64,000 nucleotides of DNA. Source: Clostridia bacterium (lineage in GTDB: Bacteria; Bacillota; Clostridia; UBA1381; UMGS1253). Location: contig JAZSQB010000016.1 of the NCBI GenBank assembly GCA_045537695.1, positions 3,092 to 67,091 on the forward strand. Reading direction: 5' to 3'. The position numbers and the translations under genes are program-made. Shown here in pieces: positions 1 to 64,000 of the stretch (position 1 is the first letter of the stretch; each line of letters starts with the position of its first letter). The notes beneath the pieces are model-generated. The model saw nothing but the letters and a program-made list of their open reading frames with translations. It did not search any database and was not told the DNA's origin.

Positions 1-81
1 GTACGCCACCAAAAAGAGCGGCACGACAATAAAAAGCACGGCCCACACAAGGTACGGATAGGCAGTAAGCGTCTTTTTCAT
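1..81 (-). CDS. ABC transporter permease, PotB-like; only the N-terminal 27 codons are present and the gene runs off the left edge
   Basis: ATG at 79-81 (complement), 2 nt after the potA stop. It reads MKKTLTAYPYLVWAVLFIVVPLFLVAY, a hydrophobic TM start in the position of the permease gene that normally follows potA. Confidence 0.5.
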   Translation of the reverse strand, partial: MKKTLTAYPYLVWAVLFIVVPLFLVAY

Positions 82-83
82 GC

Positions 84-1121
84 TTATCCCTCCTTGTGCA
101 TAATATGGATATCAAAAGGCACAACCTTTAAGCCAACCGTCTCGCCCACGTTGGAGGCAAGCGTCGACTGTACAAGGAAATCAAAGCCGTTGGCTTCAAT
201 CACCATTTCATAGTGTACGCCCTTGAAAATGCAGGATTTTACAACGCCGGAAAGCTGCCCTTCACCGGCAGACACGACCTTTAAGTCCTCCGGACGGATG
301 ACAACATCCACCGGCTCATCCTTGGCAAAACCGGTGTCCACGCACTCGAATTTCACGCCGCAGAAGCTGACAAGCTTATCTTCGTGCATCACACCGTCAA
401 TAATATTCGATTCCCCGATAAAATCGGCAACAAAAGCACACTCCGGCTCATTATAAATATCCTGCGGTGTACCGTTTTGCAGGATATTGCCATCCTTCAT
501 AACGATAATCGTATCCGACATCGTCAGCGCTTCTTCCTGGTCATGCGTTACATACACAAACGTGATGCCCAGAGATTTTTGTATATTCTTAAGCTCAATC
601 TGCATTTCCTTGCGCAGCTTTAAATCCAATGCGCCGAGCGGCTCATCTAATAAAAGCACCTTCGGCTCGTTAACGAGGGCGCGCGCAATCGCAACACGTT
701 GCTGCTGACCGCCGGAAAGCGAGTTGATGTCGCGCTTTTCATAGCCGGAAAGGTTAATCATTTTGAGCATACGGGTCACCTTTTCCGTGATTTCGCTCTC
801 CTTCATTTTCTTTAAATGCAGACCGAAGGCAATGTTATCAAAAACATTCATATGCGGAAAAAGAGCGTACTTTTGAAACACGGTATTGAGACTGCGCTTA
901 TAGGGCGGCAAATCCGTAATATCCGTGTCATTATAATACACTCTTCCTGATGAAGGCGTCTCAAAACCGCCGATGATGCGCAGCGTCGTTGTTTTGCCGC
1001 AACCGGACGGACCAAGCAGCGTCACAAAAGAGCTGCCGTCGATTGAGAGGCTCAGATTATTCAATACTTCGGTATTTCCGAAATTTTTAGATACGTTTTC
1101 GAGACGTATAATCTTAGACAT
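84..1121 (-). CDS. potA: Spermidine/putrescine ABC transporter ATP-binding protein
   Basis: Walker [10 protein letters not shown], signature [15 protein letters not shown] and Walker [12 protein letters not shown] are present. The C-terminal TOBE-like regulatory domain and the 345-aa length are typical of PotA. Confidence 0.85.
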
Positions 1122-1220
1122 TTATCAATCCCCTGTCTTACTGCCTGCATGGCGTTTGTGTTTAACCATTTTTTCGCAGGCTGTATATTCGCGCGTACTC
1201 CGCAGAATACGACAAATATC

Positions 1221-1248
1221 ATTATACATCTTTTTTTGAAAAAGTCAA
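1221..1248 (-). promoter_or_regulatory. Sigma-A type promoter of the pot operon
   Basis: On the minus strand, TTGACT (1243-1248), a 16-nt spacer, then TATAAT (1221-1226), about 100 nt upstream of the potA ATG. Confidence 0.5.
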
Positions 1249-1429
1249 TGGATTTTGGGAAAATAGAACAGAATAAAACCTTTCCCTTGTATACAAATTG
1301 CTGCATATATTATTTTTAGAAGCCCATGGTCTTTGGCTCCGCAAAATTCAGACCTCAACCAGAGTCGCAAGTACAGCTTGCTTTCCGCTTTAGCTATAAA
1401 TATGCCACGACCTATTTTCTTACATATAG

Positions 1430-1458
1430 AAAAAAACGGGACGTTTATAAACATCCCC
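1430..1458 (-). terminator. Rho-independent terminator downstream of ung
   Basis: The minus strand reads GGGAUGUUUAUAAACGUCCC followed by GUUUUUUU. Confidence 0.6.
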
Positions 1459-1570
1459 TACAAAACATTGTATTTATGTGCATAACACAAACTCGTTTTC
1501 ACACATCTTCTCATGGCGCAAGTCCATATCCTATAGTACCATATAAGCGCACGCAAGGACGATTGGTCTT

Positions 1571-2248
1571 TTACTGCAGATTTTCAATTTGCCAATCAAT
1601 CGGCGCAAGACCGTTTTGCGCCAAAAACGCATTGGCTTTGGAAAAATGCTTACAACCAAAAAAACCGCGGCTCGCCGAAAGCGGCGACGGATGCGGTGCT
1701 TCGAGCACCTTCTGCATTGGATTGTTGATACGTGCTGCCTTGGCACGTGCATTTGCACCCCACAAAAGATACACCACGGGCGCCACTTTTTTGTTTAAAT
1801 GTGCAATAATCGTATCCGTCAGGATTTGCCAGCCAATTTTCTGATGCGAATTTGCCTCGCCCTGCCGCACGGTCAGCGAGGTGTTTAATAAAAGTACGCC
1901 CTGCTTTGCCCATTTTTCCAAAAAGCCGTTGTCCGGTATATAACAGCCGAGGTCATTTTTCAGTTCCTTATACATATTGAGCAGTGACGGTGGAATGGCA
2001 ATGCCCTTCTGCACGGAAAAGGCAAGTCCGTGCGCCTGCCCCGGTCCATGATATGGGTCCTGTCCAAGAATCACTATCTTGGTGTCGGCATAGCTTGTCA
2101 GCTTGAGCGCATTGAAAATGGAATACATATCCGGATACACCGTGGCACGCTTGTATTCCTGCGCTAAAAATGCACGCAGATTCTGATAATATTCTTTTTC
2201 AAATTCCCCTTCTAAAACCTCGTCCCAGTCATTACCGATTTGTACCAT
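1571..2248 (-). CDS. ung: Uracil-DNA glycosylase, family 1
   Basis: Contains the GQDPYHGPGQAHGLAFSV motif, HPSPLSA near the C-terminus and a GAGGTG RBS; 225 aa. Confidence 0.9.
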   Translation of the reverse strand: MVQIGNDWDEVLEGEFEKEYYQNLRAFLAQEYKRATVYPDMYSIFNALKLTSYADTKIVILGQDPYHGPGQAHGLAFSVQKGIAIPPSLLNMYKELKNDLGCYIPDNGFLEKWAKQGVLLLNTSLTVRQGEANSHQKIGWQILTDTIIAHLNKKVAPVVYLLWGANARAKAARINNPMQKVLEAPHPSPLSASRGFFGCKHFSKANAFLAQNGLAPIDWQIENLQ

Positions 2249-2259
2249 TGTTTTTCACC

Positions 2260-3456
2260 TCAAAGCAAATTGTATACCTCTTTATTTAAGAGAATATACG
2301 CATTCTGAATCTGCGGGTCAGCAAATTTATAATAGCGCTCGTTACGCAGAGCGTTGGCAATACTCTGACTGACCTCCTCAAGCGGCACATACTCCGTAAA
2401 GCGGTCAGTCACCAGGATAATGTGATACCCAAGCTCGCTTTCCACAATGCCGCTCATCTCGTCTGGTTGGAGCGCAAACGACGCCTTTTCAAAAGCGTTT
2501 ACCATTTCGCCGAGCGTAAAGGTGTACCCCTCTGGGAATTCTTTTAGCCCCATATCCTCGGAATATTGGTGCATCAAGGTATCAAAATCCGCATCGCCGC
2601 GCTCTATGGCACACAGCACGTCCTCCGCCGTTTCCTTTTTCTCTTTTTGCACGCTTTGTGCAAGCGGATAACCACTGTCATCCGTGGTGGCAAAGAAAAT
2701 CTGCTTTGCAGTCACCTTCGGCGTGGAATACAACACAATATTTTGATAATAATAATCAATAATATCCATTTCCGTTACCGGGTCGATAATAATATCCGTC
2801 AGTTTGTCCTTTAAGTACGCCGTTTCCTGCATCCAGTAATAAAAATCGTATGTAATACCGATGGAGGCCAGCTTTTTCACAAAGCTGTCCATTCCGCCAA
2901 AATTGTTGGCATAAATTGCAATTTTTTCCTCAATCTTGTTTTTATCCACACCGTCTACACGAATGCCGGCATCAAGCGCATACTGATGTACAATCACATT
3001 GGCAATGGTTTCCTGCTTGACGAATTCTTTAAATTCCGCATAGGTCGCTTCGTCCATTTCGTCGAGTTCGAGATTGTATTTAAACCAATTCATCATCTGC
3101 TTAAACGTGCTCACGCGCACCGCCTCGCCGTTGACAAGAAACGCAACCTCCTTGCTCATCAAAAGCGACTGCTCCAAATCCTGCACGGTGACAGTCTTGG
3201 TCACATCATCGTAATCGACGTGCATCCCGAGCTTTTCCGAATATTTGCGCAACGGCACATAGGTTCTGCCGTTGTATACAAAATGGTCCATCGGCGTCGC
3301 TTCGCCGTTTAACATAAGCGTCAGCTGTCCCCAAAGTACATCAATGCTCGTCGTCAACGTATCGGCAAACGCCGGCACTGCAAAAAATAACGAAGCGCAA
3401 AGTAATCCTATGATAAATCCCCGTAGGGTTTGATTCGCAAAAAACCTTTTTTTCAT
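2260..3456 (-). CDS. Secreted PrsA/SurA-like peptidyl-prolyl isomerase (parvulin type) with an N-terminal copper-amine-oxidase-like 'stalk' domain
   Basis: The signal peptide is MKKRFFANQTLRGFIIGLLCASLFFAVPAFA. The YNGRTYVPLRKYSEKLG stalk motif and a C-terminal PpiC motif ...GIVESELGYHIILV are present. I prefer the ATG at 3454-3456 (GGAGGTG RBS) over the ORF-track start at 3471. Confidence 0.7.
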   Translation of the reverse strand: MKKRFFANQTLRGFIIGLLCASLFFAVPAFADTLTTSIDVLWGQLTLMLNGEATPMDHFVYNGRTYVPLRKYSEKLGMHVDYDDVTKTVTVQDLEQSLLMSKEVAFLVNGEAVRVSTFKQMMNWFKYNLELDEMDEATYAEFKEFVKQETIANVIVHQYALDAGIRVDGVDKNKIEEKIAIYANNFGGMDSFVKKLASIGITYDFYYWMQETAYLKDKLTDIIIDPVTEMDIIDYYYQNIVLYSTPKVTAKQIFFATTDDSGYPLAQSVQKEKKETAEDVLCAIERGDADFDTLMHQYSEDMGLKEFPEGYTFTLGEMVNAFEKASFALQPDEMSGIVESELGYHIILVTDRFTEYVPLEEVSQSIANALRNERYYKFADPQIQNAYILLNKEVYNLL

Positions 3457-3643
3457 AGTAGACACCTCCAATTATAGTATAACATACATTCTCAGCTGTG
3501 AAAAGTGGTTTATTAGGCACAAAACGGCAAACCCCTTGCGTCCGTTGACTTTACAGGTATTCTAACATTTTAATTACAGCCCTTTTTCCCGAAAGTGTAA
3601 AGCAAATCACTTGCATTTTGAAGTTTTATGTAAACCATTCGTG

Positions 3644-3760
3644 TGTGGATAACTTTTTGTTGTTTTGGAGATTTTATGTGGAAAACTATGTGCAAATGTG
3701 ATAAACTTCGCAAAATCCGTATGTAGAACATATGTTTTTTGTGTAAAACCTCGTGGATAA
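3644..3760. promoter_or_regulatory. Cluster of DnaA-box-like 9-mers in the prsA-like/mreB divergent intergenic region
   Basis: TGTGGATAA at 3644-3652 is a perfect match to the consensus. TGTGGAAAA at 3677-3685 and CGTGGATAA at 3752-3760 have one mismatch each. All three are in the same orientation. Confidence 0.35.
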
Positions 3761-3842
3761 GTGTATAGGCGCATTTTACTTTTTCCCAAATATTCATTTT
3801 TATGTAAACCAATATCGTGTAAAAATCCGGACACACTAACCC

Positions 3843-3870
3843 TTGACAAAACGCAAAATTGGTATATAAT
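3843..3870 (+). promoter_or_regulatory. Sigma-A type promoter of mreB
   Basis: TTGACA (3843-3848), a 16-nt spacer, then TATAAT (3865-3870). Confidence 0.6.
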
Positions 3871-3936
3871 AGTATATGATAGATTAGGATTATTGTCCGA
3901 AACAATAGGTTTATTATCAGTATTGGAGGATATAGA

Positions 3937-4992
3937 ATGGCAAATTTCTTTCTGTCTAAATTTAAAAATATGTTCGGTATGTCCACGGATATTGGTATTG
4001 ACTTAGGTACCGCTTCCGTTTTGGTGCACGTGAAGGACAAGGGTATTGTACTGTGCGAGCCGAGCGTAGTTGCCATTGACAAAGGCACCGGCAAGCTTTA
4101 TGCCGTTGGTACAGAAGCACAGAAAATGCTTGGTCGTACACCAGGCAACATCACCGCCGTGCGCCCAATGCGCGAAGGCGTGATTTCGGACTACTCCACA
4201 ACAGAAATGATGCTAAAATACTTCATCCGCAAGGTAACGAAAAATCGTCTCTTCAAACCGAGGGTTATGATTTGTGTACCGAGCGGCGTAACGGAAGTAG
4301 AAGAAAGGGCTGTCATTGACGCTGCAATGCAGGCAGGCGGCAGACAGGTATACTTAATCGAAGAACCGATTGCGGCAGCCATTGGTGCCGGCATCGATAT
4401 TTCCCGTGCCTGTGGCAGTATGATTGTAGATATCGGCGGCGGTACAAGTGACATTGCCGTGATTTCTCTTGGCGGTATTGTGGTAAGCACCTCTATTAAG
4501 GTGGCGGGTGACAAATTTGACGATGCAATTGTGCGCTTCATCCGTAAAAAGTTCAATGCCGTTATCGGTGACCGCACAGCTGAAGAGCTCAAAAAGGAAA
4601 TCGGTAGCGTATATCCGCAGGGCAAGGAAACCTTTATGGAAGTCCGCGGTCGTTCGCTTTTGACCGGTCTTCCACAGAGCATCAACGTATCGAGCGAAGA
4701 CATTCGCGATGCGTTGGACGAAGTGGCTGTACAAATTGTAGATGCCGTGCACTCCGTGCTTGAGCGTACACCGCCGGAACTGGTCGGCGATATTGCCGAA
4801 AACGGTATTGTGATGACCGGCGGCGGCGCAATGATTGAAGGGCTCGACAAGCTTTTGATGGAAAAAACCGGCATTCACGTATATCTCGCCGATGACCCGC
4901 TCTCCTGCGTAGCAAAAGGCACAGGCGCATCGCTCGATAACCTACACGTATTGCGTGATAAGGGGTCGTATATGTACGACTTGGATAAATAA
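3937..4992 (+). CDS. mreB: Rod shape-determining actin homologue MreB/Mbl
   Basis: DIGIDLGTASVLV phosphate-1 motif, the DIGGGTSDIAVISLGG motif, and a GGAGG RBS 7 nt before the ATG at 3937. Confidence 0.9.
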   Translation: MANFFLSKFKNMFGMSTDIGIDLGTASVLVHVKDKGIVLCEPSVVAIDKGTGKLYAVGTEAQKMLGRTPGNITAVRPMREGVISDYSTTEMMLKYFIRKVTKNRLFKPRVMICVPSGVTEVEERAVIDAAMQAGGRQVYLIEEPIAAAIGAGIDISRACGSMIVDIGGGTSDIAVISLGGIVVSTSIKVAGDKFDDAIVRFIRKKFNAVIGDRTAEELKKEIGSVYPQGKETFMEVRGRSLLTGLPQSINVSSEDIRDALDEVAVQIVDAVHSVLERTPPELVGDIAENGIVMTGGGAMIEGLDKLLMEKTGIHVYLADDPLSCVAKGTGASLDNLHVLRDKGSYMYDLDK

Positions 4993-5038
4993 AAGTGGAC
5001 TGCAAAACCTGATTTTGCTACTTCCTTTATAAGAACAC

Positions 5039-5077
5039 AAAAAGGACTGTAAAAACAAATGTTTTTCAGTCCTTTTT
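5039..5077. terminator. Bidirectional terminator between convergent mreB and yaiI
   Basis: The arms AAAAAGGACTG and CAGTCCTTTTT form the hairpin, with A/T runs on both sides. Confidence 0.65.
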
Positions 5078-5128
5078 ATCGCCTATTCTACATCGCGAAA
5101 GACAGCGTCCCCCGACGGAACGATATAT

Positions 5129-5572
5129 TTATATCTCAATTTTCCCTTTTATCAACCCTTGTAATGCATTTTCAAATGCCGAATCCTCTGACTTTGCGCG
5201 TTTTTTCGGACCGCGGACGCGCTCCCCTGCCATACGCGCTTTTTTCGCACTGTAGCGGGAATACAAAAGTGCATCTATATTTTCCGCTGTATACACCATA
5301 CCGCTCTGGTGCAAAACATGTGCACCCTTACCTAGACACATCGCCGCCAGACCATAGTCCTGCGTAATTACAATATCGCCGCGCTGCAGCTGATTGACCA
5401 TATAAAAATCCACACTGTCTGCGCCGGTAGAAACCGTTACAGTCTCTACGCCATCTAAGGAAAACTGATGCGCGCTGTCGCAGTAGACAACACATATTAT
5501 GTTGTGCGCCTTTGCAATCGCGGCAGCAAGTCGTACCACTGGACAACCATCCGCATCAATTAAAATTCGCAT
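5129..5572 (-). CDS. YaiI/YqxD family protein (UPF0178/DUF188)
   Basis: It starts MRILIDADGCPVV, the typical family N-terminus. An AGGTGA RBS precedes the ATG at 5570-5572, so the ORF-track TTG start at 5587 is probably an over-extension. Confidence 0.7.
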   Translation of the reverse strand: MRILIDADGCPVVRLAAAIAKAHNIICVVYCDSAHQFSLDGVETVTVSTGADSVDFYMVNQLQRGDIVITQDYGLAAMCLGKGAHVLHQSGMVYTAENIDALLYSRYSAKKARMAGERVRGPKKRAKSEDSAFENALQGLIKGKIEI

Positions 5573-6044
5573 AAAATCACCTTGCAATCCTATTATACCG
5601 CGCTTTCCACTCCCCGGAAGGCTTCGATTTTTTATTCGATACTCCGCAAAGCTATCAATACCGGATTTCTATTAAAAAATATAATAAAAAACAAAGAAGT
5701 TTTTAAGTCGCAGTCTGCGCAAAAGACAGACAAACCGCAGGCTCCCTGTTTACACTTGACACTTCTGCCTTTTGGGGCGCTCGTAAAAGCAAATTTCACC
5801 GATTTGCATACTACCTGATAATTTCACAGGTAGCATAGCTAAAATTGAAAATGTGCGCCTGCAGCTGCTATAAAAATTGTATCCTTTATAATACCCCTAC
5901 AAGACAAACCATTTTCAAACCTTACTTTTATAGCTTCAATCACTCTATACGACTTTAGCCCAATTTTTTGCTACTTATATTGTAAGCATAACAAAAAAAA
6001 ATTGTCAACCACTTAGCAGAAAATATAATTTTAATAATTTTATG

Positions 6045-6073
6045 TTGCTTTTAACACTATTTTGGAATATAAT
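6045..6073 (+). promoter_or_regulatory. Distal cysK promoter
   Basis: TTGCTT (6045-6050), a 17-nt spacer, then TATAAT (6068-6073). A second, proximal TGgTAAAAT extended -10 lies at 6195-6203. Confidence 0.5.
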
Positions 6074-6220
6074 ATAGCATATGGATTTTTCAGGAAAAAC
6101 TCCATAGCGCCCTTGGCGCTATCGCAGTCTTTCGACTGCATATGCCTATGGACGGCGTCGCAAAAATGCCCTTGCAAGCAAGCATTTTTGTTCCTGGTAA
6201 AATATAGCGTATGGATTTTT
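6071..6220 (+). repeat. 130-bp unit in the cysK leader bounded by 20-bp direct repeats and carrying three hairpins
   Basis: AATATAGCATATGGATTTTT (6071-6090) and AATATAGCGTATGGATTTTT (6201-6220) match at 19 of 20 positions. The interior holds AGCGCCcttgGGCGCT, GCAGTCtttcGACTGC (6124-6139) and AAAAATGCccttgcaagcaaGCATTTTT (6162-6189). That 28-mer recurs at 63914-63941. Confidence 0.7.
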
Positions 6221-6240
6221 AAGAAGTAAGGACTGATATT

Positions 6241-7167
6241 ATGGTTTATAATAATATTTTAGAAGCCATCGGCAACACGCCGATGATTAAACTGCAACAT
6301 ATGGCAGACCCGGACGGCGCAGATATTTATGTGAAGTTCGAGGGTCTCAATGTCGGCGGCTCAATCAAAACCCGCACCGCTTACAATATGATTTGTGAAG
6401 CGGAGAAGCAGGGCATCATACATAAAGATACTATCATTGTAGAACCGACCAGCGGCAATCAGGGCATTGGTCTTGCCCTTGTAGGTGCTGTGCGCGGTTA
6501 TAAAACAAAAATCATTATGCCCGACTCTGTCAGCGAAGAGCGCAGAAAGCTTGTAAACCACTATGGTGCAGAAGTTATTTTAGTGCACGATGCCGGCAAT
6601 ATCGGTGCCTGTATCGAAGAATGTGTAAGCTTGGCGCTGAAGATGAAGGCAGAAGACAAAAACGTATTTGTGCCACAGCAGTTTGAAAATCCCGCAAACC
6701 CGGCAATTCAAAGAAGCCAGACCGCCAAGGAAATTTTAGACGCGGTTGACGGTCCGATTCATGGGTTCTGCTCCGGCATCGGCACGGGCGGTACCATCAC
6801 CGGCATCGGTGAGGCACTCAAAGAAAAGAATCCGGACATTACCATCTGGGCAGTAGAGCCGGAGGATGCGGCCATTTTGTCCGGCGGCTCCATCGGTACG
6901 CATCTGCAAATGGGTATCGGCGACGGTCTGATTCCGGAAATCTTGAATTGCGAAATTTACAATGACATTTGCATCATCAAGGATGAAGAAGCCATCTCTA
7001 CATCCAAAGCGCTCGCCTCCAAGGAAGGCATTTTGTGCGGCATCAGCAGCGGTACAAATGTTGCGGCGGCAATCAAGCTTGCCAAAAAACTCGGCAAGGG
7101 CAAAACCGTCGTTACCGTTTTACCGGATACGGCAGAACGTTATTTCTCCACACCGTTATTCGGATAA
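6241..7167 (+). CDS. cysK: Cysteine synthase A (O-acetylserine sulfhydrylase)
   Basis: 308 aa, with GGSIKTRTA around the PLP lysine, the GTGGTITG loop and PTSGNQGIGLA. Confidence 0.9.
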   Translation: MVYNNILEAIGNTPMIKLQHMADPDGADIYVKFEGLNVGGSIKTRTAYNMICEAEKQGIIHKDTIIVEPTSGNQGIGLALVGAVRGYKTKIIMPDSVSEERRKLVNHYGAEVILVHDAGNIGACIEECVSLALKMKAEDKNVFVPQQFENPANPAIQRSQTAKEILDAVDGPIHGFCSGIGTGGTITGIGEALKEKNPDITIWAVEPEDAAILSGGSIGTHLQMGIGDGLIPEILNCEIYNDICIIKDEEAISTSKALASKEGILCGISSGTNVAAAIKLAKKLGKGKTVVTVLPDTAERYFSTPLFG

Positions 7168-7171
7168 TTTT

Positions 7172-7210
7172 AAGCTTTCGCGGGAACGCTATACCTGCGA
7201 AAGCTTTTTA
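7172..7210 (+). terminator. cysK terminator
   Basis: The arms AAGCTTTCGC and GCGAAAGCTT form the hairpin, followed by TTTTT. Confidence 0.7.
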
Positions 7211-7265
7211 GCGTCTTATACAAAAATATTTTTTTGCGGAATTTAAATTTTTTGCATTTGCACTA

Positions 7266-7294
7266 TTGAATATTTTGCCAAAAAGTGCTAAAAT
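7266..7294 (+). promoter_or_regulatory. Promoter of the CofE-like/guaA-B pair
   Basis: TTGAAT (7266-7271), a 17-nt spacer, then TGcTAAAAT (7286-7294). It is followed by ATAGCATGGATTT, which resembles the cysK direct repeat. Confidence 0.55.
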
Positions 7295-7342
7295 ATAGCA
7301 TGGATTTATTTTTTAATTTATTATAGAAAGAAGCGCTGACCT

Positions 7343-8542
7343 ATGAATAAAAATGAAAGAAGAGTCGGCACGGTATCGAGAGGTATTCGCTGCCCTATCA
7401 TCCGCGAGGGAGATGACCTGGCTAAAATCGTTGCAGACAGCGTATTGGAAGCTGCGCAGTACGAAGGATTTGAACTGCGTGACCGCGATGTAATTTCCGT
7501 AACAGAATCCATCGTTGCGCGTGCACAAGGTAACTATGCATCGGTAAACAACATCGCTGAAGACGTCCGCACCAAGCTCGGTGGCGGCACTGTGGGTGTT
7601 ATCTTCCCGATTCTTTCCCGTAACCGTTTTGCAATTTGCCTTCGTGGTATTGCAAAGGGCGCAAAGAAAATTGTTTTGATGCTCAGCTATCCGTCCGATG
7701 AGGTTGGTAACGCACTCATCAGTATGGATAAAATCGACGAGTCCGGCGTAAATCCGTTCTCCGATGTGCTTTCCGAAGCAAAATACCGCGAGCTGTTCGG
7801 CGAAAATGTGCATGAATTCACCGGTGTTGACTATGTGAAATACTACGGTGACCTCATCCGCGAATGCGGCGCAGAAGCAGAAATCATTTTTGCAAATCAG
7901 CCGAAGGCAATTTTAGATTACACAGACCACGTCATCAACTGTGATATCCACACACGCGCACGCACAAAGCGTATTCTGCTCGCCGCAGGCGCAAAAGTGG
8001 TTTGCAGCCTGGATGATATCATGAACGCACCGATTAACGACAGCGGCTGTAACGAAAAGTACGGTCTGCTCGGTTCGAATAAATCGACCGAAGATACCGT
8101 CAAGCTGTTCCCGCGCGAGTGTAAGCCGCTTGTACTGGATATTCAGAAGCGCATCATGGATGCAACCGGCAAGCACGTGGAAGTTATGGTTTACGGCGAC
8201 GGTGCATTCAAAGACCCGCAGGGCAAAATCTGGGAGCTGGCTGACCCTGTAGTTTCGCCGGCATTTACCGACGGTTTGATCGGCACACCGAACGAATTGA
8301 AGCTGAAGTATCTTGCAGACAATGACTTTAAAGACCTTTCCGGCGAAGCACTCAAAAATGCCATTTCCGAAAGTATCCGTAAAAAGGGCGACAATCTGGT
8401 AGGCAACATGGCGTCCCAGGGTACAACCCCGCGTCAGTTGACCGACTTAATCGGTTCTCTCTGTGACCTGACCAGCGGCTCCGGCGATAAGGGTACTCCG
8501 GTCGTTTTAGTACAGGGTTATTTTGACAACTATACAATGTAA
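7343..8542 (+). CDS. CofE-like protein (F420-0:gamma-glutamyl ligase family fold); physiological function unknown
   Basis: 399 aa. ISVTESIVARAQGNY near the N-terminus and SGSGDKGTPVVLVQG near the C-terminus resemble CofE-family motifs. The assignment is from memory of the family, not from a search. Confidence 0.5.
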   Translation: MNKNERRVGTVSRGIRCPIIREGDDLAKIVADSVLEAAQYEGFELRDRDVISVTESIVARAQGNYASVNNIAEDVRTKLGGGTVGVIFPILSRNRFAICLRGIAKGAKKIVLMLSYPSDEVGNALISMDKIDESGVNPFSDVLSEAKYRELFGENVHEFTGVDYVKYYGDLIRECGAEAEIIFANQPKAILDYTDHVINCDIHTRARTKRILLAAGAKVVCSLDDIMNAPINDSGCNEKYGLLGSNKSTEDTVKLFPRECKPLVLDIQKRIMDATGKHVEVMVYGDGAFKDPQGKIWELADPVVSPAFTDGLIGTPNELKLKYLADNDFKDLSGEALKNAISESIRKKGDNLVGNMASQGTTPRQLTDLIGSLCDLTSGSGDKGTPVVLVQGYFDNYTM

Positions 8543-8560
8543 TCTGAGGGGGATAAACAA

Positions 8561-9538
8561 ATGAACAACGTACGTCCTGAAACAATGGAAAGAATTACAA
8601 CCAAAGCACTTGCGGAAGCTTTTATCGAAGAGCAGGTAGCTGAAGTGCGTGCGCAGGTTGGCGATAAAAAAGTATTACTCGCGCTCTCCGGCGGTGTAGA
8701 CTCGTCGGTTGTTGCAGCGCTTTTGATTAAAGCCATCGGCAAACAGCTCGTTTGCGTGCATGTAAACCACGGTTTGATGCGCAAGGGCGAAAGCGAACAG
8801 GTAATTGAAGTATTTGGTAAAGAATTAGATGCAAACCTCATTTATGTCGATGCAACTGACCGTTTCTTAGACCTCTTAGCAGGCGAAGCTGATCCGGAAA
8901 AGAAAAGAAAAATCATCGGCGGAGAATTTATCAAAGTGTTTGATGAAGAGGCCGCAAAGCTGACAGACGTTTCCTTCCTCGCGCAGGGCACAATTTATCC
9001 GGATATTCTGGAAAGCCACGGCGTAAAAGCGCATCACAACGTAGGCGGTCTGCCGGAAGATATGGAAATGGAGCTCGTAGAGCCGATTAAGCTTTTATAC
9101 AAAGACGAAGTTCGCGTTGTCGGCAGCGCACTCGGTTTGCCGGATGAAATGGTATACCGTCAGCCGTTCCCGGGTCCGGGTCTCGGCGTTCGTTGCCTCG
9201 GCGCAATCACACGCGACAGACTTGCAGCACTGCGCGAAGCGGATGCAATCCTGCGCGAAGAGTTTGACAACTGCGGTCTTGCAGGCAAAGTATGGCAGTA
9301 CTTCATCGCCGTGCCGGATTTCACTTCCGTGGGCGTAAAGGATGACAAGCGTTACATGGGCTGGCCGGCAATCATCCGCGCAGTCAACACTGTAGACGCC
9401 ATGAGCGCAACCATCGAAGAAATCCCGTACGAGGTGCTCCACCGCATTACTGACAGAATCACCAAAGAAGTACCGGGCATCAACCGCGTGCTGCTTGATT
9501 TGACACCAAAGCCAATCGGCACGATCGAGTGGGAATGA
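8561..9538 (+). CDS. guaA: GMP synthase ATP-pyrophosphatase/dimerisation subunit (GuaA 'subunit B' type) with no glutamine amidotransferase domain
   Basis: LALSGGVDSSV PP-loop, HHNVGGLP, PFPGPGLGVR, and the canonical C-terminus KPIGTIEWE followed by a TGA stop. At 325 aa it is roughly 190 aa shorter than the fused bacterial enzyme. Confidence 0.85.
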   Translation: MNNVRPETMERITTKALAEAFIEEQVAEVRAQVGDKKVLLALSGGVDSSVVAALLIKAIGKQLVCVHVNHGLMRKGESEQVIEVFGKELDANLIYVDATDRFLDLLAGEADPEKKRKIIGGEFIKVFDEEAAKLTDVSFLAQGTIYPDILESHGVKAHHNVGGLPEDMEMELVEPIKLLYKDEVRVVGSALGLPDEMVYRQPFPGPGLGVRCLGAITRDRLAALREADAILREEFDNCGLAGKVWQYFIAVPDFTSVGVKDDKRYMGWPAIIRAVNTVDAMSATIEEIPYEVLHRITDRITKEVPGINRVLLDLTPKPIGTIEWE

Positions 9539-9566
9539 CGAATTGCGGAGTGAAAACAGCATAACC

Positions 9567-9587
9567 ACGCCGTTTTCGGGCGTTTTC
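9567..9587 (+). terminator. guaA terminator
   Basis: ACGCCgttttcgGGCGT followed by TTTC. Confidence 0.5.
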
Positions 9588-9631
9588 AAATGAAAATGGC
9601 AACGATTTGGCAACATTAAATACTAATAATG

Positions 9632-9668
9632 AAGAGCTAACTGATTTTGATGTCAGTTAGCTCTTTTA
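9632..9668. terminator. Terminator hairpin downstream of the DUF975 gene
   Basis: The 13-bp perfect arms AAGAGCTAACTGA and TCAGTTAGCTCTT form the hairpin, followed by TTT. Confidence 0.7.
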
Positions 9669-10424
9669 TTATAATTCAAATTCATCTTCAGGGTAGAATT
9701 CTGTTCCCGACACTTCGCGATAAAATGCCGCATACGCTGCCTGCTTATATGGTGTCAGCCACAAATGACCGATACCCAAAGCAAGCGTTGCAAGAATATC
9801 CCAACCGATGAAGCTGAACTGCAAACAGAAGAATCTGAAGCGGTTGCCCACCATCATTGATTTTGATTGTGTTATTGCCTCGTCTGCAGTAAGTTCAGGA
9901 TGCTCTGCGAGTATGTAATCTGTCATTGCATAACTAAACCCTGCAACGATGCCCGGAAGGATAAATAAAAGCGACCAAAGGAAAACATAGAACGTACGAA
10001 GGAACCTTGCAAGCGTTGTTGTTTTCCAGTATGCAAAATATGCAAATACGGTTTCAAATGCAGCGTTTTTCTGATCCACAAGGTTAAGATTAAACTTGGC
10101 ATAGCCAATGCCTATAATACTACCCAATACGAAATAGACTACAGCCATAAAGAGTGCTGCAATCATTATAAAGCCAAGGCTTCCTATGATAAATGCACCG
10201 ACACTTGAATTTATGCCATCATTTGTTCCGAGCTGATATATCGTCTGTCCGGCCAAATTGAAATTCATGCTTATATTTGACGCGTCAATGTTTACCTTGA
10301 ATTCGGGACCATTGCCTGCAATTCCACCGAGAATGGAGACAACAAGACCGACTGCAATTGCAATAAGCCATCTGTTTTTTAAAGCATTTCTTGCGATTCT
10401 TCTGAAATCTTCTGCTATTTTCAT
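9669..10424 (-). CDS. DUF975 family integral membrane protein
   Basis: N-terminus MKIAEDFRRIARNALKNRW followed by multiple TM segments; both the size and the N-terminal pattern are typical of DUF975. Confidence 0.6.
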   Translation of the reverse strand: MKIAEDFRRIARNALKNRWLIAIAVGLVVSILGGIAGNGPEFKVNIDASNISMNFNLAGQTIYQLGTNDGINSSVGAFIIGSLGFIMIAALFMAVVYFVLGSIIGIGYAKFNLNLVDQKNAAFETVFAYFAYWKTTTLARFLRTFYVFLWSLLFILPGIVAGFSYAMTDYILAEHPELTADEAITQSKSMMVGNRFRFFCLQFSFIGWDILATLALGIGHLWLTPYKQAAYAAFYREVSGTEFYPEDEFEL

Positions 10425-10519
10425 ATCCGATCTCCTTCCTTTTTCAATTCTCTGTCTATTGTCCGTTTTTACTAATTTTGTTCATAAATTGTATCGTCTT
10501 TTAAAATTCTGAAAATATT

Positions 10520-11260
10520 TTAGAAATTTCTTGCTAAAATGGAGCACGGTTTATCGAGCGTAATTTCTCCGCCGTCGACCGTCGTAACAATACCGCCGGC
10601 CTCGCGCACCAAAAGCGTGCCCGCCGCATAATCCCACGGTGAGAGCTCCAACTCAAAAAACAATTCCGCTCTACCGCAGGCAATGGAGGTAAAATCAATG
10701 ACAGCGGCACCGCTTCTGCGAATATCCAGCGCCTTTTGACAGTAATCGTATGCCATCTCAAAGGACTGCTTTGAAAGCGTCGCATTGTACGGCGAAGTCC
10801 CAAACAGCACAATTCCATTCTCCAAAGGCTGCTTAGAGACAAAAATGCGCTTCCCATTACAAAATGCCCCTTTACCGCGCTGCGCCGTAAATAGCTCATC
10901 CGTATACGGGTTATAAATCACCGCAAGCTGCAGCTCTCCATCCTCTGTCATCGCAACAGAAATCGCACTCATATGGTAATCCTTAATAAAGTTTGTCGTG
11001 CCATCAATCGGATCAACGATAAAGCATTTCCCCTGCTCGCGAAACGCACTTTGCTCTCCTTCTTCGCCAACAAAGCTCGCCTTCGGACAAATATGCAGAA
11101 GCCCGATGCGCAAACGCTCCTGCACCATTCTGTCATACTCGGTCACAAAGTTAGCAATACCAACTTTGCTGTCTATATCCATACCATCTCTGTCTGCTTG
11201 CAACACAATGCAGCCGCACGTCTTTACCAAAGCGCTGATTTTTGAAAGTAACTGTTCCAT
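10520..11260 (-). CDS. Inositol monophosphatase family protein (SuhB-like)
   Basis: FIVDPIDGTTNF, the WDYAAG motif and GEEG are present. Confidence 0.8.
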   Translation of the reverse strand: MEQLLSKISALVKTCGCIVLQADRDGMDIDSKVGIANFVTEYDRMVQERLRIGLLHICPKASFVGEEGEQSAFREQGKCFIVDPIDGTTNFIKDYHMSAISVAMTEDGELQLAVIYNPYTDELFTAQRGKGAFCNGKRIFVSKQPLENGIVLFGTSPYNATLSKQSFEMAYDYCQKALDIRRSGAAVIDFTSIACGRAELFFELELSPWDYAAGTLLVREAGGIVTTVDGGEITLDKPCSILARNF

Positions 11261-11269
11261 AATTCCCTC

Positions 11270-12316
11270 TTATAAATCCAATTTCAAATCGTTTTCTTTA
11301 ATCCAACCGATTTTGCGGCTCAACTGACCGAATATACAACATAAAACAGCCGGCAAAAGAATATGGGTCACCAACATACCAACCCAATGCATCGACGTAA
11401 TGGCAATCCCGTCACTAACCCAACCGGTATACATGCCGATTTGACCGACAAGCCCACAAGTACCCATACCGGAAGAAACCGGCACGCCGTTCATTTCTAA
11501 TTTGAAAATACAGGTCGATACCGGACCCGTAATCGCCGATGTCAGAATCGGCGCAATCCAAATGCACGGATTTTTGACAATGTTTCCCATCTGCAACATA
11601 CTTGTGCCTATACCCTGCGCCAACAAGCCACCCCAGCGGTTTTCCTTAAAACTCATAACGGCAAAGCCAACCATCTGCGCACAGCACCCCGCAAGCGCCG
11701 CACCGCCTGCTAATCCGGTCAAACCAATTGCCGCACAAATTGCCGCACTGGAAATCGGCAAAGTAAGCGCAATACCAACCACGACAGAAATGATAATACC
11801 CATCCAGAATGGCTGTAAAACTGTTGCCCATTCAATAAAATCACCCACTGCCCCAGCTGCTTTGCCAATCGGCGCTGCAATCAGCATTGCAAGCAGTATA
11901 CCAGAGCAAATCGTCACAATCGGCGTCACCAAAATATCCAGTTTTGTTTCCTTGCTGACCATTTTACCAAGCTCAGCCGCCACAATGACAATTACCAAAA
12001 CCGCAAGTGCACCGCCCGCGCCGCCAAGCGCATTGGATGCATAACCAACCGCCGTTAAGGAAAACAAAACAAGTGGCGGACACTTTAAAGCATAGCCAAT
12101 CGCAATCGCCATCGCACTGCCCTGCACGCTTTTTGCATATGTACCGATTTCATCCAACACGGTAATCCCGAATTGTTGACCAACTGTGGACAATATCGTA
12201 CCGATTAAGAGCGAAGCAAACAAGCCCTGTGCCATTGCACTCAGCGCATCAATAAAATATCGCTTCGCAGAAAACTCAATATCTTTTCTTTTTAAAAATG
12301 CTTTAAATTTATTCAT
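11270..12316 (-). CDS. EIIC-like polytopic membrane permease (PTS_EIIC_2-like), candidate NiaR-regulon transporter
   Basis: About 10 TM segments, Gly/Ala rich, with N-terminus MNKFKAFLKRKDIEFSAKRYFIDALSAMAQG. A GGGAGGGAG RBS precedes the ATG at 12314-12316. It is divergent from niaR. Confidence 0.5.
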   Translation of the reverse strand: MNKFKAFLKRKDIEFSAKRYFIDALSAMAQGLFASLLIGTILSTVGQQFGITVLDEIGTYAKSVQGSAMAIAIGYALKCPPLVLFSLTAVGYASNALGGAGGALAVLVIVIVAAELGKMVSKETKLDILVTPIVTICSGILLAMLIAAPIGKAAGAVGDFIEWATVLQPFWMGIIISVVVGIALTLPISSAAICAAIGLTGLAGGAALAGCCAQMVGFAVMSFKENRWGGLLAQGIGTSMLQMGNIVKNPCIWIAPILTSAITGPVSTCIFKLEMNGVPVSSGMGTCGLVGQIGMYTGWVSDGIAITSMHWVGMLVTHILLPAVLCCIFGQLSRKIGWIKENDLKLDL

Positions 12317-12339
12317 CTTTCTCCCTCCCACAATGCACT

Positions 12340-12368
12340 ATTATACGCACTTTTTCTGCACTTGTCAA
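12340..12368 (-). promoter_or_regulatory. Promoter of the EIIC-like permease
   Basis: On the minus strand, TTGACA (12363-12368), a 17-nt spacer, then TATAAT (12340-12345). Confidence 0.65.
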
Positions 12369-12387
12369 CAAAAAGTTTACACAAAAC

Positions 12388-12410
12388 TTTACATATATAA
12401 AATATGTAAA
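12388..12410. promoter_or_regulatory. Perfect 9-bp inverted repeat, candidate NiaR operator
   Basis: TTTACATAT-ATAAA-ATATGTAAA lies between the two divergent promoters and abuts the niaR -35 (TTGAAA at 12415-12420). Confidence 0.4.
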
Positions 12411-12468
12411 CTATTGAAAAAGTACATACAAAATGCTATACTGATAAAAAAGAAATGCGGAGGACATT

Positions 12469-13020
12469 ATGAAAGTAGAAAACAGGCGTCAAAAAATTCT
12501 AAATTTTCTCGCTACAGCCAACGGCGTTACAAGCGCCTCCCTTTTGGCGCAAATCTTCGGTGTCAGCCGACAAATTATTGTAAAAGATATCGCGCAATTA
12601 CGCGCTCAAGGCTATACCATCGCCTCGTTGGCACGCGGCTATGTACTTTCAGAGCGCCCGCTATGTACGCGTGTATTTAAAGTGTTGCACACCGATGAAG
12701 ATGTGGAAAAAGAACTACATTTAATTGTAGATTTAGGCGGTGAGATACAGGATGTATTCATATGCCACAAATTTTATAATCAGCTACGCGCACCAATGCA
12801 CATCAAGACACGTCGCGATGTGGCTCACTTTTTGAAAAATATAGCGGAGGGCAACTCCAGCCTTCTCAAGAACGTAACCGCGGGCTATCACTATCATACC
12901 ATCGTTGCCGACAACGAAACTGCACTCGACGAAATAGAAAGTGCATTGCATGCTGCTGGTTTTTTAGCCCCTCTGCAAGAATTTGAGCCTATAGAGATAT
13001 TGAACAAAAAAGAACGGTAG
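12469..13020 (+). CDS. niaR: Transcription repressor NiaR/YrxA (HTH_11 plus 3H domain)
   Basis: N-terminal HTH RRQKILNFLATANGVTSASLLAQIFGVSRQIIVKDIAQLRAQGYTI, and a C-terminal 3H-type domain with conserved His residues (HTDED, ICHKF, GYHYH). Confidence 0.8.
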   Translation: MKVENRRQKILNFLATANGVTSASLLAQIFGVSRQIIVKDIAQLRAQGYTIASLARGYVLSERPLCTRVFKVLHTDEDVEKELHLIVDLGGEIQDVFICHKFYNQLRAPMHIKTRRDVAHFLKNIAEGNSSLLKNVTAGYHYHTIVADNETALDEIESALHAAGFLAPLQEFEPIEILNKKER

Positions 13021-13045
13021 TTAATTTCAACTACCGTTCTTTCTT
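13011..13045. terminator. Bidirectional terminator between niaR and the SCP2-like gene
   Basis: The arms AGAACGGTAGTT and AACTACCGTTCT form the hairpin, followed by TTCTT. The hairpin overlaps the niaR stop. Confidence 0.6.
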
Positions 13046-13047
13046 AG

Positions 13048-13485
13048 CTATTTTTTCTTTGTTGTCTTTTTGGCAGGTTTCTTTTCTTCTGCCTTTTTCT
13101 CCGTTGTAACCTTTGCTGTATCTTTCTTTTCAGCTTTTTTCTCCGCTTTCTTTGCCACAGGCTTCTTTAAAATTGCCTGCACCGCTGCAACATCCGCCGG
13201 ATTGCCATAAACGGTTACCTTGCCTTCATTGATTGCCTTTTCCAAGCCAATTCTGGATGAAAACACTTTCTTGATTTCCGTCGAAAGACCGATAATTTCC
13301 GATGTCCGGTCTATATAGTCATACGGCTCCACGGAAAAAACACCATCTATATTGGCAATATAAAAAATGCCGCCACAATCTTCATCCGTCATATTTACCT
13401 GCATTGCAAATTGTCCGGAAAGCTCTTTCAAATTCGCATCTGCAAACTTATCTTTAAACTCTTGAAACTTCTTTTCAAAAATCAT
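13048..13485 (-). CDS. SCP2-like domain protein with a Lys/Ala/Glu-rich basic tail
   Basis: The core resembles SCP2 (IFYIANIDGVFSVEPYDYIDRTSEI...GKVTVYGN). The last ~45 aa read KKPVAKKAEKKAEKKDTAKVTTEKKAEEKKPAKKTTKKK. Confidence 0.5.
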   Translation of the reverse strand: MIFEKKFQEFKDKFADANLKELSGQFAMQVNMTDEDCGGIFYIANIDGVFSVEPYDYIDRTSEIIGLSTEIKKVFSSRIGLEKAINEGKVTVYGNPADVAAVQAILKKPVAKKAEKKAEKKDTAKVTTEKKAEEKKPAKKTTKKK

Positions 13486-13533
13486 TTCATTCGCCTCCTT
13501 ATACTATTATTATATATTTTCTTCTGCAATCTG

Positions 13534-14004
13534 TCAATCTGCTTTCAGATGCCTTTTTCCGGCAAATTTTTTCCGCAAACACCAAACAAATCCAATACCC
13601 GTCATAGAACTCAGCGTATCTAAAACCACATCTGTCCAAAGCGGTCCGCGTCCCGGAACAAATGCCTGATGCACTTCATCGCTAACGGCATAGAAAAAGC
13701 AAAAAAGAATTGCCCAAAGCGCCGGTTTTCGCCTCACACTGCTTCGCATAGAGCAAGCAGTGGAAAGACCCAGGCAAGCATATAAAAATGCGTGAGCGCA
13801 CTTGCGTACAAATTTGTGCAGCAGCGCAGATTCCGCATAGCGATGCAAGCCAAGGCACCGCAATACAGACGAAAACCATCCACGCACATTCATACTCAAA
13901 TCGGAAGATGCCGCTTTGCTCTGCGCCGAAAGGAAAAATATAACCAACATAATGCCCACCGTAAGACCCCAGAGCAAAAGCCTTTTTTTCTCAAGCCTTC
14001 TCAT
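13534..14004 (-). CDS. VanZ family membrane protein
   Basis: KCAHAFLYACLGL and SDEVHQAFVPGRGPLWTDVVLD are characteristic VanZ motifs. The start overlaps the upstream gene's stop (ATGA). Confidence 0.75.
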   Translation of the reverse strand: MRRLEKKRLLLWGLTVGIMLVIFFLSAQSKAASSDLSMNVRGWFSSVLRCLGLHRYAESALLHKFVRKCAHAFLYACLGLSTACSMRSSVRRKPALWAILFCFFYAVSDEVHQAFVPGRGPLWTDVVLDTLSSMTGIGFVWCLRKKFAGKRHLKAD

Positions 14005-15596
14005 CGTACATATAGCGAAAGCATACCGTAAATCAGCTTTGCTGCCTCCTGGCGTGTTGCGTGGTTGTTCGGATGGAAATTGCCCAAATTGTCACCCTGA
14101 ATAATGCGCAAAGACACAAGCGCACGCACTGCCGACTGCGCATATTCTGCAATTGTTTGCGCATCATTAAACAAAATCTCCTGCGCATCGCCTTGCTGCG
14201 GCAAGTGCATCTTGACAAGCATTTCATACAAAATTTTGCACATATCCTGGCGTGTAATCGGCTCGCCTACGCCAAAGCGTACAGCACTTACGCCATTCAC
14301 AATACCGTGCTGCTTTGCAGTGGCAACATACGGTGCATACCACGCATCTGCCGCTACATCGGCAAACCCGGATTGCAGCGTTTTGTCCGTTAAACCAAAC
14401 AGCTCTACAACCAACTTGACAAATTCTTCGCGTGTAATCTTCGCTTCCGGATCAAAAATACCCTCTGCCTTACCAGAAATAATGCCGCGATGATACAAAG
14501 ACTCAATATACTGCTTTCCCCAACCGTTTGCATCTGTAAAATACGCCGGCACCGCATGTAGATTATATGTTCCCATCTGCTCCAGACGGCAATACAAATA
14601 ACCGTCTGCATAGGTTGTATACTTCACCGGTATGCCTTCGGCATACAGCATAGCATTTTCCGCATGAACCGGAATCGCAATTTTTATTTGTCCGCCTGGT
14701 GCTTTATCCGGTGCCAAAACGCCGTTTTTATAATATGCAACCTCTATAATGTCGCCGGAAGCTGCATCTGTCTGCAGCACGGTAAAAGCATAGCCATTCC
14801 GTAAATCAGTTGCTTCTTCTTTTTCTGCACCAGGGCCACTTGCAGTTCCCGAACCAGTTTCTACACCCGACATACCATTGGTTGCATAAAGCCCAATCTC
14901 CTTCAATGCACGTTTTAGCGACTGTTTTTCCGCAGATGTAAATTTTTCATTTAAGTCCTTTGCCAGCTTTTCCGGTAGCATTTCTTCCGGCGCATCCGGA
15001 AACGCCTGTATCATACCGGAAAGCAGCGGGCTGATTTTCCCCTGTTTAAAATCAGTGGCATTCGCATCCGTCAAAAGCGCCCCACCGTTGAGCGCCGGTA
15101 AAATACCCACAAAACGCGCCAAAACCGGCACCGTGATTTTATCTTCGCAGCAAAGTTGTTCTAATCCGGGATATGTCTCAAACGCATCCTGCAAAAGCAA
15201 GGACAAGGTTCGTTCCGTTTCTGCAGTCAACGCCATACCTTCTCGCTTCTGAAATCCCTCTAAATACTGACTGCGCAATTTTTCCGGTACTTTACGCATT
15301 TGGGCAACCAAGGTCAGTGCCGTTTCCTGGTCGATCATCCGAAATACCGGATGTAGCAACGTATTATAAAATGAATTTGAGTGCGGATCATAATTTAAAA
15401 TTAAATCCCTTGCCAAATCCAAACCACTGTCTGTCAAAAGCAGTGGTAACGCAATGGAAACTAAATTCTCACGATCCGCTGCTGTGTAGGTAAGTAGACT
15501 ATCTATGGCCGACTGCGCTTTTTTTTCAAAAGCACAACCGCCAACTATACCGAAAGCAAGCACAAAACACAACAAAATACAAATACTTTTCTTCAC
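14001..15596 (-). CDS. SLH-domain cell-wall-anchored lipoprotein
   Basis: Lipobox MKKSICILLCFVLAFGIVGGC and three C-terminal SLH repeats (FTDANGWGKQYIESLYHRGIISG; FADVAADAWYAPYVATAKQHGIVNG; FNDAQTIAEYAQSAVRALVSLRIIQG). Confidence 0.8.
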   Translation of the reverse strand: MKKSICILLCFVLAFGIVGGCAFEKKAQSAIDSLLTYTAADRENLVSIALPLLLTDSGLDLARDLILNYDPHSNSFYNTLLHPVFRMIDQETALTLVAQMRKVPEKLRSQYLEGFQKREGMALTAETERTLSLLLQDAFETYPGLEQLCCEDKITVPVLARFVGILPALNGGALLTDANATDFKQGKISPLLSGMIQAFPDAPEEMLPEKLAKDLNEKFTSAEKQSLKRALKEIGLYATNGMSGVETGSGTASGPGAEKEEATDLRNGYAFTVLQTDAASGDIIEVAYYKNGVLAPDKAPGGQIKIAIPVHAENAMLYAEGIPVKYTTYADGYLYCRLEQMGTYNLHAVPAYFTDANGWGKQYIESLYHRGIISGKAEGIFDPEAKITREEFVKLVVELFGLTDKTLQSGFADVAADAWYAPYVATAKQHGIVNGVSAVRFGVGEPITRQDMCKILYEMLVKMHLPQQGDAQEILFNDAQTIAEYAQSAVRALVSLRIIQGDNLGNFHPNNHATRQEAAKLIYGMLSLYVR

Positions 15597-15626
15597 GCGC
15601 TTTTCCCCTTTCTATTACTCCTGTTG

Positions 15627-15662
15627 AAAAATAGGTTTTGAGCTATGCCCAAAACCTATTTT
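15627..15662 (-). terminator. Terminator downstream of the second SLH gene
   Basis: The arms AAAATAGGTTTTG and CAAAACCTATTTT form the hairpin, with a U-run on the minus strand. Confidence 0.6.
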
Positions 15663-15680
15663 ATTAACAAATATGTTAAA

Positions 15681-17234
15681 TCATTTCAAAATGCCCAATC
15701 TGTAAAGCGTGTTATACAGCATAACCGCAGCTTCCGCTCTGGTAACATCATTTTGCGGACGGAAAGTTTCATCCGGATAGCCGTTGATAATGCCATAATT
15801 TACAAGATTTTCAACATCTGCGATAAACCAATCAGCAATCGTATGATGGTCGTCAAAAGCTGCATCCTTCTTTAAGCCGGCAGTGCCCATAATTCTGGAG
15901 AACAGTGCAGAAATTTCCTCACGTGTCAAAATCTGCTGCGGAGCAAAATGGCCTTCGCCATAACCTTTGTAGACGCCCATCTCTGCAAGCTTATACACTG
16001 CATCTACTGCGTACGGCTGGATTGTATTATGGTCGCTAAACACTGCAGGGTTTTCTGCTTTCTGACCCTCTACGCCAAGCACTCTTGCCAAAATAACTGC
16101 CATTTCCTCACGAGTTACGCCAAAATCCGGCTCGTAATTTGTTGCACTGTGTCCGCGCAGGAAACCTGCTGTTGCAAGAACATCTACATAGTCCTTTGCC
16201 CAGTGGTCTGTCACATCGTCAAAAGTGGTTTTCTGCGCAGGAATTGCGGTTGTCGTGCCATTCACAGTTACGAAACCTGTCTTGCTCGGTGCCGGAATGT
16301 CCGGATACTTATTCGGTGTCGGCGGCGGGAACGTACCTGTGCCCGCGCCTGCGCCAGTTCCGGCACCTGTGCCTGTACCAGTACCTGTACCGGTGCCTGT
16401 ACCGCCTTCGTCCGGATCCGGAACGACAATTGTACCCTGCTGCTTAAGCTTAAACGAATTGATTGATTTTAACGTTTCAGCAAAATCGCGCTTATCAATG
16501 TTGTCATCCGCATTGATAATCTCACAGAAGCGTGCCATAACGTCTTCTGCCGAAGTTACTGTTGTGCCATTGATTTCCTCAAAATCTTCAGACTCAACTA
16601 TCCATTCTTGAAGGTTGTTCTTGAAGGTTGTATTTGTAAAACCATAGAACTTATAGTCATAATTCGGGTCTGCTGGATCTGCAGTAAATACAACCAAATC
16701 GCGAAGGTTATACAACATCTGATAGAATACTGCATCTGTTAAACCATCGGTCACATAAACAGAACCTTCTCCACCAAACAGATAGCTGCAAAGAGCTGCA
16801 TTGCCGGCTGCATAAACTGCTCCCGCATCATAACCTGCAAAGCCCACACGATCATGCCAATTTTCAACGGCAGTTCTTCTTATATCCGTCGGAACACATT
16901 TCAGCATAGTAAGATAAAACTTAAGTGCCTGCTTCTCCGTATCAGAAACACCGTAAGCATCGATGAAGTCACGGATAAGCTCGCTGACTCCACTTTGGTT
17001 ATCCACCAAACCAATTAAGGTATCCATACCGGCATCCGTAGAAACATACACCTCGATGAAATCATAAATAATTTTTCTCTGCTCCTGTGTTTTGCTGTCC
17101 ATAAAGACTTTTACACTGTCCAAAGTGTCTTTGAAACCTGCGTCGGATACAGTCACATTTGCACTTACACCCATGCAACAGCAACTCAGCAACATCAAAA
17201 GGCTTAACATAACGGCAATTATTTTTTTCGTCAT
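15681..17234 (-). CDS. SLH-domain surface protein with a (Gly-Thr/Ala)n linker
   Basis: The true start is probably MTKKIIAVMLSLLMLLSCCCMGVSA (ATG 17232-17234, AAAGGAGA RBS). The ORF-track start at 17453 would overlap the capD-like gene. It carries a GGTGTGTGTGTGTGAGTGAGAGTGT linker and three C-terminal SLH repeats. Confidence 0.8.
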   Translation of the reverse strand: MTKKIIAVMLSLLMLLSCCCMGVSANVTVSDAGFKDTLDSVKVFMDSKTQEQRKIIYDFIEVYVSTDAGMDTLIGLVDNQSGVSELIRDFIDAYGVSDTEKQALKFYLTMLKCVPTDIRRTAVENWHDRVGFAGYDAGAVYAAGNAALCSYLFGGEGSVYVTDGLTDAVFYQMLYNLRDLVVFTADPADPNYDYKFYGFTNTTFKNNLQEWIVESEDFEEINGTTVTSAEDVMARFCEIINADDNIDKRDFAETLKSINSFKLKQQGTIVVPDPDEGGTGTGTGTGTGTGAGTGAGAGTGTFPPPTPNKYPDIPAPSKTGFVTVNGTTTAIPAQKTTFDDVTDHWAKDYVDVLATAGFLRGHSATNYEPDFGVTREEMAVILARVLGVEGQKAENPAVFSDHNTIQPYAVDAVYKLAEMGVYKGYGEGHFAPQQILTREEISALFSRIMGTAGLKKDAAFDDHHTIADWFIADVENLVNYGIINGYPDETFRPQNDVTRAEAAVMLYNTLYRLGILK

Positions 17235-17274
17235 ATTCCCATCTCCTTTAAATATATATGTTTTTAATAATATT

Positions 17275-19203
17275 TTACGCATAAACCTTACTGCCCGCTT
17301 CCGGATTTGCAACGTCTTTTTCAGATACTGTCTCCTCTTTGGTATCCTTAAGCGGCATATTTTTATACGTTGGTACCACTTCTGCCAATTTATCCTTAAT
17401 TTGTTGTGCATCTCCCTGGTAAGCACTTGTTTGCAGGCTATCCAATTGTGCACACAGATTTTTCCAATCCATCGTCATCGGCTTTGCTACAAATATTTTC
17501 TCATTCACAGTAGCACGAAGCCCCTCTTCATTCATCAAAAGCTCTTCATACAACTTCTCACCCGGACGAAGGCCCGTGATAATAATCGGAATATCGCGAC
17601 CGACTTCCAAGCCGGAAAGCTGTATCAAATTCACAGCCAAATCATAAATCTTTACCGGCTGCCCCATATCCAGAATAAAAATCTCTCCACCCTTCGCGTA
17701 AGATGCAGCCTCTAATATCAAACTCACTGCCTCCGGTATGGTCATAAAAAATCTTGTAACTTCTTTATGGGTCAGTGTAATCGGGCTGCGTTCAGCAATC
17801 TGTTTTTTAAACAATGGTACAACGCTACCATTTGAGCCAAGCACATTACCAAAACGCACCGCAACAAATTCTGTCTTGCTTATCGAGCTAATGGACTGAA
17901 TAATCATTTCACATACACGCTTTGTCGCACCCATGACATTGGTCGGATTAACGGCCTTATCTGTAGATACCAGCACAAAACGCTCTGTGCCGTATTTATC
18001 GGCTGCTGTAGCAACATTATACGTGCCCATCACATTATTTTTAATGGCTTCCGACGGGTCATGCTCCATCAGCGGCACATGCTTGTGCGCTGCTGCATGG
18101 AATACGATTTGCGGACGAATCGCTTCAAAAAGCGAATCAATTCTTTCTTTATCGCGTACACTTGCAATCAACACTTCAAACGAAGCATTCGGCATTTTTC
18201 TTATCAAATCCATCTGCAAATCATACGCATTATTTTCATAAATATCTAAAATATATAATTTCTTCGGCGCAAACTTTAAAATCTGACGGCAAAGCTCGCT
18301 TCCAATACTGCCACCGCCACCTGTCACGAGCACAACCTTATCACAAATATAATCCGTAATTTTCTGATTGTCCAATTTTATGCTGTCTCTGGGCAACAAG
18401 TCTTCAATTTGCACATCACGGATGCCCGAGGTCACTTTGCCATAATTCACGATTTCATCTAATGTCGGCAAAACACGCACCTTGCAATTCGTCCGACGGA
18501 TAATATCCAGAATTTCTGCTCTGTTTCGGTGGTCCAGCGACGGGATGGCAAGCAAAACCTCGTCTACGCCATACTTCTCACAAAGCTTAGGTATATCATT
18601 GCGCATACCCAATACTTTAAAGCCACGAATCAGCATTTTCTGCTTATTTAAATCATCGTCAACCAAACCAACAATCGTATAATTGGTTCCGCCGGCAAGC
18701 ACTTCAGAAATAATACGAGTACCGCCTCCGCCCGCGCCGACAATTAAAAGACGAATACCGCCCTGTGTATACTGTGCACTGCATGTATAACCCCTGATAA
18801 TATATTTAAGCGCAACCCTAGCTGCCACAAAAGCAATGACATTAACTAACGCAACCAAAATCTGTACGTCCCATGTGTAGAAAAACGACGAATTGGGCAC
18901 AACAAGGCTTCCGGCAATCAAGGCAAGCATTGCAATACCAATGCCGTAAGCGCAAACAAAATAGTCTCGCATACCGGAAACGCGCCACAAAACACGGTAA
19001 CCGCCAACCAACCTTTGTGCTCCTATATATACAATAGCTGCAATAAACACGGCTAAAAATCTGTAATCCAACCCACTAAATATACTCGTTTGCGCTGTGT
19101 GATGTATAAACAGGAAGTCTATAAAAAGATAAGCAAAAAACACAATGGCACCGTCTATTAGACATAATGCACAACGAAGAAATTGCTTCGTATATGGCCT
19201 CAT
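17275..19203 (-). CDS. Membrane-anchored polysaccharide biosynthesis protein CapD/PglF/WbpM type (NDP-sugar 4,6-dehydratase/epimerase)
   Basis: N-terminal TM segments, then Rossmann motifs LIVGAGGGG and VLVTGGGGSIGSE; 642 aa. Confidence 0.8.
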   Translation of the reverse strand: MRPYTKQFLRCALCLIDGAIVFFAYLFIDFLFIHHTAQTSIFSGLDYRFLAVFIAAIVYIGAQRLVGGYRVLWRVSGMRDYFVCAYGIGIAMLALIAGSLVVPNSSFFYTWDVQILVALVNVIAFVAARVALKYIIRGYTCSAQYTQGGIRLLIVGAGGGGTRIISEVLAGGTNYTIVGLVDDDLNKQKMLIRGFKVLGMRNDIPKLCEKYGVDEVLLAIPSLDHRNRAEILDIIRRTNCKVRVLPTLDEIVNYGKVTSGIRDVQIEDLLPRDSIKLDNQKITDYICDKVVLVTGGGGSIGSELCRQILKFAPKKLYILDIYENNAYDLQMDLIRKMPNASFEVLIASVRDKERIDSLFEAIRPQIVFHAAAHKHVPLMEHDPSEAIKNNVMGTYNVATAADKYGTERFVLVSTDKAVNPTNVMGATKRVCEMIIQSISSISKTEFVAVRFGNVLGSNGSVVPLFKKQIAERSPITLTHKEVTRFFMTIPEAVSLILEAASYAKGGEIFILDMGQPVKIYDLAVNLIQLSGLEVGRDIPIIITGLRPGEKLYEELLMNEEGLRATVNEKIFVAKPMTMDWKNLCAQLDSLQTSAYQGDAQQIKDKLAEVVPTYKNMPLKDTKEETVSEKDVANPEAGSKVYA

Positions 19204-19275
19204 AGCATCTTGCCTCCCTATTTCTTTGCCAATTCACTTTAAAATAATACAGTTTAAGCCTCTGTCTTTTCCTTG

Positions 19276-20136
19276 TCATCCACCTTTTTTGTTGTCCGTT
19301 TGTTCATTTTGTCTGTCTTGCTTTTCTTTTTTCTTTTGTCCTGCGATTGCATTGCATCCTGAGCCATATCCATATTTGTCGGCATAGCCGTAACCATAGC
19401 CGTAACCATAGCCATAACGACCATAATGACCGCCACTGTAGCCTGCGTGTCTCGATACATGCACGTCGTTAATAATCATACCGATGATTCTTGCCTTCGC
19501 AAATTGGAGCGCACCGATAGCAGCCTCAATCATATCGTGCTTGGTATATTTTTCGCGCGCTACCAACACAACACCGTCTGTGTATTTCGATACAACCGAA
19601 ACGTCCGTAACCACGGTAACTGGCGGCATATCGATAAAGACATAATCGTAACGCTCACGCAATTTTTCAATCAACTTCTTCATACTCGGAAAGCCTAAAA
19701 GTTCTGAAGGATTCGGCGGAATATTGCCGGATGGGATAAAGTCAATACCATAGTTTTTTGAAGACTGAATCACTTCATCCAGCTCCTTTAAGCCTACCAG
19801 ACATTCACTTAATCCCTCTTGCGTCTCTATACCGAGACATTCTGAAATTCTCGGCTTTCTCAAATCAGCATCCACAACGACCACGCGTTGTCCTGTCATT
19901 GCAAAAGTAATCGCCACATTGGTACAGGTTATGCTTTTACCCTCTCGCGGCACTGCGCTGGTAAATAAAATAACCCTGCATTGCCCTTCCGTTTCTGCCG
20001 GCAAAGAAAATATAATATTGGTACGAAGCGTACGATACGCTTCTGAAACCGCAAAGGGCGATTGTTCAGAGACAATGCTTTCATTTCTGTTTTTATGCTG
20101 TTGTATGTCTTTTTCTCTGTTAGAAAGCCATCGCAT
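19276..20136 (-). CDS. CpsD/CapB family tyrosine-protein kinase (BY-kinase catalytic subunit)
   Basis: Walker A-like SAVPREGKS, Walker A' VVVVDADLR, and a C-terminal Tyr cluster GYSGGHYGRYGYGYGYGYGYADKYGYGSG. Confidence 0.85.
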   Translation of the reverse strand: MRWLSNREKDIQQHKNRNESIVSEQSPFAVSEAYRTLRTNIIFSLPAETEGQCRVILFTSAVPREGKSITCTNVAITFAMTGQRVVVVDADLRKPRISECLGIETQEGLSECLVGLKELDEVIQSSKNYGIDFIPSGNIPPNPSELLGFPSMKKLIEKLRERYDYVFIDMPPVTVVTDVSVVSKYTDGVVLVAREKYTKHDMIEAAIGALQFAKARIIGMIINDVHVSRHAGYSGGHYGRYGYGYGYGYGYADKYGYGSGCNAIAGQKKKEKQDRQNEQTDNKKGG

Positions 20137-20142
20137 AACCTA

Positions 20143-20850
20143 TCACTCCTCAGAACTATGCGAACCGTGAATCGTCGGCACAACACCGATGACCGGCAAA
20201 TTATACTTAGCAGATATATCATCCGTCTGTTTCAAACGGTTATCCATTAACTCAATAAACAAAACCAACAAAACGCCCAAAATGAATCCGGCAAACAAAC
20301 CAACGATAGCGTGCATAATCGGATTCGTCTTGGCGTATACCGCTTGCGATGCTTCCTCCACCACTTTTATGGCACCGGGCACGTCTGCTACAATTGGTAA
20401 TCTTTTCGATGCAACCTTCAAAACGGCGGCAGCGACATCGTGCGCCGTATACGGATCTGGCGCCGTTACGTCGATCTTAATCAACGGAGAATCCACAGAA
20501 ACCATCGATGCCTTCAGCATCGATGCAATCTCTCTCGGCGTCACATCACTGTTGCACGCCTTTGCAACTTCTCCTAAAACACTATCGTATTCAATAATCT
20601 CAACATAGTCCGTTGCCAAACGTACAGAAGCATTAATAACGCCTATAGGTAAATTATTCAGGTTTTCTTCCAATTCCTCAACCGAAACAGACGTAACATA
20701 CATATTACCTGTCGAGGTATATGTAGGTTCCACCAAATAATAACTGTATGCATAACCGATGCCACCGCCCAAAATGGTGATGGCAATCAATAAATACACC
20801 CATCTGTATGCAATATGTAATAAATCGACTATATTTAGCTTGCTGTTCAC
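20143..20850 (-). CDS. Wzz/CpsC-type chain-length determinant, the BY-kinase transmembrane modulator
   Basis: Two TM segments flank a periplasmic-type domain. It sits directly upstream of the kinase, and the C-terminus ends in the PVIGVVP motif. Confidence 0.75.
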   Translation of the reverse strand: MNSKLNIVDLLHIAYRWVYLLIAITILGGGIGYAYSYYLVEPTYTSTGNMYVTSVSVEELEENLNNLPIGVINASVRLATDYVEIIEYDSVLGEVAKACNSDVTPREIASMLKASMVSVDSPLIKIDVTAPDPYTAHDVAAAVLKVASKRLPIVADVPGAIKVVEEASQAVYAKTNPIMHAIVGLFAGFILGVLLVLFIELMDNRLKQTDDISAKYNLPVIGVVPTIHGSHSSEE

Positions 20851-20976
20851 GCGTCAAGTCTCCCTTTAATCCCGTGTTTCCTATATTTTTCGTTGTATGC
20901 ACAAAAAACACTATTATAACTTATATTATTATAATACAAACTTTTTGTTACGTCAAGTACTTTTTGTTTGACAAAA

Positions 20977-22209
20977 TCATATATCCAATTCCAGCTTTTT
21001 CTGCAACCGACAGCTGCCATACAAACGCGTGTTCCAAGGTTCGCTTTGCGCCGCCTTTACAAAAGACAAGCCCTGCACACACACGCCATCTGCAACGCGT
21101 GTTCCTGCTGTAAAAAATGTATACCTTGTGTCATAATTCCCTTCTGCCAAGGCGGAAATATCCAGTTCCAAAACATAACTGCACACTGCATCCACCTGCA
21201 TATTTTCCGCAATTTCACCCACCATACCCGTTGCCACCGGTCTTTGCTCAGCATCATATACCGTCAGACGCACACCAAGTCCCTGCGCCGGCACTAGATT
21301 TTTCCACACAAGCTCCACGCGCAAAGTATCCTGCAGCACGCTGCTCCCGTTTGGATAATGCGCCGAAACCGGTCGCACAAGCACATCCTTGCGCCGCAAA
21401 ATCATCTTTGGCTGGCTATAGTCTAACTTACCTTCCCTTTTCTCTGTACATAAATACGCCCGAATACCACTTTCCGTATCTCCATCAAACATCAGCTGTC
21501 CATGGGAAAGCACGAGCACGCGATTGCAAATCTGCCGTACCATTGTCATATTATGACTGACATAGAGCACGGTCTTATTCCCTTCGCTTGCCAACTGCAT
21601 AATTTTTTCCAGACACTTTTGTCTGAAATGCGCATCACCGACGGCTAACACCTCATCTAAAATCAAAATATCCGAATCCAAATGCGAAGCCACAGCGAAC
21701 GCCAATTTAACATACATGCCCGAAGAATATCGCTTTACCGGCGTATCGATAAATTCACTGCATTCGGAAAATGCAATGATATCTTCTATTTTCTTATCAA
21801 TTTCCGCGCGCGTCATCCCCAAGATGGCACCGTTTAAATAAATATTCTCCCTGCCGGTCAGCTCCCCATGAAAGCCCGTTCCGATTTCCAGCATGCTCGA
21901 AACGCTACCGCGAATATAAACCGCACCGGCACTCGGCGCAGTAATACGAGAAATAATCTTGAGCAGAGTCGATTTGCCTGCGCCGTTTCTGCCGACAATA
22001 CCGACCACTTCTCCACGCTTGATTTCAAAGTTCAAATTTCGCAACGCTTCAAAAGCATCGCTCTTTTTTCCGCCGAGACGGCTGTTCGGATTCTCGCGTC
22101 CGCGAAGGCGCGCCCAAAGGCTCTGCAAATCACGCGACAATGTTCCGCCGCCGATTTTGCCGCGCGTATATGTTTTATGTAATTTTTCCACACGAATTAC
22201 AGTTTCCAT
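20977..22209 (-). CDS. Polysaccharide/teichoic-acid-type ABC exporter ATPase (Wzt/TagH-like) with a C-terminal substrate-binding-type extension
   Basis: GRNGAGKST Walker A, YSSGMYVKLAFA signature, ILILDEVLAVGD Walker B, and a C-terminal domain of about 170 aa. I prefer the METVIRVEKL start (ATG 22207-22209) because the longer ORF overlaps wzm. Confidence 0.8.
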   Translation of the reverse strand: METVIRVEKLHKTYTRGKIGGGTLSRDLQSLWARLRGRENPNSRLGGKKSDAFEALRNLNFEIKRGEVVGIVGRNGAGKSTLLKIISRITAPSAGAVYIRGSVSSMLEIGTGFHGELTGRENIYLNGAILGMTRAEIDKKIEDIIAFSECSEFIDTPVKRYSSGMYVKLAFAVASHLDSDILILDEVLAVGDAHFRQKCLEKIMQLASEGNKTVLYVSHNMTMVRQICNRVLVLSHGQLMFDGDTESGIRAYLCTEKREGKLDYSQPKMILRRKDVLVRPVSAHYPNGSSVLQDTLRVELVWKNLVPAQGLGVRLTVYDAEQRPVATGMVGEIAENMQVDAVCSYVLELDISALAEGNYDTRYTFFTAGTRVADGVCVQGLSFVKAAQSEPWNTRLYGSCRLQKKLELDI

Positions 22210-22219
22210 ATATTCCGCC

Positions 22220-23059
22220 TCACACAATATCAATAAAGGTACGTTCCGTTCGTCTGAAGAATACAATACCTACCCAAAGCAATAACAAAGTAACAGCAAT
22301 CGAAATCACCATATGTCCCCAGGACAGTGCGCCTACACCCAAAAAGCCATATCGAAAGGCTTCCATAAACGGTGTTACCGGATTAAGCATATATACCCAG
22401 CGGTATGTCTCGCCTACTGCCGAAGCCGGATAAACCACCGGCGTAATATACATCCATGCCTGCAGCAAAAATCCAATCATCACAGAAAAATCTCTATATT
22501 TTGCCGTCAAACTTGTCAAAATCAGTCCGCAGCCCAACGCCAGTACCGCACTTTGCAAAAGCACCACCGGCAAGAGCAGGCACGCCGCATTGATTTGCAC
22601 TGCACCATTTGCCGCATAAACAATAGAGAATACAAGAAAGATAGCAAATTGTACACCAAAAATAACCATTTTTGAAAATACAACCGAAACCGGCACTGTC
22701 AGGCGCTGAAAATACACCTTGCCAAATAAACGCGCATTGTTCCGGAACGTTTCAGAAATTTTTGCAAGACAGGACGAAAAATATGTCCACAAAATACTGC
22801 CTGCCATATAAAACACAAACTGTGGCACGCCATCGGTAGACAGTTTTGCAATACCGCCGAATACAACCGTAAGCACCGTAGAAGTCAAAAGCGCAGACAA
22901 CACGAACCAAAGCGGTCCGAGCACCGTCTGCGTATACAACGTTTTACAATCGCGCACAACAAAAAGCCGTGTCAGCTCCGCTGCCCGTTTCCAAGCCGCA
23001 AAGCCACCGACAGACTTTGTTTTTTTCGGTGTAATCACCGTTGTCCACTGCTGTGCCAT
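22220..23059 (-). CDS. ABC-2 type exporter permease (Wzm/TagG-like)
   Basis: Six TM segments; the size and its position upstream of the ATPase are typical of the family. Confidence 0.75.
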   Translation of the reverse strand: MAQQWTTVITPKKTKSVGGFAAWKRAAELTRLFVVRDCKTLYTQTVLGPLWFVLSALLTSTVLTVVFGGIAKLSTDGVPQFVFYMAGSILWTYFSSCLAKISETFRNNARLFGKVYFQRLTVPVSVVFSKMVIFGVQFAIFLVFSIVYAANGAVQINAACLLLPVVLLQSAVLALGCGLILTSLTAKYRDFSVMIGFLLQAWMYITPVVYPASAVGETYRWVYMLNPVTPFMEAFRYGFLGVGALSWGHMVISIAVTLLLLWVGIVFFRRTERTFIDIV

Positions 23060-23074
23060 GTTCTACCTCCATTT

Positions 23075-23860
23075 TCAATCCAGCATTGCATGCGCAGCAC
23101 GCACAACCGCCGCCGCATCCACCGCTGTATCCGCGGCGTCAATTTTCAAATGCAGTAAATATTCAATATTGCCCTCCGGTCCCTTGACCGGCGAGTAATC
23201 CAGACCGCAAATACCCATACCGTTATCCCGTGCAAAAGAAAGCACGCGTAAAATCACACTTTCGTGCACCGCCGGGTCTGTCACAATACCTTTGTTTTCC
23301 ACCTGATACTTCTCCGCTTCAAACTGCGGCTTAATCAGTGCAACAATATCCGCATCAGCCGAAAGCAACTGCCGTAATACCGGCAATACTAACCCGAGCG
23401 AAATAAACGAAACATCAATGGAGGCAAAGCTCGGGCTACAGCCAAGCATCTCCGGCGTAACAAAACGAATATTCGTACGTTCCATATTTACAACACGTTT
23501 GTCACTGCGTAGCTTCCAAGCCAGTTGTCCGTAGCCGACGTCCACGGAAAACACACGCACCGCGCCGTTTTGCAGCATACAATCCGTAAAACCGCCCGTG
23601 GACGCGCCGATATCCATTGAAATTTTATCCTTTAAGTCCACCCGAAAAACCTGCATCGCTTTTTCAAGCTTCAGTCCACCGCGACTGACGAATTTCAACC
23701 CCTTTTCGCGCACTTCAATCACGTCTTTTTCCCCCAGCATATGACCGGCAGTATCCAGACGCACCTCTTTATTATACACCAAACCGGCAAGCACCAAAGC
23801 CTGCGCCGTTTTCACATCCGCCGCGAAGCCGTGCTCAACCAGATACATATCCAAACGCAT
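23075..23860 (-). CDS. tlyA: TlyA family rRNA 2'-O-methyltransferase
   Basis: It starts MRLDMYLVEHGF (S4 domain) and has the FtsJ-type motif DIGASTGGFTD. The ORF-track start at 23926 overlaps the end of dxs. Confidence 0.85.
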   Translation of the reverse strand: MRLDMYLVEHGFAADVKTAQALVLAGLVYNKEVRLDTAGHMLGEKDVIEVREKGLKFVSRGGLKLEKAMQVFRVDLKDKISMDIGASTGGFTDCMLQNGAVRVFSVDVGYGQLAWKLRSDKRVVNMERTNIRFVTPEMLGCSPSFASIDVSFISLGLVLPVLRQLLSADADIVALIKPQFEAEKYQVENKGIVTDPAVHESVILRVLSFARDNGMGICGLDYSPVKGPEGNIEYLLHLKIDAADTAVDAAAVVRAAHAMLD

Positions 23861-23873
23861 TTTTTTTGCCAAA

Positions 23874-25727
23874 TCAGTTCTTCCCTTCACAAATCCATGC
23901 ACAGATGCCGTCCGCATCCAGACCATAACGCTTATAGATAGATGCTACATCCGCCTGCGGTACAAACGCATCATATCCGCGACTGACAAAAGTAGCCTGC
24001 ACACCATTTTTGAGCAGCTGCGCGCCAATCGCCTCTCCAATACCGCCGGAGACAATACCGTCTTCTACCACCAGGACTCTGCCGGTCTTACGGGCACTTT
24101 CTAAGATGGATTCTATTTCTAACGGCCATACCTGACGCAGTACCAATACATCGGCTGACTTACCGGCAACCGCTGCCGTTTCTGCCGCCCGCATCGCTTC
24201 GCGCGCAAGAACCCCCACTGCAATCACCGTTGCATCTGTGCCCTGAAGCACCCAATCCGTCTTGCCCGGGCAAAAATCGTGCAGCATTTTTGCCTGCATA
24301 TCCCCGCGCGGATAGCGCAAGGCAATCGGTCCGTTCATGTCCCGCACCGCATAACGCAGCATCGCATCCATATCTTCAAAGTTCGCCGGTGCAAGCACCT
24401 GTATGCTCGGTATCTGCCTTAAAAATGCCAAATCAAATATACCCTGATGTGTTTCGCCGTCCGCGCCGACAACGCCGGCACGGTCTACAGCAAGGACTAC
24501 ATGCAAATTTTGCAGTGCTACATCATGAATAATCTGATCATACGCGCGCTGCAAAAACGTGGAGTAAACGGAAACGACCGGAATATCCCCTGAAATCGCC
24601 ATGCCCGCCGCGGATGTAACCGCATGCGCTTCAGCAATACCGACATCGCAAAAACGCTTCGGATACTTTTGTGCAAACTCTCCCATGCCGCTACCGAGCG
24701 TCATCGCCGGGCTGATAGCTACCAAGCGCGGCTCTTCCTCTGCAAGCTGCAGCAGGCTTTCACCAAACGTCGCCGAATAATCCCTCTTCACAGGCTGCAT
24801 ACAAGCCTCACAATTATCCATATCAAATTTCGATACGCCATGGAAATGCTGCGGCGCATTTTCAGCCGGCGTGTATCCTTTTCCTTTTACTGTACACACG
24901 TGCACCAACACCGGACCCTGCGTTTGTTTCGCACGCTTAAGCATCATTTCGAGCTTTGGTAAATTATGCCCGTCCACCGGTCCTAAATACGTAAACCCAA
25001 GCTCGTCAAATATATTTGCCGGCAAAACAACCTTCTTTACCGCATTTTTTACTGCACGCAAACCGGCCGCAATTCCCTTGCCGACTGCATTTTTAGAAAG
25101 GAAGCGTTCCGTTCTGCTCTTTGCATTCAAATAAGATGGCTGTGTGCGGATTTTGGATAAGTATGCCGACATACCGCCGACATTACCTGAGATAGACATC
25201 TGATTATCATTTAAAACCACAATCAGATTACCCTTTTCTCTTCCTGCATCACATAAGGCTTCATAGGCAAGACCGCCCGTCAACGCTCCATCGCCAATCA
25301 GCGCCAGCACGTGATGCTTTTCCTGCGCCAGATCACGCGCACGCGCCATACCGAGCGCCGCCGAAACCGAAGTCGAGCTATGACCGGTATTAAAGCTGTC
25401 GTATTCGCTTTCCTCTGTCTTTGGAAACCCCGCAAGACCACCTTCTTTTCTGAGCGTAGGAAACTGTTCTCTGCGTCCGGTCAATATTTTATGAATATAG
25501 CTTTGATGTCCCACATCAAAAACCAGCTTGTCCTCGGATAAATCAAATACACGATGCAATGCCAACGTCAATTCCACTACGCCGAGGTTGGACGCCAGAT
25601 GTCCGCCCGTTTTGGAAACGGACTCGATTAAAAAGGCCCTGATTTCCGCGGCCAGCTGCTTAAGCTGCCCGGAATTGAGAGCCTTCACATCCGCGGGACC
25701 ATTTATCGTGTCTAAAATTTCGTACAT
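23874..25727 (-). CDS. dxs: 1-deoxy-D-xylulose-5-phosphate synthase
   Basis: 617 aa with GGHLASNLGVVELT, GDGALTGG (TPP binding) and GHSSTS. Confidence 0.95.
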   Translation of the reverse strand: MYEILDTINGPADVKALNSGQLKQLAAEIRAFLIESVSKTGGHLASNLGVVELTLALHRVFDLSEDKLVFDVGHQSYIHKILTGRREQFPTLRKEGGLAGFPKTEESEYDSFNTGHSSTSVSAALGMARARDLAQEKHHVLALIGDGALTGGLAYEALCDAGREKGNLIVVLNDNQMSISGNVGGMSAYLSKIRTQPSYLNAKSRTERFLSKNAVGKGIAAGLRAVKNAVKKVVLPANIFDELGFTYLGPVDGHNLPKLEMMLKRAKQTQGPVLVHVCTVKGKGYTPAENAPQHFHGVSKFDMDNCEACMQPVKRDYSATFGESLLQLAEEEPRLVAISPAMTLGSGMGEFAQKYPKRFCDVGIAEAHAVTSAAGMAISGDIPVVSVYSTFLQRAYDQIIHDVALQNLHVVLAVDRAGVVGADGETHQGIFDLAFLRQIPSIQVLAPANFEDMDAMLRYAVRDMNGPIALRYPRGDMQAKMLHDFCPGKTDWVLQGTDATVIAVGVLAREAMRAAETAAVAGKSADVLVLRQVWPLEIESILESARKTGRVLVVEDGIVSGGIGEAIGAQLLKNGVQATFVSRGYDAFVPQADVASIYKRYGLDADGICAWICEGKN

Positions 25728-25743
25728 AGACTACACTCGTTTC

Positions 25744-26322
25744 TTATCTGCGCCCAAAAGGCGCCGTAACGTAATAAACAATCTTTCCTAAAATAAATAC
25801 AATCGTATTGTTGTTGAGCATCGCAATGCCTTTGCCGGCAGCTTTGCCGCCAATCATCAACGCCGCAACCACACCTGCCAAAAGCAGATTTAACAAATCA
25901 CTGTTCATATGCAGAAGCACCGATAGACTCACAACAATCGCGCCCGTCATCGCACCGGAAACAATACCGGCAATATCACCGATCACGTCATTGCACAGGC
26001 TGGAAAGCTGCTGCGCATTACGAATAATCCAAATGCTTTCCTTGGCGCCCTTGATTCTTCTTGTAGCCATCGCGTGAAACGGCGCCTCACTCGCCGTGGA
26101 AATTGCCATGCCAAGCATATCAAATAAAATGCTCAAAAGCACAATCAAAATCAACACAGCAAACGCCAACACCGTGCCCATTTCCTCTGCACTTGCTGTT
26201 AAAACCGAAAACAGCACACTTAAAACAAATGCAAGTACCGTCACCAAAACGGTCCACTTATGGTTAATTTTCAAATTCTCCGCCGAGCTTTTTACTTTCA
26301 GTCTTCGCCTTTCCCTGTCCAA
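25744..26322 (-). CDS. oapA: Small 4-5 TM membrane protein, candidate OLE-associated protein OapA
   Basis: 192 aa with a TTG start and a GGAG RBS, immediately 3' of the structured ncRNA locus and 5' of dxs-tlyA. This is the published position of OapA. A loose resemblance to DUF21/CNNM TM regions was also noted. Confidence 0.5.
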   Translation of the reverse strand: MDRERRRLKVKSSAENLKINHKWTVLVTVLAFVLSVLFSVLTASAEEMGTVLAFAVLILIVLLSILFDMLGMAISTASEAPFHAMATRRIKGAKESIWIIRNAQQLSSLCNDVIGDIAGIVSGAMTGAIVVSLSVLLHMNSDLLNLLLAGVVAALMIGGKAAGKGIAMLNNNTIVFILGKIVYYVTAPFGRR

Positions 26323-26339
26323 GAAATAATCACTCCATT

Positions 26340-27010
26340 AATTCTTAAAGTTCTATAAAATGCGGCCAGAAAAACGGTGGTAATCTGCAATGTTAATTTT
26401 ACGGCTTAAGGTCAGGTAGGCTTTCCCATGCCACTGCTCTTCCGTCGCCGGAAAAGCGGTTTCCCATTAAAGCAGCATACACATACGTTACCGCATATGC
26501 GACCTGACTACCACTGAGTCCGTACCTCAATCCATTGCAAATCAGCGAAGCAACAGTCTAGGGGATTTCCCCGACAGTCACACCTGAACCTTAGCCTCTT
26601 TTGCAAGTTGCGTTTCAAACAGCGATAACCGCTTTGCATCGGCCAACACAAATCGGTCTGTCCGTTATCCCTGCGCAACCCGCTCAAGGCAGGCTACACT
26701 GCACCCAGCGCAAAAAGCACCGAAATACAGGTTTCATCCTAAGTCGTAGAAGCTTACAGAAGGCTTAAGCCTTTTGCAGCGGCAACCACGAGTTTAGGTC
26801 TCCACGGTAAAGGGGATCGACGCCCGCATGCCATTGCGGATCGCCCCAAAACCTTAACTTCCAGCACCCACCCAGAACTGGGCGTTCCACGCAAGCACCA
26901 GAAACTTCATCGATATGCCCTTCAGCGGATTTTTAGGCCCGCCCTGGGAACAGGTAGATCTGACTAGAATACTGCACCACCGCTTTTTTGGCAGCACTTC
27001 ACACTAATGC
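26340..27010 (-). ncRNA. ole: Large structured ncRNA, candidate OLE (ornate, large, extremophilic) RNA
   Basis: About 660 nt with no ORF of 60 aa or more on either strand. There are many strong local helices and a dedicated promoter. The order ncRNA - small TM protein - dxs - tlyA matches the synteny of OLE. No RNase P or tmRNA signature is present. No covariance-model search was run. Confidence 0.55.
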
Positions 27011-27015
27011 AAGTA

Positions 27016-27044
27016 TATATTATCACGTTTTTTGCATTTTGTAA
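27016..27044 (-). promoter_or_regulatory. Promoter of the large ncRNA
   Basis: On the minus strand, TTTACA (27039-27044), a 17-nt spacer, then TGaTAATAT (27016-27024). Confidence 0.55.
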
Positions 27045-27113
27045 AGCAAAATCTATATCTGACAGCAATAAAGCGGGCGAGACTTTCAAAGTCCGCCCGC
27101 TTATTCTATCCAT

Positions 27114-27545
27114 TTATGCGCCGAAAATTTCTTTATTATCTGCCGTAGCAAAGCCCTTTGCTTCCAGCACTTCAACTGCCTTATCCTGTGCTTCTGTTTT
27201 TAAAATCACATAAGCGCCTGCGCTGCCGCGACCGATGAACGCATACAGATAATCCAGCGCAATGTCATTTTCGCGCAGTGCCGTCAGTGCGGTTGCCAGT
27301 CCGCCCGGCTTATGCTCAATACCAATGGCAATAACTTCAGTTACTTTTACAATCATACCGTTTTCGCGCAAAATCTGCTTTGCACCGTCTGCATCTTCTA
27401 CAATCAAACGCAACACGCCGAAATCGGATGTGTCGGCAATGGAAAGTGCACTGATACCGATATGATGCTCCGCTAAAATATTCAGTACATCCGCCATTTT
27501 GCCGGATTTGTTTTCCACAAAAACAGATACTTGTTTGATAAACAT
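27114..27545 (-). CDS. Tandem ACT-domain protein
   Basis: 143 aa with two ACT-like repeats (VFVENKSGKMADVLNILAEHHIGISALSI... and GIEHKPGGLATALTALRENDIALDYLYA) and a GGAGG RBS. Confidence 0.7.
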   Translation of the reverse strand: MFIKQVSVFVENKSGKMADVLNILAEHHIGISALSIADTSDFGVLRLIVEDADGAKQILRENGMIVKVTEVIAIGIEHKPGGLATALTALRENDIALDYLYAFIGRGSAGAYVILKTEAQDKAVEVLEAKGFATADNKEIFGA

Positions 27546-27634
27546 AGGTCATCCTCCTATTCTTTATTAAAACCGAATTGACCCGCTTCCTTTAAAAGCG
27601 CGTATTTTGACACTATATAGCACTACCCCTCCCG

Positions 27635-27846
27635 CTCGTTTAAAAACGGGATTTCAGATGTACAACAAGACAAAAGCCCCGCTCTGTACTCTTGTATACA
27701 CAAGCATTTTGACCAAGCATTGTGCCAAATTCTTCTCCAACTCGTTTAAAAGTGGGAATTTGGATGCAAGACGAGGAAAAAGCGCAGCGCTATACTCTTG
27801 TATGCGCGAGCATTTTGACGAAGTATTGCGCCAAATTTACCTTTTA
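27635..27846. repeat. Two tandem 106-bp imperfect repeats between paaK and the ACT gene
   Basis: Unit 1 (27635-27740) and unit 2 (27741-27846) are identical at 79 of 106 positions without gaps, by hand count. Shared blocks are CTCGTTTAAAA, ACTCTTGTAT, AGCATTTTGAC and GCCAAATT. Confidence 0.8.
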
Positions 27847-29148
27847 AACCAGTTTGCGGTTGTCGATAACACGCTTAGCCTTGCCTTCGCTTCGAGCGAT
27901 AGTCTTCGGACCGACAAGGGTAACCTTGGCAGAGAGACCGAGAACATTCTGCAGACGCGCGTGGATGTCTTTTTCGATGCGCTCGATGGATTTAACATCA
28001 TCGGCGAACATTTCTTCGGACATTTCGACGCGCACTTCAAGGGTGTCGGTGTTGTTGACACGGTCAACGACGATTAAGTAGTTCGGAGTGATACCGCCGC
28101 CGAACTTTAAGAGCACTTCTTCGATTTGGGACGGGAACACGTTTACACCGCGGATAATCATCATATCGTCACTGCGACCGCTCGGTTTGTTCATGCGCAC
28201 GTGCGTTCTGCCGCAGGCACATTTTTCATAGTTTAAAGAACAAATGTCGCGGGTGCGATAACGGATGAGGGGGAATCCTTCTTTGGTAATGGTGGTGAAC
28301 ACAAGCTCACCGGATGCACCTTCCGGGAGAACCTCGCCGGTATCCGGATCGATGATTTCGGGGATAAACATATCTTCACAAACGTGCATGCCTTGCTGCT
28401 CACTGCACTCATAGGATACGCCCGGTCCCATAATCTCGGAAAGACCGTATACATCATATGCTTTGATGTTCAATTTCTTCTCTATTTCTTTACGCATGGT
28501 TTCTGTCCACGGCTCTGCACCGAAGATACCTGCTTTAAGCTGAAGCTTATCCTTTACGCCCATTTCTGCAATGGATTCACCGAGATACATTGCGTAAGAA
28601 GGTGTACAGCAAAGCACGGTCGTGCCAAAATCAACCATTGTCTGAATCTGACGTGCCGTGTTGCCGGAGGATGTCGGCACTACGGTTGCACCAACACGTT
28701 CGGCACCGCCATGTGCACCAAGACCACCCGTAAACAAACCGTAGCCGTAAGAAACCTGCACAACCGAAGTATCGTCACCACCGGTTGCAACAATCTGGCG
28801 TGCCATACAATCCGACCACATCTCCAGGTCGTTTCTGGTATAACCAACAACAATCTGCTTACCGGTCGTACCCGAAGAAGCATGCACGCGTACAATGTCT
28901 TTAAGCGGAACCGCAAACAAACCGTACGGATAGTAGTCTCTTAAATCCTGCTTGTAGGAAAACGGCAGCTTATACAAATCTTCAACACCATGGATGTCTT
29001 CCGGCTTTAAGCCCTTTTCATCCATTCTCTTGCGGAACAGCTCCACGTTTTCATACATACGCTTAACCTGCCATACAAGGCGTTCACTCTGCAGCTTTTT
29101 GAGTGCTTCTCTGTCCATGCACTCAATTTCTTTCTGATAATAAGCCAT
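27844..29148 (-). CDS. paaK: Phenylacetate-CoA ligase (PaaK/F390-synthetase family)
   Basis: SSGTTGK AMP-binding motif, YGLSE, and the size and C-terminal domain are typical of PaaK. ATG at 29146-29148 (MAYYQKE) is preferred over the GTG at 29157. Confidence 0.85.
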
Positions 29149-29170
29149 TTTTTCCACTTCCTATATAAAA

Positions 29171-29737
29171 TTATAAATCATAACCGAGTTTAAATGCCTT
29201 TAAGTTGACTTCCAGGAATTTTTCAGGAACGGTTTCACGGAGCACCTTTTCCCACACATCGTATGCAATGTCGGTATTCTTTGCCATAACGCCGATCAAT
29301 ACGACATTGACCGCCTTGGTGTTGCCCGCTTCTTTAGCAAGAGCAAGCGCATCAACCGTTGTGATGTCTACCTTTGCAGAGAGCTTTTCTATAATATTTT
29401 CCGGATATTCCATCGCACCCGTGATGACCGGCATCGGGTCAATTCTCTGATTGTTTACAATCATCTTGCCGCCCTTTTTCAGGTATGGAAGTGCTCTGTA
29501 TGCTTCCAAGGTTTCAAAGGCAAGAATAATATCTGCTTCGCCGCGATCAATAACTGGGGAATATACAGCGTCACCGAATTTAACATAGGTAACTACGCTG
29601 CCACCACGCTGACTCATACCGTGCACTTCGGAAATTTTAACGTCGTGTCCTTCGGAGATAACTGCGTTACCGATAATACGGCTTGCGAGCAGTGTACCCT
29701 GTCCGCCGACACCGACAATCATAATATTCTTTGTCAT
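29171..29737 (-). CDS. iorB: Indolepyruvate/arylpyruvate:ferredoxin oxidoreductase beta subunit
   Basis: 188 aa with IVGVGGQGTLLASRI and HGMSQRGGSV. Confidence 0.85.
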   Translation of the reverse strand: MTKNIMIVGVGGQGTLLASRIIGNAVISEGHDVKISEVHGMSQRGGSVVTYVKFGDAVYSPVIDRGEADIILAFETLEAYRALPYLKKGGKMIVNNQRIDPMPVITGAMEYPENIIEKLSAKVDITTVDALALAKEAGNTKAVNVVLIGVMAKNTDIAYDVWEKVLRETVPEKFLEVNLKAFKLGYDL

Positions 29738-29740
29738 AAC

Positions 29741-31474
29741 TCAGTCCTCCTTTGTAATTGCACCGAACGGGCAGACATTTACGCAAAGTCCGCAACCGTT
29801 ACACTGCGTTTCATCAATAACCACTTCATCACCGCGCACGGAAATTGCCGGACAACCAAGCTTCATGCAAAGCTTGCACTTTTTACAGTTGTCGCCAATC
29901 TTGCAATGTCCTGTGTATTTCACGGTTTTCAAGAGCGCACACGGACGCTGTGCGATAATTACGCTCGGTTCATCCGCCTCTGTTTCTTCTTTTACAATAC
30001 GTTCAAAGTTCTTTAAATCAAACGGGTCTGCCACAACGACTCTCTCTACGCCGACTGCCTTGGCAAGCAGCATCAAATCTACCTGCTTGGTCGGCTCCTT
30101 GCGGATGGTAAAGCCCGTGGTCGGGTTGTCCTGATGACCTGTCATACCCGTGATGGAGTTATCTAAAATAATAACTGTGTTGTTTCCTTTATTATATACA
30201 ATATCAATAAGCCCCGTGATACCGGAATGCATAAAGGTCGAATCACCGATAACGGCAACGAGCTTTTTGTTAAACTCTGCGCCGCGCGCCTTTGCCATAC
30301 CGTGTGCACCGCTGACGCTGGCACCCATGCAAACCGTTGTGTCCACACTTGCAAGCGGCGCAACCGCACCGAGTGTGTATCAGCCGATGTCACCGGAAAC
30401 GGTAAGACCGAGCTTTTTGAGTACATAGAATGTACCTCTGTGCGGACAGCCGGCACACATAACCGGCGGACGCACCGGAATCGTTTCGCCGATTTCTTCA
30501 AAAGACGCACCGTCTTCGCCCAGTACAACCTTCTTAATCATCGTCGGTGTATACTCGCCTAAAAGCGTAAAGCTTTCTTTGCCGACAACATCAATACCGA
30601 GCGCGCGGCAATGGTTTTCAATCACCGGATCGAGTTCTTCGATGACAACAACCTTTTCGTGCTTTGCCGCAAAGTCCTTAATCAATTTTTCCGGCAGCGG
30701 ATATACCATACCAAGCTTTAAGTAGCTCACCTTATCTCCAAGCGCTTCTTTTGCATACATATGCGCAACGCCGGAGGTGATCACACCGATTTTGTTCGTG
30801 TTGATTTCCGTAGTATTAAACGGGCAGTTTTCCGCAAATGCCGCAAGTGCCGCCATTCTCTCCTCGACAACCACGTGGCGCTTAATCGCATTGCCCGGCA
30901 TCATAACATTCTTTGCCGGATTCTTTTCATAATCCTTAAGTGGCTGCTCTTCTCTGTCGCAAAGCTCTACCAGACCCTGCGAGTGCGATACGCGCGTCGA
31001 CAAGCGGATAATCACTGGCGTGTCGAACTTTTCACTCAATTCAAACGCAGCCTTTGTATATGCCTTACATTCCGGACTGTCCGACGGCTCCAGCATCATA
31101 ATCTTCGATGCTTTTGCATAATGTCTGGAATCCTGCTCATTCTGGGAAGAATGCATACCCGGGTCATCTGCCACGCAAAATACAAGACCTGCGTTTGCGC
31201 CGATGTAGCTTACCGTAAACATCGGGTCAGCCATTACATTCATGCCGACATGCTTCATGCAGGACATGCTTCTCGCACCTGCGATGGACGCACCAATTGC
31301 CACTTCCGCGGCAACCTTTTCGTTGGTGGACCACTCTACGTGCGGCTCTTCATATTTTGCCATACATTCCGTAATTTCGGTACTCGGTGTGCCCGGATAG
31401 GATGCAACCACGCGAACGCCTGCTTCCCAGGCACCTCTTGCAACCGCATCATTACCAATCAATAACTTTTTCAA
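29741..31474 (-). CDS. iorA: Indolepyruvate/arylpyruvate:ferredoxin oxidoreductase alpha subunit, interrupted by one in-frame TGA (candidate selenocysteine, otherwise a pseudogene or sequencing error)
   Basis: The two ORF-track pieces (30380-31474 and 29741-30346) are in the same frame and join as ...LTVSGDIG-TGA-YTLGAVAPLASVDTTVCMGAS..., giving 577 codons, the normal IorA length. The C-terminus carries a 2x[4Fe-4S] ferredoxin domain. Confidence 0.8.
30344..30382 (-). promoter_or_regulatory. SECIS-like hairpin immediately 3' of the in-frame UGA of iorA
   Basis: The RNA reads UGA UAC ACA CUC GGUGC-GGUU-GCGCC G CUUGCAA GUGUG. There is a 5-6 bp upper stem with a GGUU apical loop beginning 17 nt after the U of the UGA. 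A lower helix CACAC/GUGUG encloses an asymmetric internal loop. Confidence 0.4.
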
Positions 31475-31487
31475 GCTTGCTCACTCC

Positions 31488-33119
31488 TTATTTAATCTGC
31501 GCTGCGACTAAACTTTCGCCACAGTAAATGTCTCTTAATTTCGGTTTCTCTATTTTACCGGTCGGATTTCTCGGCACGTCTGCAAAAATAATCTTTCGCG
31601 GACGCTTATATTTCGGCATTGCCTTACAGAACGTATCCATTTCCTCTTGCGTGCAGCTTGCGCCTTCCTTCAGTTCAATAATTGCAGCGGCAATTTCACC
31701 GAGACGCGCATCCGGAAGACCGATCACGGCAACATCCTTAACCGCCGCATGTGCGCGGATAAAATCTTCAATCTGCACCGGATATAAATTCTCACCGCCG
31801 GAAATGATAACGTCTTTTTTGCGGTCAACTAAGAAGATAAAGCCGTCACTATCCATCTGCGCCATATCTCCTGTATATAGCCAACCATCACGCAACACTT
31901 CCTCCGTTGCCTTTTCATCTCTGTAATAGCAGCTCATCACGCCCGGACCATAAACTGCAAGCTCACCAACTTCGCCCTGCGGCACTTCTTCACCGCGCTC
32001 ATCGCAGATTTTCACCTGCCAGCCAAAGCCCGCTTTACCGATGGCGCCTACCTTGTGGATGTTTTCTACACCGAGGTGCACGCACCCCGGTCCGATGGAC
32101 TCGGAAAGTCCGTAGTTTGTGTCATACTGATGGTGCGGGAAGATTTTCTTCCAACGCTTAATCAGACTCGGCGGCACCGGCTGTGCACCGATGTGCATCA
32201 GTCTCCACGCCGACAAATCATACTGGCTCAAATCAATTTCGCCGCGGTCAATCGCATCTAAGATATCCTGCGCCCACGGCACCAAAAGCCATACAATAGA
32301 ACATTTTTCCTCGCTTGCCGCCTGCAAAATCCATTCCGGTTTAATGCCCTTTAGGAGCACCGCTTTACCGCCGACCATCAAAGAACCGAACCAATGCATC
32401 TTCGCACCGGTGTGATACAGCGGCGGGATGCACAAAAACACATCGTCCTTGGTCTGTCCGTGGTGCGCCTGCTCTGTGCGGCACGCATGCACCAGACTTT
32501 CGTGGTTGTGCAGAATCGCTTTCGGGAAGCCCGTTGTGCCCGAAGAGAAATAAATGGCTGCATCATCCTCCGCCGTCAATGCAATTTCCGGCGAGTGCGA
32601 CGAGCAGTAACCAATCAGCTTGTCATAGCTCTCCGCAAAGGACGGACAAGTCTTGCCCACGTAAAAGCACTGCTTTATATTCGGAATCACATCACAGATT
32701 TCTTCGACACGACCGATAAATTCCGGCCCGAAAATCAGCACATCCGCCTCCGCCAGTTCCAAACAATACTTAATTTCCGCAGAGGTATATCTGTAATTAA
32801 GCGGTACTGCCAAAGCACCGGTTTTGAGCGCACCGAAATAAATCGGCAACCACTCCAAGCAGTTCATCAAAAGAATGGCAACCTTGTCGCCCTTCTTGAT
32901 CCCACGGCTTAAGAGCAAGTTTGCAAATCGGTTGGCTTTGCGGTCAAATTGCGACCAGGTCATCTCGCGGCGTCCGCTCTCCTCCGGATTCGGCTGAATA
33001 AGCGCATATTCCTTCCAGGTTACGCGCGTTGCTTCCATCATACTCGGTGCAATTTCCACCAATGCCGTATCCTCACCGAATTCTTTGGCATTGCGTTCCA
33101 AAAACTCCGAAATAACCAT
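31488..33119 (-). CDS. AMP-forming acyl-CoA ligase (class I adenylate-forming enzyme), substrate unknown
   Basis: FSSGTTGFPKA, YGLSE and the GWLYTGD motif; 543 aa. Confidence 0.8.
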   Translation of the reverse strand: MVISEFLERNAKEFGEDTALVEIAPSMMEATRVTWKEYALIQPNPEESGRREMTWSQFDRKANRFANLLLSRGIKKGDKVAILLMNCLEWLPIYFGALKTGALAVPLNYRYTSAEIKYCLELAEADVLIFGPEFIGRVEEICDVIPNIKQCFYVGKTCPSFAESYDKLIGYCSSHSPEIALTAEDDAAIYFSSGTTGFPKAILHNHESLVHACRTEQAHHGQTKDDVFLCIPPLYHTGAKMHWFGSLMVGGKAVLLKGIKPEWILQAASEEKCSIVWLLVPWAQDILDAIDRGEIDLSQYDLSAWRLMHIGAQPVPPSLIKRWKKIFPHHQYDTNYGLSESIGPGCVHLGVENIHKVGAIGKAGFGWQVKICDERGEEVPQGEVGELAVYGPGVMSCYYRDEKATEEVLRDGWLYTGDMAQMDSDGFIFLVDRKKDVIISGGENLYPVQIEDFIRAHAAVKDVAVIGLPDARLGEIAAAIIELKEGASCTQEEMDTFCKAMPKYKRPRKIIFADVPRNPTGKIEKPKLRDIYCGESLVAAQIK

Positions 33120-33120
33120 T

Positions 33121-33912
33121 TTAGTTTCCTCCCAAGAGCTTTAAAGCATTTTTCCAGTAAATTTTTTCTTTTTCCTCTTCGGTTAATCGCAAACACTCCA
33201 CAACATACGCATCCTGCGAAGGTCTGTTCCACGGTGCGTCCGAAGCAAATAAAATTTTATCCGCACCGTGTGTTTCAATTATTTTCTCAACTATAGACGG
33301 GGCTACCGTGCCGTATCCGTAAGCCGTATCCATATACAGATGCTCTATACCGCAAAGCTTATCCAAAACCTGCTCCCCGCAATTTTGTCCGCCCCAGTGC
33401 GCAGCAACTACAGGCGTATCCATCCACGAAAGCGCCCTTTGCAGACGCTCCGGCATACAGTGGTACGGCGGCATATATCCGTTGTCCACACCGGCATGAA
33501 ACACCGTAATCAAGCCAAGCTGCGAAATTTTTTTATAAATCGGCTTCATTTTTTCGTCATCTACATAAAACTGCTGATACTCCGGATGCAGCTTTACGCC
33601 GCGCATCCCGAGTGCTTTGATGCGCTCCAGTTCTTCAAGCGCGTCCGGCGCATCCGGAAACACGGAACCGAAAGCATAGATTTTATCACTTTGAATTGAT
33701 GCAGCAAAATCGTTGACCGCTTTTTGCTGTTTTGCATTCGTTGCAATGGACAGTACAACGGATTTGTCTACCCCGTCTTCTTCCATCATACGGAGTAGAC
33801 CGGAAACCGTGCCGTCCGTTACTGGGAAAATTGCCGCCGTTTTTGAAAGATTTTCAATCGCTCTTGCCGCAATTTTTTCCGGAAAACAATGTGTATGAAA
33901 GTCAATACGCAC
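33121..33912 (-). CDS. Amidohydrolase-2 family TIM-barrel metal-dependent hydrolase/decarboxylase-like protein
   Basis: It starts (GTG) MRIDFHTHCF, the HxH metal motif, and has a later His and ASDAPW. The stop abuts the acyl-CoA ligase start. Confidence 0.65.
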   Translation of the reverse strand: MRIDFHTHCFPEKIAARAIENLSKTAAIFPVTDGTVSGLLRMMEEDGVDKSVVLSIATNAKQQKAVNDFAASIQSDKIYAFGSVFPDAPDALEELERIKALGMRGVKLHPEYQQFYVDDEKMKPIYKKISQLGLITVFHAGVDNGYMPPYHCMPERLQRALSWMDTPVVAAHWGGQNCGEQVLDKLCGIEHLYMDTAYGYGTVAPSIVEKIIETHGADKILFASDAPWNRPSQDAYVVECLRLTEEEKEKIYWKNALKLLGGN

Positions 33913-34008
33913 TTAAAATCAATCTCCTTGAAATGCGGTTCTACCCCGACAGGCACCCGCCTGTCGGAGCAAACACAAACCTATCTTTGTATTATACTAC
34001 AAAATTCG

Positions 34009-35562
34009 TCACTTGCCAAGAGATTTTTTACTTTCCACAATGACCTCTTTATTGTAGCAAGCAAACATTGCATTAACGCATTCTTTATCCGGCTTTTTCG
34101 TCAGCAAGCTGACAACCGGTACCAATATAAGTCCGCCAAGCATTGCAATCGCGCCGCAGTTTACCGGCGACTGGAGAATTGCCGGAAAGATCGGTCTGAA
34201 AAACATATTTGCAAGCATCAGTCCGCCACCGAATACAAAGCTTACCCACACTGCCGATTTTGTCGCACGCTTCCAGTACAAACCAAACAGGAAAGGCGCT
34301 AAAAACGCACCGGCAAGTGCGCCCCAGGATATACCCATCATATCTGCGATAAAGCCGAGGCTGGACTGGTTGAGCGCAATAAATGCCGAAATCGCAACAA
34401 ATACCACAATGAGTACGCGCATAACCAAGACCTGTTTTTTCTCACGCATGCCCTTTACAAGGTGGTCTTTGATCATATCCAGCGTCAATGTAGACGAAGA
34501 TGTAAGCACCAAAGACGAAAGTGTGGACATGGACGCCGAAAGCACCAATACAATCACAATGCCAATCAAAACATCCGGAAGATTCGAAAGCATCGCCGGA
34601 ACAATGGCATCAAATCCGCCGACCGGCGTTCCTGCCGCCGTAAGCTGCATTGCTTCGCTTGTGCCGGTCAACAGTCTGCCGAAACCGCCGAGGAAGTAGC
34701 ATCCGCCGGCAACAATAATGGCAAATACCGTCGAAATAATTGTCCCCTTCTGAATGTTCTGCTCACTCTTAATCGAGTAGAACTTCTGCACCATCTGCGG
34801 AAGACCCCAAGTGCCAAGCGAGGTTAAAATCACCACAAACAAAAGTCCGAGCGGGTCGGGACCGAAGAAGGAGTTAAACGCACCCGGCACCATGCCTTCC
34901 ACATGAACCTCCGCAAGCTTGTTCAGCGCCTGCGTAAAACCGCCCTGTCCGTGCAGTACCGCTGCAATGACTGCGATGATGCCGCCAATCATAATCAAAC
35001 CCTGAATAAAATCATTGATTGCCGTTGCCATGTAACCGCCGGCAATCACATAGATACCTGTCAGTACCGCCATAATAATGACGCATACCGAATAGTCAAT
35101 GCCCGGAAACGCCATGGAAAACAATCGGGACAATCCGTTGTAGAGCGACGCTGTGTACGGAATCAAAAAAATAAACACAATCACAGACGCCGCAATTTTC
35201 AGTGCCGTGCTTTCGTAGCGTTTTCCAAAAAATTCCGGCATGGTCGCACTTTGCAAATGCTGCGTCATCAGCCTTGTTCGTCTGCCGAGCACCTTCCATG
35301 CCAGAAGAGAGCCGAGCACTGCGTTGCCGATGCCAATCCATGTGGCGGCAACACCGAACTTCCAACCGAACTGTCCTGCGTATCCGACAAAGATAACTGC
35401 AGAAAAGTAACTTGTGCCGTACGCAAACGCCGTCAGCCACGGTCCGACATTTCTGCCGCCGAGCACAAATCCGTTTACGTCCGTTGCCCGCCGGCGACAG
35501 ACAATGCCGACGCCGATCATGATAGAAAAAAATACGATGAGGAGTGAAACTTTAATTAACAT
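34009..35562 (-). CDS. Sodium:solute symporter family (SSF) transporter, substrate unknown; predicted Tyr or an aromatic compound from the T-box
   Basis: 517 aa with about 13 TM segments and an SSF-like pattern (GGRNVGPWLTAFAYGTSYFSAVIFVGYAG). It sits directly behind a T-box leader. Confidence 0.75.
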   Translation of the reverse strand: MLIKVSLLIVFFSIMIGVGIVCRRRATDVNGFVLGGRNVGPWLTAFAYGTSYFSAVIFVGYAGQFGWKFGVAATWIGIGNAVLGSLLAWKVLGRRTRLMTQHLQSATMPEFFGKRYESTALKIAASVIVFIFLIPYTASLYNGLSRLFSMAFPGIDYSVCVIIMAVLTGIYVIAGGYMATAINDFIQGLIMIGGIIAVIAAVLHGQGGFTQALNKLAEVHVEGMVPGAFNSFFGPDPLGLLFVVILTSLGTWGLPQMVQKFYSIKSEQNIQKGTIISTVFAIIVAGGCYFLGGFGRLLTGTSEAMQLTAAGTPVGGFDAIVPAMLSNLPDVLIGIVIVLVLSASMSTLSSLVLTSSSTLTLDMIKDHLVKGMREKKQVLVMRVLIVVFVAISAFIALNQSSLGFIADMMGISWGALAGAFLAPFLFGLYWKRATKSAVWVSFVFGGGLMLANMFFRPIFPAILQSPVNCGAIAMLGGLILVPVVSLLTKKPDKECVNAMFACYNKEVIVESKKSLGK

Positions 35563-35603
35563 TTTTACCGTCTCCTTTTTTTGATAAGTCTTCAGAGAGC
35601 AAT

Positions 35604-35898
35604 AAAAAATCGCCCTCTGAAATCAATCAGAGGGCGAGAATTCCAATCCCGCGGTACCACCTCAGTTCACTGTTTTCTCACGGAAACAGCCTTTTAGAGT
35701 ACGACGCCTCATCTACGCTATACCCCTGCGCTATAACGGGCGCCCCCGTGACAGCCTACTAAAATCGCTTCGTTCGGTGCCCGACTCCGGAAATGTATTC
35801 AGCCTTGCGCCGCCTTACTGTCTCACACCACCCGACAGCTCTCTGGAAGGTAAAACGCATGCCTACTTGTTCTCCATCACAGTCTTTCACTGGTTTGT
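35604..35898 (-). promoter_or_regulatory. T-box riboswitch leader; the specifier codon reads UAC (Tyr)
   Basis: Read on the minus strand: K-turn GUGAUGGAGA, AGUA, AG-bulge/distal loop CCAGAGAGCUGUCGGGUGGUGUGAGACAG, and specifier loop GAA-UAC-A (codon at 35795-35797). The T-box sequence is AACUGAGGUGGUACCGCGGG (35648-35667). The terminator is UCGCCCUCUGA...UCAGAGGGCGA followed by UUUUUU (35604-35637). Confidence 0.85.
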
Positions 35899-35905
35899 TG
35901 AAGGA

Positions 35906-35934
35906 ATTTTAGCACAGTTTTTTTGTAATGTCAA
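35906..35934 (-). promoter_or_regulatory. Promoter of the T-box leader
   Basis: On the minus strand, TTGACA (35929-35934), a 17-nt spacer, then TGcTAAAAT with TAAAAT at 35906-35911. Confidence 0.7.
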
Positions 35935-35964
35935 TAGGTTTTATACAATTTTTTGTATATTTTT

Positions 35965-36651
35965 TTAAAGCTCCAGTTTTTTCGTCAATGTCGGGAAACA
36001 TGCCTCAAAAGTAAACATTCTGTCCAGCAGTGCCGAAAAGAGCTTGATAAGCGGTGCGTTGATGACCGTGATGACAACCGTACCGATACCGACCCCGTGA
36101 AAACCGCCGGTCAGCACAAGTGCAAGCACAACCGACAGCACAAACATCACAATATCATTGATTTGCTTTACGCGTGCAGTCGTCTGCTTCCATTTTTCCG
36201 CTGTTTGCGTCACCAAAAGCTCGTAAATCTGCAACGGCAGCGTCGTTTTAAAGTAAAATGCAATCGCCAGTGCCGTAATCGTTTCCCCAAGCACAAAGCA
36301 AACAATGCGCATTGCCCACGTTGTGCAAGCGCCGTTGCCACCGAGCAGTAAAAACCACCCATCCAGCGCAAAGCCAAACAGCACCGCCGTTGCAAAACAC
36401 AAAAGGTATTTCACCTTAAAACGACGCAGCAATACGCACATCACAACCAGCAAAAACCCCTGCCATATGTATTCGCTCGTGCCCTGCGTCCACCATAGAA
36501 AATATTCGCTCATTTTCAGATGTAAAATATACGGCGGTGCCGCTATCATCGAAAGCCCGAAATCCGCTTTCGTACACAGTGCCACGCCAAGCGAGCACAA
36601 AAGAATGCCGGCAATCCATGCCAATTCATTCATTTTTGAAATCTTTTTCAT
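35965..36651 (-). CDS. YczE/DUF6198-like membrane protein
   Basis: 228 aa. The N-terminal LGVALCTKADFGLSMIAAPPYIL pattern resembles the YczE-like family, and there are 5-6 TM segments. Confidence 0.45.
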   Translation of the reverse strand: MKKISKMNELAWIAGILLCSLGVALCTKADFGLSMIAAPPYILHLKMSEYFLWWTQGTSEYIWQGFLLVVMCVLLRRFKVKYLLCFATAVLFGFALDGWFLLLGGNGACTTWAMRIVCFVLGETITALAIAFYFKTTLPLQIYELLVTQTAEKWKQTTARVKQINDIVMFVLSVVLALVLTGGFHGVGIGTVVITVINAPLIKLFSALLDRMFTFEACFPTLTKKLEL

Positions 36652-36654
36652 AGT

Positions 36655-37557
36655 CTATTCCTTTTTGGCTAATAAAAATACAGTTATAAAAATGCAGGCA
36701 AAGCCTAAAATATCAATCCACATAAACGGCGTCTTGAGCCAGAAGAATGAAAAGAGTGTCGCCGAAACCGGCTCTACGCTGGCAAGCATACTCGCCCGCT
36801 CCGCACCGACCAGCTGCACGCCGCACATATACAGCGTGTAGGCAAACACCGTGCCGAAAAGGCAGATGCCCGCAAGCGCAAGAATGCCGCTCAAATCCAA
36901 AACAGGTGCATTATTCCAGCTTTGTGTAATTCCCATAAAAACGATGCCTGCCACCAGCATGCCCCAACCGGAAATCATCGTGCCGCTGTGCCGCTTAAGC
37001 AAATCCACCGGCAAAAGCGAATACGCCGCCATCGCCACGGCGGATACCAATCCCCAGCCAAGCCCCGCCGGCGTAATTTCCATCGAGGTCGGGTCGCCGT
37101 GCGTCGCAATAACAAATGTACCGACAACAGCTAAAAACACACATAACACCTTAATTTTATCCGGCCGCTTCTGCATGACAATACAAGTATAAATCACAAT
37201 CATAACCGGCGCTGTATATTGCAACACCGTCGCCGTACCGGCATTGGTATACCGAATAGCTTCCAGATATGTATACTGGCAAAAAACAATACCCAAAAAA
37301 GCATATGCCAACAACCGCACCACGCTTTTCGGTTTTTTCCAGACAGTAAGCATTTCTCTGCCTTCTCGAATAAAACCGTACGCTACCAAAATCACACCGG
37401 CAACCAAAAGGCGAACGGACACCAAAAAATCAGTGTCCATTTTGTAAATTTGCATTAAAAACTGCCCACACGTTCCGGAAAAGCCCCAAAATATGCCACC
37501 CAAAAGCGTAAACGCTACGCCAAGTGCATAATGATTTTTCTTTTCCATTTGTTTCAC
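36655..37557 (-). CDS. EamA/DMT superfamily transporter
   Basis: 300 aa with ten TM segments arranged as two EamA-like halves. Confidence 0.7.
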   Translation of the reverse strand: MKQMEKKNHYALGVAFTLLGGIFWGFSGTCGQFLMQIYKMDTDFLVSVRLLVAGVILVAYGFIREGREMLTVWKKPKSVVRLLAYAFLGIVFCQYTYLEAIRYTNAGTATVLQYTAPVMIVIYTCIVMQKRPDKIKVLCVFLAVVGTFVIATHGDPTSMEITPAGLGWGLVSAVAMAAYSLLPVDLLKRHSGTMISGWGMLVAGIVFMGITQSWNNAPVLDLSGILALAGICLFGTVFAYTLYMCGVQLVGAERASMLASVEPVSATLFSFFWLKTPFMWIDILGFACIFITVFLLAKKE

Positions 37558-37559
37558 CC

Positions 37560-37985
37560 TTAATTCTGCTCCGATGCCTTTGTTTCACAGTAAATGCATC
37601 TGTAAACCTGATTTTCTCTGTCCGTCAGACGGAAGATATGTTCAAGCTCCTGCTCCGTCGTTGTGATGCAACGCGGATTTTTGCACTTCAGTACATTAGT
37701 CAGGCGCTCCGGAAGCTCAATCGAACGCTTTTCAACGAGCTTGCTGTCTCTGATAATATCTACCGTTACGCCCGGATCTACATAGCCTAAAATATCCATA
37801 TTAATCTGAATGTCCGCATCAATTTTGATAATGTCTTTTCTGCCCATTTTACGGCTCTGTACATTTTTAATGATCGCCACGGAGCAATCCAGATTATCGA
37901 GCTTTAAAAGCTGATAAATGCGCATGCCCTTACCGGCGGTGATGTGATCAATTACAATACCGTTTTTAATCGAATCTATATTCAT
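37560..37985 (-). CDS. pyrI: Aspartate carbamoyltransferase regulatory subunit
   Basis: IKNGIVIDHI and the C-terminal zinc cluster CKNPRCIT...YRCIYCE. Confidence 0.9.
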   Translation of the reverse strand: MNIDSIKNGIVIDHITAGKGMRIYQLLKLDNLDCSVAIIKNVQSRKMGRKDIIKIDADIQINMDILGYVDPGVTVDIIRDSKLVEKRSIELPERLTNVLKCKNPRCITTTEQELEHIFRLTDRENQVYRCIYCETKASEQN

Positions 37986-38908
37986 TACACATCCTCCTCC
38001 AAACCCAACAGCCTCAGAATCAGCGCCATGCGTACAAATTTACCGTTGCGCACCTGCTTGAAATAGCACGCGCGCGGGTCGCTGTCAATTGCCACACTGA
38101 TTTCATTTACACGCGGCAGCGGATGCAATACAGCCATATCCGGCTTTGCCAATGCCATTTTTTCCGTAGTCAGAATATAGCTGTCTCTCAAACGCAGATA
38201 ATCTTCTTCATTAAAGAAACGCTCCCCCTGTACACGGGTCATGTACAGAATATCCAACTCCGGCATTACCGCTTCCAGGTCGGTTGTTTGTACATATTCG
38301 ATGCCGTTCTTTTTCAAAACGTCTTTTTTAATGTAGCTCGGTAATTTCAATTCATCCGGCGAAATCAGAATAACGCGGATGTTTTTATAACGCGAAATTG
38401 CCGTCAGCAGAGAATGCACCGTTCTGCCAAACTTTAAGTCGCCGCAAAAACCGATGGTCAGGTTATCGAGTCTGCCCTTTTCACGGTGAATAGTCAAAAG
38501 GTCGGTCAGCGTCTGTGTCGGATGGTTGTGACCGCCGTCACCGGCATTGATGACCGGCACGCTTGCCGCCATGGAAGCGACAAGCGGCGCACCCTCCTTC
38601 GGATGACGCATTGCAATAATATCTGCATAGCAGGAAACTGTCTTTGCCGTATCCGCTACACTTTCACCCTTGGATGCAGACGAACTCTGCGCTTCGGAGA
38701 AGCCGAGCACGTTACCACCGAGACCGTACATAGCGGACTCGAAGCTTAAGCGTGTTCTGGTCGACGGTTCAAAAAACAGCGTAGCTAAAATCTTACCCTG
38801 ACATTTGTGCGCATACTTTTCCGGATGGTCAATAATATCTTCCGCTCTGCGAATGACTTTATCCACTTCAGCAGTCGAAAGCTGCGCAATATCAATCAAG
38901 TGCTCCAT
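37985..38908 (-). CDS. pyrB: Aspartate carbamoyltransferase catalytic subunit
   Basis: [17 protein letters not shown] and HPLPRV motifs; 307 aa. Confidence 0.95.
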
Positions 38909-38929
38909 GATACTTCTTCCCTTCGCAAA

Positions 38930-39562
38930 TTATTTGGAAATCCAACTTTCGTCGGACGGATTGTTTCTAAACGCAATCAATCTTGCCTTGTCGTCAGCCT
39001 GAATGTAGCCTTCTTCTGCAGCCGCTTCTACAACCGCATCAAAATTAGAAAGGCTGATGTTCTTTACATTTGCAGCCGTCAGGCGGTCAAGACCTTTTTG
39101 CATACCATAAGTAAAGATGCTGACAATACCGAGCACCTCTGCACCTGCTTCACGCAGTACATTTACAACATCGATGCAGCTGCCGCCGGTGGAAATCAAG
39201 TCCTCGACAACAACCACCTTCTGCCCCTTTTCGAGTCTGCCTTCAATCTGATTCTGTCTGCCGTGGTCCTTTGCACCAGAGCGCACATAGCCCATCGGCA
39301 TACCGAGCAGATGACCTGTGATCGCGGCATGCGCAATACCTGCGGTCGATGTACCCATCAGAACTTCTGCTTCCGGATAGTGCTTTTTAATCAGCTCTGC
39401 CAAACCGTTTTCCACAGCGTTACGCGCTTCCACGTCTGTCAGTGTAAGACGGTTGTCGCAGTAAATCGGACTTTTGATACCGCTTGCCCAGGTAAACGGA
39501 TCGTCCGGTCTTAAAAATACAGCTTTAATTCTCAAAAGATGCTTTGCAATTGTCTTTTCCAT
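38930..39562 (-). CDS. pyrE: Orotate phosphoribosyltransferase
   Basis: The PRPP motif [13 protein letters not shown], the 210-aa length and its position in the pyr operon. Confidence 0.9.
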
Positions 39563-39580
39563 TTTCTCTATCTCCTTAAA

Positions 39581-40279
39581 TTAATCTACAAATTCTTCCA
39601 CACAGCGCAGATATGCCGCAACCGGATCCTCTGCCGCCGTCACCGGTCTGCCGACTACAATGTAGTCCGAACCGATTTCCTTTGCCTTTGCCGGTGTCAT
39701 CACACGCACCTGGTCACCCACATCGGAATCCGCAAAACGGATGCCCGGTGTTACGGTTACAAAATCCTTGCCGCAGCTGTCATGTACAACCTTTGCTTCC
39801 AACGGAGAACATACAACGCCGTCCAGACCCGAAGCCGCCGCATTCTTTGCATAGTGCATAACCGTTTCCGGCATACTCTTTTCAATCAACAGCTCTTCGT
39901 GCATCGCTTCTTCGCTGGTACTGGTCAGCTGTGTTACCGCAATCAAAATCGGACGTGTACCATCCGGACGGGTAAGACCCTCCAGCGCCGCCTTCATCAT
40001 TGCGCTTGCGCCGGATGCGTGCAGGTTTGTCATATCCACATCCAGTTTAGAAAGCACTGCCATACTCTTTTTTACCGTGTTCGGAATGTCGTGTAATTTT
40101 AAATCCAGGAAAATCTTGTGACCGCGCGCCTTGATTTCACGCACGATTTCCGGACCTGCCGCATAAAACAGCTCCATACCGATTTTCACAAACGGCTTTC
40201 TGCCGGTGAACTTGTCTAAAAACGCAAGCACCTCATCTCTGCCGGAAAAGTCACATGCAATAATAACATCCTTACCCAT
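39581..40279 (-). CDS. pyrF: Orotidine-5'-phosphate decarboxylase
   Basis: [12 protein letters not shown] motif; 232 aa. Confidence 0.9.
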
Positions 40280-40309
40280 TTTTATCTCCCCTTACAATAA
40301 ATTTCTGTT

Positions 40310-41221
40310 TTAGTGTGCCGCACCGATAATTTCGGAAAGGCTTGTGATACCGTATTTCTCCATGGCTGCCGGTAAATCATTGATAATATCACGGCACGCA
40401 TACGGATTGACAAGATTTGCCGCACCGACCTGCACCGCCGTTGCACCGGCAAGCATAAATTCCAAAACATCTTCTGCGCTCATTACGCCGCCCATACCGA
40501 TAATCGGAATTTTAACGGCTTCGTATACCTGGTATACCATGCGCACAGCCACCGGCTTGATTGCACCGCCGGAAAGACCGCCCGTCTTGTTTGCTAAGAG
40601 CGGCTTTTTCTTTTTCAAATCAATCTGCATGCCCATGAGTGTGTTAATCAGGCTGATACCGTCTGCCCCGGCTTCTTCACACGCCTTTGCAATGGATGCA
40701 ATATCCGTTACATTCGGTGAAAGCTTGATGTAGAGCGGCTTGGTCGTTACCGCACGCACCGCTTTTGTAATCTTTGCCGCACTTTCTGCACTTGTACCGA
40801 AGCTTAAACCGCCGCCGTGTACATTCGGGCAGGAAATGTTGACTTCAATCCAGCCGACCTGCTCTTCCTTGTCCATTCTTTCCACAACGGTGACATACTC
40901 TTCCTCGGAAAAGCCGCTGACGTTCGCCATCACCGGCTTGTTGAAAATCTTTTTCAGCGCCGGAAGCTCCTCGGAGATGACCTTATCCACACCCGGATTC
41001 TGCAGACCTACGGCATTGAGCATACCGCCGCACGTCTCCGCAATACGCGGTGTCGCATTACCGAAGCGCGGATTTAAGGTTGTGCCCTTAAACGAAAATG
41101 TACCTAAACAGTTAATATCATAAATTTCAGCAAATTCACGACCGAACCCGAAGGTTCCGCTCGCCGGAATCACCGGATTGTCGATTGTAATGCCGCTGAG
41201 TACTACTTTAGTGTCTACCAT
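40310..41221 (-). CDS. pyrD: Dihydroorotate dehydrogenase B, catalytic subunit
   Basis: NPVIPASGTFGFG and EVNISCPNV; 303 aa. Confidence 0.9.
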   Translation of the reverse strand: MVDTKVVLSGITIDNPVIPASGTFGFGREFAEIYDINCLGTFSFKGTTLNPRFGNATPRIAETCGGMLNAVGLQNPGVDKVISEELPALKKIFNKPVMANVSGFSEEEYVTVVERMDKEEQVGWIEVNISCPNVHGGGLSFGTSAESAAKITKAVRAVTTKPLYIKLSPNVTDIASIAKACEEAGADGISLINTLMGMQIDLKKKKPLLANKTGGLSGGAIKPVAVRMVYQVYEAVKIPIIGMGGVMSAEDVLEFMLAGATAVQVGAANLVNPYACRDIINDLPAAMEKYGITSLSEIIGAAH

Positions 41222-41946
41222 ATGATTTCCTCCCGCTCTAAAACCGGTCCGTCCTTACAGATACGTTTGTTACCGTATTTGGTTTCACAGGTGCATCCCA
41301 TGCATGCGCCGAAGCCGCAACCCATGCGCTCTTCAAAGCTGAGCTGTCCGCTCGTGGTCGCACACGCATCAATGGCTTTGAGCATCGGTTCCGGTCCGCA
41401 GGTGTAAAAATACGAATACGCAAGTGTTTTGAGTGCATCCGTTACAAAACCCTTGACGCCGTAACTGCCGTCTGCCGTTGTTACGATTGTATCTGCGCCG
41501 AGTGCCTTGAACCTGTCTTCATAGAAAATTTCATCTTTTCCGTTAAAGCCTAAAATCACGGTCGGTTTCTTGCCTTCGCCGAGCAATTGCTTGCAAAGGT
41601 TGTACATTGGCGGTACGCCTGCGCCGCCGCCGAGCAGCACCGGATTTTCTCCGCTCTTGCTTGTATCAAACCCGTTGCCGAGTCCGACTAAAACATCCAG
41701 CTTTTCGTCGGCAGTCATTTTCTTCATCTTCTCTGTACCCTTGCCGACCGCTTTGTAAATCAGGGTCAGCTCACCATCTTTATAATCACAAACCGAAATC
41801 GGTCTGCGCAGGAAAAAGCCGTCCAGCTGAATGTTTACAAACTGTCCCGGTGCCGTCAGGGCACTTGTATCGCCTGCAAGCACCATCTCATAGGTGTTTT
41901 TCGCAAGCTCTGTATTGCTTTTGATTTCAAATATTGTCTGCATCAT
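41215..41946 (-). CDS. pyrK: Dihydroorotate dehydrogenase B, electron-transfer (FAD/2Fe-2S) subunit
   Basis: RPISV FAD motif and the C-terminal cluster CGFGACMGCTC...C. Confidence 0.9.
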   Translation of the reverse strand: MMQTIFEIKSNTELAKNTYEMVLAGDTSALTAPGQFVNIQLDGFFLRRPISVCDYKDGELTLIYKAVGKGTEKMKKMTADEKLDVLVGLGNGFDTSKSGENPVLLGGGAGVPPMYNLCKQLLGEGKKPTVILGFNGKDEIFYEDRFKALGADTIVTTADGSYGVKGFVTDALKTLAYSYFYTCGPEPMLKAIDACATTSGQLSFEERMGCGFGACMGCTCETKYGNKRICKDGPVLEREEIIW

Positions 41947-43166
41947 CCCAGTATCTCCTTATCTGCCCATACGACCTTGTCGCCGACAACCGTCATCAGG
42001 CATTTTCCGTAGACCTCATGTCCCGCAAACGGTGTGCTCTTGCCTTTGGAAACAAAGTCCGCCGGGTCTACCGTATATTTCGCATCCAAATCCCATACGC
42101 TAAAGCCGTTTTCCTCAAACCCGAAACGGCGGCGCGGTGCATAAACCATCAATTCCATCAGCTTGTCCAATGTCATTTTCCTCGTCTTTACAAACGCGGT
42201 ATAGAGCACCGGAAACGCTGTTTCAATACCAACGACACCCATCGCACTGCCCGAAAGTCCCTTTGCCTTTTCTTCGGCACTGTGCGGCGCATGGTCGGTT
42301 GCAATCATATCAATCGTGCCGTCTAAAATACCGGCAATCAGTGCATCTCTGTCTTCTGCGCTGCGCAGTGGCGGATTCATCTTGAATCTGCCTTCCTCCT
42401 GCAAATCCGCATCACAGAGCGTCAGATAATGCGGGCCTGTTTCACAGGTCACATCAATACCCTTCGCCTTTGCCTGACGGATGATTTCCACGCTTTCCTT
42501 CGTAGAAACATGGCAAACATGATAACGCCCCCCGATTTCTTCCACCAGCTTTAAATCTCTGGCAATCGGTTCATACTCACTTGCCGAGCAAATCCCCTTA
42601 TGACCGTGCGCTTTGGCATATTCACCGTCGTGAATATAGCCGCCGTTGACAAGCGTCATATCCTCACAGTGGGCAACAATCATCTTGCCGAGCGCCTTTG
42701 CTTTTTCCATTGCCGCGCGCATCAGCGCTTCATCGGCAACACCTCTGCCGTCATCGCTGAACCCGCAGACATACGGTGCCATCACATCCAAATCCGCAAG
42801 CGCTTTGCCCTGTTCGCCGACGGTAATCGAGCCGTACGGCACAACGGCAATGCAAGCGTCCTTTTCAATAATATCAAGCTGTAATTTCAAATGCTCCATG
42901 CTGTCCGGTACCGGATTTAAGTTCGGCATACTGCACACCTGCGTATAACCGCCGCGTGCACAGGCATAAGTGCCCGATGCAATCGTCTCCTTATAAGAAA
43001 AACCCGGCTCACGCAAATGCACATGTACATCGGCAAAACCGGGCAAAACAGCATATTTACTTAAATCAACACAAATACCATCTCCGCATCTGTCGTCAGA
43101 AAACACGCATCCCTTGGTCGGCGCAGCGTTTCCGTATAGCGGTGTGTTGGTAAACGTATATTTCAT
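41943..43166 (-). CDS. pyrC: Dihydroorotase
   Basis: PGFADVHVHLREPG metal motif. I prefer the ATG at 43164-43166 (MKYTFTN, GGGGGAAG RBS) over the ORF-track start at 43268, which lies inside the leader. Confidence 0.9.
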   Translation of the reverse strand: MKYTFTNTPLYGNAAPTKGCVFSDDRCGDGICVDLSKYAVLPGFADVHVHLREPGFSYKETIASGTYACARGGYTQVCSMPNLNPVPDSMEHLKLQLDIIEKDACIAVVPYGSITVGEQGKALADLDVMAPYVCGFSDDGRGVADEALMRAAMEKAKALGKMIVAHCEDMTLVNGGYIHDGEYAKAHGHKGICSASEYEPIARDLKLVEEIGGRYHVCHVSTKESVEIIRQAKAKGIDVTCETGPHYLTLCDADLQEEGRFKMNPPLRSAEDRDALIAGILDGTIDMIATDHAPHSAEEKAKGLSGSAMGVVGIETAFPVLYTAFVKTRKMTLDKLMELMVYAPRRRFGFEENGFSVWDLDAKYTVDPADFVSKGKSTPFAGHEVYGKCLMTVVGDKVVWADKEILG

Positions 43167-43180
43167 CTTTCTTCCCCCAT

Positions 43181-43205
43181 AAAAAATCCTGCCGGAAGCC
43201 GCAGG
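43181..43205 (-). terminator. Leader terminator (attenuator) immediately upstream of pyrC
   Basis: The minus strand reads CCUGCGGCUUCCGGCAGG followed by AUUUUUU, 14 nt before the pyrC RBS and about 80 nt after the promoter. Confidence 0.55.
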
Positions 43206-43286
43206 TTTATTCTCGTCTGTATGCAGCCTGTCGCCGCATATCCATTTTAAAGTTATATCTATGCACATCTCTTAGCATCTTTTAAG

Positions 43287-43316
43287 ATTATATCATAACA
43301 CAAAAGGCATTGTCAA
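43287..43316 (-). promoter_or_regulatory. pyr operon promoter
   Basis: On the minus strand, TTGACA (43311-43316), an 18-nt spacer, then TATAAT (43287-43292). Confidence 0.6.
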
Positions 43317-43360
43317 CGCTATCCGCACAGAAATCAAATTTAATCTTGCCGCATATTGCC

Positions 43361-43389
43361 TTGACAGTAGTGCTTTTTTATGATATACT
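43361..43389 (+). promoter_or_regulatory. Promoter driving the four-helix-bundle pseudogene and tRNA-Leu
   Basis: TTGACA (43361-43366), a 17-nt spacer, then TGaTATACT with TATACT at 43384-43389. Confidence 0.65.
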
Positions 43390-43456
43390 GCTCATTGGCA
43401 AGCGCGCTAGACTTAGCTGCCGTCCTGTATGTGGAAAGTTGAACGTGAGTAACCAA

Positions 43457-43757
43457 ATGGAAAATGATATTGAAATTAAGAGTTTTAACTTTGCAGTCAG
43501 GATTGTCAATGTGTATAAGTATTTAACTGTCACAAAGAAAGAATATGTGCTTTCTAAGCAGTTACTTCGCAGAGGCTGAACAAGCGCCGAGCAAACCCGA
43601 TTTTGTTTCAAAAATGAATATTGCATTAAATGAAACTTCAGAAACAAAGTATTAGATAAAACTCTTAGAGGCAACTGAATTTCTTTCTGAGAAAGAAAGC
43701 AAATCTCTTTAAGCTGATTGTATTGAATTGGAAAAATTGTTAGTAAGTATTATATAA
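43457..43757 (+). pseudogene. Degraded four-helix-bundle protein gene (the '23S rRNA intervening-sequence protein' family)
   Basis: It reads MENDIEIKSFNFAVRIVNVYKYLTVTKKEYVLSKQLLRRG then a stop. After an apparent internal deletion/frame change it continues AEQAPSKPDFVSKMNIALNETSETKY*IKLLEATEFLSEKESKSL*ADCIELEKLLVSII. The family pattern is recognisable, but there are at least three disruptions. Confidence 0.6.
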
Positions 43758-43810
43758 TCCTCAAAATAATAATTTTCAATTTTCCATTTTCAACTTTCAA
43801 TTTAATATCT

Positions 43811-43895
43811 GCGGATGTGGCGAAATTGGCATACGCGCAAGATTTAGGTTCTTGTGTCCCGAGACGTGCAGGTTCGACCCCTGTCATCCGCACCA
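43811..43895 (+). tRNA. tRNA-Leu (anticodon UAG)
   Basis: 85 nt. Acceptor arms GCGGATG/CATCCGC, anticodon stem-loop CAAGA-TTTAGGT-TCTTG, a long variable arm, T-arm GCAGGTTCGACCCCTGT and an encoded CCA. Confidence 0.95.
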
Positions 43896-43898
43896 CCC

Positions 43899-43931
43899 AA
43901 AACACTTATAGGTTTCTCCTATAAGTGTTTT
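43899..43931 (+). terminator. tRNA-Leu terminator
   Basis: AAAACACTTATAGGtttctCCTATAAGTGTTTT. Confidence 0.75.
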
Positions 43932-44022
43932 ATTACTTCTTGATAAAATTTTATGCACCTTCCTGTAAGCTTTCATTATTAACAATGAAAATGTTTTACT
44001 AACTCCTCCTATCGCAAAACGC

Positions 44023-44051
44023 AAAAAGCAATGTGTACACATTGCTTTTTT
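44023..44051. terminator. xpt terminator (palindromic, bidirectional)
   Basis: AAAAAGCAATGTGTACACATTGCTTTTTT. Confidence 0.7.
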
Positions 44052-44056
44052 GCCTA

Positions 44057-44638
44057 CTACTGTTCTTTAAATTTCACAGTGCCCTTGTCGGCGTCCATGG
44101 CTTCCACAATCGCCAGTGATTCAAGCCTATACCCTAAATTGCGAATGACCGTACCGCCAATTTGAAAACCCTTTTCAACAGCAATGCCGATGCCTTCTAC
44201 CATTGCCCCTGCCTCCTCCGCAATGGAAATCAAACCCTGCAGCGCACAACCGTTGGCAAGAAAGTCGTCCACAATCAGCACGTGGTCGCCTTTGCCCAAA
44301 AAGCGCTTGGATACAATGACCTGATTAGTGTTTTTATGGGTAAAGGATTCCACCGTTGCCACATACATATCGCCGTCAATATTCACGCTTTTGTTCTTTT
44401 TAGCAAACACCAGCGGCACGCCAAACGCACGCGCCACCGGATAGGCAATGGCAATACCGGATGCCTCAATCGTCAGCACCTTATTAATCGGCTTGTCCGC
44501 AAAGCGTCTGCGAAATTCTTCACCGATTTCATCTAACAGAGCAATATCCATCTGGTGATTTAAAAAGCTATCCACCTTCAGGACATTTCCCTGTTTTACA
44601 ACGCCGTCTTTGGCAATACGTTCTTCTAAAAAGTTCAT
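44057..44638 (-). CDS. xpt: Xanthine phosphoribosyltransferase
   Basis: It starts MNFLEERIAKDGVVKQGNVLKVDSFLNHQMD and has the PRPP motif VLIVDDFLANG. The start at 44636-44638 is preferred. Confidence 0.9.
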   Translation of the reverse strand: MNFLEERIAKDGVVKQGNVLKVDSFLNHQMDIALLDEIGEEFRRRFADKPINKVLTIEASGIAIAYPVARAFGVPLVFAKKNKSVNIDGDMYVATVESFTHKNTNQVIVSKRFLGKGDHVLIVDDFLANGCALQGLISIAEEAGAMVEGIGIAVEKGFQIGGTVIRNLGYRLESLAIVEAMDADKGTVKFKEQ

Positions 44639-44673
44639 CCTATGCCACCCCATCCGAGCTAAGATTTTCTACT

Positions 44674-44702
44674 ATTGTAACACGCTTTGCGCCACTTGTC
44701 AA
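44674..44702 (-). promoter_or_regulatory. xpt promoter
   Basis: On the minus strand, TTGACA (44697-44702), a 17-nt spacer, then TACAAT (44674-44679). The leader is only about 30 nt, so there is no room for a purine riboswitch. Confidence 0.65.
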
Positions 44703-44723
44703 TGCCAGTAGAAAGCAGTCGAA

Positions 44724-45431
44724 TTATGCCTCATCCAAGCCATCTAACTGCACCTGGCTGCGCAAGGCATCCATACGTGCGTCCAACTCAGCGCTTAAGC
44801 TTGCGCATTCCAAAAGCTCCTGCGCCATCGCATCCGTAAAGACAAAATCCTTTTTATAGCGCAGCTGATGCTCCAGGCTTGCCCAAAAATCCATCGCAAT
44901 CGTGCGGAGTTGAATCTCCACGCGCATTTCTCGCTTTTCGTGCGCCAGGAAAATGGGCACCGTAACAATCAGGTGCAAGCTTCTGTAGCCGTTCGGTTTT
45001 GGATTGGCAATATAGTCCTTTTTCGCAATCAGGCAAATATCATCCTGCTTTAAAAGCGCATCCGCCAACATATACACATCCTGCGGAAAGGAGCATACCA
45101 CCCGCACGCCGGCAATATCGTTTAAGCTCTGCTCCATGGATTCTACCGTAAACGGCAACCCTCTGCCGATCAGCTTTTCGCGCATGCTGAACATACTTTT
45201 AATACGGCTTTTAATGTCGTTGATGGGGTTACGATCCAAACGCAGGGAAAACTCCTCGTTTAACACATTAAACTTCGTCTCCACTTCCATCATCGCACAG
45301 CGATAATATGCCATCAGCTTGGAAAACTCGTGCGCTTTTTCCTGCGCCTCTTCCACAAAGTCCTCGCCGAAATAGTCCACAATATGCTTTTGAAACGCCT
45401 GCATATCCTTAAATGCATTCACATTTTTCAT
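44724..45431 (-). CDS. Small alarmone synthetase (RelQ/RelP-type GTP pyrophosphokinase)
   Basis: RelA/SpoT synthetase motifs GVRVVCSF, YRSLHLIV and EIQLRTIAMDFWASLEHQLRYK. At 235 aa it has no hydrolase domain. Confidence 0.85.
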   Translation of the reverse strand: MKNVNAFKDMQAFQKHIVDYFGEDFVEEAQEKAHEFSKLMAYYRCAMMEVETKFNVLNEEFSLRLDRNPINDIKSRIKSMFSMREKLIGRGLPFTVESMEQSLNDIAGVRVVCSFPQDVYMLADALLKQDDICLIAKKDYIANPKPNGYRSLHLIVTVPIFLAHEKREMRVEIQLRTIAMDFWASLEHQLRYKKDFVFTDAMAQELLECASLSAELDARMDALRSQVQLDGLDEA

Positions 45432-45583
45432 GCTGTCTCACCTCGGTTTCTATTGTAACGCATTTCGACAAAATTTGCAAGGTAATATAATCTTTCAATT
45501 GCCAAGTCATCCAGCGCAACCTACATTACTATCGCACATAAAAATCCAGTAGGCAATATGCCTACTGGATTTTTATTGCTTTT

Positions 45584-48500
45584 TTACTGAACAACTATAG
45601 CCGTAGTTGCCGTCACTGTCGAGAACATACCCTGGTAAGACGCTGTAATCTTTGCTCTGCCCTTACCTACACAGGTCACAAGACCATTTGCATCTACAGT
45701 TGCAACTGCCGGGTTGTCGCTTGTAAATACAACACCGTCAACAGCTACTTCGACGCCCTTGCCGTTGAATGCCTGCACAAACAGCTGCTTCGTGCCGCCA
45801 ACTGTACCCTGTACCTCATTACTTGCGAAGTAAAGCGGCCAGAACTGCATATCGGTCTCCATCTGTTCTTTGGAGGTATAGAAGCAAACCTCGCTATAAC
45901 TGCTGTAGGTACCGCCGCTTGAATCACCCTTACCGTTAATTCGGAAGAATTTTGCTGTCTTACCGTCTAACAGGAAGATATCCGGCATAACGGTTGTACC
46001 GCTTGTTTGTGTATCGAGCACCTGTTCCCAGGTTTCGCCGTCCATAGAAATCTCTGCGTTAAAGATAAAGCTGCGCGGCTCGCCTTTTGAATCTGCCATA
46101 CCGGCAAGACCAAATGCATACAGACTCACCGGCTCTCTGAATTCATAGCAAATCCATGCCGGAGACTGACCTGACCAACGGTTCACCAACTCCTTGGAAA
46201 TGATGTTATCCATCGTACCGAATTCCACATACTTATCGTGACCTGTAGAGAAGGTAACATGCTCTGCCGGCTGTCTGCTGATTTCTGCCGGAGGATCTTT
46301 CTCGATCGGTACACTTAATTGCAATTTGCTTATATTGCTTGTGCTGTTCGTACCAAACTGCCCTTCAAATTTATCGGCTACAAATGTAATGGTATATGTT
46401 TTTTCGCCGATTGTAAAGCTTGCTGTGTTGCCGTTTTGTGCAACCGGCGCACCGCTTGTCAGCGTTACGGTCGGGATATTGCCTTCCGTAATCATGTAAT
46501 AGTCTGTCTTATCCGTCGTAAAGGCGGTCATTTCCTTGCCGTCCAGCAGCACACGCTCCGAAAGCATCGAAATGATATTTGCCTTTTCTGCTTCTGTGTA
46601 TTCCATCACATTGTCCGAAATCACAATCAAGCCTCTGTCGTCCCAGAGTACCTGCTTACCGAGTGCCTCTACGAGCGCACGGAGCGGAATCAGCGTTCTC
46701 GCATTATAGGTATTTGCCGGAACATCCAGGATTTTTTCCACACCATTTACATACATCTTGTCAGAGCCAATCTGCAAGCTAATGTTGGTTTGTCCCTGCA
46801 TGACCGTTACCGTCTGCGTTGCATCGTCCCAACCAACCCTAGCATCAAAGCTTTCTGCAATAAATCTTACCGGCACGAGTGTTCTGCCGTTTTCCGTAAA
46901 CGGATATACATCGGCGTTCGCCGTATCTACATAGGTTCTGTTGCCCTTATCAAGCACCACTGGGCTGTTTAAGAAAAGTGCAACCGCATCGCCTGCCTGT
47001 CTTGCAGTCGGGATTGCATTGTCCGAAACGGACCAGCTGTCCATCGGCAATACCGGTGTCAATTTCTCCGGTGCAGCTTCACCCGCATCCAGCGGTACAA
47101 ACTCAACCGTAAGAGTTGTCTCAGTTACATTCTGCATATGAATGCCCAATTTGAACATATCCTGATACTTTTCATCCGGTGCAACCGGTGAAGTCGGAAG
47201 CGGTCTTGCCTGCATAATCTGGAAGGTTGCATCCACAGGACCTTGTGTAATGGCAACATACATTCTTTCTTTGCCGACCGTCAGAAGTGCGCTCTTTTTG
47301 TCTGCCGAAAGCAGAATATCGCCATCCGTATGCGCAAACCACCAAAGTTCAGACGGCTTTTTCATCTTCACTTCATCCTGCAAAACAACCGACTGTCTGT
47401 CCTTGGTCATATACATACCGCGCTTTGCAGAAACGAAATCCGAACTGCTCTTCGTCATATCCAGAATGGAAAATGCTTCATTTTCTGCTTCTTCGTGACG
47501 GACAAAGCTTGCCTGGGCATCCTTAGGCTGTTCAAAGCCTTCACCCGGATTTACAACCAGCGTATTTTGTCCCTCTGCGCGCTGGACATAATACATATAG
47601 CCACTGTAAAGCGCCGAATAATTCGCTCGGCCAATCGTACGCACAAAGCGTTCTCCGTTTGCATCAATCACAAATGTACCAAGTGAGTTATGCATATGCC
47701 CCGCATTATTTGCACCACCCTGCATCGCTGCATAGAGCGCATTATCATCCGTCCAGGAGGAGCGGAAGTTTGCCACCTGCGCATCGTCCTTGGCATTAAA
47801 TGTTTTATCCAGCGCTACGCCGTCCATGCTTTCCTGCGCATCTGCGTCGTAGTAGAGAATTGCAAAATACGGATAATCCACATCGCTGCCGACACGGCGA
47901 ATGCGCTCATTGAGCATCCATGTATAATCCGGGCGGTCAAACTTGTTTGCCAGCCAATATATAGACGGGTCAATCGCTAAGGCCTCGCTGCCGTCACCGA
48001 AGTTGAACATCTTCTCCGGCCCCGATGTATACAGCCAGTAATCGCCCATATACCGAATCATCGGCGTTTCATAATACCACGCCAGATCCGCCGGCATTTC
48101 ATAGCCTTCCACAAATGCAGTTTCACACTGTGCCACGAAATAAACCATAAATTCAGATGTAAGCCCCCAGTAAGAAGGACCTTCCGGGAAACCGCCGTCC
48201 GTACCGAATGCCTCGACCGGGATTCTGCCGTACTTAAGCGCTCCCTTGAACAAAAACTCCGAAACCTCCGGAATTTCATCTGCAAATGCAAGGGCAACAC
48301 CTGCCGCACACGCATTTGCAAGCATTGCTCTGTTCGTTGAGCCGCCGGCAATGTCCGCTTCCTTGATTGCGCCGTCATAAGCACGCACGTGCTGCCAAAT
48401 TGCCTGGCGCTTTACAATCTCAATAATTTCTAAGCGCTCTGCTTCCGTAAGACCGTAATACGCCCAGTCGTAGAAGCATGCAATACCGTACATCAGCTCG

Positions 48501-50149
48501 GACGGAATCATTGATGCCGCACCGTTCGACCAGTCCGGGAATGTGCCGGCGTTGCGGATTTCCGAAAGACCGCGGTCGATGTATTTTCTGTCCTGCTCTA
48601 CCAGATAGACAAAACCGAGCTCCATCAATCTTCTTTCAATCGTACGCGCAGCGGTAAGCAGGTTTCTTCCATTGGAAAATTCATATTCCTGATTTGGTAC
48701 AGTCAAACTCCAGTCTGCCTTGTTCTTTACAATATCATACCATGCACTGCACTGTTCTATATTGGCAATCTTATCTAAAACATCCTGTCGGTCATTGACA
48801 AACATTCTCGGATGCGGGCGCAGGTTAGACATATAGCTGTTCTTCGTCAACGGCTCGCCAATTTTTTCCCAGTTTGTACCAGTCTCCCCGTAATATTTGA
48901 CATCACCGAAATTCGGGGCGCTTGGCATATAGATAATCACGTTATCCATCAGCATGGTATCGTACGCTCCTAGGCGCGCGTCCAAGGATACACTCACGTC
49001 AAAGATATCACCCGGATCGTTCGGGAATTTCACGCTTTCAATTTTTTTACCGTCGCAGTAGGTTGTCATTTCCTGTTTCTTAAAGTCGACATGTGCCTCC
49101 AGCAGCGACCAGCCCTGTCCGTCTTCATCGTTAATCCATTGCGTTGTTGCAACAATGGACTTGTTTGCACTGTTATAGATTGAAAAACCGGCACTGCTCT
49201 TGGACAGGTTTGCATAATACGCTATATGTATCTCTGTCGGTCTTTTACCCATTGTAATCTTTTTCTGCAGGCTCGTTTTCTTCGGAATATTGGTGTTGTT
49301 GGTAAAGCGGATAACCTTCTGTCCGTCTAAAAGTCCCGGAAGAACATAATCGCCTTTCTTCGAAAAGTTGGCGGCACTCTCTACCGGCACATAGGAACTA
49401 CCGTTGAGCGAACAGTCATAGGTAAATGCGCTGTATTGCCCCTCCGGAACGGAAAGTGTCGGCGCCTGCGTTGTGCCGAACGGCTTCATTGCCTCCTCCG
49501 GCGTGATAGTGACCGTTTTTTCCACCCAATCCTCTGCAGCTATATTGTCTGTCGTAGAAAAAACAACGTCATCGAGGTACGCTTCACAGCCATCCTTCAG
49601 TCCGGTCACAAAACGGAATTGCGTATCGCTGAAATCTGTATATTTCAGCGCTGTGCTGCTCTGTTCTTGACCTTCTATATAGGTTGTATATATCATCTTC
49701 TCTAAGTCAAGCACAACCTTATAATTTGTCCAAGTATCGTTTGACGCTCTGATAAGTGTATTACTACCATCGGGTAATATCGTCATCAAAGAAAGCGATG
49801 CGTCAACCGTCTTCGCGCGGAAGCTGATTGTCAGATTCGTCATTCCAGAAAGCGTGACAAGTTTCTGCAGATTCGGAGAGTTACTCCCCGTTGCGCCGAC
49901 ATTGGTAAAGCGCAACACCATACCGGTTGCGTCCTTATATGCCGCAATCTTTGTCGTTTTCGCATTGGTGGTCTTTGACCACGCATTTGGATCTTTCGCG
50001 TTCACAATCGCCGCCTGTCCCTCTGTGTAGCTTTCAAAGCCTTCCGAAAACAGTACCGTTTCGGTTCCGCCTTTTGCCGCAAACACGTTGGTAATGCCGC
50101 AGCTCAGCAGCATACACAGGCAAAGCAGTAAACAAATTCCTCTTTTCAT
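45584..50149 (-). CDS. Secreted multidomain heparinase II/III-like polysaccharide lyase with stalk, discoidin-like and Big_2 domains
   Basis: Signal peptide MKRGICLLLCLCMLLSCGITNVFA. The central region has heparinase II/III-like features (GGANNAGHMHNSLGTFVIDANGERF). There is a copper-amine-oxidase-like stalk (TLVPVRFIAESFDARVGWDDATQTVTV, TLIPLRALVEALGKQVLWDD), an F5/8-type-C-like module and a C-terminal Ig-like fold. Confidence 0.65.
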   Translation of the reverse strand: MKRGICLLLCLCMLLSCGITNVFAAKGGTETVLFSEGFESYTEGQAAIVNAKDPNAWSKTTNAKTTKIAAYKDATGMVLRFTNVGATGSNSPNLQKLVTLSGMTNLTISFRAKTVDASLSLMTILPDGSNTLIRASNDTWTNYKVVLDLEKMIYTTYIEGQEQSSTALKYTDFSDTQFRFVTGLKDGCEAYLDDVVFSTTDNIAAEDWVEKTVTITPEEAMKPFGTTQAPTLSVPEGQYSAFTYDCSLNGSSYVPVESAANFSKKGDYVLPGLLDGQKVIRFTNNTNIPKKTSLQKKITMGKRPTEIHIAYYANLSKSSAGFSIYNSANKSIVATTQWINDEDGQGWSLLEAHVDFKKQEMTTYCDGKKIESVKFPNDPGDIFDVSVSLDARLGAYDTMLMDNVIIYMPSAPNFGDVKYYGETGTNWEKIGEPLTKNSYMSNLRPHPRMFVNDRQDVLDKIANIEQCSAWYDIVKNKADWSLTVPNQEYEFSNGRNLLTAARTIERRLMELGFVYLVEQDRKYIDRGLSEIRNAGTFPDWSNGAASMIPSELMYGIACFYDWAYYGLTEAERLEIIEIVKRQAIWQHVRAYDGAIKEADIAGGSTNRAMLANACAAGVALAFADEIPEVSEFLFKGALKYGRIPVEAFGTDGGFPEGPSYWGLTSEFMVYFVAQCETAFVEGYEMPADLAWYYETPMIRYMGDYWLYTSGPEKMFNFGDGSEALAIDPSIYWLANKFDRPDYTWMLNERIRRVGSDVDYPYFAILYYDADAQESMDGVALDKTFNAKDDAQVANFRSSWTDDNALYAAMQGGANNAGHMHNSLGTFVIDANGERFVRTIGRANYSALYSGYMYYVQRAEGQNTLVVNPGEGFEQPKDAQASFVRHEEAENEAFSILDMTKSSSDFVSAKRGMYMTKDRQSVVLQDEVKMKKPSELWWFAHTDGDILLSADKKSALLTVGKERMYVAITQGPVDATFQIMQARPLPTSPVAPDEKYQDMFKLGIHMQNVTETTLTVEFVPLDAGEAAPEKLTPVLPMDSWSVSDNAIPTARQAGDAVALFLNSPVVLDKGNRTYVDTANADVYPFTENGRTLVPVRFIAESFDARVGWDDATQTVTVMQGQTNISLQIGSDKMYVNGVEKILDVPANTYNARTLIPLRALVEALGKQVLWDDRGLIVISDNVMEYTEAEKANIISMLSERVLLDGKEMTAFTTDKTDYYMITEGNIPTVTLTSGAPVAQNGNTASFTIGEKTYTITFVADKFEGQFGTNSTSNISKLQLSVPIEKDPPAEISRQPAEHVTFSTGHDKYVEFGTMDNIISKELVNRWSGQSPAWICYEFREPVSLYAFGLAGMADSKGEPRSFIFNAEISMDGETWEQVLDTQTSGTTVMPDIFLLDGKTAKFFRINGKGDSSGGTYSSYSEVCFYTSKEQMETDMQFWPLYFASNEVQGTVGGTKQLFVQAFNGKGVEVAVDGVVFTSDNPAVATVDANGLVTCVGKGRAKITASYQGMFSTVTATTAIVVQ

Positions 50150-50471
50150 TTACTTTTCCTCCTTATACTTATAAAATTTTAAACCGTATCATGCTATATA
50201 GGTTCCCCGATTTTGTTTATATTCTACCATATAAACAGTAAACCTGTCAACTACTTCATTGTAATACATTTACAAAAAGCAATATGCTGATATCACCGCG
50301 CATATGACCAGAACAAAAAAACGGACAACAGACTTCCTTGTTTTTTGAAAGGCGCAAACCCCTGCGCTCCCATCTTCGTTGCATTGTACTTATCAGAACA
50401 GCAATTTCATCCCCGCCCGAAAAATAAAAAGCAAACGGAATTTGAACTGCACCATTTTATACAGACAGCAC

Positions 50472-50526
50472 AAAAAGGACCTTTATGGTAGCTATTTTAA
50501 TTCTACCATAGGAGGTCTCTTTTTTC
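50472..50526. terminator. Terminator downstream of uxaA
   Basis: The imperfect arms GGACCTTTATGGTAG and CTACCATAGGAGGTC form the hairpin, with T/A runs on both sides. Confidence 0.55.
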
Positions 50527-50580
50527 TATTGTCCATTTTTACTGGACCTGTTCAATTTTGCCTTGGCTCTTTTATTTTTA

Positions 50581-51963
50581 TTATAATGTTACGCCGTTTT
50601 TGAAAATGGCAATTTCACGATAGCCGTTTTCTTCGTTGCGCGTCTTTCTGCCTTCCGCAACAGAGATAATATAATCATAGAAATCCGCATCCAAATCCTT
50701 GCCTTCTAAAAGCGCACCGGCATTGTAGTCAATCCAGTTCGGTTTCCTTTCCGTAAGCGCTGTATTGGTGGAAATCTTCACTGTCGGACATGCGCCGGCA
50801 AACGGTGTGCCGCGACCCGTGGTAAAGAGCACCATATGACAACCGGACGCAATCAGGTTGGTTACTGCAACCATATCGTTGCCCGGCCCGTAGAGCAGAT
50901 TTAAGCCGCACTTTGCTGCCGGTTCGGCGATATCAAGCGCATCTACAACCGGCGCACAACCGCCTTTTTGCACGCAGCCGAGGGATTTTTCCTCAAGTGT
51001 CGTGATGCCGCCGGCTTTGTTGCCCGGGGACGGATTTTCGTAAATTGGCTGACCGTAGGCGATAAAATAATCCTTGTAGCGGTTAATCATATCCACGGTT
51101 TTATCAAAGATGTGTTCATCCACGCAGCGGTTCATCAAAATGGTTTCCGCGCCGAACATTTCCGGCACTTCACTTAAAACGGCGATGCCGTCCTGTGCGG
51201 TAAAGCGGTCGCAAAATCTGCCGACGAGCGGATTTGCCGTAACGCCGGAAAGCCCGTCCGAGCCGCCGCACTTTAAGCCGATTTTCAGCTTGGATACCGG
51301 AATTGGCTCACGCACTTGCTTTTTCGCTTCTTCCGCAAGCGCGCGCAGAATTTCCACGCCCTCTGCAAGTTCATCGTCGCTTTCCTGTGCGTTTAACAGG
51401 CGGATATTTGTACCTTCGATGTCTCCGAGCACTTTTGTAAACGTACCGAGATGATTGTTTTCACAGCCGAGGCCCAAAACCAATACGCCAAATGCATTCG
51501 GGTGATGGCAAAGTGCAGAAAGCACCTTCTGCGTGGTTTCGTGATCGCCGCCGAGCTGCGAGCAGCCGTAAGGATGCACGAATGCGTATGTATCTGCAAA
51601 AAAGCTTCTTGCCTTTTCAGCAATCTTTTCCGCCGCACCATTGATGCAACCTACGGTCGGGATAATCCACAGTTCATTGCGGATTGCCGCTTCGCCGTTT
51701 TTGCGCATATAACCCATAAAGGTCGGCGTTGGCGATTTTTTAACTTCAAATTCAGGCTGATAGGAATATTCAAGCTTGCCTTCCAAGCCCGTCTTTACAT
51801 TATGGGAATGCACATGCTCCCCTTCTGCAATATCTGCGGTTGCCACGCCGATCGGAAATCCGTATTTGATAACCTTTTCACCGGCTTTGATGGCATTGGC
51901 CGCATATTTATGTCCGCTTGTCACATCGACAAGCACGTTGTCTTTTTCGTGTATTCTAAGCAT
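50581..51963 (-). CDS. uxaA: Altronate dehydratase (UxaA family)
   Basis: It starts MLRIHEKDNVLV (SAF domain) and the conserved C-terminal region GCENN / GGSDG is present. ATG 51961-51963 abuts the uxaB stop. Confidence 0.85.
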   Translation of the reverse strand: MLRIHEKDNVLVDVTSGHKYAANAIKAGEKVIKYGFPIGVATADIAEGEHVHSHNVKTGLEGKLEYSYQPEFEVKKSPTPTFMGYMRKNGEAAIRNELWIIPTVGCINGAAEKIAEKARSFFADTYAFVHPYGCSQLGGDHETTQKVLSALCHHPNAFGVLVLGLGCENNHLGTFTKVLGDIEGTNIRLLNAQESDDELAEGVEILRALAEEAKKQVREPIPVSKLKIGLKCGGSDGLSGVTANPLVGRFCDRFTAQDGIAVLSEVPEMFGAETILMNRCVDEHIFDKTVDMINRYKDYFIAYGQPIYENPSPGNKAGGITTLEEKSLGCVQKGGCAPVVDALDIAEPAAKCGLNLLYGPGNDMVAVTNLIASGCHMVLFTTGRGTPFAGACPTVKISTNTALTERKPNWIDYNAGALLEGKDLDADFYDYIISVAEGRKTRNEENGYREIAIFKNGVTL

Positions 51964-51964
51964 A

Positions 51965-53323
51965 TTACGCCTCCAAAAGTTCACGGATAACTGTGCGCAC
52001 ACCGCGTGCTTCACAGTCGGCAATGTAGCCTTCTACCTTCGCTAAAAGTCCGTCCATCTTTGTCAAATCCTGCCCCCACATATCTGCGTTCGCAAGCACC
52101 TGCGCCGCAGTTGCGCCCTGCATAAACGCCAGCGCCTCCGGCATATCATTTGCCTTATCTGTGTGATAGAACATAATGAGTGCCGCCAAAGAGAAGGTTA
52201 AAATCTTCGACGGTGTACCATTTTCAAGAGCACCAAGCAAAGACGGAAGCACTCTTTCCTTATACTTCGCTGTGGAATTGAGACAAATATCTAAAAGTCT
52301 GTGGCGGATGTACGGATTTTCAAAACGCTCCATGACGCTGCTGGCAAAGTCTTCGAGTTCTTCTTTAGAAAGACCGTCAATTGTCGGGATCACTTCTTCA
52401 AAGATACCCTTGCGCACGTATTTGCCCATAATTTCGTCGTCCATCATTTCCTTCACGGTTTCTAATCCGCAAAGCTGCGCCGCCATAACGCTCATCGTGT
52501 GCGCGCCGTTTAAAATGCGCACCTTGCGCTTTTTGTACGGTACAATATTATCCGTAAAGATAACATTATAGCCATACGTATCGAGCGGCAGTAAATCCTT
52601 CTTGTCATTCATGCCTTCGATAACCCAAAGATGGAAATATTCCGCCGTTACCATCAGCTTATCTTCGTAGCCGAGGCGCTCTGCCCAGGCAGCCTCTTCG
52701 CCGCGCGGGAATCCCGTTACGATACGGTCCACAAGCGAGCTTGCAAAGGTGCAGGCTTCTTCAACCCACGCCTTAAAGCCGTCTTCTAACTGCCAAAGGT
52801 CAATATACTGCATTACGCACTTTTTGAGTGCTCTACCGTTAAAGTCAATGAGTTCACAGGCGATGAAAATAATACCCTTGTCCTTTGCGCCCTCAAATGC
52901 CTTATAACGCGCATATAAAAACTGCGTTACCTTACCCGGAAAGGAATTTGCCGGCATATCATCAATTTTGCAGCTATCAACAAAGGTGATACCGGCTTCT
53001 GTCGTGTTAGAAATTACAAACTGCAGCTCCGGCTTGTTTGCCATCTCTAAAAACGCATCAAAATCTGCATAAGGATTGATGCAGCGGCTTACCGCCGTAT
53101 TCTTTGTAATTTCTTCTACAAGCTCACCGTTTTGCTTACCGCGCAAAATCGTTGTATACTGGCCATTCTGCGCATTAATCACTTCGCCCATACCCTGTGC
53201 AAGCGGCTGCACCAGCACAACAGATGTGTTAAAATCTGCTTTCTCATTGAGTCCGTTAATAAAATAATCCACAAAGCCGCGAAGGAAATTACCTTCACCA
53301 AATTGCAAAATTCTCTCCTGCAT
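51965..53323 (-). CDS. uxaB: Tagaturonate reductase / altronate oxidoreductase (mannitol dehydrogenase family)
   Basis: ILQFGEGNFLRGF N-terminus, a 452-aa length, and translational coupling to uxaA. Confidence 0.8.
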   Translation of the reverse strand: MQERILQFGEGNFLRGFVDYFINGLNEKADFNTSVVLVQPLAQGMGEVINAQNGQYTTILRGKQNGELVEEITKNTAVSRCINPYADFDAFLEMANKPELQFVISNTTEAGITFVDSCKIDDMPANSFPGKVTQFLYARYKAFEGAKDKGIIFIACELIDFNGRALKKCVMQYIDLWQLEDGFKAWVEEACTFASSLVDRIVTGFPRGEEAAWAERLGYEDKLMVTAEYFHLWVIEGMNDKKDLLPLDTYGYNVIFTDNIVPYKKRKVRILNGAHTMSVMAAQLCGLETVKEMMDDEIMGKYVRKGIFEEVIPTIDGLSKEELEDFASSVMERFENPYIRHRLLDICLNSTAKYKERVLPSLLGALENGTPSKILTFSLAALIMFYHTDKANDMPEALAFMQGATAAQVLANADMWGQDLTKMDGLLAKVEGYIADCEARGVRTVIRELLEA

Positions 53324-53538
53324 AACAACAGCTCCCTTACTTTATAATATAATAATTGTATTTTAGCACGCCTAAAAATAAATATCTACACCTTTAAAAG
53401 CAATTTTTTAATTTTCTGCAATTTTTGATTTGTTTGCTGACCTATTTTAAATACCCTTACAGATTATCGTCGAACGCTTATGTTCCCAACGTATAAAAAC
53501 CGGCCTGCATACATATATTTTTTACCGAGGTGATTTTT

Positions 53539-54012
53539 ATGTGGCAAAAAATAAAGCCCTATGTAATTTCCATTGCAATCGCACTGGGTGTCGGCGGTTT
53601 CTCCGCATTGGTAACCATGGAAAATATGGACATTTACGAAAGTATCATACAACCGCCGCTCGCACCACCATCCTGGTTATTCGGTGTCGTTTGGGGCATT
53701 TTGTTCGTCCTGATGGGTATTAGTGCCGCGCTTGTGTATACCTGCCGCAGCTGCGACCGTGCACAGGTGCGCTCTGCGCTCACTGTCTACGCGCTGCAGT
53801 TGGTGGTCAATTTTTTTTGGAGCATCATTTTCTTTAATCTGCAAGCATTCTGGTTTGCGTTTCTCTGGATTTTGCTTTTGTGGGGCTTAATTTTATGGAT
53901 GCTAATTCTTTTTTACCGCGTCCGTCCGCTTGCTGCGTATTTGCAAATCCCGTACTTTTTATGGGTGACTTTTGCGGCGTATCTGACATTGGCAATTGCA
54001 ATATTAAATTAA
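53539..54012 (+). CDS. tspO: TspO/MBR tryptophan-rich sensory protein
   Basis: Five TM segments, PPSWLFGVVWGILFVLMG, and Trp-rich loops. A GAGGTG RBS precedes the ATG at 53539. Confidence 0.85.
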   Translation: MWQKIKPYVISIAIALGVGGFSALVTMENMDIYESIIQPPLAPPSWLFGVVWGILFVLMGISAALVYTCRSCDRAQVRSALTVYALQLVVNFFWSIIFFNLQAFWFAFLWILLLWGLILWMLILFYRVRPLAAYLQIPYFLWVTFAAYLTLAIAILN

Positions 54013-54119
54013 AAAAGTCCGGCATATGATAGCTAAAAAGCCTGATTTTCTAAATATTTAGAAAATCAGGCTTAAATATTAGTATCCTTAGCCGTACACA
54101 CCTTATGCCGGACTTTTTT
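54011..54119. repeat. Nested inverted repeats filling the tspO / M15-peptidase convergent gap
   Basis: The outer 16-bp perfect inverted repeat is AAAAAAGTCCGGCATA (54011-54026) / TATGCCGGACTTTTTT (54104-54119). The inner palindrome of about 36 bp is AAGCCTGATTTTCTAAATATTTAGAAAATCAGGCTT (54038-54073). Confidence 0.75.
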
Positions 54120-55365
54120 AACGTCCCAAATACGAAAAGTGCATATAGTCATTGTTACTCTTCCACGAATTGCCACCCCAGGAAAAACCGTATTTTTCAA
54201 AGGTTTTTACAACTATGCTGTCCTCCGGAATGGAATGCGGATCTTCGTACGGCTTCCAGTAAGAGCCTGCGCCGATGGTGCCATCCGGATAAATCTGATA
54301 GTTTTCATTTGCATTGATATCCAGCGCTATACCTGAATTATGCTCCGAGATATTTAGATTGCTGCGCCAGTTGTAGCCACCGATTTCATAAATCGGAAAC
54401 CGTGTTGGGTCGTTATAGATTTCCGTAAAAATTTTAACAATATCTTCTGCTAAAGCCTTGTGAATCCAGAAAAACTGCTCAGATGCCGTTTTAACACCAG
54501 TTGTTTTGTTTAAACGCCATACCGGCACGCAAACCTCGACCATATTGACTTTTGCAGCCGCTTCATTTTCATATTTGTTTGTTTCTGCCGTACCGAAAAT
54601 ACGGATGCGCTTATCCGCATTATCCCCCTTATAGTACCATGTTGCCTTTGCCGTTGGTGACTGCTCCGGGGCCGACGGCGCTTCCACAACCTTCAATCCT
54701 GCCGCACGCGTAAGCATAACGCAAACCTCTGCACGTGTCAACGTGCGGTCCGGGCGAAAATAACCGTCGGTATAACCGCTGGTGATACCGCGCGCATATG
54801 CTTGCAGCACACTGTCACGGTAAGCTTCGTCAATCGAGTAAATATCCTTTACCTGATTTAGATAAACCCTTGTATCCAATGGCTTTGTATGACAAACATA
54901 AGTCATCACGCGGTCAAACAAAACACAAACGGTTTTTCTGTCAATCGTAGCACCCAATGTATTGGCATCCACTTTCAGAAAATCATCCGCCCATACAATT
55001 CCCTGCGTTACCGCAGCATTGTAAGCATTACTCGCCCAATGCTTTCCGTCGGCGCTATACGATAAAACGCCCGGATAAAACGTACGTGCAATCAATGTGA
55101 GAAATTCTCCCTGCGTCAGCATACCCGCTGGCACGAAGGCTCCATCAATATAACCGCTAATCAGCCCGTTTGACACCATCGCCTGTACATACGGATAATG
55201 CCAATCCATTATCTGCACATCCGAAAAACCGGTGTTTGCCAATGCGCTGACCGGCAAAAGCGCACATATTAAAAATATAGCTAAAAATTTCTTCAACGTG
55301 TCCACATCCTTATACGCATTACGCACAATGTAATGAGTATACCATAATTCGACACGTTTTTCCAT
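54118..55365 (-). CDS. SLH-domain M15-family cell-wall peptidase (VanY/D-Ala-D-Ala carboxypeptidase-like)
   Basis: SLH repeats (FSDVQIMDWHYPYVQAMVSNGLISG ...) and a C-terminal M15 motif SEHNSGIALDIN ... YGFSWGG ... DYMHFSY. The real start is probably internal, just before the signal peptide LKKFLAIFLICALLPVSALA. Confidence 0.75.
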   Translation of the reverse strand: MEKRVELWYTHYIVRNAYKDVDTLKKFLAIFLICALLPVSALANTGFSDVQIMDWHYPYVQAMVSNGLISGYIDGAFVPAGMLTQGEFLTLIARTFYPGVLSYSADGKHWASNAYNAAVTQGIVWADDFLKVDANTLGATIDRKTVCVLFDRVMTYVCHTKPLDTRVYLNQVKDIYSIDEAYRDSVLQAYARGITSGYTDGYFRPDRTLTRAEVCVMLTRAAGLKVVEAPSAPEQSPTAKATWYYKGDNADKRIRIFGTAETNKYENEAAAKVNMVEVCVPVWRLNKTTGVKTASEQFFWIHKALAEDIVKIFTEIYNDPTRFPIYEIGGYNWRSNLNISEHNSGIALDINANENYQIYPDGTIGAGSYWKPYEDPHSIPEDSIVVKTFEKYGFSWGGNSWKSNNDYMHFSYLGR

Positions 55366-55438
55366 CGTAAATTTTTGGAAATAAAAAAAAGCAAGGGTAC
55401 GGGCATCCGTATCCTTGCTTTTTCCGATTTACATTCCC

Positions 55439-55648
55439 TTAGTCGGCATGGAACATCTTATCTTTAAACAGAAGTGTAATGCACCAAAGCGCGCCAATGC
55501 CCACCAGCGTAAAGATAATGCGCGTAAACATCGCATCCGGTCCACCAAAGATTGCCGACACAAAGTCGAACTGAAAAAGACCGATAGAGCCCCAGTTGAG
55601 TCCGCCGACAATCACCAAAAGTAAAGCGATCGTATCTAAAATTGCCAT
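55439..55648 (-). CDS. DUF378 family small membrane protein
   Basis: MAILDTIALLLVIVGGLNWGSIGLFQFDFVSAIFGG... matches the DUF378 pattern. A GGAGG RBS lies 8 nt before the ATG at 55646-55648. The longer ORF-track start lacks an RBS. Confidence 0.75.
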   Translation of the reverse strand: MAILDTIALLLVIVGGLNWGSIGLFQFDFVSAIFGGPDAMFTRIIFTLVGIGALWCITLLFKDKMFHAD

Positions 55649-55776
55649 ATCAAAAACCTCCATATTATAAATTTTTGGGCTGACCTTACTATATGCAAAA
55701 GCCGCAAAATATATGCATGGAATTTTTGGAAATGTAATTTTTGTCGAAAAATGCAAACCGATTTTTAAAAATATAT

Positions 55777-55955
55777 TTGCAGTATGTCGATTTCTGTGCT
55801 ATACTGTACTTGTCACTCAACTGAATACGTCCAAAATTCGGCTGCGTTTTGGTAAAAACGCAGGCCTGGTTTTCATATGCCGTTTTTTGGACATGTGTTG
55901 AGTGACATCAGACCTCGCCGCGTTTTTCTGCGCGGCTTCGGTCGCGCATTTTTTT
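55777..55955 (+). promoter_or_regulatory. Promoter plus a structured leader of about 140 nt with mutually exclusive terminator and antiterminator helices (unclassified riboswitch-like element)
   Basis: The promoter is TTGCAG (55777-55782), a 17-nt spacer, then TGcTATACT. A long three-tier hairpin follows (P1 GTCACTCAAC 55812-55821 / GTTGAGTGAC 55897-55906). Then GCCGCG...CGCGGC competes with the terminator GCGCG-gcttcggt-CGCGC followed by A and T7 (55930-55955). Confidence 0.5.
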
Positions 55956-55978
55956 ATTTCATTAAAGGAGATGTCACC

Positions 55979-56122
55979 ATGGAAAAACAGTATTTTGAAG
56001 TATTCAACAAAATCACAGATATTATCGAAGACTTAAAGAAATTGCAAACGGAAATGGAAGAAATGTACATTTCCTCCAAGCAAAAAGAAACCGCACAGTA
56101 CGGACACTGTGCGGTTTTATGA
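55979..56122 (+). CDS. Hypothetical 47-aa protein
   Basis: An AAAGGAG RBS lies 8 nt upstream. It reads MEKQYFEVFNKITDIIEDLKKLQTEMEEMYISSKQKETAQYGHCAVL, a predicted single amphipathic helix. The 3' end overlaps the terminator hairpin. Coding status is unproven. Confidence 0.35.
   Translation: MEKQYFEVFNKITDIIEDLKKLQTEMEEMYISSKQKETAQYGHCAVL
56088..56118. terminator. Bidirectional terminator shared by the small ORF and the SPFH gene
   Basis: AAACCGCACAGTacggacACTGTGCGGTTTT. Confidence 0.7.
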
Positions 56123-56124
56123 TT

Positions 56125-57054
56125 TTATTTATCCTTTTTCAAAACTGTGCCAATAGAGGCGGAAAGTCCGGCAATGCCCTGCAGATCGGACGGAATAATC
56201 AGCTTGGTTGCCTGTCCGTCTGCCACCTTTTCCATCGTTTCCAACGAACGGATGGCAAGCACGCCCTCACCCGGCTGCGCTTCGTTAATCAAGCGAATAC
56301 CCTCTGCCGTTGCCGTCTGAATTTTCAAAATGGCTTCCGCTTCACCTTCCGCACGGCGGATTTGCGCTTCTTTTTCAGCCTCCGCTTCTAAAATCGCGGC
56401 GGTTTTTCTTGCTTCTGCGGACAGAATCATGGATTCCTTCTCACCTTCAGCCACCAGAATGGTCGAGCGCTTCTCACCCTCTGCCTTCAAAATACTTTCA
56501 CGACGTTCACGCTCTGCCTTCATCTGCTTTTCCATGGCATCCTGAATCGCCTTCGGCGGCATAATGTTTTTCAGCTCCACGCGGTTAATCTTAATGCCCC
56601 ACGGGTCAGTTGCATCATCCAAAATCGCGCGCATCTTGGTATTGATGGTGTCTCGCGAGGTCAGTGTCTGGTCAAGCTCCAAATCACCAATAATGTTTCG
56701 AAGCGTCGTTGCCGTCAAATTCTCAATCGCAGACATTGGATGGTCTACGCCGTACGCATACATTTTCGGATCGGTAATCTGGAAATACACAACGGTGTCA
56801 ATCTGCATCGTTACGTTATCCTTGGTAATTACCGGCTGCGGCGGGAAATCCACCACTTGCTCTTTTAAATTCACATTTTTGGCAATGCGTTCAATAAACG
56901 GCACCTTGATATGCAAGCCCACATTCCAGGTCGCCTTATACGCACCAAGGCGCTCTACAACGAACGCATGTGCCTGCGGCACAATTTTGATATTTGCCAC
57001 AACCACAATCAAAATAAACAAAAACAATGTAAAGACAAAACCTATACCTTCCAT
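56125..57054 (-). CDS. SPFH/Band-7 (stomatin/QmcA-like) membrane protein
   Basis: An N-terminal TM segment, then an SPFH core (IVPQAHAFVVERLGAYKATW...), then a Glu/Ala-rich coiled coil. Confidence 0.85.
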   Translation of the reverse strand: MEGIGFVFTLFLFILIVVVANIKIVPQAHAFVVERLGAYKATWNVGLHIKVPFIERIAKNVNLKEQVVDFPPQPVITKDNVTMQIDTVVYFQITDPKMYAYGVDHPMSAIENLTATTLRNIIGDLELDQTLTSRDTINTKMRAILDDATDPWGIKINRVELKNIMPPKAIQDAMEKQMKAERERRESILKAEGEKRSTILVAEGEKESMILSAEARKTAAILEAEAEKEAQIRRAEGEAEAILKIQTATAEGIRLINEAQPGEGVLAIRSLETMEKVADGQATKLIIPSDLQGIAGLSASIGTVLKKDK

Positions 57055-57071
57055 AACAATACCTCCTTAAT

Positions 57072-57497
57072 TCACTTTTTCAGCTCTACACGAGCAGTTA
57101 CGCCCCTGATTTCACGAATAGTAACCACACTGCCCTCTGCAATCGTTTCTGCACCAATTGCCCGCGCCTTCCACTCAAACCCATAGATAGACACACGACC
57201 GCTATTTTTTAAATTGTCTATCGGCTCAATGACAATGGCATCCTGTCCGATAAATCGGTCCGCATTTGTTTTTTCCTCTTTGACCTTTAAAACCTTTTTC
57301 ACCAGACCTCTGGTAGAAAACAACAAAACAGCAGAAGCGATGATAAAGACAATCATCTGCACCGCAGCGCTTTCCACAAAAAAGGAAACCACCATAGAAA
57401 CCACCGCTGCCGCACCAAACCAGATACATACCAATCCAGGTACCCCAGCTTCAATCACAAATAAAACAATCGCGGCTACCAACCAAAATAACTGCAT
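57072..57497 (-). CDS. NfeD family membrane protein
   Basis: Three TM segments plus a C-terminal OB-fold region (GRVSIYGFEWKA...). It sits upstream of its usual SPFH partner. Confidence 0.8.
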   Translation of the reverse strand: MQLFWLVAAIVLFVIEAGVPGLVCIWFGAAAVVSMVVSFFVESAAVQMIVFIIASAVLLFSTRGLVKKVLKVKEEKTNADRFIGQDAIVIEPIDNLKNSGRVSIYGFEWKARAIGAETIAEGSVVTIREIRGVTARVELKK

Positions 57498-57885
57498 ATT
57501 TCATCCCCCTTTCCATTTATAGTATACCACTTTTCAATGTTTAATGCAAGCTATTCCGCACAGACACCTACGAACGTTATCTTTGCCAACATATCCATAC
57601 GCACAATGTTATAGAACAAATACAGAAATGAGCCCTTCGGTCCGTCAATGATAGGAAAAGCTCCACTACCGTAGCCGGCAAGCCCTTTTTTGTTCGAAAA
57701 TATCCGGCACACCCAACGGGCAGAATGCCCCTGTTTTACCTTGCATCCTCAAAATGCATCAAGCCAATATGGCGAAAATCCAAATCCAAATGCGGCGGCG
57801 CACCGATGTCGTTGTAGCTTTTCTGCAAATAACAGTGGAAAAACATTGCTTAGAGCGAATAAAGTCTTGCAAAACACATAAAAAT

Positions 57886-57939
57886 ATTGTACAATGATAT
57901 TGATGATTTTTAATTGTACAATGATATTGATGATTTTTA
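57886..57939 (+). repeat. Perfect 27-bp tandem duplication carrying an extended -10 box, immediately upstream of the pgi RBS
   Basis: ATTGTACAATGATATTGATGATTTTTA occurs twice (57886-57912 and 57913-57939). Each copy contains TGTACAAT. Confidence 0.9.
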
Positions 57940-57955
57940 AAGGAGGCAATCGTTT

Positions 57956-59308
57956 ATGCGCGCAATTTCTTTGGACTATCAAAAGGCGAAAAATTTCTTT
58001 TCGCAGGACGAAATTAATCACATGGCAGGCATGGTAAACTCCTGTCACGATATGCTACACGCAAAAAGCGGCGCCGGCAATGATTTTCTCGGCTGGTTAG
58101 ACCTGCCGAAAAATTATGACAAGGCAGAATTTGAGCGAATCAAAAAAGCAGCCGAAAAAATCAAGCGTGATTCCGAGGTACTCATCGTTGTGGGGATCGG
58201 CGGTTCCTATCTCGGTGCAAGAGCCGTAATCGAGGCACTGCGTCACAGCTTTTACAACAGTGTTTCCCAGTCCATAAGAAAGGCACCGGAAATTTATTTT
58301 GCCGGCAACTCCATTTCTTCAACCTATCTGCTGGATTTAATTGATGTCATCGGTAACCGCGATTTCTCCATTAACATCATCTCTAAATCCGGTACAACGA
58401 CCGAACCGGCAGTTGCTTTCCGCGTACTCAAGGCGCTTTGCGAAAACAAGTACGGCAAAGAAGGCGCGAAGGCAAGAATATACGCCACAACCGACAAGGC
58501 GCGCGGTGCGCTCAAAAACCTCTGTGATGAAGAAGGCTATGAAACCTTCGTTATTCCGGACGACGTCGGCGGCAGATTCTCCGTGCTGACTGCGGTTGGT
58601 CTTTTACCGATTGCCGTTTCCGGCGCAGATATTGACGCTTTAATGGCGGGCGCCAAAGCCGGTATGGACGAATACGCATGCCAGGATTTAGATAAAAATG
58701 ACTGCTATCAGTATGCAGCCATCCGCAATCTGCTCTACAACAAGGGTAAGCACGTGGAAATGCTCGTAAACTACGAGCCGTGCCTGCACTTTATGAGCGA
58801 GTGGTTTAAGCAGCTTTACGGTGAAAGCGAAGGTAAGGACCAAAAGGGTATTTTCCCTGCAGCAGCCGATTTTTCAACAGACCTGCACTCGATGGGTCAG
58901 TATGTACAAGACGGTAGACGCATTCTGTTTGAAACCGTAATGAATGTACAGAAGCCGCGCCGTGACTTTGCATTAAAAGCAGATGACAAAAACGTGGACG
59001 GCTTAAACTTCCTGGCAGGCAAGACTATGGACTTTGTAAACCAAAAGGCATTTGAAGGTACTGTTCTTGCACATACCGACGGCGGTGTGCCGACAATAAT
59101 TATCAACATTGAAGCACTCACAGAATTTAATTTAGGTAAGCTCATTTACTTCTTCGAAAAGGCTTGTGCTATTTCCGGTTATCTCTTAGGCGTAAATCCG
59201 TTTAACCAGCCGGGCGTGGAAGCGTACAAGAAGAATATGTTCGCTCTACTCGGCAAACCGGGTTTTGAAGCACAGAAAGAGGCACTTGAAGAGCGTCTCG
59301 CTGACTGA
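57956..59308 (+). CDS. pgi: Glucose-6-phosphate isomerase
   Basis: 450 aa with [23 protein letters not shown] and GESEGK motifs. It ends with a TGA stop. Confidence 0.95.
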
Positions 59309-59430
59309 TTTTTCTAAAAAATGGAAGTATCCGCCAAAAGTTTTTATTTTTGAAAAGATTTACTTGCACTTTTCACCAAAATATAGTATGCTATAGGTAA
59401 GTCAAAAATAAATCAAGGAGGCTTGATACT

Positions 59431-59841
59431 ATGATAAAAGTTTTAATTGGCAAAAAGGGTACCGGTAAGACAAAAACATTGATTGCCAGTGTGACGGGTG
59501 CAGCAGCAAACGCGCAGGGAGATTTGGTGTTTATCAGCTCGGATACGAAGCGCCATATGTACGATATCCCGCACAAGGTTAGAATGGTGGACACATCTGC
59601 TTTCGTATTGAAAGTATATGACGAATTTTACGGATTTATATGCGGTCTTATTTCCAATAACTTTGACATTTCTAATATGTACATCGACAGTATGTATAAA
59701 ATTGTTGAAGATCAGGAAGCCGGCCTTGAAAAGTTTTTTGAGGATATAGCAGCGCTGTCTGAAAAGTACAACATTGACTTTATGTTTACAATGAGTATGG
59801 ATGAAGCAGACGCACCTGAATTCTTAAAAAAATACTTATAA
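59431..59841 (+). CDS. Hypothetical small P-loop protein
   Basis: 136 aa with N-terminal MIKVLIGKKGTGKTKTLI (Walker-A-like GxxGxGKT) and a GGAGG RBS. I could not recognise a Walker B motif or a family. Confidence 0.4.
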   Translation: MIKVLIGKKGTGKTKTLIASVTGAAANAQGDLVFISSDTKRHMYDIPHKVRMVDTSAFVLKVYDEFYGFICGLISNNFDISNMYIDSMYKIVEDQEAGLEKFFEDIAALSEKYNIDFMFTMSMDEADAPEFLKKYL

Positions 59842-59914
59842 TTAAACTCAAAAACATCATAAACGAGAGCGCTAGTCGCTCTCGTTTACTATCGGATATA
59901 AGGAGTATAGTTTT

Positions 59915-61417
59915 ATGCAGTATCAAAGCACAAGAGATAAATCCATCAACGTTTCTGCCGCCGAAGCAATCAAAACCGGTCTTTCCAAAGAGGGCGGTTT
60001 GTTTGTGCCAAAGGAATTTCCGCAGATTCCGGTTTCGCAGCTGCGTGCGTTCCCAAAAATGAGCTACAACGAACGTGCCATTGCGGTACTGTCGAATTTT
60101 TTAACAGATTTTTCCGATGAAGAAATTGCGCAGTGCGTTAATGCAGCCTATACCAAAGAAAAATTCGAAACCGACACCATTGCACCGGTTTACAAATTAA
60201 ACGATACACACTACTTTTTGGAGCTTTGGCACGGTCCGACCTGTGCGTTTAAGGATATGGCACTGCAAATCCTGCCGCACCTTTTGACCAAGTCCATTGC
60301 CAAATGTGGGACAAAAGAAGAATGTGTCATTCTCGTTGCAACCTCCGGCGATACCGGCAAGGCAGCATTGGAAGGCTTTAAGGATGTGCGTGGCACACGC
60401 ATTTTTGTATTCTATCCGGATAAGGGCGTCAGCGAAATTCAGAAGCTGCAAATGATTACACAGGAGGGCAACAATGTCGGCGTTGCAGCTGTGGAAGGTA
60501 ATTTTGACGATGCACAAACCGGCGTAAAAGTCATCTTTACGGACGAAGACTACAAAGCCATCTTAAAAGCAAACGGCTTTGCCCTCTCCAGTGCAAACTC
60601 CATTAACTGGGGTCGTCTTGTGCCGCAGATTGTATACTATTTCTCCGCATATGCAGATTTAGTAAAAAACAAAGAAATCGAGTTTGGCGACAAAATCAAC
60701 TTTGCAGTACCGACCGGTAATTTTGGTAACATCTTAGCCGGCTACTATGCAATGAAGATGGGTCTGCCGGTAAACAAATTCATTTGCGCATCCAATGAAA
60801 ACAACGTATTGACCGAGTTTATCAACACCGGTGTATATGACAGAAACCGCAAATTCCACACAACGATTTCTCCGTCGATGGACATTTTGGTGTCCAGTAA
60901 CTTAGAGCGTTTGCTCTTTGATATCACCGGCACAGATGACCAAAAGGTTGCAGGCTATATGGCAGCTTTGATGCGCGACGGTAAGTACGAAGTTTCTGCC
61001 GCTGACAAAGAAAAAATTCAGTCCCTGTTTTATGCAGCTTCCTGCGATGATGAAGAAACCAAGAAGACCATTGCCAAAGTAAATACAGAATATGCTTATG
61101 TTATGGATACTCATACCGCTGTAGCGAAAAATGTATGTGACCAATATATGCAGGAAACCGGCGATATGACAAAAACGGTCATTGCTTCGACAGCGAGTCC
61201 GTTTAAGTTCAACCAAAGCGTTTTAATCGCATTGAAAGGACTTACAAGCGTTGCGGGCAAGGATGAGTTTGCACTGTTAGATGCACTCTCCGAAGCAAGT
61301 GATATGCCGATTCCTGCATCGCTGTCCGCGCTCAAGTCCAAGCCGAAGCTATTTAATCTCAAATGCGAGAAAACCCAGCTCAAGCAGGTTGTCAGCGAGT
61401 TTTTACAGGTAGAATAA
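59915..61417 (+). CDS. thrC: Threonine synthase (long form)
   Basis: MQYQSTR start, the PLP-lysine context GPTCAFKDMALQ, and a 500-aa length. Confidence 0.9.
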   Translation: MQYQSTRDKSINVSAAEAIKTGLSKEGGLFVPKEFPQIPVSQLRAFPKMSYNERAIAVLSNFLTDFSDEEIAQCVNAAYTKEKFETDTIAPVYKLNDTHYFLELWHGPTCAFKDMALQILPHLLTKSIAKCGTKEECVILVATSGDTGKAALEGFKDVRGTRIFVFYPDKGVSEIQKLQMITQEGNNVGVAAVEGNFDDAQTGVKVIFTDEDYKAILKANGFALSSANSINWGRLVPQIVYYFSAYADLVKNKEIEFGDKINFAVPTGNFGNILAGYYAMKMGLPVNKFICASNENNVLTEFINTGVYDRNRKFHTTISPSMDILVSSNLERLLFDITGTDDQKVAGYMAALMRDGKYEVSAADKEKIQSLFYAASCDDEETKKTIAKVNTEYAYVMDTHTAVAKNVCDQYMQETGDMTKTVIASTASPFKFNQSVLIALKGLTSVAGKDEFALLDALSEASDMPIPASLSALKSKPKLFNLKCEKTQLKQVVSEFLQVE

Positions 61418-61454
61418 TAAATATAAGCCAAAAGCGGAAAACGCATTGTGAAGC

Positions 61455-61500
61455 GACCCCCAAAAGTCAGACCAAAAATCTAACTTTTGGGGGTCTCTTT
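61455..61500. terminator. Terminator between convergent thrC and trxA
   Basis: The 13-bp arms GACCCCCAAAAGT and ACTTTTGGGGGTC form the hairpin. Confidence 0.65.
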
Positions 61501-61540
61501 AATACTTACCAGTATTTTCTTAATCCCTATCCCTTCAAAA

Positions 61541-61861
61541 TTATGCACAAAGCGCATGCAACATTTCCTCTAATTCTGCTGCAGAGCTAAGTCCTGAAAA
61601 AAGCTTAACCAAGGCACCGTCCTTAAAAAACACAAAGGTTGGCACCGTTGTAATTTTAAATTCTTCTGCAAGCGCCATACATTCGTCTACATCAATTTTG
61701 CCGACAATTGCCTCACCCTCAAAAATCTGCGCAATCTCATCCACAATCGGGCTCATCATTTTACACGGACCGCACCATGTTGCAAAAAAATCCGCCAATA
61801 CCGGCTTGCCGGATGCCACTGCCGCCTGAAAGCTTTCTTTATCAAAATGTACTGTTGCCAT
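61541..61861 (-). CDS. trxA: Thioredoxin
   Basis: WCGPCK active site; 106 aa. Confidence 0.95.
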   Translation of the reverse strand: MATVHFDKESFQAAVASGKPVLADFFATWCGPCKMMSPIVDEIAQIFEGEAIVGKIDVDECMALAEEFKITTVPTFVFFKDGALVKLFSGLSSAAELEEMLHALCA

Positions 61862-61962
61862 ATTTTTACCTCCTGCATGTATTTCCCACGTTTACTTTAT
61901 ATTGTTTCGCTGTATATTGTCAATAGTCTGCACAAAACCTTCAAAAATCATGCGCAGCTATT

Positions 61963-62586
61963 TTACAAATCCAGATAATCCTGCTCTGTTGCGCCACAAA
62001 CAGCGCGCCCGTTTGACGCTTCGCACATCGCCTTTAAAAAGGCATCTGTTTCATCTGTTTTGGTATACACATACATCTGCGCCTTATCTGTATAGGCAAT
62101 CTCCTTAATCGTGTGTCCACGCTGTTCCGCTTCATAGCGCAATTTGCCCAACAGCGTATAATCACACGAAACCTCCACCACATCACAAAGCACACGTGTA
62201 ATGATGCCACCGGCATCCACCCCAAGCTTTGCGCTCGCACCGTACGCGCGGACAAGTCCGCCGCCGCCAAGCAAAATACCACCGAAATAACGCGTTACCA
62301 CAACGCAAAGATTCGTCAGATTTTCCTTGCGCAGCACATCCAGCACCGGAATACCCGCTGTGCCGGACGGCTCGCCGTCATCACTGTAACGGCAGATGTT
62401 ATTTTCATCAATAATATACGCGTACACATTGTGCGTTGCGTCATAATACTCGCTGCGCAGCGCATTGATAAAGGCAAGTGCCTCCTGCTCTGTCTGCACA
62501 GGCAAAACGTGTGCTATAAAACGGGAGCGTCTTTCAATCATTTCCGCACTTGCGCGTGCACGAATGGTTCTGTACTCAGTTTTCAT
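61963..62586 (-). CDS. yigZ: YigZ/IMPACT family protein (UPF0029)
   Basis: SRFIAHV, DDGEPSGTAG and VVVTRYFGG motifs. Confidence 0.8.
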   Translation of the reverse strand: MKTEYRTIRARASAEMIERRSRFIAHVLPVQTEQEALAFINALRSEYYDATHNVYAYIIDENNICRYSDDGEPSGTAGIPVLDVLRKENLTNLCVVVTRYFGGILLGGGGLVRAYGASAKLGVDAGGIITRVLCDVVEVSCDYTLLGKLRYEAEQRGHTIKEIAYTDKAQMYVYTKTDETDAFLKAMCEASNGRAVCGATEQDYLDL

Positions 62587-62596
62587 TCGCCTACTC

Positions 62597-63871
62597 CTAA
62601 TCCCTTACAACATAATTTCTAAGCTTCGCATAGCAAATCTCATCGACCAACGCTTCGATGCGCGTTCCGGTTTCCGTATATTCCTCGGAAAGCACCATTT
62701 GATCCGCATGCAGCACCGGCAAAAGTGTGCCCTCGCTATACGGAATTAAAAATACCGCCTTTTGCTTTTTCCCAGGCACAATGTCTTCCAATGCCGATCT
62801 GAATGCTTCCATACCAGCGTGCGTTCTGGCACTGATGCAGACTGTTTTGTCTGCCCCTTCAACCTGCATCGGCAAACCTTCCGGTTCTGCACATAAATCC
62901 ATTTTATTTAACACGGCCAGTGTCGGTTTTCCGGTTGCCTTTAGCTCTGTTAAAATCATGTTGACAACTTCAATATGCCGTCGAAATTCCGTATTCGATG
63001 CATCAATCACATGAATGAGCACATCTGCAAGCGCAGCCTCTTCCAACGTCGATTTAAATGCTTTGACCAGATGATGTGGCAATTTGCGGATAAAACCGAC
63101 CGTATCCACCATCAAAAGCTCACGATTATCCGACAGCGTCAGATTACGCTGCGTCGGGTCAAGTGTTGCAAACAATTTATTTTCAGCCAACACATCTGCA
63201 TCGGTCAGTAAGTTCAGCAGCGTCGATTTACCCGCATTCGTATAACCGACAATTGCCGCCACCGTCTGTCCTTCCTTCTTTCTGCGGCTGCGCAAGAGAT
63301 CACGGTGTTTCTGGATTTCGCGCAGCTCCTCCGTCAGGGATTCTATTCTGCGTCGAATATGACGACGGTCTGTTTCCAGTTTTGTTTCACCCGGTCCACG
63401 CGTACCAATACCGCCGCCAAGACGGGAAAGCGCACTTCCCATACCGGTCAGACGCGGTAGCATATATTTCAGCTGCGCAAGCTCTACCTGAATTTTACCT
63501 TCCTTTGTTTTGGCACGCGCCGCAAAAATATCCAAAATCAGTGCCGTACGGTCTAAGACCTTCAGCCCGGTCACATCCGTAATATTTCTAACCTGCACCG
63601 GCGAAAGTTCATCATCAAAAATAACCGTCTCTGCCTGCAATTCCGCTGCGGCATTTTTCAGCTCCTCGAGCTTTCCCTCGCCCAGATAAGCCGCATTATC
63701 CGGTGAAGGACGGTTTTGTACCAATACACCAGCAACCTCTGCCCCTGCCGTATCGGCAAGCTCCTCCAATTCAGCTATGGATTCTTCTGTTGTATCGGAC
63801 AGTACATCCAGACTTCCTGTATGCACGCCCGCTAAAATAACCCGTTCTTTTCTTTCTTCATTTACAAACAT
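62597..63871 (-). CDS. hflX: GTPase HflX
   Basis: The N-terminal HflX domain, G1 GYTNAGKST, G3 DTVGF and G4 NKMD. I prefer the MFVNEERKERVILAGV start (ATG 63869-63871, GGTGA RBS) over the ORF-track start at 63937. Confidence 0.9.
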   Translation of the reverse strand: MFVNEERKERVILAGVHTGSLDVLSDTTEESIAELEELADTAGAEVAGVLVQNRPSPDNAAYLGEGKLEELKNAAAELQAETVIFDDELSPVQVRNITDVTGLKVLDRTALILDIFAARAKTKEGKIQVELAQLKYMLPRLTGMGSALSRLGGGIGTRGPGETKLETDRRHIRRRIESLTEELREIQKHRDLLRSRRKKEGQTVAAIVGYTNAGKSTLLNLLTDADVLAENKLFATLDPTQRNLTLSDNRELLMVDTVGFIRKLPHHLVKAFKSTLEEAALADVLIHVIDASNTEFRRHIEVVNMILTELKATGKPTLAVLNKMDLCAEPEGLPMQVEGADKTVCISARTHAGMEAFRSALEDIVPGKKQKAVFLIPYSEGTLLPVLHADQMVLSEEYTETGTRIEALVDEICYAKLRNYVVRD

Positions 63872-63913
63872 ACAATCACCTACGCTGTAAATTAAAATTA
63901 TTGTACCATAAGT

Positions 63914-64000
63914 AAAAATGCTTGCTTGCAAGGGCATTTTTACGCAGCCGTCAATATTGCAGGATGTACATAGTACATCGGCGACGCAGTCGCAAAGACT
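63914..64000 (-). repeat. Second copy of the cysK-leader hairpin element, in the hflX leader; truncated by the window edge
   Basis: Read on the minus strand, the 28-mer AAAAATGCCCTTGCAAGCAAGCATTTTT (63914-63941) is identical to 6162-6189. Upstream of it are GACGGCTGCGT and AGTCTTTGCGACTGC (63986-64000), compared with GACGGCGTCGC and GCAGTCTTTCGACTGC at the cysK site. It is followed by a TGgTACAAT extended -10. Confidence 0.65.

Follow-up and report, generated by a model that had tools for sequence, protein, structure and literature searches.

An OLE RNA-OapA locus with a continuous P13 helix in an uncultured Clostridia bacterium

OLE RNA is a large non-coding RNA of bacteria that has been known since 2006 and is included in Rfam. 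Among bacterial non-coding RNAs of unknown biochemical activity it is one of the largest and best conserved, and each correctly annotated copy is a small gain in comparative data. Two proteins of the OLE particle, the KOW-domain protein OapB and OapC, a member of the L7Ae family (YbxF), are normally encoded away from ole in the genome, OapB between map and infA. A recent survey counted 2,822 OLE copies in the Bacillota genomes of GTDB, and the TANB77 and RF39 lineages have shortened forms, called variants 1 and 2 (PMC11332333). In Halalkalibacterium halodurans, the OLE particle helps the cell to adapt to cold, to short-chain alcohols, to high Mg2+ and to poor carbon sources (PMC12265935, PMC10898510, PMC9723947, PMC12054373). 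Current models of its mechanism draw on work in H. halodurans and on cryo-EM of clostridial OLE (PMC12265935, PMC10898510, PMC9723947, PMC12054373, PMC7936274).

The locus described here lies in a 64-kb stretch of DNA from an uncultured Clostridia bacterium (GCA_045537695.1), referred to below as the window, and was compared with the loci of relatives, labelled L001, L005 and L081-L084. An earlier note on this DNA, made from the sequence alone, had proposed an OLE RNA with its membrane protein OapA. This proposal was borne out, since the RNA matches the Rfam model RF01071 over its full length and the marks of the OapA family are found in the protein encoded downstream. With a probability of about 97%, the locus is an ole-oapA operon that continues with dxs and tlyA and probably also with the genes of an ABC-2 exporter.

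Position of the locus and its transcription unit

The upstream neighbour of the OLE RNA, an ACT-domain gene (27114-27545, minus strand), is separated from a 192-aa ORF on the same strand by 791 nt (26322 to 27114), the widest truly non-coding gap of the window. The interval 26340-27010 had been described as free of ORFs, and indeed no ORF of at least 60 aa lies inside it, the longest having 59 aa, while a plus-strand ORF of 68 aa (27007-27213) merely touches its edge. A further apparent gap of 808 nt (16467-17274) was considered as a second non-coding locus and rejected, as a 590-aa SLH-domain ORF covers the interval.

The 192-aa ORF (oapA, 25744..26322, minus strand) is followed, after a spacing of 16 nt, by dxs, encoding 1-deoxy-D-xylulose-5-phosphate synthase (23874..25727, minus strand; TIGR00204, 693.5 bits). 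Then come, without real gaps, tlyA, encoding a TlyA-family rRNA 2'-O-methyltransferase (23075..23926, minus strand; TIGR00478, 241.5 bits), and genes for an ABC-2 permease and ATPase (20977..23059, minus strand). The true start of tlyA lies probably just past the dxs stop codon; in the relatives its product is called at 265-268 aa. The ABC-2 pair, recognised by Pfam ABC2_membrane and ABC_tran, resembles polysaccharide exporters of the Wzm/Wzt or TagGH type, its NCBIfam Wzm/Wzt/TagH matches being sub-threshold, and it is kept downstream of tlyA in L081-L083 only. On the other side, the ACT gene is preceded by iorB/iorA and a gene for a PaaK-type ligase, all in an ior/paaK/ACT operon that is controlled by a Tyr T-box and precedes ole. 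Of these neighbours, dxs and tlyA after the ORF, ACT and paaK upstream and an exporter pair past tlyA had been named correctly in the earlier note. The iorA gene carries an in-frame stop (TGA at 30380-30382), which points to some gene decay or to a sequence error in the contig.

A terminator-like hairpin, read from the sequence at 27066..27102 (minus strand), closes the ior-paaK-ACT operon. It consists of GCGGGCGGAC / GUC-U-CGCCCGC followed by the U-rich tail UUUAUUG, and was missed by a simple terminator scan because its stem has a bulge. A promoter scan revealed a sigma-70-type promoter of ole at 27017..27045 (minus strand), in which TTTACA and a TG-extended TAATAT are spaced by 17 nt, in agreement with the dedicated minus-strand promoter that had been claimed at this place. 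Its -35 hexamer and its TG-extended -10 are kept in L081, L082 and L083, and also in the distant L001, the OapA of which is only 57% identical.

Between the OLE RNA and oapA, neither a terminator scan nor reading of the sequence detected a terminator. The TTG start of oapA at 26322 is preceded at a distance of 8 nt by the ribosome-binding site GGAG (26333-26336), and relatives keep both of these signals as well as the 38-nt spacer that parts oapA from the RNA. The lack of a terminator, the short distance and the conserved start signals make co-transcription of the OLE RNA and oapA likely, and a single operon extending from ole through oapA, dxs and tlyA to the ABC-2 pair is also likely. What the locus adds in this respect is a cleanly bounded stand-alone unit, comprising the terminator hairpin, the conserved promoter and then ole-oapA-dxs-tlyA.

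Identity and architecture of the OLE RNA

Comparison with the Rfam OLE model, as the earlier note had proposed, gave a match to RF01071 at 26361..26996 on the minus strand with 480.3 bits (gathering score 50; E = 7.7e-138). This match extends over model positions 1-616 and is not truncated, and the OLE RNAs of four relatives score 478-497 bits. When the whole window was scanned against Rfam 15, no other family was found over 26361-26996. The postulated structured RNA is therefore real, while its length, first put at about 660 nt, is corrected to 636 nt. The presence of P7, P8 and P9 assigns it to the full-length type and not to variant 1 or 2. Analysis of seven clade members with RNAalifold yielded 212 pairs. 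Compensatory changes support 72 of these, among them pairs in the extended P1, in P3/P3.1, at the tip of P7 and in P13; this number of compensatory pairs within the clade argues for purifying selection on the OLE fold. Judged by its sequence, the RNA at 26361-26996 is an ordinary full-length OLE RNA, a representative of an already known class that brings no new mechanism.

The region is co-oriented with oapA, lies 38 nt upstream of it and is not parted from it by any detected terminator, which would also be expected if the 0.65-kb region were only a long cis-regulatory 5' leader of oapA-dxs-tlyA, such as a riboswitch or attenuator. However, it is the OLE gene model that matches, over 616 positions and with 480 bits, while no cis-regulatory family does, and OLE of H. 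halodurans is an abundant, protein-bound RNA (PMC12265935). Moreover, discrete ends are defined by the 21-bp terminal helix P1, in which UGCUGCCAAAAAAGCGGUGGU at the 5' end pairs with ACCACCGUUUUUCUGGCCGCA at the 3' end at 19 of 21 positions, with pairing that covaries in relatives. The full-length match to a gene family and the defined terminal helix exclude a pure leader for practical purposes, and the probability left to it is minimal.

As an OLE RNA, the region 26361-26996 has the structural elements described for the family. The P3/P3.1 helix comprises 11 pairs with one internal bulge (alignment columns 38-49/451-462), and two of these pairs covary; about 12 bp are typical of this helix, which has been proposed as a membrane-spanning element (PMC12265935). 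The P4 hairpin (26924..26943, minus strand) is identical to the consensus; its loop, CUAAAAAU, is A-rich and conserved, and takes part in a dimer contact in cryo-EM models (PMC12265935). P5/P5.1 with its joiners (26852..26914, minus strand) contains the consensus nucleotides, the P5.1 loop being GCCCA. At the sequence level, the k-turn joiners J4a/5 (AUCGAUGAAG) and J5/6 (AGUUAAGG) match the consensus; in H. halodurans these joiners flank P5 and form the k-turn bound by OapC (PMC9723947).

Three further elements were located by alignment to the Rfam model, all on the minus strand. The P6/P6.1 hairpin (26812..26847) has the loop AAUGGCAU; the P6.1 loop forms a kissing contact with the P5.1 loop, and the P6 region is a reported bS21 site (PMC12265935, PMC12054373). 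The terminal loop of P9 (26636..26649), UUGGCCGA, contains a self-complementary GGCC and corresponds to the kissing loop of the dimer (PMC12265935), and the P14.1 hairpin (26437..26456) with its GCGA tetraloop corresponds to a weak secondary OapB site in H. halodurans (PMC7936274). All the dimerisation loops, CUAAAAAU, GCCCA, AAUGGCAU and UUGGCCGA, are present, and dimerisation itself is predicted.

The local helices listed in the earlier note can be placed on this architecture. The pairing GGGGCGAUCCGCA...CCCC is P6/P6.1, and GGGGAAAUCCCC is a conserved hairpin at model positions 405-414. The proposed CCCAG/CUGGG stem was rejected because GCCCA is the conserved loop of P5.1, the stem of which is formed by GCGUGGAAC/GUUCUGGGU. 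The long-range pairing GAUAAC...GUUAUC is also not retained, being an alternative register at the base of P9; the consensus pairing there is AACGG/CUGUU, and covariation in L001 (GACAG/CUGUC) favours it.

OapA and its gene neighbourhood across genomes

The ORF at 25744-26322 had been described as a 192-aa protein with several transmembrane segments, a TTG start and a GGAG ribosome-binding site, and this description holds, the number of transmembrane helices being four. No match to the protein was found in Pfam (E <= 0.001), NCBIfam or PDB sequences, so its membership in the OapA family is judged from homologues, motif, fold and synteny. A large protein collection contains 616 homologues, most of which are unnamed or called "hypothetical", while a few are labelled as CNNM transmembrane domain or have a precomputed PF01595 match. 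Alignments of 14 and 43 homologues revealed the invariant motifs FD..G, (N)DVIGD and GGKA.GK. The DxxxD motif corresponds to D112-V-I-G-D116, and both aspartates are invariant in the 43 homologues; according to Fernando and Breaker, this motif is the hallmark that parts OapA from CNNM domains (PMC11332333).

Hydropathy places hydrophobic segments at about residues 21-48, 42-78, 113-139 and 139-162, and an AlphaFold2 model (pLDDT 78) predicts long helices at 21-48, 50-76, 103-137 and 141-169, plus a C-terminal helix. When this model was compared with the PDB by Foldseek, the top five matches were 7M1T_B, 7M1T_A and 7M1U_A, of the archaeal CNNM protein MtCorB, and 7CFG and 7CFF, of the transmembrane domain of bacterial CorC, with a probability of 1.00 and a query TM-score of 0.41-0.50, although with weak E-values (0.0045-0.27); the remaining matches were far behind. 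One of these structures, 7M1U, is the published best structural match of H. halodurans OapA (PMC11332333). Clusters of lysine and arginine occur at residues 3-22 and in a loop at 88-101, and K160 and K164 are invariant; they may correspond to the conserved positive charges that are clustered on the cytoplasmic face in OapA. The protein was also considered as a CNNM/CorC Mg2+ transporter, a candidate that was rejected on account of the missing PF01595 match, the length of 192 aa and the lack of cytosolic domains.

In order to follow the gene order, a scan with the OapA alignment over one genome per GTDB species was used, which identified 80 loci, and the regions upstream were searched by nhmmer with the window OLE sequence. 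The 80 loci include Bacillaceae (Virgibacillus, Halobacillus, Oceanobacillus, Metabacillus) and many Clostridia. In 77 of them, oapA is directly preceded by an OLE RNA with the same orientation, which amounts to 77 of the 77 loci that could be tested, since in the other three the contig ends within 700 nt of the oapA homologue. By this association, which defines the family, the protein is OapA. The similarity to OapA anticipated in the earlier note is therefore seen in the 616 homologues, in the DxxxD motif, in the four-TM, CNNM-like predicted fold and in the position downstream of OLE in 77/77 loci, and the product of 25744-26322 is, as far as sequence and a modelled fold can tell, OapA. Proteins of this family are labelled "hypothetical protein" in public MAGs because Pfam and NCBIfam have no model for OapA, and the locus is a reminder of this missing model.

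Downstream of oapA, dxs is present in 61/80 loci and tlyA in 65/80, which shows that ole-oapA-dxs-tlyA is a widespread, standard order. The upstream side varies more: a polyprenyl synthetase gene (ispA) is the immediate upstream neighbour in 43 of 65 testable loci, and assorted genes take its place in the other 22. No ispA-like gene was found in the whole 64-kb window. The ior/paaK/ACT block is not upstream of ole in any of the 80 species representatives; it is kept in L081, L083 and L084, whose OapA proteins are 83-89% identical, while L082 is without paaK and ACT. The claim of a new flanking context is thus right in that ispA is replaced by ACT/paaK, but its novelty does not hold, because 22/65 loci also have no ispA upstream and the context of the window is not unusual. 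The altered upstream context is real and clade-specific, and is one of many such breaks.

Lineage-specific RNA features and comparison with known systems

The OLE RNA of the window has an extra hairpin, AAGGCUUAAGCCUU, at the tip of P7 (26757..26774, minus strand). The earlier note had listed it among the helices, and it is a real stem, but a lineage-specific one that forms an insertion relative to the Rfam model. The hairpin adds 17-19 nt, and its stem covaries among relatives (columns 230-234/239-243), occurring as AAGGC/GCCUU, GCAC/GUGU, CGGGC/GCCCG and AACGC/GCGUU.

A second feature concerns P13, the hairpin to which OapB of H. halodurans binds with high affinity. This binding is reported to require the GNRA loop and also a bulge of one nucleotide, which is said to be critical and highly conserved (PMC7936274). 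In the window, P13 (26479..26500, minus strand; alignment and RNAalifold) has a GNRA loop, GUAA, but not the single-nucleotide bulge. The hairpin reads GCAUAUGCG-GUAA-CGUAUGUGU and forms a continuous 9-bp stem, as an extra A on the 3' strand, at window position 26487 by count, stands opposite the usual bulge position and closes the helix. In the RNAalifold analysis of seven clade members, all nine positions pair (columns 541-549/554-562) and four show compensatory changes; as closing pair, six sequences have U-A and the remaining one U-G. According to a heuristic parse of 53 loci, the counts of which are indicative rather than exhaustive since the parse failed or was unclear in the remaining loci, the canonical 5' bulge of P13 occurs in 33, and the continuous helix only in the window, L081, L083, L084 and L001. 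In L082 and L005, the two strands of P13 are equally long and contain a single internal mismatch.

The missing bulge, on which OapB binding depends in H. halodurans, and the in-frame stop of the neighbouring iorA might be taken as signs of a true OLE RNA that is decaying or non-functional, for instance where OapB or other partners have been lost in the course of genome reduction. Yet the conserved loops and joiners are all intact, and the changes within the clade are compensatory, with 72 such pairs as a sign of purifying selection on the fold. Conservation extends to the promoter, to the start codon and to the invariant residues of OapA. In addition, lineages with reduced genomes have RNAs of variants 1 and 2 (PMC11332333), whereas the copy in the window is full length. 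A decaying copy is therefore very improbable.

The bulge, contacted in H. halodurans by residues R20 and R49 of OapB, bears on OapB recognition and not on the definition of the OLE family, and its absence means that the protein complement of the OLE particle may differ. No KOW or L7Ae match was found with Pfam among ten small ORFs of the 64-kb window. The closed P13 pair, backed by covariation, together with the bulge requirement in H. halodurans, suggests that the OLE particle of the clade may do without OapB, or may contain an OapB with another mode of RNA recognition; this suggestion is tentative and the odds are rather against it. If true, the clade would offer a natural separation-of-function variant for defining the contribution of OapB. 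The closed P13 bulge in a full-length OLE RNA is the sole point of possible specialist interest of the locus, and its clade-specific loss is one of the additions that the locus makes to OLE data. Otherwise the picture of OLE is left unchanged, and its function becomes no more testable with this locus, whose host is uncultured.

Returning to the ole-oapA operon as a whole, its working can be proposed from what is described for OLE elsewhere. Transcription would be driven by the TG-extended sigma-70 promoter (27045-27017) just past the terminator of the upstream operon, and the first ~650 nt of the transcript would fold into the full-length OLE RNA (26996-26361), with oapA likely co-transcribed from the ole promoter. 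By analogy, two OLE RNAs may dimerise via the P4, P5.1/P6.1 and P9 loops, and an OapA dimer may bind them near P4a and P3, with the cooperative RNA binding and membrane recruitment ascribed to OapA, holding the particle at, or possibly across, the membrane; the P3/P3.1 helix, of 11 bp here, has been proposed to cross the bilayer. The resulting OLE RNP may aid tolerance of cold, short-chain alcohols, excess Mg2+ and poor carbon sources, a function that is assigned to ole-oapA in the window organism by analogy.

Among known systems, the CNNM/CorB/CorC/MpfA Mg2+ transporters (PF01595) share with the window OapA a helical transmembrane fold, as predicted. However, the window OapA has no CBS or CorC_HlyC domains and is below the PF01595 threshold, and it has the DxxxD motif and four TM helices, whereas CNNM domains lack DxxxD and CorB has three TM helices (PMC11332333). 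The likeness to OapA of H. halodurans (the BH2780 family) comprises the position after ole, four TM helices, DxxxD, a CNNM-like predicted fold and possibly the K/R clusters; the window protein is ~40-45% identical to the retrieved Bacillaceae homologues. With the full-length OLE RNAs of H. halodurans, Clostridium acetobutylicum and C. botulinum, the window RNA shares the length of ~640 nt, the loops, the joiners and oapA as the next gene, and it differs from them in a P13 without the single-nucleotide bulge and in an extra covarying hairpin at the P7 tip. Unlike ole of H. halodurans, which lies in a long polycistronic operon (PMC12265935), ole of the window has its own promoter after a terminator, and its upstream neighbour is the Tyr T-box ior/paaK/ACT operon in place of ispA.

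A tyrosine T-box operon upstream of the OLE RNA

The operon upstream of the OLE promoter is preceded by a T-box leader on the minus strand (35627-35889; Rfam, 109 bits) and reaches down to 27114 on the same strand. Its specifier, GAA-UAC-A, reads as Tyr and is invariant across the window and three relatives. The genes behind the leader encode an SSF transporter, an amidohydrolase_2 protein, an AMP-dependent ligase, IorA, IorB, a paaK-like ligase and an ACT protein. Induction of the operon on tyrosine starvation would fit a putative synthesis of tyrosine from an imported arylacetate via reductive carboxylation.

Within this operon, iorA (29741-31474, minus strand), encoding the alpha subunit of indolepyruvate:ferredoxin oxidoreductase, is cut by an in-frame TGA at 30380-30382 into products of 364 and 201 amino acids. 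At exactly this position, within the conserved motif GDIGCYTLG, four relatives encode Cys by TGC or TGT. Possible origins of the TGA are nonsense mutation, sequencing error and selenocysteine recoding; neither sel genes nor a tRNA-Sec were found within the 64-kb window.

Other features of the window

An apparent second large non-coding gap (16467-17274) was rejected, since it is covered on the minus strand by an ORF (15681-17453) for a 590-aa S-layer-homology protein, which had been masked in a greedy ORF map, so that the region resembled such a gap. The linker of this protein is a low-complexity sequence of Gly, Thr and Ala (GTGTGTGTGTGAGTGAGAGTGT). A tRNA-Leu gene (anticodon TAG, long variable arm) is located on the plus strand at 43811-43895.

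OapA annotation and OLE loci in other genomes

The OapA family, which includes the product of window positions 25744-26322 and its homologues (P0001-P0120), is without a Pfam or NCBIfam model. In public records its members lack a name, go by "hypothetical protein", or are loosely credited with a CNNM transmembrane domain. A model built for OapA would mend annotation across hundreds of genomes.

Some of the oapA-homologue loci of other genomes are unusual. In L020 the OLE RNA is lengthened by about 230 nt (9361-9595), inserted near model positions 211-227, which correspond to the tip of P7. The usual distance from OLE to oapA is less than 150 nt, but oapA is found 3.2 kb downstream in L051 (6794-10001) and about 0.85 kb downstream in L026 (8280-9126).

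Two loci come from records with labels outside Bacillota, and in both of them OLE lies immediately 5' of oapA. The record titled Pseudomonas sp. ISL-84 (L064) has the usual dxs-tlyA downstream; in that titled uncultured Muribaculaceae (L053) no match to dxs or tlyA was detectable. Both are probably contaminant or mislabelled contigs, in agreement with the published remark that the few OLE hits outside Bacillota resemble Bacillota DNA.

Follow-up and report, generated by a model that had tools for sequence, protein, structure and literature searches.

The infC-rpmI-rplT (L20) leader of Bacillus subtilis (RF00558) is a protein-dependent transcription attenuator (PMC1865079). Its effector is a macromolecule, the L20 protein, and not a metabolite. 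We analyzed a leader RNA of a Clostridia bacterium that lies on the plus strand of a DNA stretch of 64,000 nt (the window; all positions refer to this stretch, and features are on the plus strand unless stated otherwise). Both leaders comprise about 200 nt and have premature termination as the output of an antiterminator/terminator switch that operates by long-range refolding, which for the leader in the window is a prediction. There is, however, no similarity between the two in sequence or at the level of the covariance model, and RF00558 gave no match in our leader. Moreover, the gene following the leader in the window does not encode a ribosomal protein but an acidic helix of 47 amino acids, which is unlikely to bind RNA. 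Judged by analogy of function, the L20 leader still appears to be the closest described counterpart.

Other known systems share single features with the leader. In the pyr leaders controlled by PyrR and in the expression platforms of OFF riboswitches, an anti-antiterminator is held by a defined ligand or protein binding site of conserved sequence. Our leader resembles them in that its mutually exclusive helices form a chain and sequestration of the 5' strand of the antiterminator would result in terminator formation, but here the partner segment (segment B) lies within a 5'-terminal hairpin of very high stability and a conserved binding motif is lacking. For the rep genes of pT181, pIP501, and pAMbeta1, attenuation is driven by a cis-encoded antisense RNA. 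In these systems, as would be the case in our leader, occupation of the 5' part of the nascent leader frees a downstream segment, which results in a terminator immediately ahead of the Shine-Dalgarno sequence (SD); the leader in the window differs in having no conserved antisense promoter and an ORF family that was not found on plasmids. A stem-loop at position +1 is the hallmark of 5' stabilizers like the aprE, ermC, and ompA leaders. Our leader likewise has a hairpin at +1 and no single-stranded 5' overhang, whereas the stabilizers are short and simple hairpins without a downstream terminator or conserved downstream complementarity. The pH-responsive alx element acts kinetically and without a ligand, and it controls translation, not termination. 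It is unrelated to our leader in sequence and structure, but also for the leader in the window the outcome could hinge on pausing and on the order of co-transcriptional folding, as a conserved U5 tract is present at the decision point. The leader belongs to none of the compared systems: the covariance models gave no match and the defining motifs were absent. A literature search for a described equivalent of the leader retrieved nothing specific.

Location of the leader and its promoter

The leader and the small ORF are located on the plus strand. The flanking genes, DUF378 (55439-55648; Pfam E = 4e-25) on one side and an SPFH/Band-7-NfeD gene pair (56125-57497), convergent with the small ORF, on the other, are encoded on the minus strand. 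A promoter scan identified a sigma-A-type promoter with extended -10 region (TTTGCA/TTGCAG-17/18-TGcTATACT) at 55776-55805, in agreement with the initial annotation, which had been made from the sequence alone and had noted a good promoter with a TG-extended -10. The predicted +1 position is G55812, the first base of helix P1. In all nine variants that were scanned, exactly 6 nt separate the end of the -10 region from P1, whose first base is the seventh after the -10, so that the hairpin begins at the predicted +1.

Leader variants and their conserved architecture

We compared twelve leader variants: the window, L081, L123, L127, units 2 and 3 of L128, L215, L216, L217, L219, L120, and L122. 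They were taken from contigs of members of the small-protein family and from re-examined metagenome loci, and several of them are related by descent. The order of elements was kept in all twelve variants upstream of family members despite the lack of sequence conservation in the hairpin; L128 unit 2 has no ORF of its own. An apex motif GGYAAAAA(U/C)GC is followed by a single-stranded stretch of 5-16 nt on the 3' side. A short linker rich in A leads to a segment with GC(G/A)UUUUU (GCGUUUUU) at its end. The terminator that follows has a U6-7 tract, and its loop is usually cUUCGg or CUCCG. In 894 kb of Clostridia loci the motif GCGTTTTT..CTTCGG..T6 was confined to these leaders and occurred upstream of the ORF family. 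The 77 matches to this motif in viral collections were due to chance, as none of them adjoined a family ORF.

In L081 (GCA_054295285.1) the gene order NfeD - Band7 - small ORF - leader - DUF378 - SLH protein is the same as in the window, and the -10 region of the leader promoter is identical. Among the relatives of the neighboring SLH-peptidase, synteny was kept only in this locus, while L082-L087 were rearranged. A search by synteny of the SPFH protein yielded 80 genome loci with neither the leader RNA nor the ORF; it was uninformative, since this protein is too conserved to single out close relatives. A second copy of the leader was not found within the 64 kb of the window.

Lack of conservation or covariation in relatives had been named by the initial annotation as evidence that would speak against a functional element. 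We observed the opposite: compensatory changes preserve the architecture in all twelve variants. The z-scores of the folds given below rule out chance, and conservation together with covariation does so even more strongly.

The 5'-terminal hairpin

Folding of positions 55808-55985 resulted in a minimum free energy (MFE) of -68.6 kcal/mol with z = -6.74, and none of 200 shuffled sequences folded as well. The 5' part forms a long irregular hairpin of 95 nt (55812-55906) with the helices P1 (55812-55821/55897-55906), P2 (55829-55836/55885-55892), and the apical P3 (55840-55850/55855-55866). An asymmetric internal loop of 18 nt (55867-55884) is present on the 3' side. An extended three-tier hairpin of about 95 nt with an asymmetric loop had been described by the initial annotation, and all of its helices were recovered in our fold.

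For nine variants the z-scores of the hairpin were between -6.1 and -10.1. In the set of twelve, the lengths were between 95 and 150 nt, and the topology varied from unbranched three-tier hairpins of 95-103 nt to branched structures of 142-150 nt, and the primary sequences of the hairpins could not be aligned across the twelve variants. Between the window and L081, P1 shows two compensatory pairs. The P2 and P3 sequences of L081 are wholly different, yet the same long hairpin is formed (z = -7.1).

Terminator and antiterminator

Comparison of the variants revealed five consecutive segments, A to E, that pair only with their neighbors: A:B (identical to P3), B:C, C:D, and D:E. D:E is an intrinsic terminator, UGCGCGGC-UUCG-GUCGCGCA followed by U7 (55929-55955, hairpin 55929-55948), with 8 bp and a cUUCGg loop. 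Over 11 sequences its 9 pairs were 95.8% paired, a value that was reached by none of 500 shuffles, and six of the nine pairs were changed on both sides. One example is the exchange of a G-C by an A-U pair in L081 compared to the window. The SD and the start codon follow 20-60 nt past the terminator (in the window GGAG, the spacer GAUGUCAC, and AUG, 55967-55981). Since there is no promoter in between, the ORF should be expressed only by read-through.

The antiterminator hairpin C:D (55911-55943) is the MFE choice in the window. It has about 10 bp in two parts, an inner helix GCCGCGU/GCGCGGC (55917-55923/55930-55936) and an outer helix GACC/GGUC (55911-55914/55940-55943). Its energy in the window was -14.3 kcal/mol compared to -6.1 +/- 2.0 kcal/mol for the null (p = 0.002). 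The pairing register of C:D differs among the variants, and it was therefore judged by energy against shuffled sequences and not by column covariation. In eight of nine variants C:D was better than with shuffled C; the exception was L127 (p = 0.11). The antiterminator was the MFE structure in one half of the variants (6/12) and the terminator in the other half (6/12). In nearly all variants C:D also takes up the terminator loop, with CUUC or CUCC pairing to the GGAG of segment C. The conservation of this loop is explained by its role as partner of GGAG.

The competing antiterminator and terminator proposed by the initial annotation are thus both present in the sequence, with covariation for the terminator and energetic evidence for C:D. 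This is the arrangement expected of an attenuator: a conserved, covarying intrinsic terminator between promoter and start codon and, on energetic evidence, an alternative helix that sequesters the 5' strand of the terminator.

A further pairing, by which the 3' strand of P1 was suggested to sequester the SD, behaved differently. The complementary sequences are GUGACAUC (55902-55909) and GAUGUCAC (55970-55977), and their duplex has an energy of -13.8 kcal/mol that was matched by only 0.4% of the shuffles (p = 0.004). The pairing is thus real in the window, and it was also significant in the closest relative L123. In L081, however, the pairing was weak (p = 0.10), and six other variants lacked it. 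We therefore rejected SD sequestration as a feature of the family; it may be a lineage-specific extra layer of control, or it may be incidental.

A conserved alternative pairing between segments B and C

Segment B (55853-55873) is made up of the A5 run, the 3' strand of P3, and the beginning of the internal loop, and it is complementary to segment C (CAGACCUCGCCGCGUUUUU, 55909-55927), which contains the conserved GCGUUUUU and can pair with either B or D. The presence of an unpaired part of B explains the asymmetric internal loop, which may serve as a toehold for C. In the window the B:C duplex had an energy of -19.4 kcal/mol, which was equaled by 2 of 300 shuffles. When the whole hairpin was tested against C, the best duplex mapped to B in each of nine variants (-15.2 to -21.4 kcal/mol), and shuffled C reached the energy of the cognate pair in 0-5 of 300 cases per variant. 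Two further variants gave values of -18.1 and -19.7 kcal/mol. The mean energy of cognate B:C duplexes was -18.2 kcal/mol, compared to -11.7 kcal/mol for non-cognate combinations and -11.5 kcal/mol for the A:B pairing of the hairpin itself.

The B:C helix comprised 8-16 bp across the variants. An ungapped core of 10 pairs was 97.8% paired, whereas slid registers were 39-67% paired and none of 500 shuffles reached the value of the core. Four of the five variable core pairs were changed on both sides; the A5:U5 portion was invariant. Outside of the core, GGAG, GGAA, GGGG, or GGGA in C covaries with CUCU, UUCC, or CUCC in B. Deletion of the 5' half of the hairpin in silico resulted in a B:C helix that abuts the complete terminator as the MFE structure in all eleven variants tested. 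In the full leader, forcing of B:C costs 17-22 kcal/mol compared to the MFE, and full B:C is geometrically incompatible with closed P1 and P2. B:C, which the initial annotation had missed, is the main conserved alternative pairing of the leader. The covarying pairing also provides precise mutations by which the model can be tested.

Proposed mechanism

We propose that the leader is a cis-acting transcription attenuator that gates a conserved small-protein gene, and we assign a probability of about 0.6 to this reading. With the 5' hairpin closed, P1 and P2 would lock A:B, and segment C would stay free and pair with D once D emerges. The terminator could then not nucleate, and RNA polymerase would enter the ORF (ON state). 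If the hairpin were unclosed or its 5' half unavailable, C could invade B via the single-stranded internal loop, and B:C would stack on the fully formed terminator, leading to a stop at about 55949-55955 (OFF state). RNA polymerase might also pause at the conserved U5 of segment C, where the decision between the two states would be made. Because of the high cost of forcing B:C and the geometric conflict with closed P1 and P2, the OFF state would depend on an input that prevents or undoes hairpin closure, or else might not arise at all.

The trigger is most likely macromolecular, physical, or kinetic in nature and would target the 5' hairpin; a small metabolite is less likely, since there is no conserved ligand core and the closed hairpin is by far the more stable structure. 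Candidates would be a factor consisting of protein or RNA, the activity of a chaperone or helicase, temperature, pausing at the conserved U5 tract, or loss of the 5' end. The attenuator reading would make the leader a candidate cis-regulatory RNA class outside Rfam, with an unusual chain of five segments, a hairpin at +1 as the putative sensor, and no conserved pocket. It could serve as a test case for attenuators that are run by factors, folding kinetics, or self-titration.

Alternative explanations

The leader could also be a stand-alone or dual-function sRNA, with the terminated transcript of about 144 nt as the main product acting in trans, possibly also on its own nascent copies through pairing of B in one molecule with C in another, and the ORF expressed only from leaky read-through. 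The preference for the terminator in half of the MFE structures would fit, and pairing of B and C in trans would not cause a topological conflict with a closed hairpin. The L128-type contigs are also of relevance here. They carry the leader in tandem repeats with a period of 350 nt, in the order of a 5'-truncated unit right after mgtE, a unit without ORF (unit 2) that is complete with promoter, hairpin, segment C, and terminator, and the ORF-linked unit. The ORF-less unit has its own compensated B:C (CACAAAUUCC/GGGGUUUGUG), and cross-pairing between the two units is kept at about -15 kcal/mol, compared to -17 to -20 kcal/mol for the cognate pairs. However, the orphan unit arose by tandem duplication at the level of strains, with gaps of 875, 525, or 246 nt depending on the contig, and no other target is known. 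All other units immediately precede a family ORF, whose SD is conserved, and no promoter intervenes. We therefore regard a function primarily as sRNA as unlikely.

Alternatively, expression might be constitutive without any switch: the 5' hairpin would protect from decay that depends on the 5' end, a leaky terminator would set a low level, and the pairings would be incidental. The position of P1 exactly at +1 in all nine scanned variants and the stability of the closed hairpin, which exceeds that of the alternative by 17-22 kcal/mol, are in line with this. It leaves unexplained, however, the compensatory upkeep of B:C over its whole range of lengths, the complementarity of the single-stranded 3' loop to the GGAG of C, and the cover of the terminator loop by C:D in nearly all variants. 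This makes a purely constitutive leader quite improbable.

Within the attenuator reading, a further route to the OFF state would be that terminated leaders accumulate as a small RNA and capture nascent C in trans by their exposed B loop and apex, which would force the terminator. We give only a slim chance to such a self-titrating 'sense-sense' attenuator. If it existed, it would provide negative feedback or dosage control at the RNA level without the need for a protein, a metabolite, or an antisense gene, and orphan units such as L128 unit 2 would be extra repressors.

The initial annotation had called the leader riboswitch-like. In this reading the hairpin would be the aptamer for a small molecule, and its ligand-bound state would set the choice between terminator and antiterminator. 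The position in the 5'-UTR, the competing helices, the strong structure, and the covarying architecture are typical for riboswitches. We scanned with the 4227 covariance models of Rfam 15 at the gathering-score threshold. There was no match in the leader of the window or in the homologous leaders of eight other loci, and this bears out the earlier statement that no known riboswitch class fits. Permissive Rfam scans of positions 55600-56250 and of two variants gave only inconsistent and unrelated matches at chance level (E >= 0.16), which in the window were terminator-like. Elsewhere in the window OLE RNA, T-box, and tRNA were matched; the T-box is located at 35627-35889 (109 bits), and the T-box model (RF00230) had no match at 55600-56250 even at E <= 10. 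The absence of a class match would suit an orphan class. The hairpin, however, does not look like an aptamer: a search across the twelve variants revealed no conserved nucleotides in its loops and junctions, and sequence, length, and topology all vary. The conserved bases (GGYAAAAAUGC, GCGUUUUU, GGAG/CUCU, and the terminator loop) are all part of mutually exclusive helices. P1 does not overlap with the antiterminator, so that a P1 stabilized by a ligand could not act directly on the expression platform. The product of the following gene is an acidic helix, which is neither an enzyme nor a transporter. A riboswitch in the small-molecule sense is thus very unlikely.

A type I toxin-antitoxin locus, a kind of known element that the initial annotation had mentioned, or a mobile inverted-repeat element (MITE/REP) can hardly be reconciled with the data. 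In favor are the small ORF that follows a highly structured 5' UTR and, in the window and L123, a weak antisense match that resembles a promoter. However, the peptide is acidic and soluble without a membrane helix, the antisense promoter is not conserved in the other seven variants, and the leader evolves by compensatory changes as a single copy in the window, at one fixed place by one gene family without matches in phage, plasmid, or viral collections.

As no antisense promoter was conserved across the nine variants scanned, we also rejected cis-antisense RNA as a general mechanism.

The small protein and its family

The ORF downstream of the leader (55979-56122, 47 codons) encodes a predicted single-helix protein of 47 amino acids with the family consensus M-x-DYKxMYFxLFNKITDxIEELKxxQxxxEEMYI. 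The peptide is acidic and hydrophilic, and it has no membrane helix. AlphaFold (AF2, 67 sequences) predicted one continuous helix with a pLDDT of 87. A bidirectional terminator (56087-56118, both strands) is common to the small ORF and the convergent SPFH/Band-7 gene, and its 3' half constitutes the last codons of the ORF, as had been noted before for this tiny ORF. The conserved core of the family comprises residues 1 to about 33, and the overlap of the 3' end with the terminator determines the tails. Between the window and the L081 orthologue, 10 of 30 aligned codons show only synonymous differences. We conclude that the 47-codon ORF is a genuine gene.

When the 47-aa ORF was used as query in a word-indexed protein search, only its own public over-call of 81 aa was matched. 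By exhaustive HMMER search, 75 cluster representatives were found at E <= 1e-3, almost all of them with 37-70 aa, and a profile search extended this to 610 clusters of single-helix proteins of about 40-50 aa. The ORF is thus no orphan but belongs to a large unannotated family of at least 610 clusters, and the public 81-aa orphan entry is a miscall of a product of 47 aa. An SD is lacking for the upstream extensions in frame with the ORF (the 81-aa call among them), and the frames used differ among the variants; we rejected the idea that they encode a leader peptide. In many over-long ORF calls in the protein databases the terminator is translated as ..DFG..HAFF immediately ahead of the actual start, and more family members should therefore carry the leader. 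In 29 of 32 metagenome loci, a promoter was present directly upstream of the ORF without such a leader, indicating that the gene does not need it.

For the small protein there was no curated match above cut-off in Pfam-A, NCBIfam, PHROGs, or PDB. Only weak local matches were obtained, to positions 311-340 of NF005320 (E >= 1e-4, the cut-off being 556 bits) and to phrog_5861 (E = 9e-5), a PHROG of unknown function. In the sources searched, family members had no name other than 'hypothetical protein'. Searches of viral, phage, and plasmid collections yielded no member of the ORF family. The family thus has no name, domain model, or solved structure. Its members occur in Clostridia of gut, rumen, termites, and fermenters. 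What appears to be new is a leader of the terminator/antiterminator type that is coupled to a new family of small proteins.

On at least one termite-gut contig (L107) the ORF instead adjoins a small gene of the XRE-type HTH family, in two tandem copies.

Conserved block upstream of the leader promoter

A conserved block (TGTCGAAAAATGYAWA) is present 70-82 nt 5' of +1 in the window, L123, L081, and both L128 units. In the window it contains an exact match to the core of the Spo0A box, TGTCGAA (55742-55748), 70 nt 5' of +1. The consensus of the Spo0A box was taken from PMC3485338. We consider this candidate box only a lead beside the analysis of the leader itself. If it were functional and the sense-sense model were true, the single-helix protein of gut Clostridia would come under pulse-like control as the cells enter stationary phase or sporulation. 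Tight and varied control, by the leader in some lineages, by an adjacent XRE repressor gene in at least one other (L107), and possibly by Spo0A, points to a dose-sensitive regulatory protein. L127 and L215 lack the box, and in L216, L217, and L219 it is degenerate. An exact box in the same orientation was found in five of ten leader promoters, at -70 in the window and L123 and at -81/-82 in L081 and L128 units 2 and 3, against a background of 0.12 boxes per kb.

Upstream Region and Linker of the Leader

An exact Spo0A-box core, TGTCGAA, is present at 55742-55748 (+) of the window within the conserved block TGTCGAAAAATGYAWA, and this block with the exact core is located 70-82 nt upstream of the +1 of the leader, the conserved 5' RNA in front of the small-protein gene. 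The exact core was found in 5 of 10 leader promoters (window, L081, L123, L128). This sequence suggests that the small-protein gene of the box-carrying subclade would be under the control of Spo0A.

The linker that connects the basal helix P1 of the 5' hairpin to segment C (window 55907-55910) is short, A-rich and partly conserved in most leader variants, where it follows the pattern (A/G)CAA(C/U)AA(U/A)(C/A), then GGRG. The window and L123 have AUCAGACC in place of this common pattern. The linker may be more than a spacer.

Tandem Arrays, Replacement and Absence of the Leader

The leader is also repeated in tandem with a unit of about 350 nt, as seen in L128 (3127-3760) and, as the same array, in L130; the arrays of L131, L132 and L134 are shorter than that of L128. 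The first unit of the L128-type array is 5'-truncated, is located directly 3' of mgtE, and folds as the B:C pairing (hairpin apex 3' strand and internal loop with segment C) plus terminator. The next unit is complete, with promoter and terminator, and lacks the ORF. The copy number of the leader units varies among the contigs (gap of 875, 525 or 246 nt).

Contig L220 (1-303) shares the 40-aa protein and the SD-proximal 30 nt with L216-L219, and upstream of these 30 nt an unrelated sequence with a different hairpin takes the place of the leader. L220 is a natural leader swap. The upstream regions of L101 and L112 lack the long leader and have a short CCUCC...GGAGG hairpin immediately 5' of the SD. 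The small-protein gene of the termite-gut contig L107 (1-1031) adjoins a divergent gene for an XRE-type HTH protein of about 70 aa, and the module of both genes is present in two tandem copies. L106 also carries the small-protein gene twice (2149-2259 and 2980-3186), within about 0.9 kb of one contig.

Annotation and Database Matches of the Small Proteins

The public annotation of the window gene is an 81-aa protein, P0001 (55877-56122, +), whose start falls within the leader hairpin and whose frame crosses the terminator; the conserved gene encodes 47 aa and begins at 55979. The database sequences of many members of the family have false N-terminal extensions like that of P0001 ('..DFG..HAFF..'). 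In the database protein P0122 (L123-L126; ORF 846-992 in L123), an in-frame TGA is read as W ('..KKAQWRLSLGVFS'); under table 11 the L123 ORF ends at this TGA and encodes 39 aa. The W probably arose as an artefact of gene calling under an alternative code rather than from genuine recoding.

Of the 39 family members in alignment A2, 28 matched NCBIfam NF005320 (PRK06851.1-6, hypothetical protein) weakly and locally, at its positions 311-340, with E-values down to 1e-4 and far below the cut-off, and 13 matched phrog_5861 (unknown function). Seven motif-like stretches were seen within the 649-aa protein P0125.

Other Structured RNAs

An OLE (ornate large extremophilic) RNA is present in full length in the window (26361-26996, -; 480 bits) and identifies the source as one of the anaerobic Firmicutes that carry OLE RNA. 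A T-box leader (35627-35889, -; 109 bits) is located upstream of ORF 34009-35562, and a tRNA at 43811-43892 (+). Gut-1 RNA (Rfam RF01706) had no match in the window at the gathering score; it is present in the syntenic relative L081 near the TspO gene (7746-7825, -; 64 bits).
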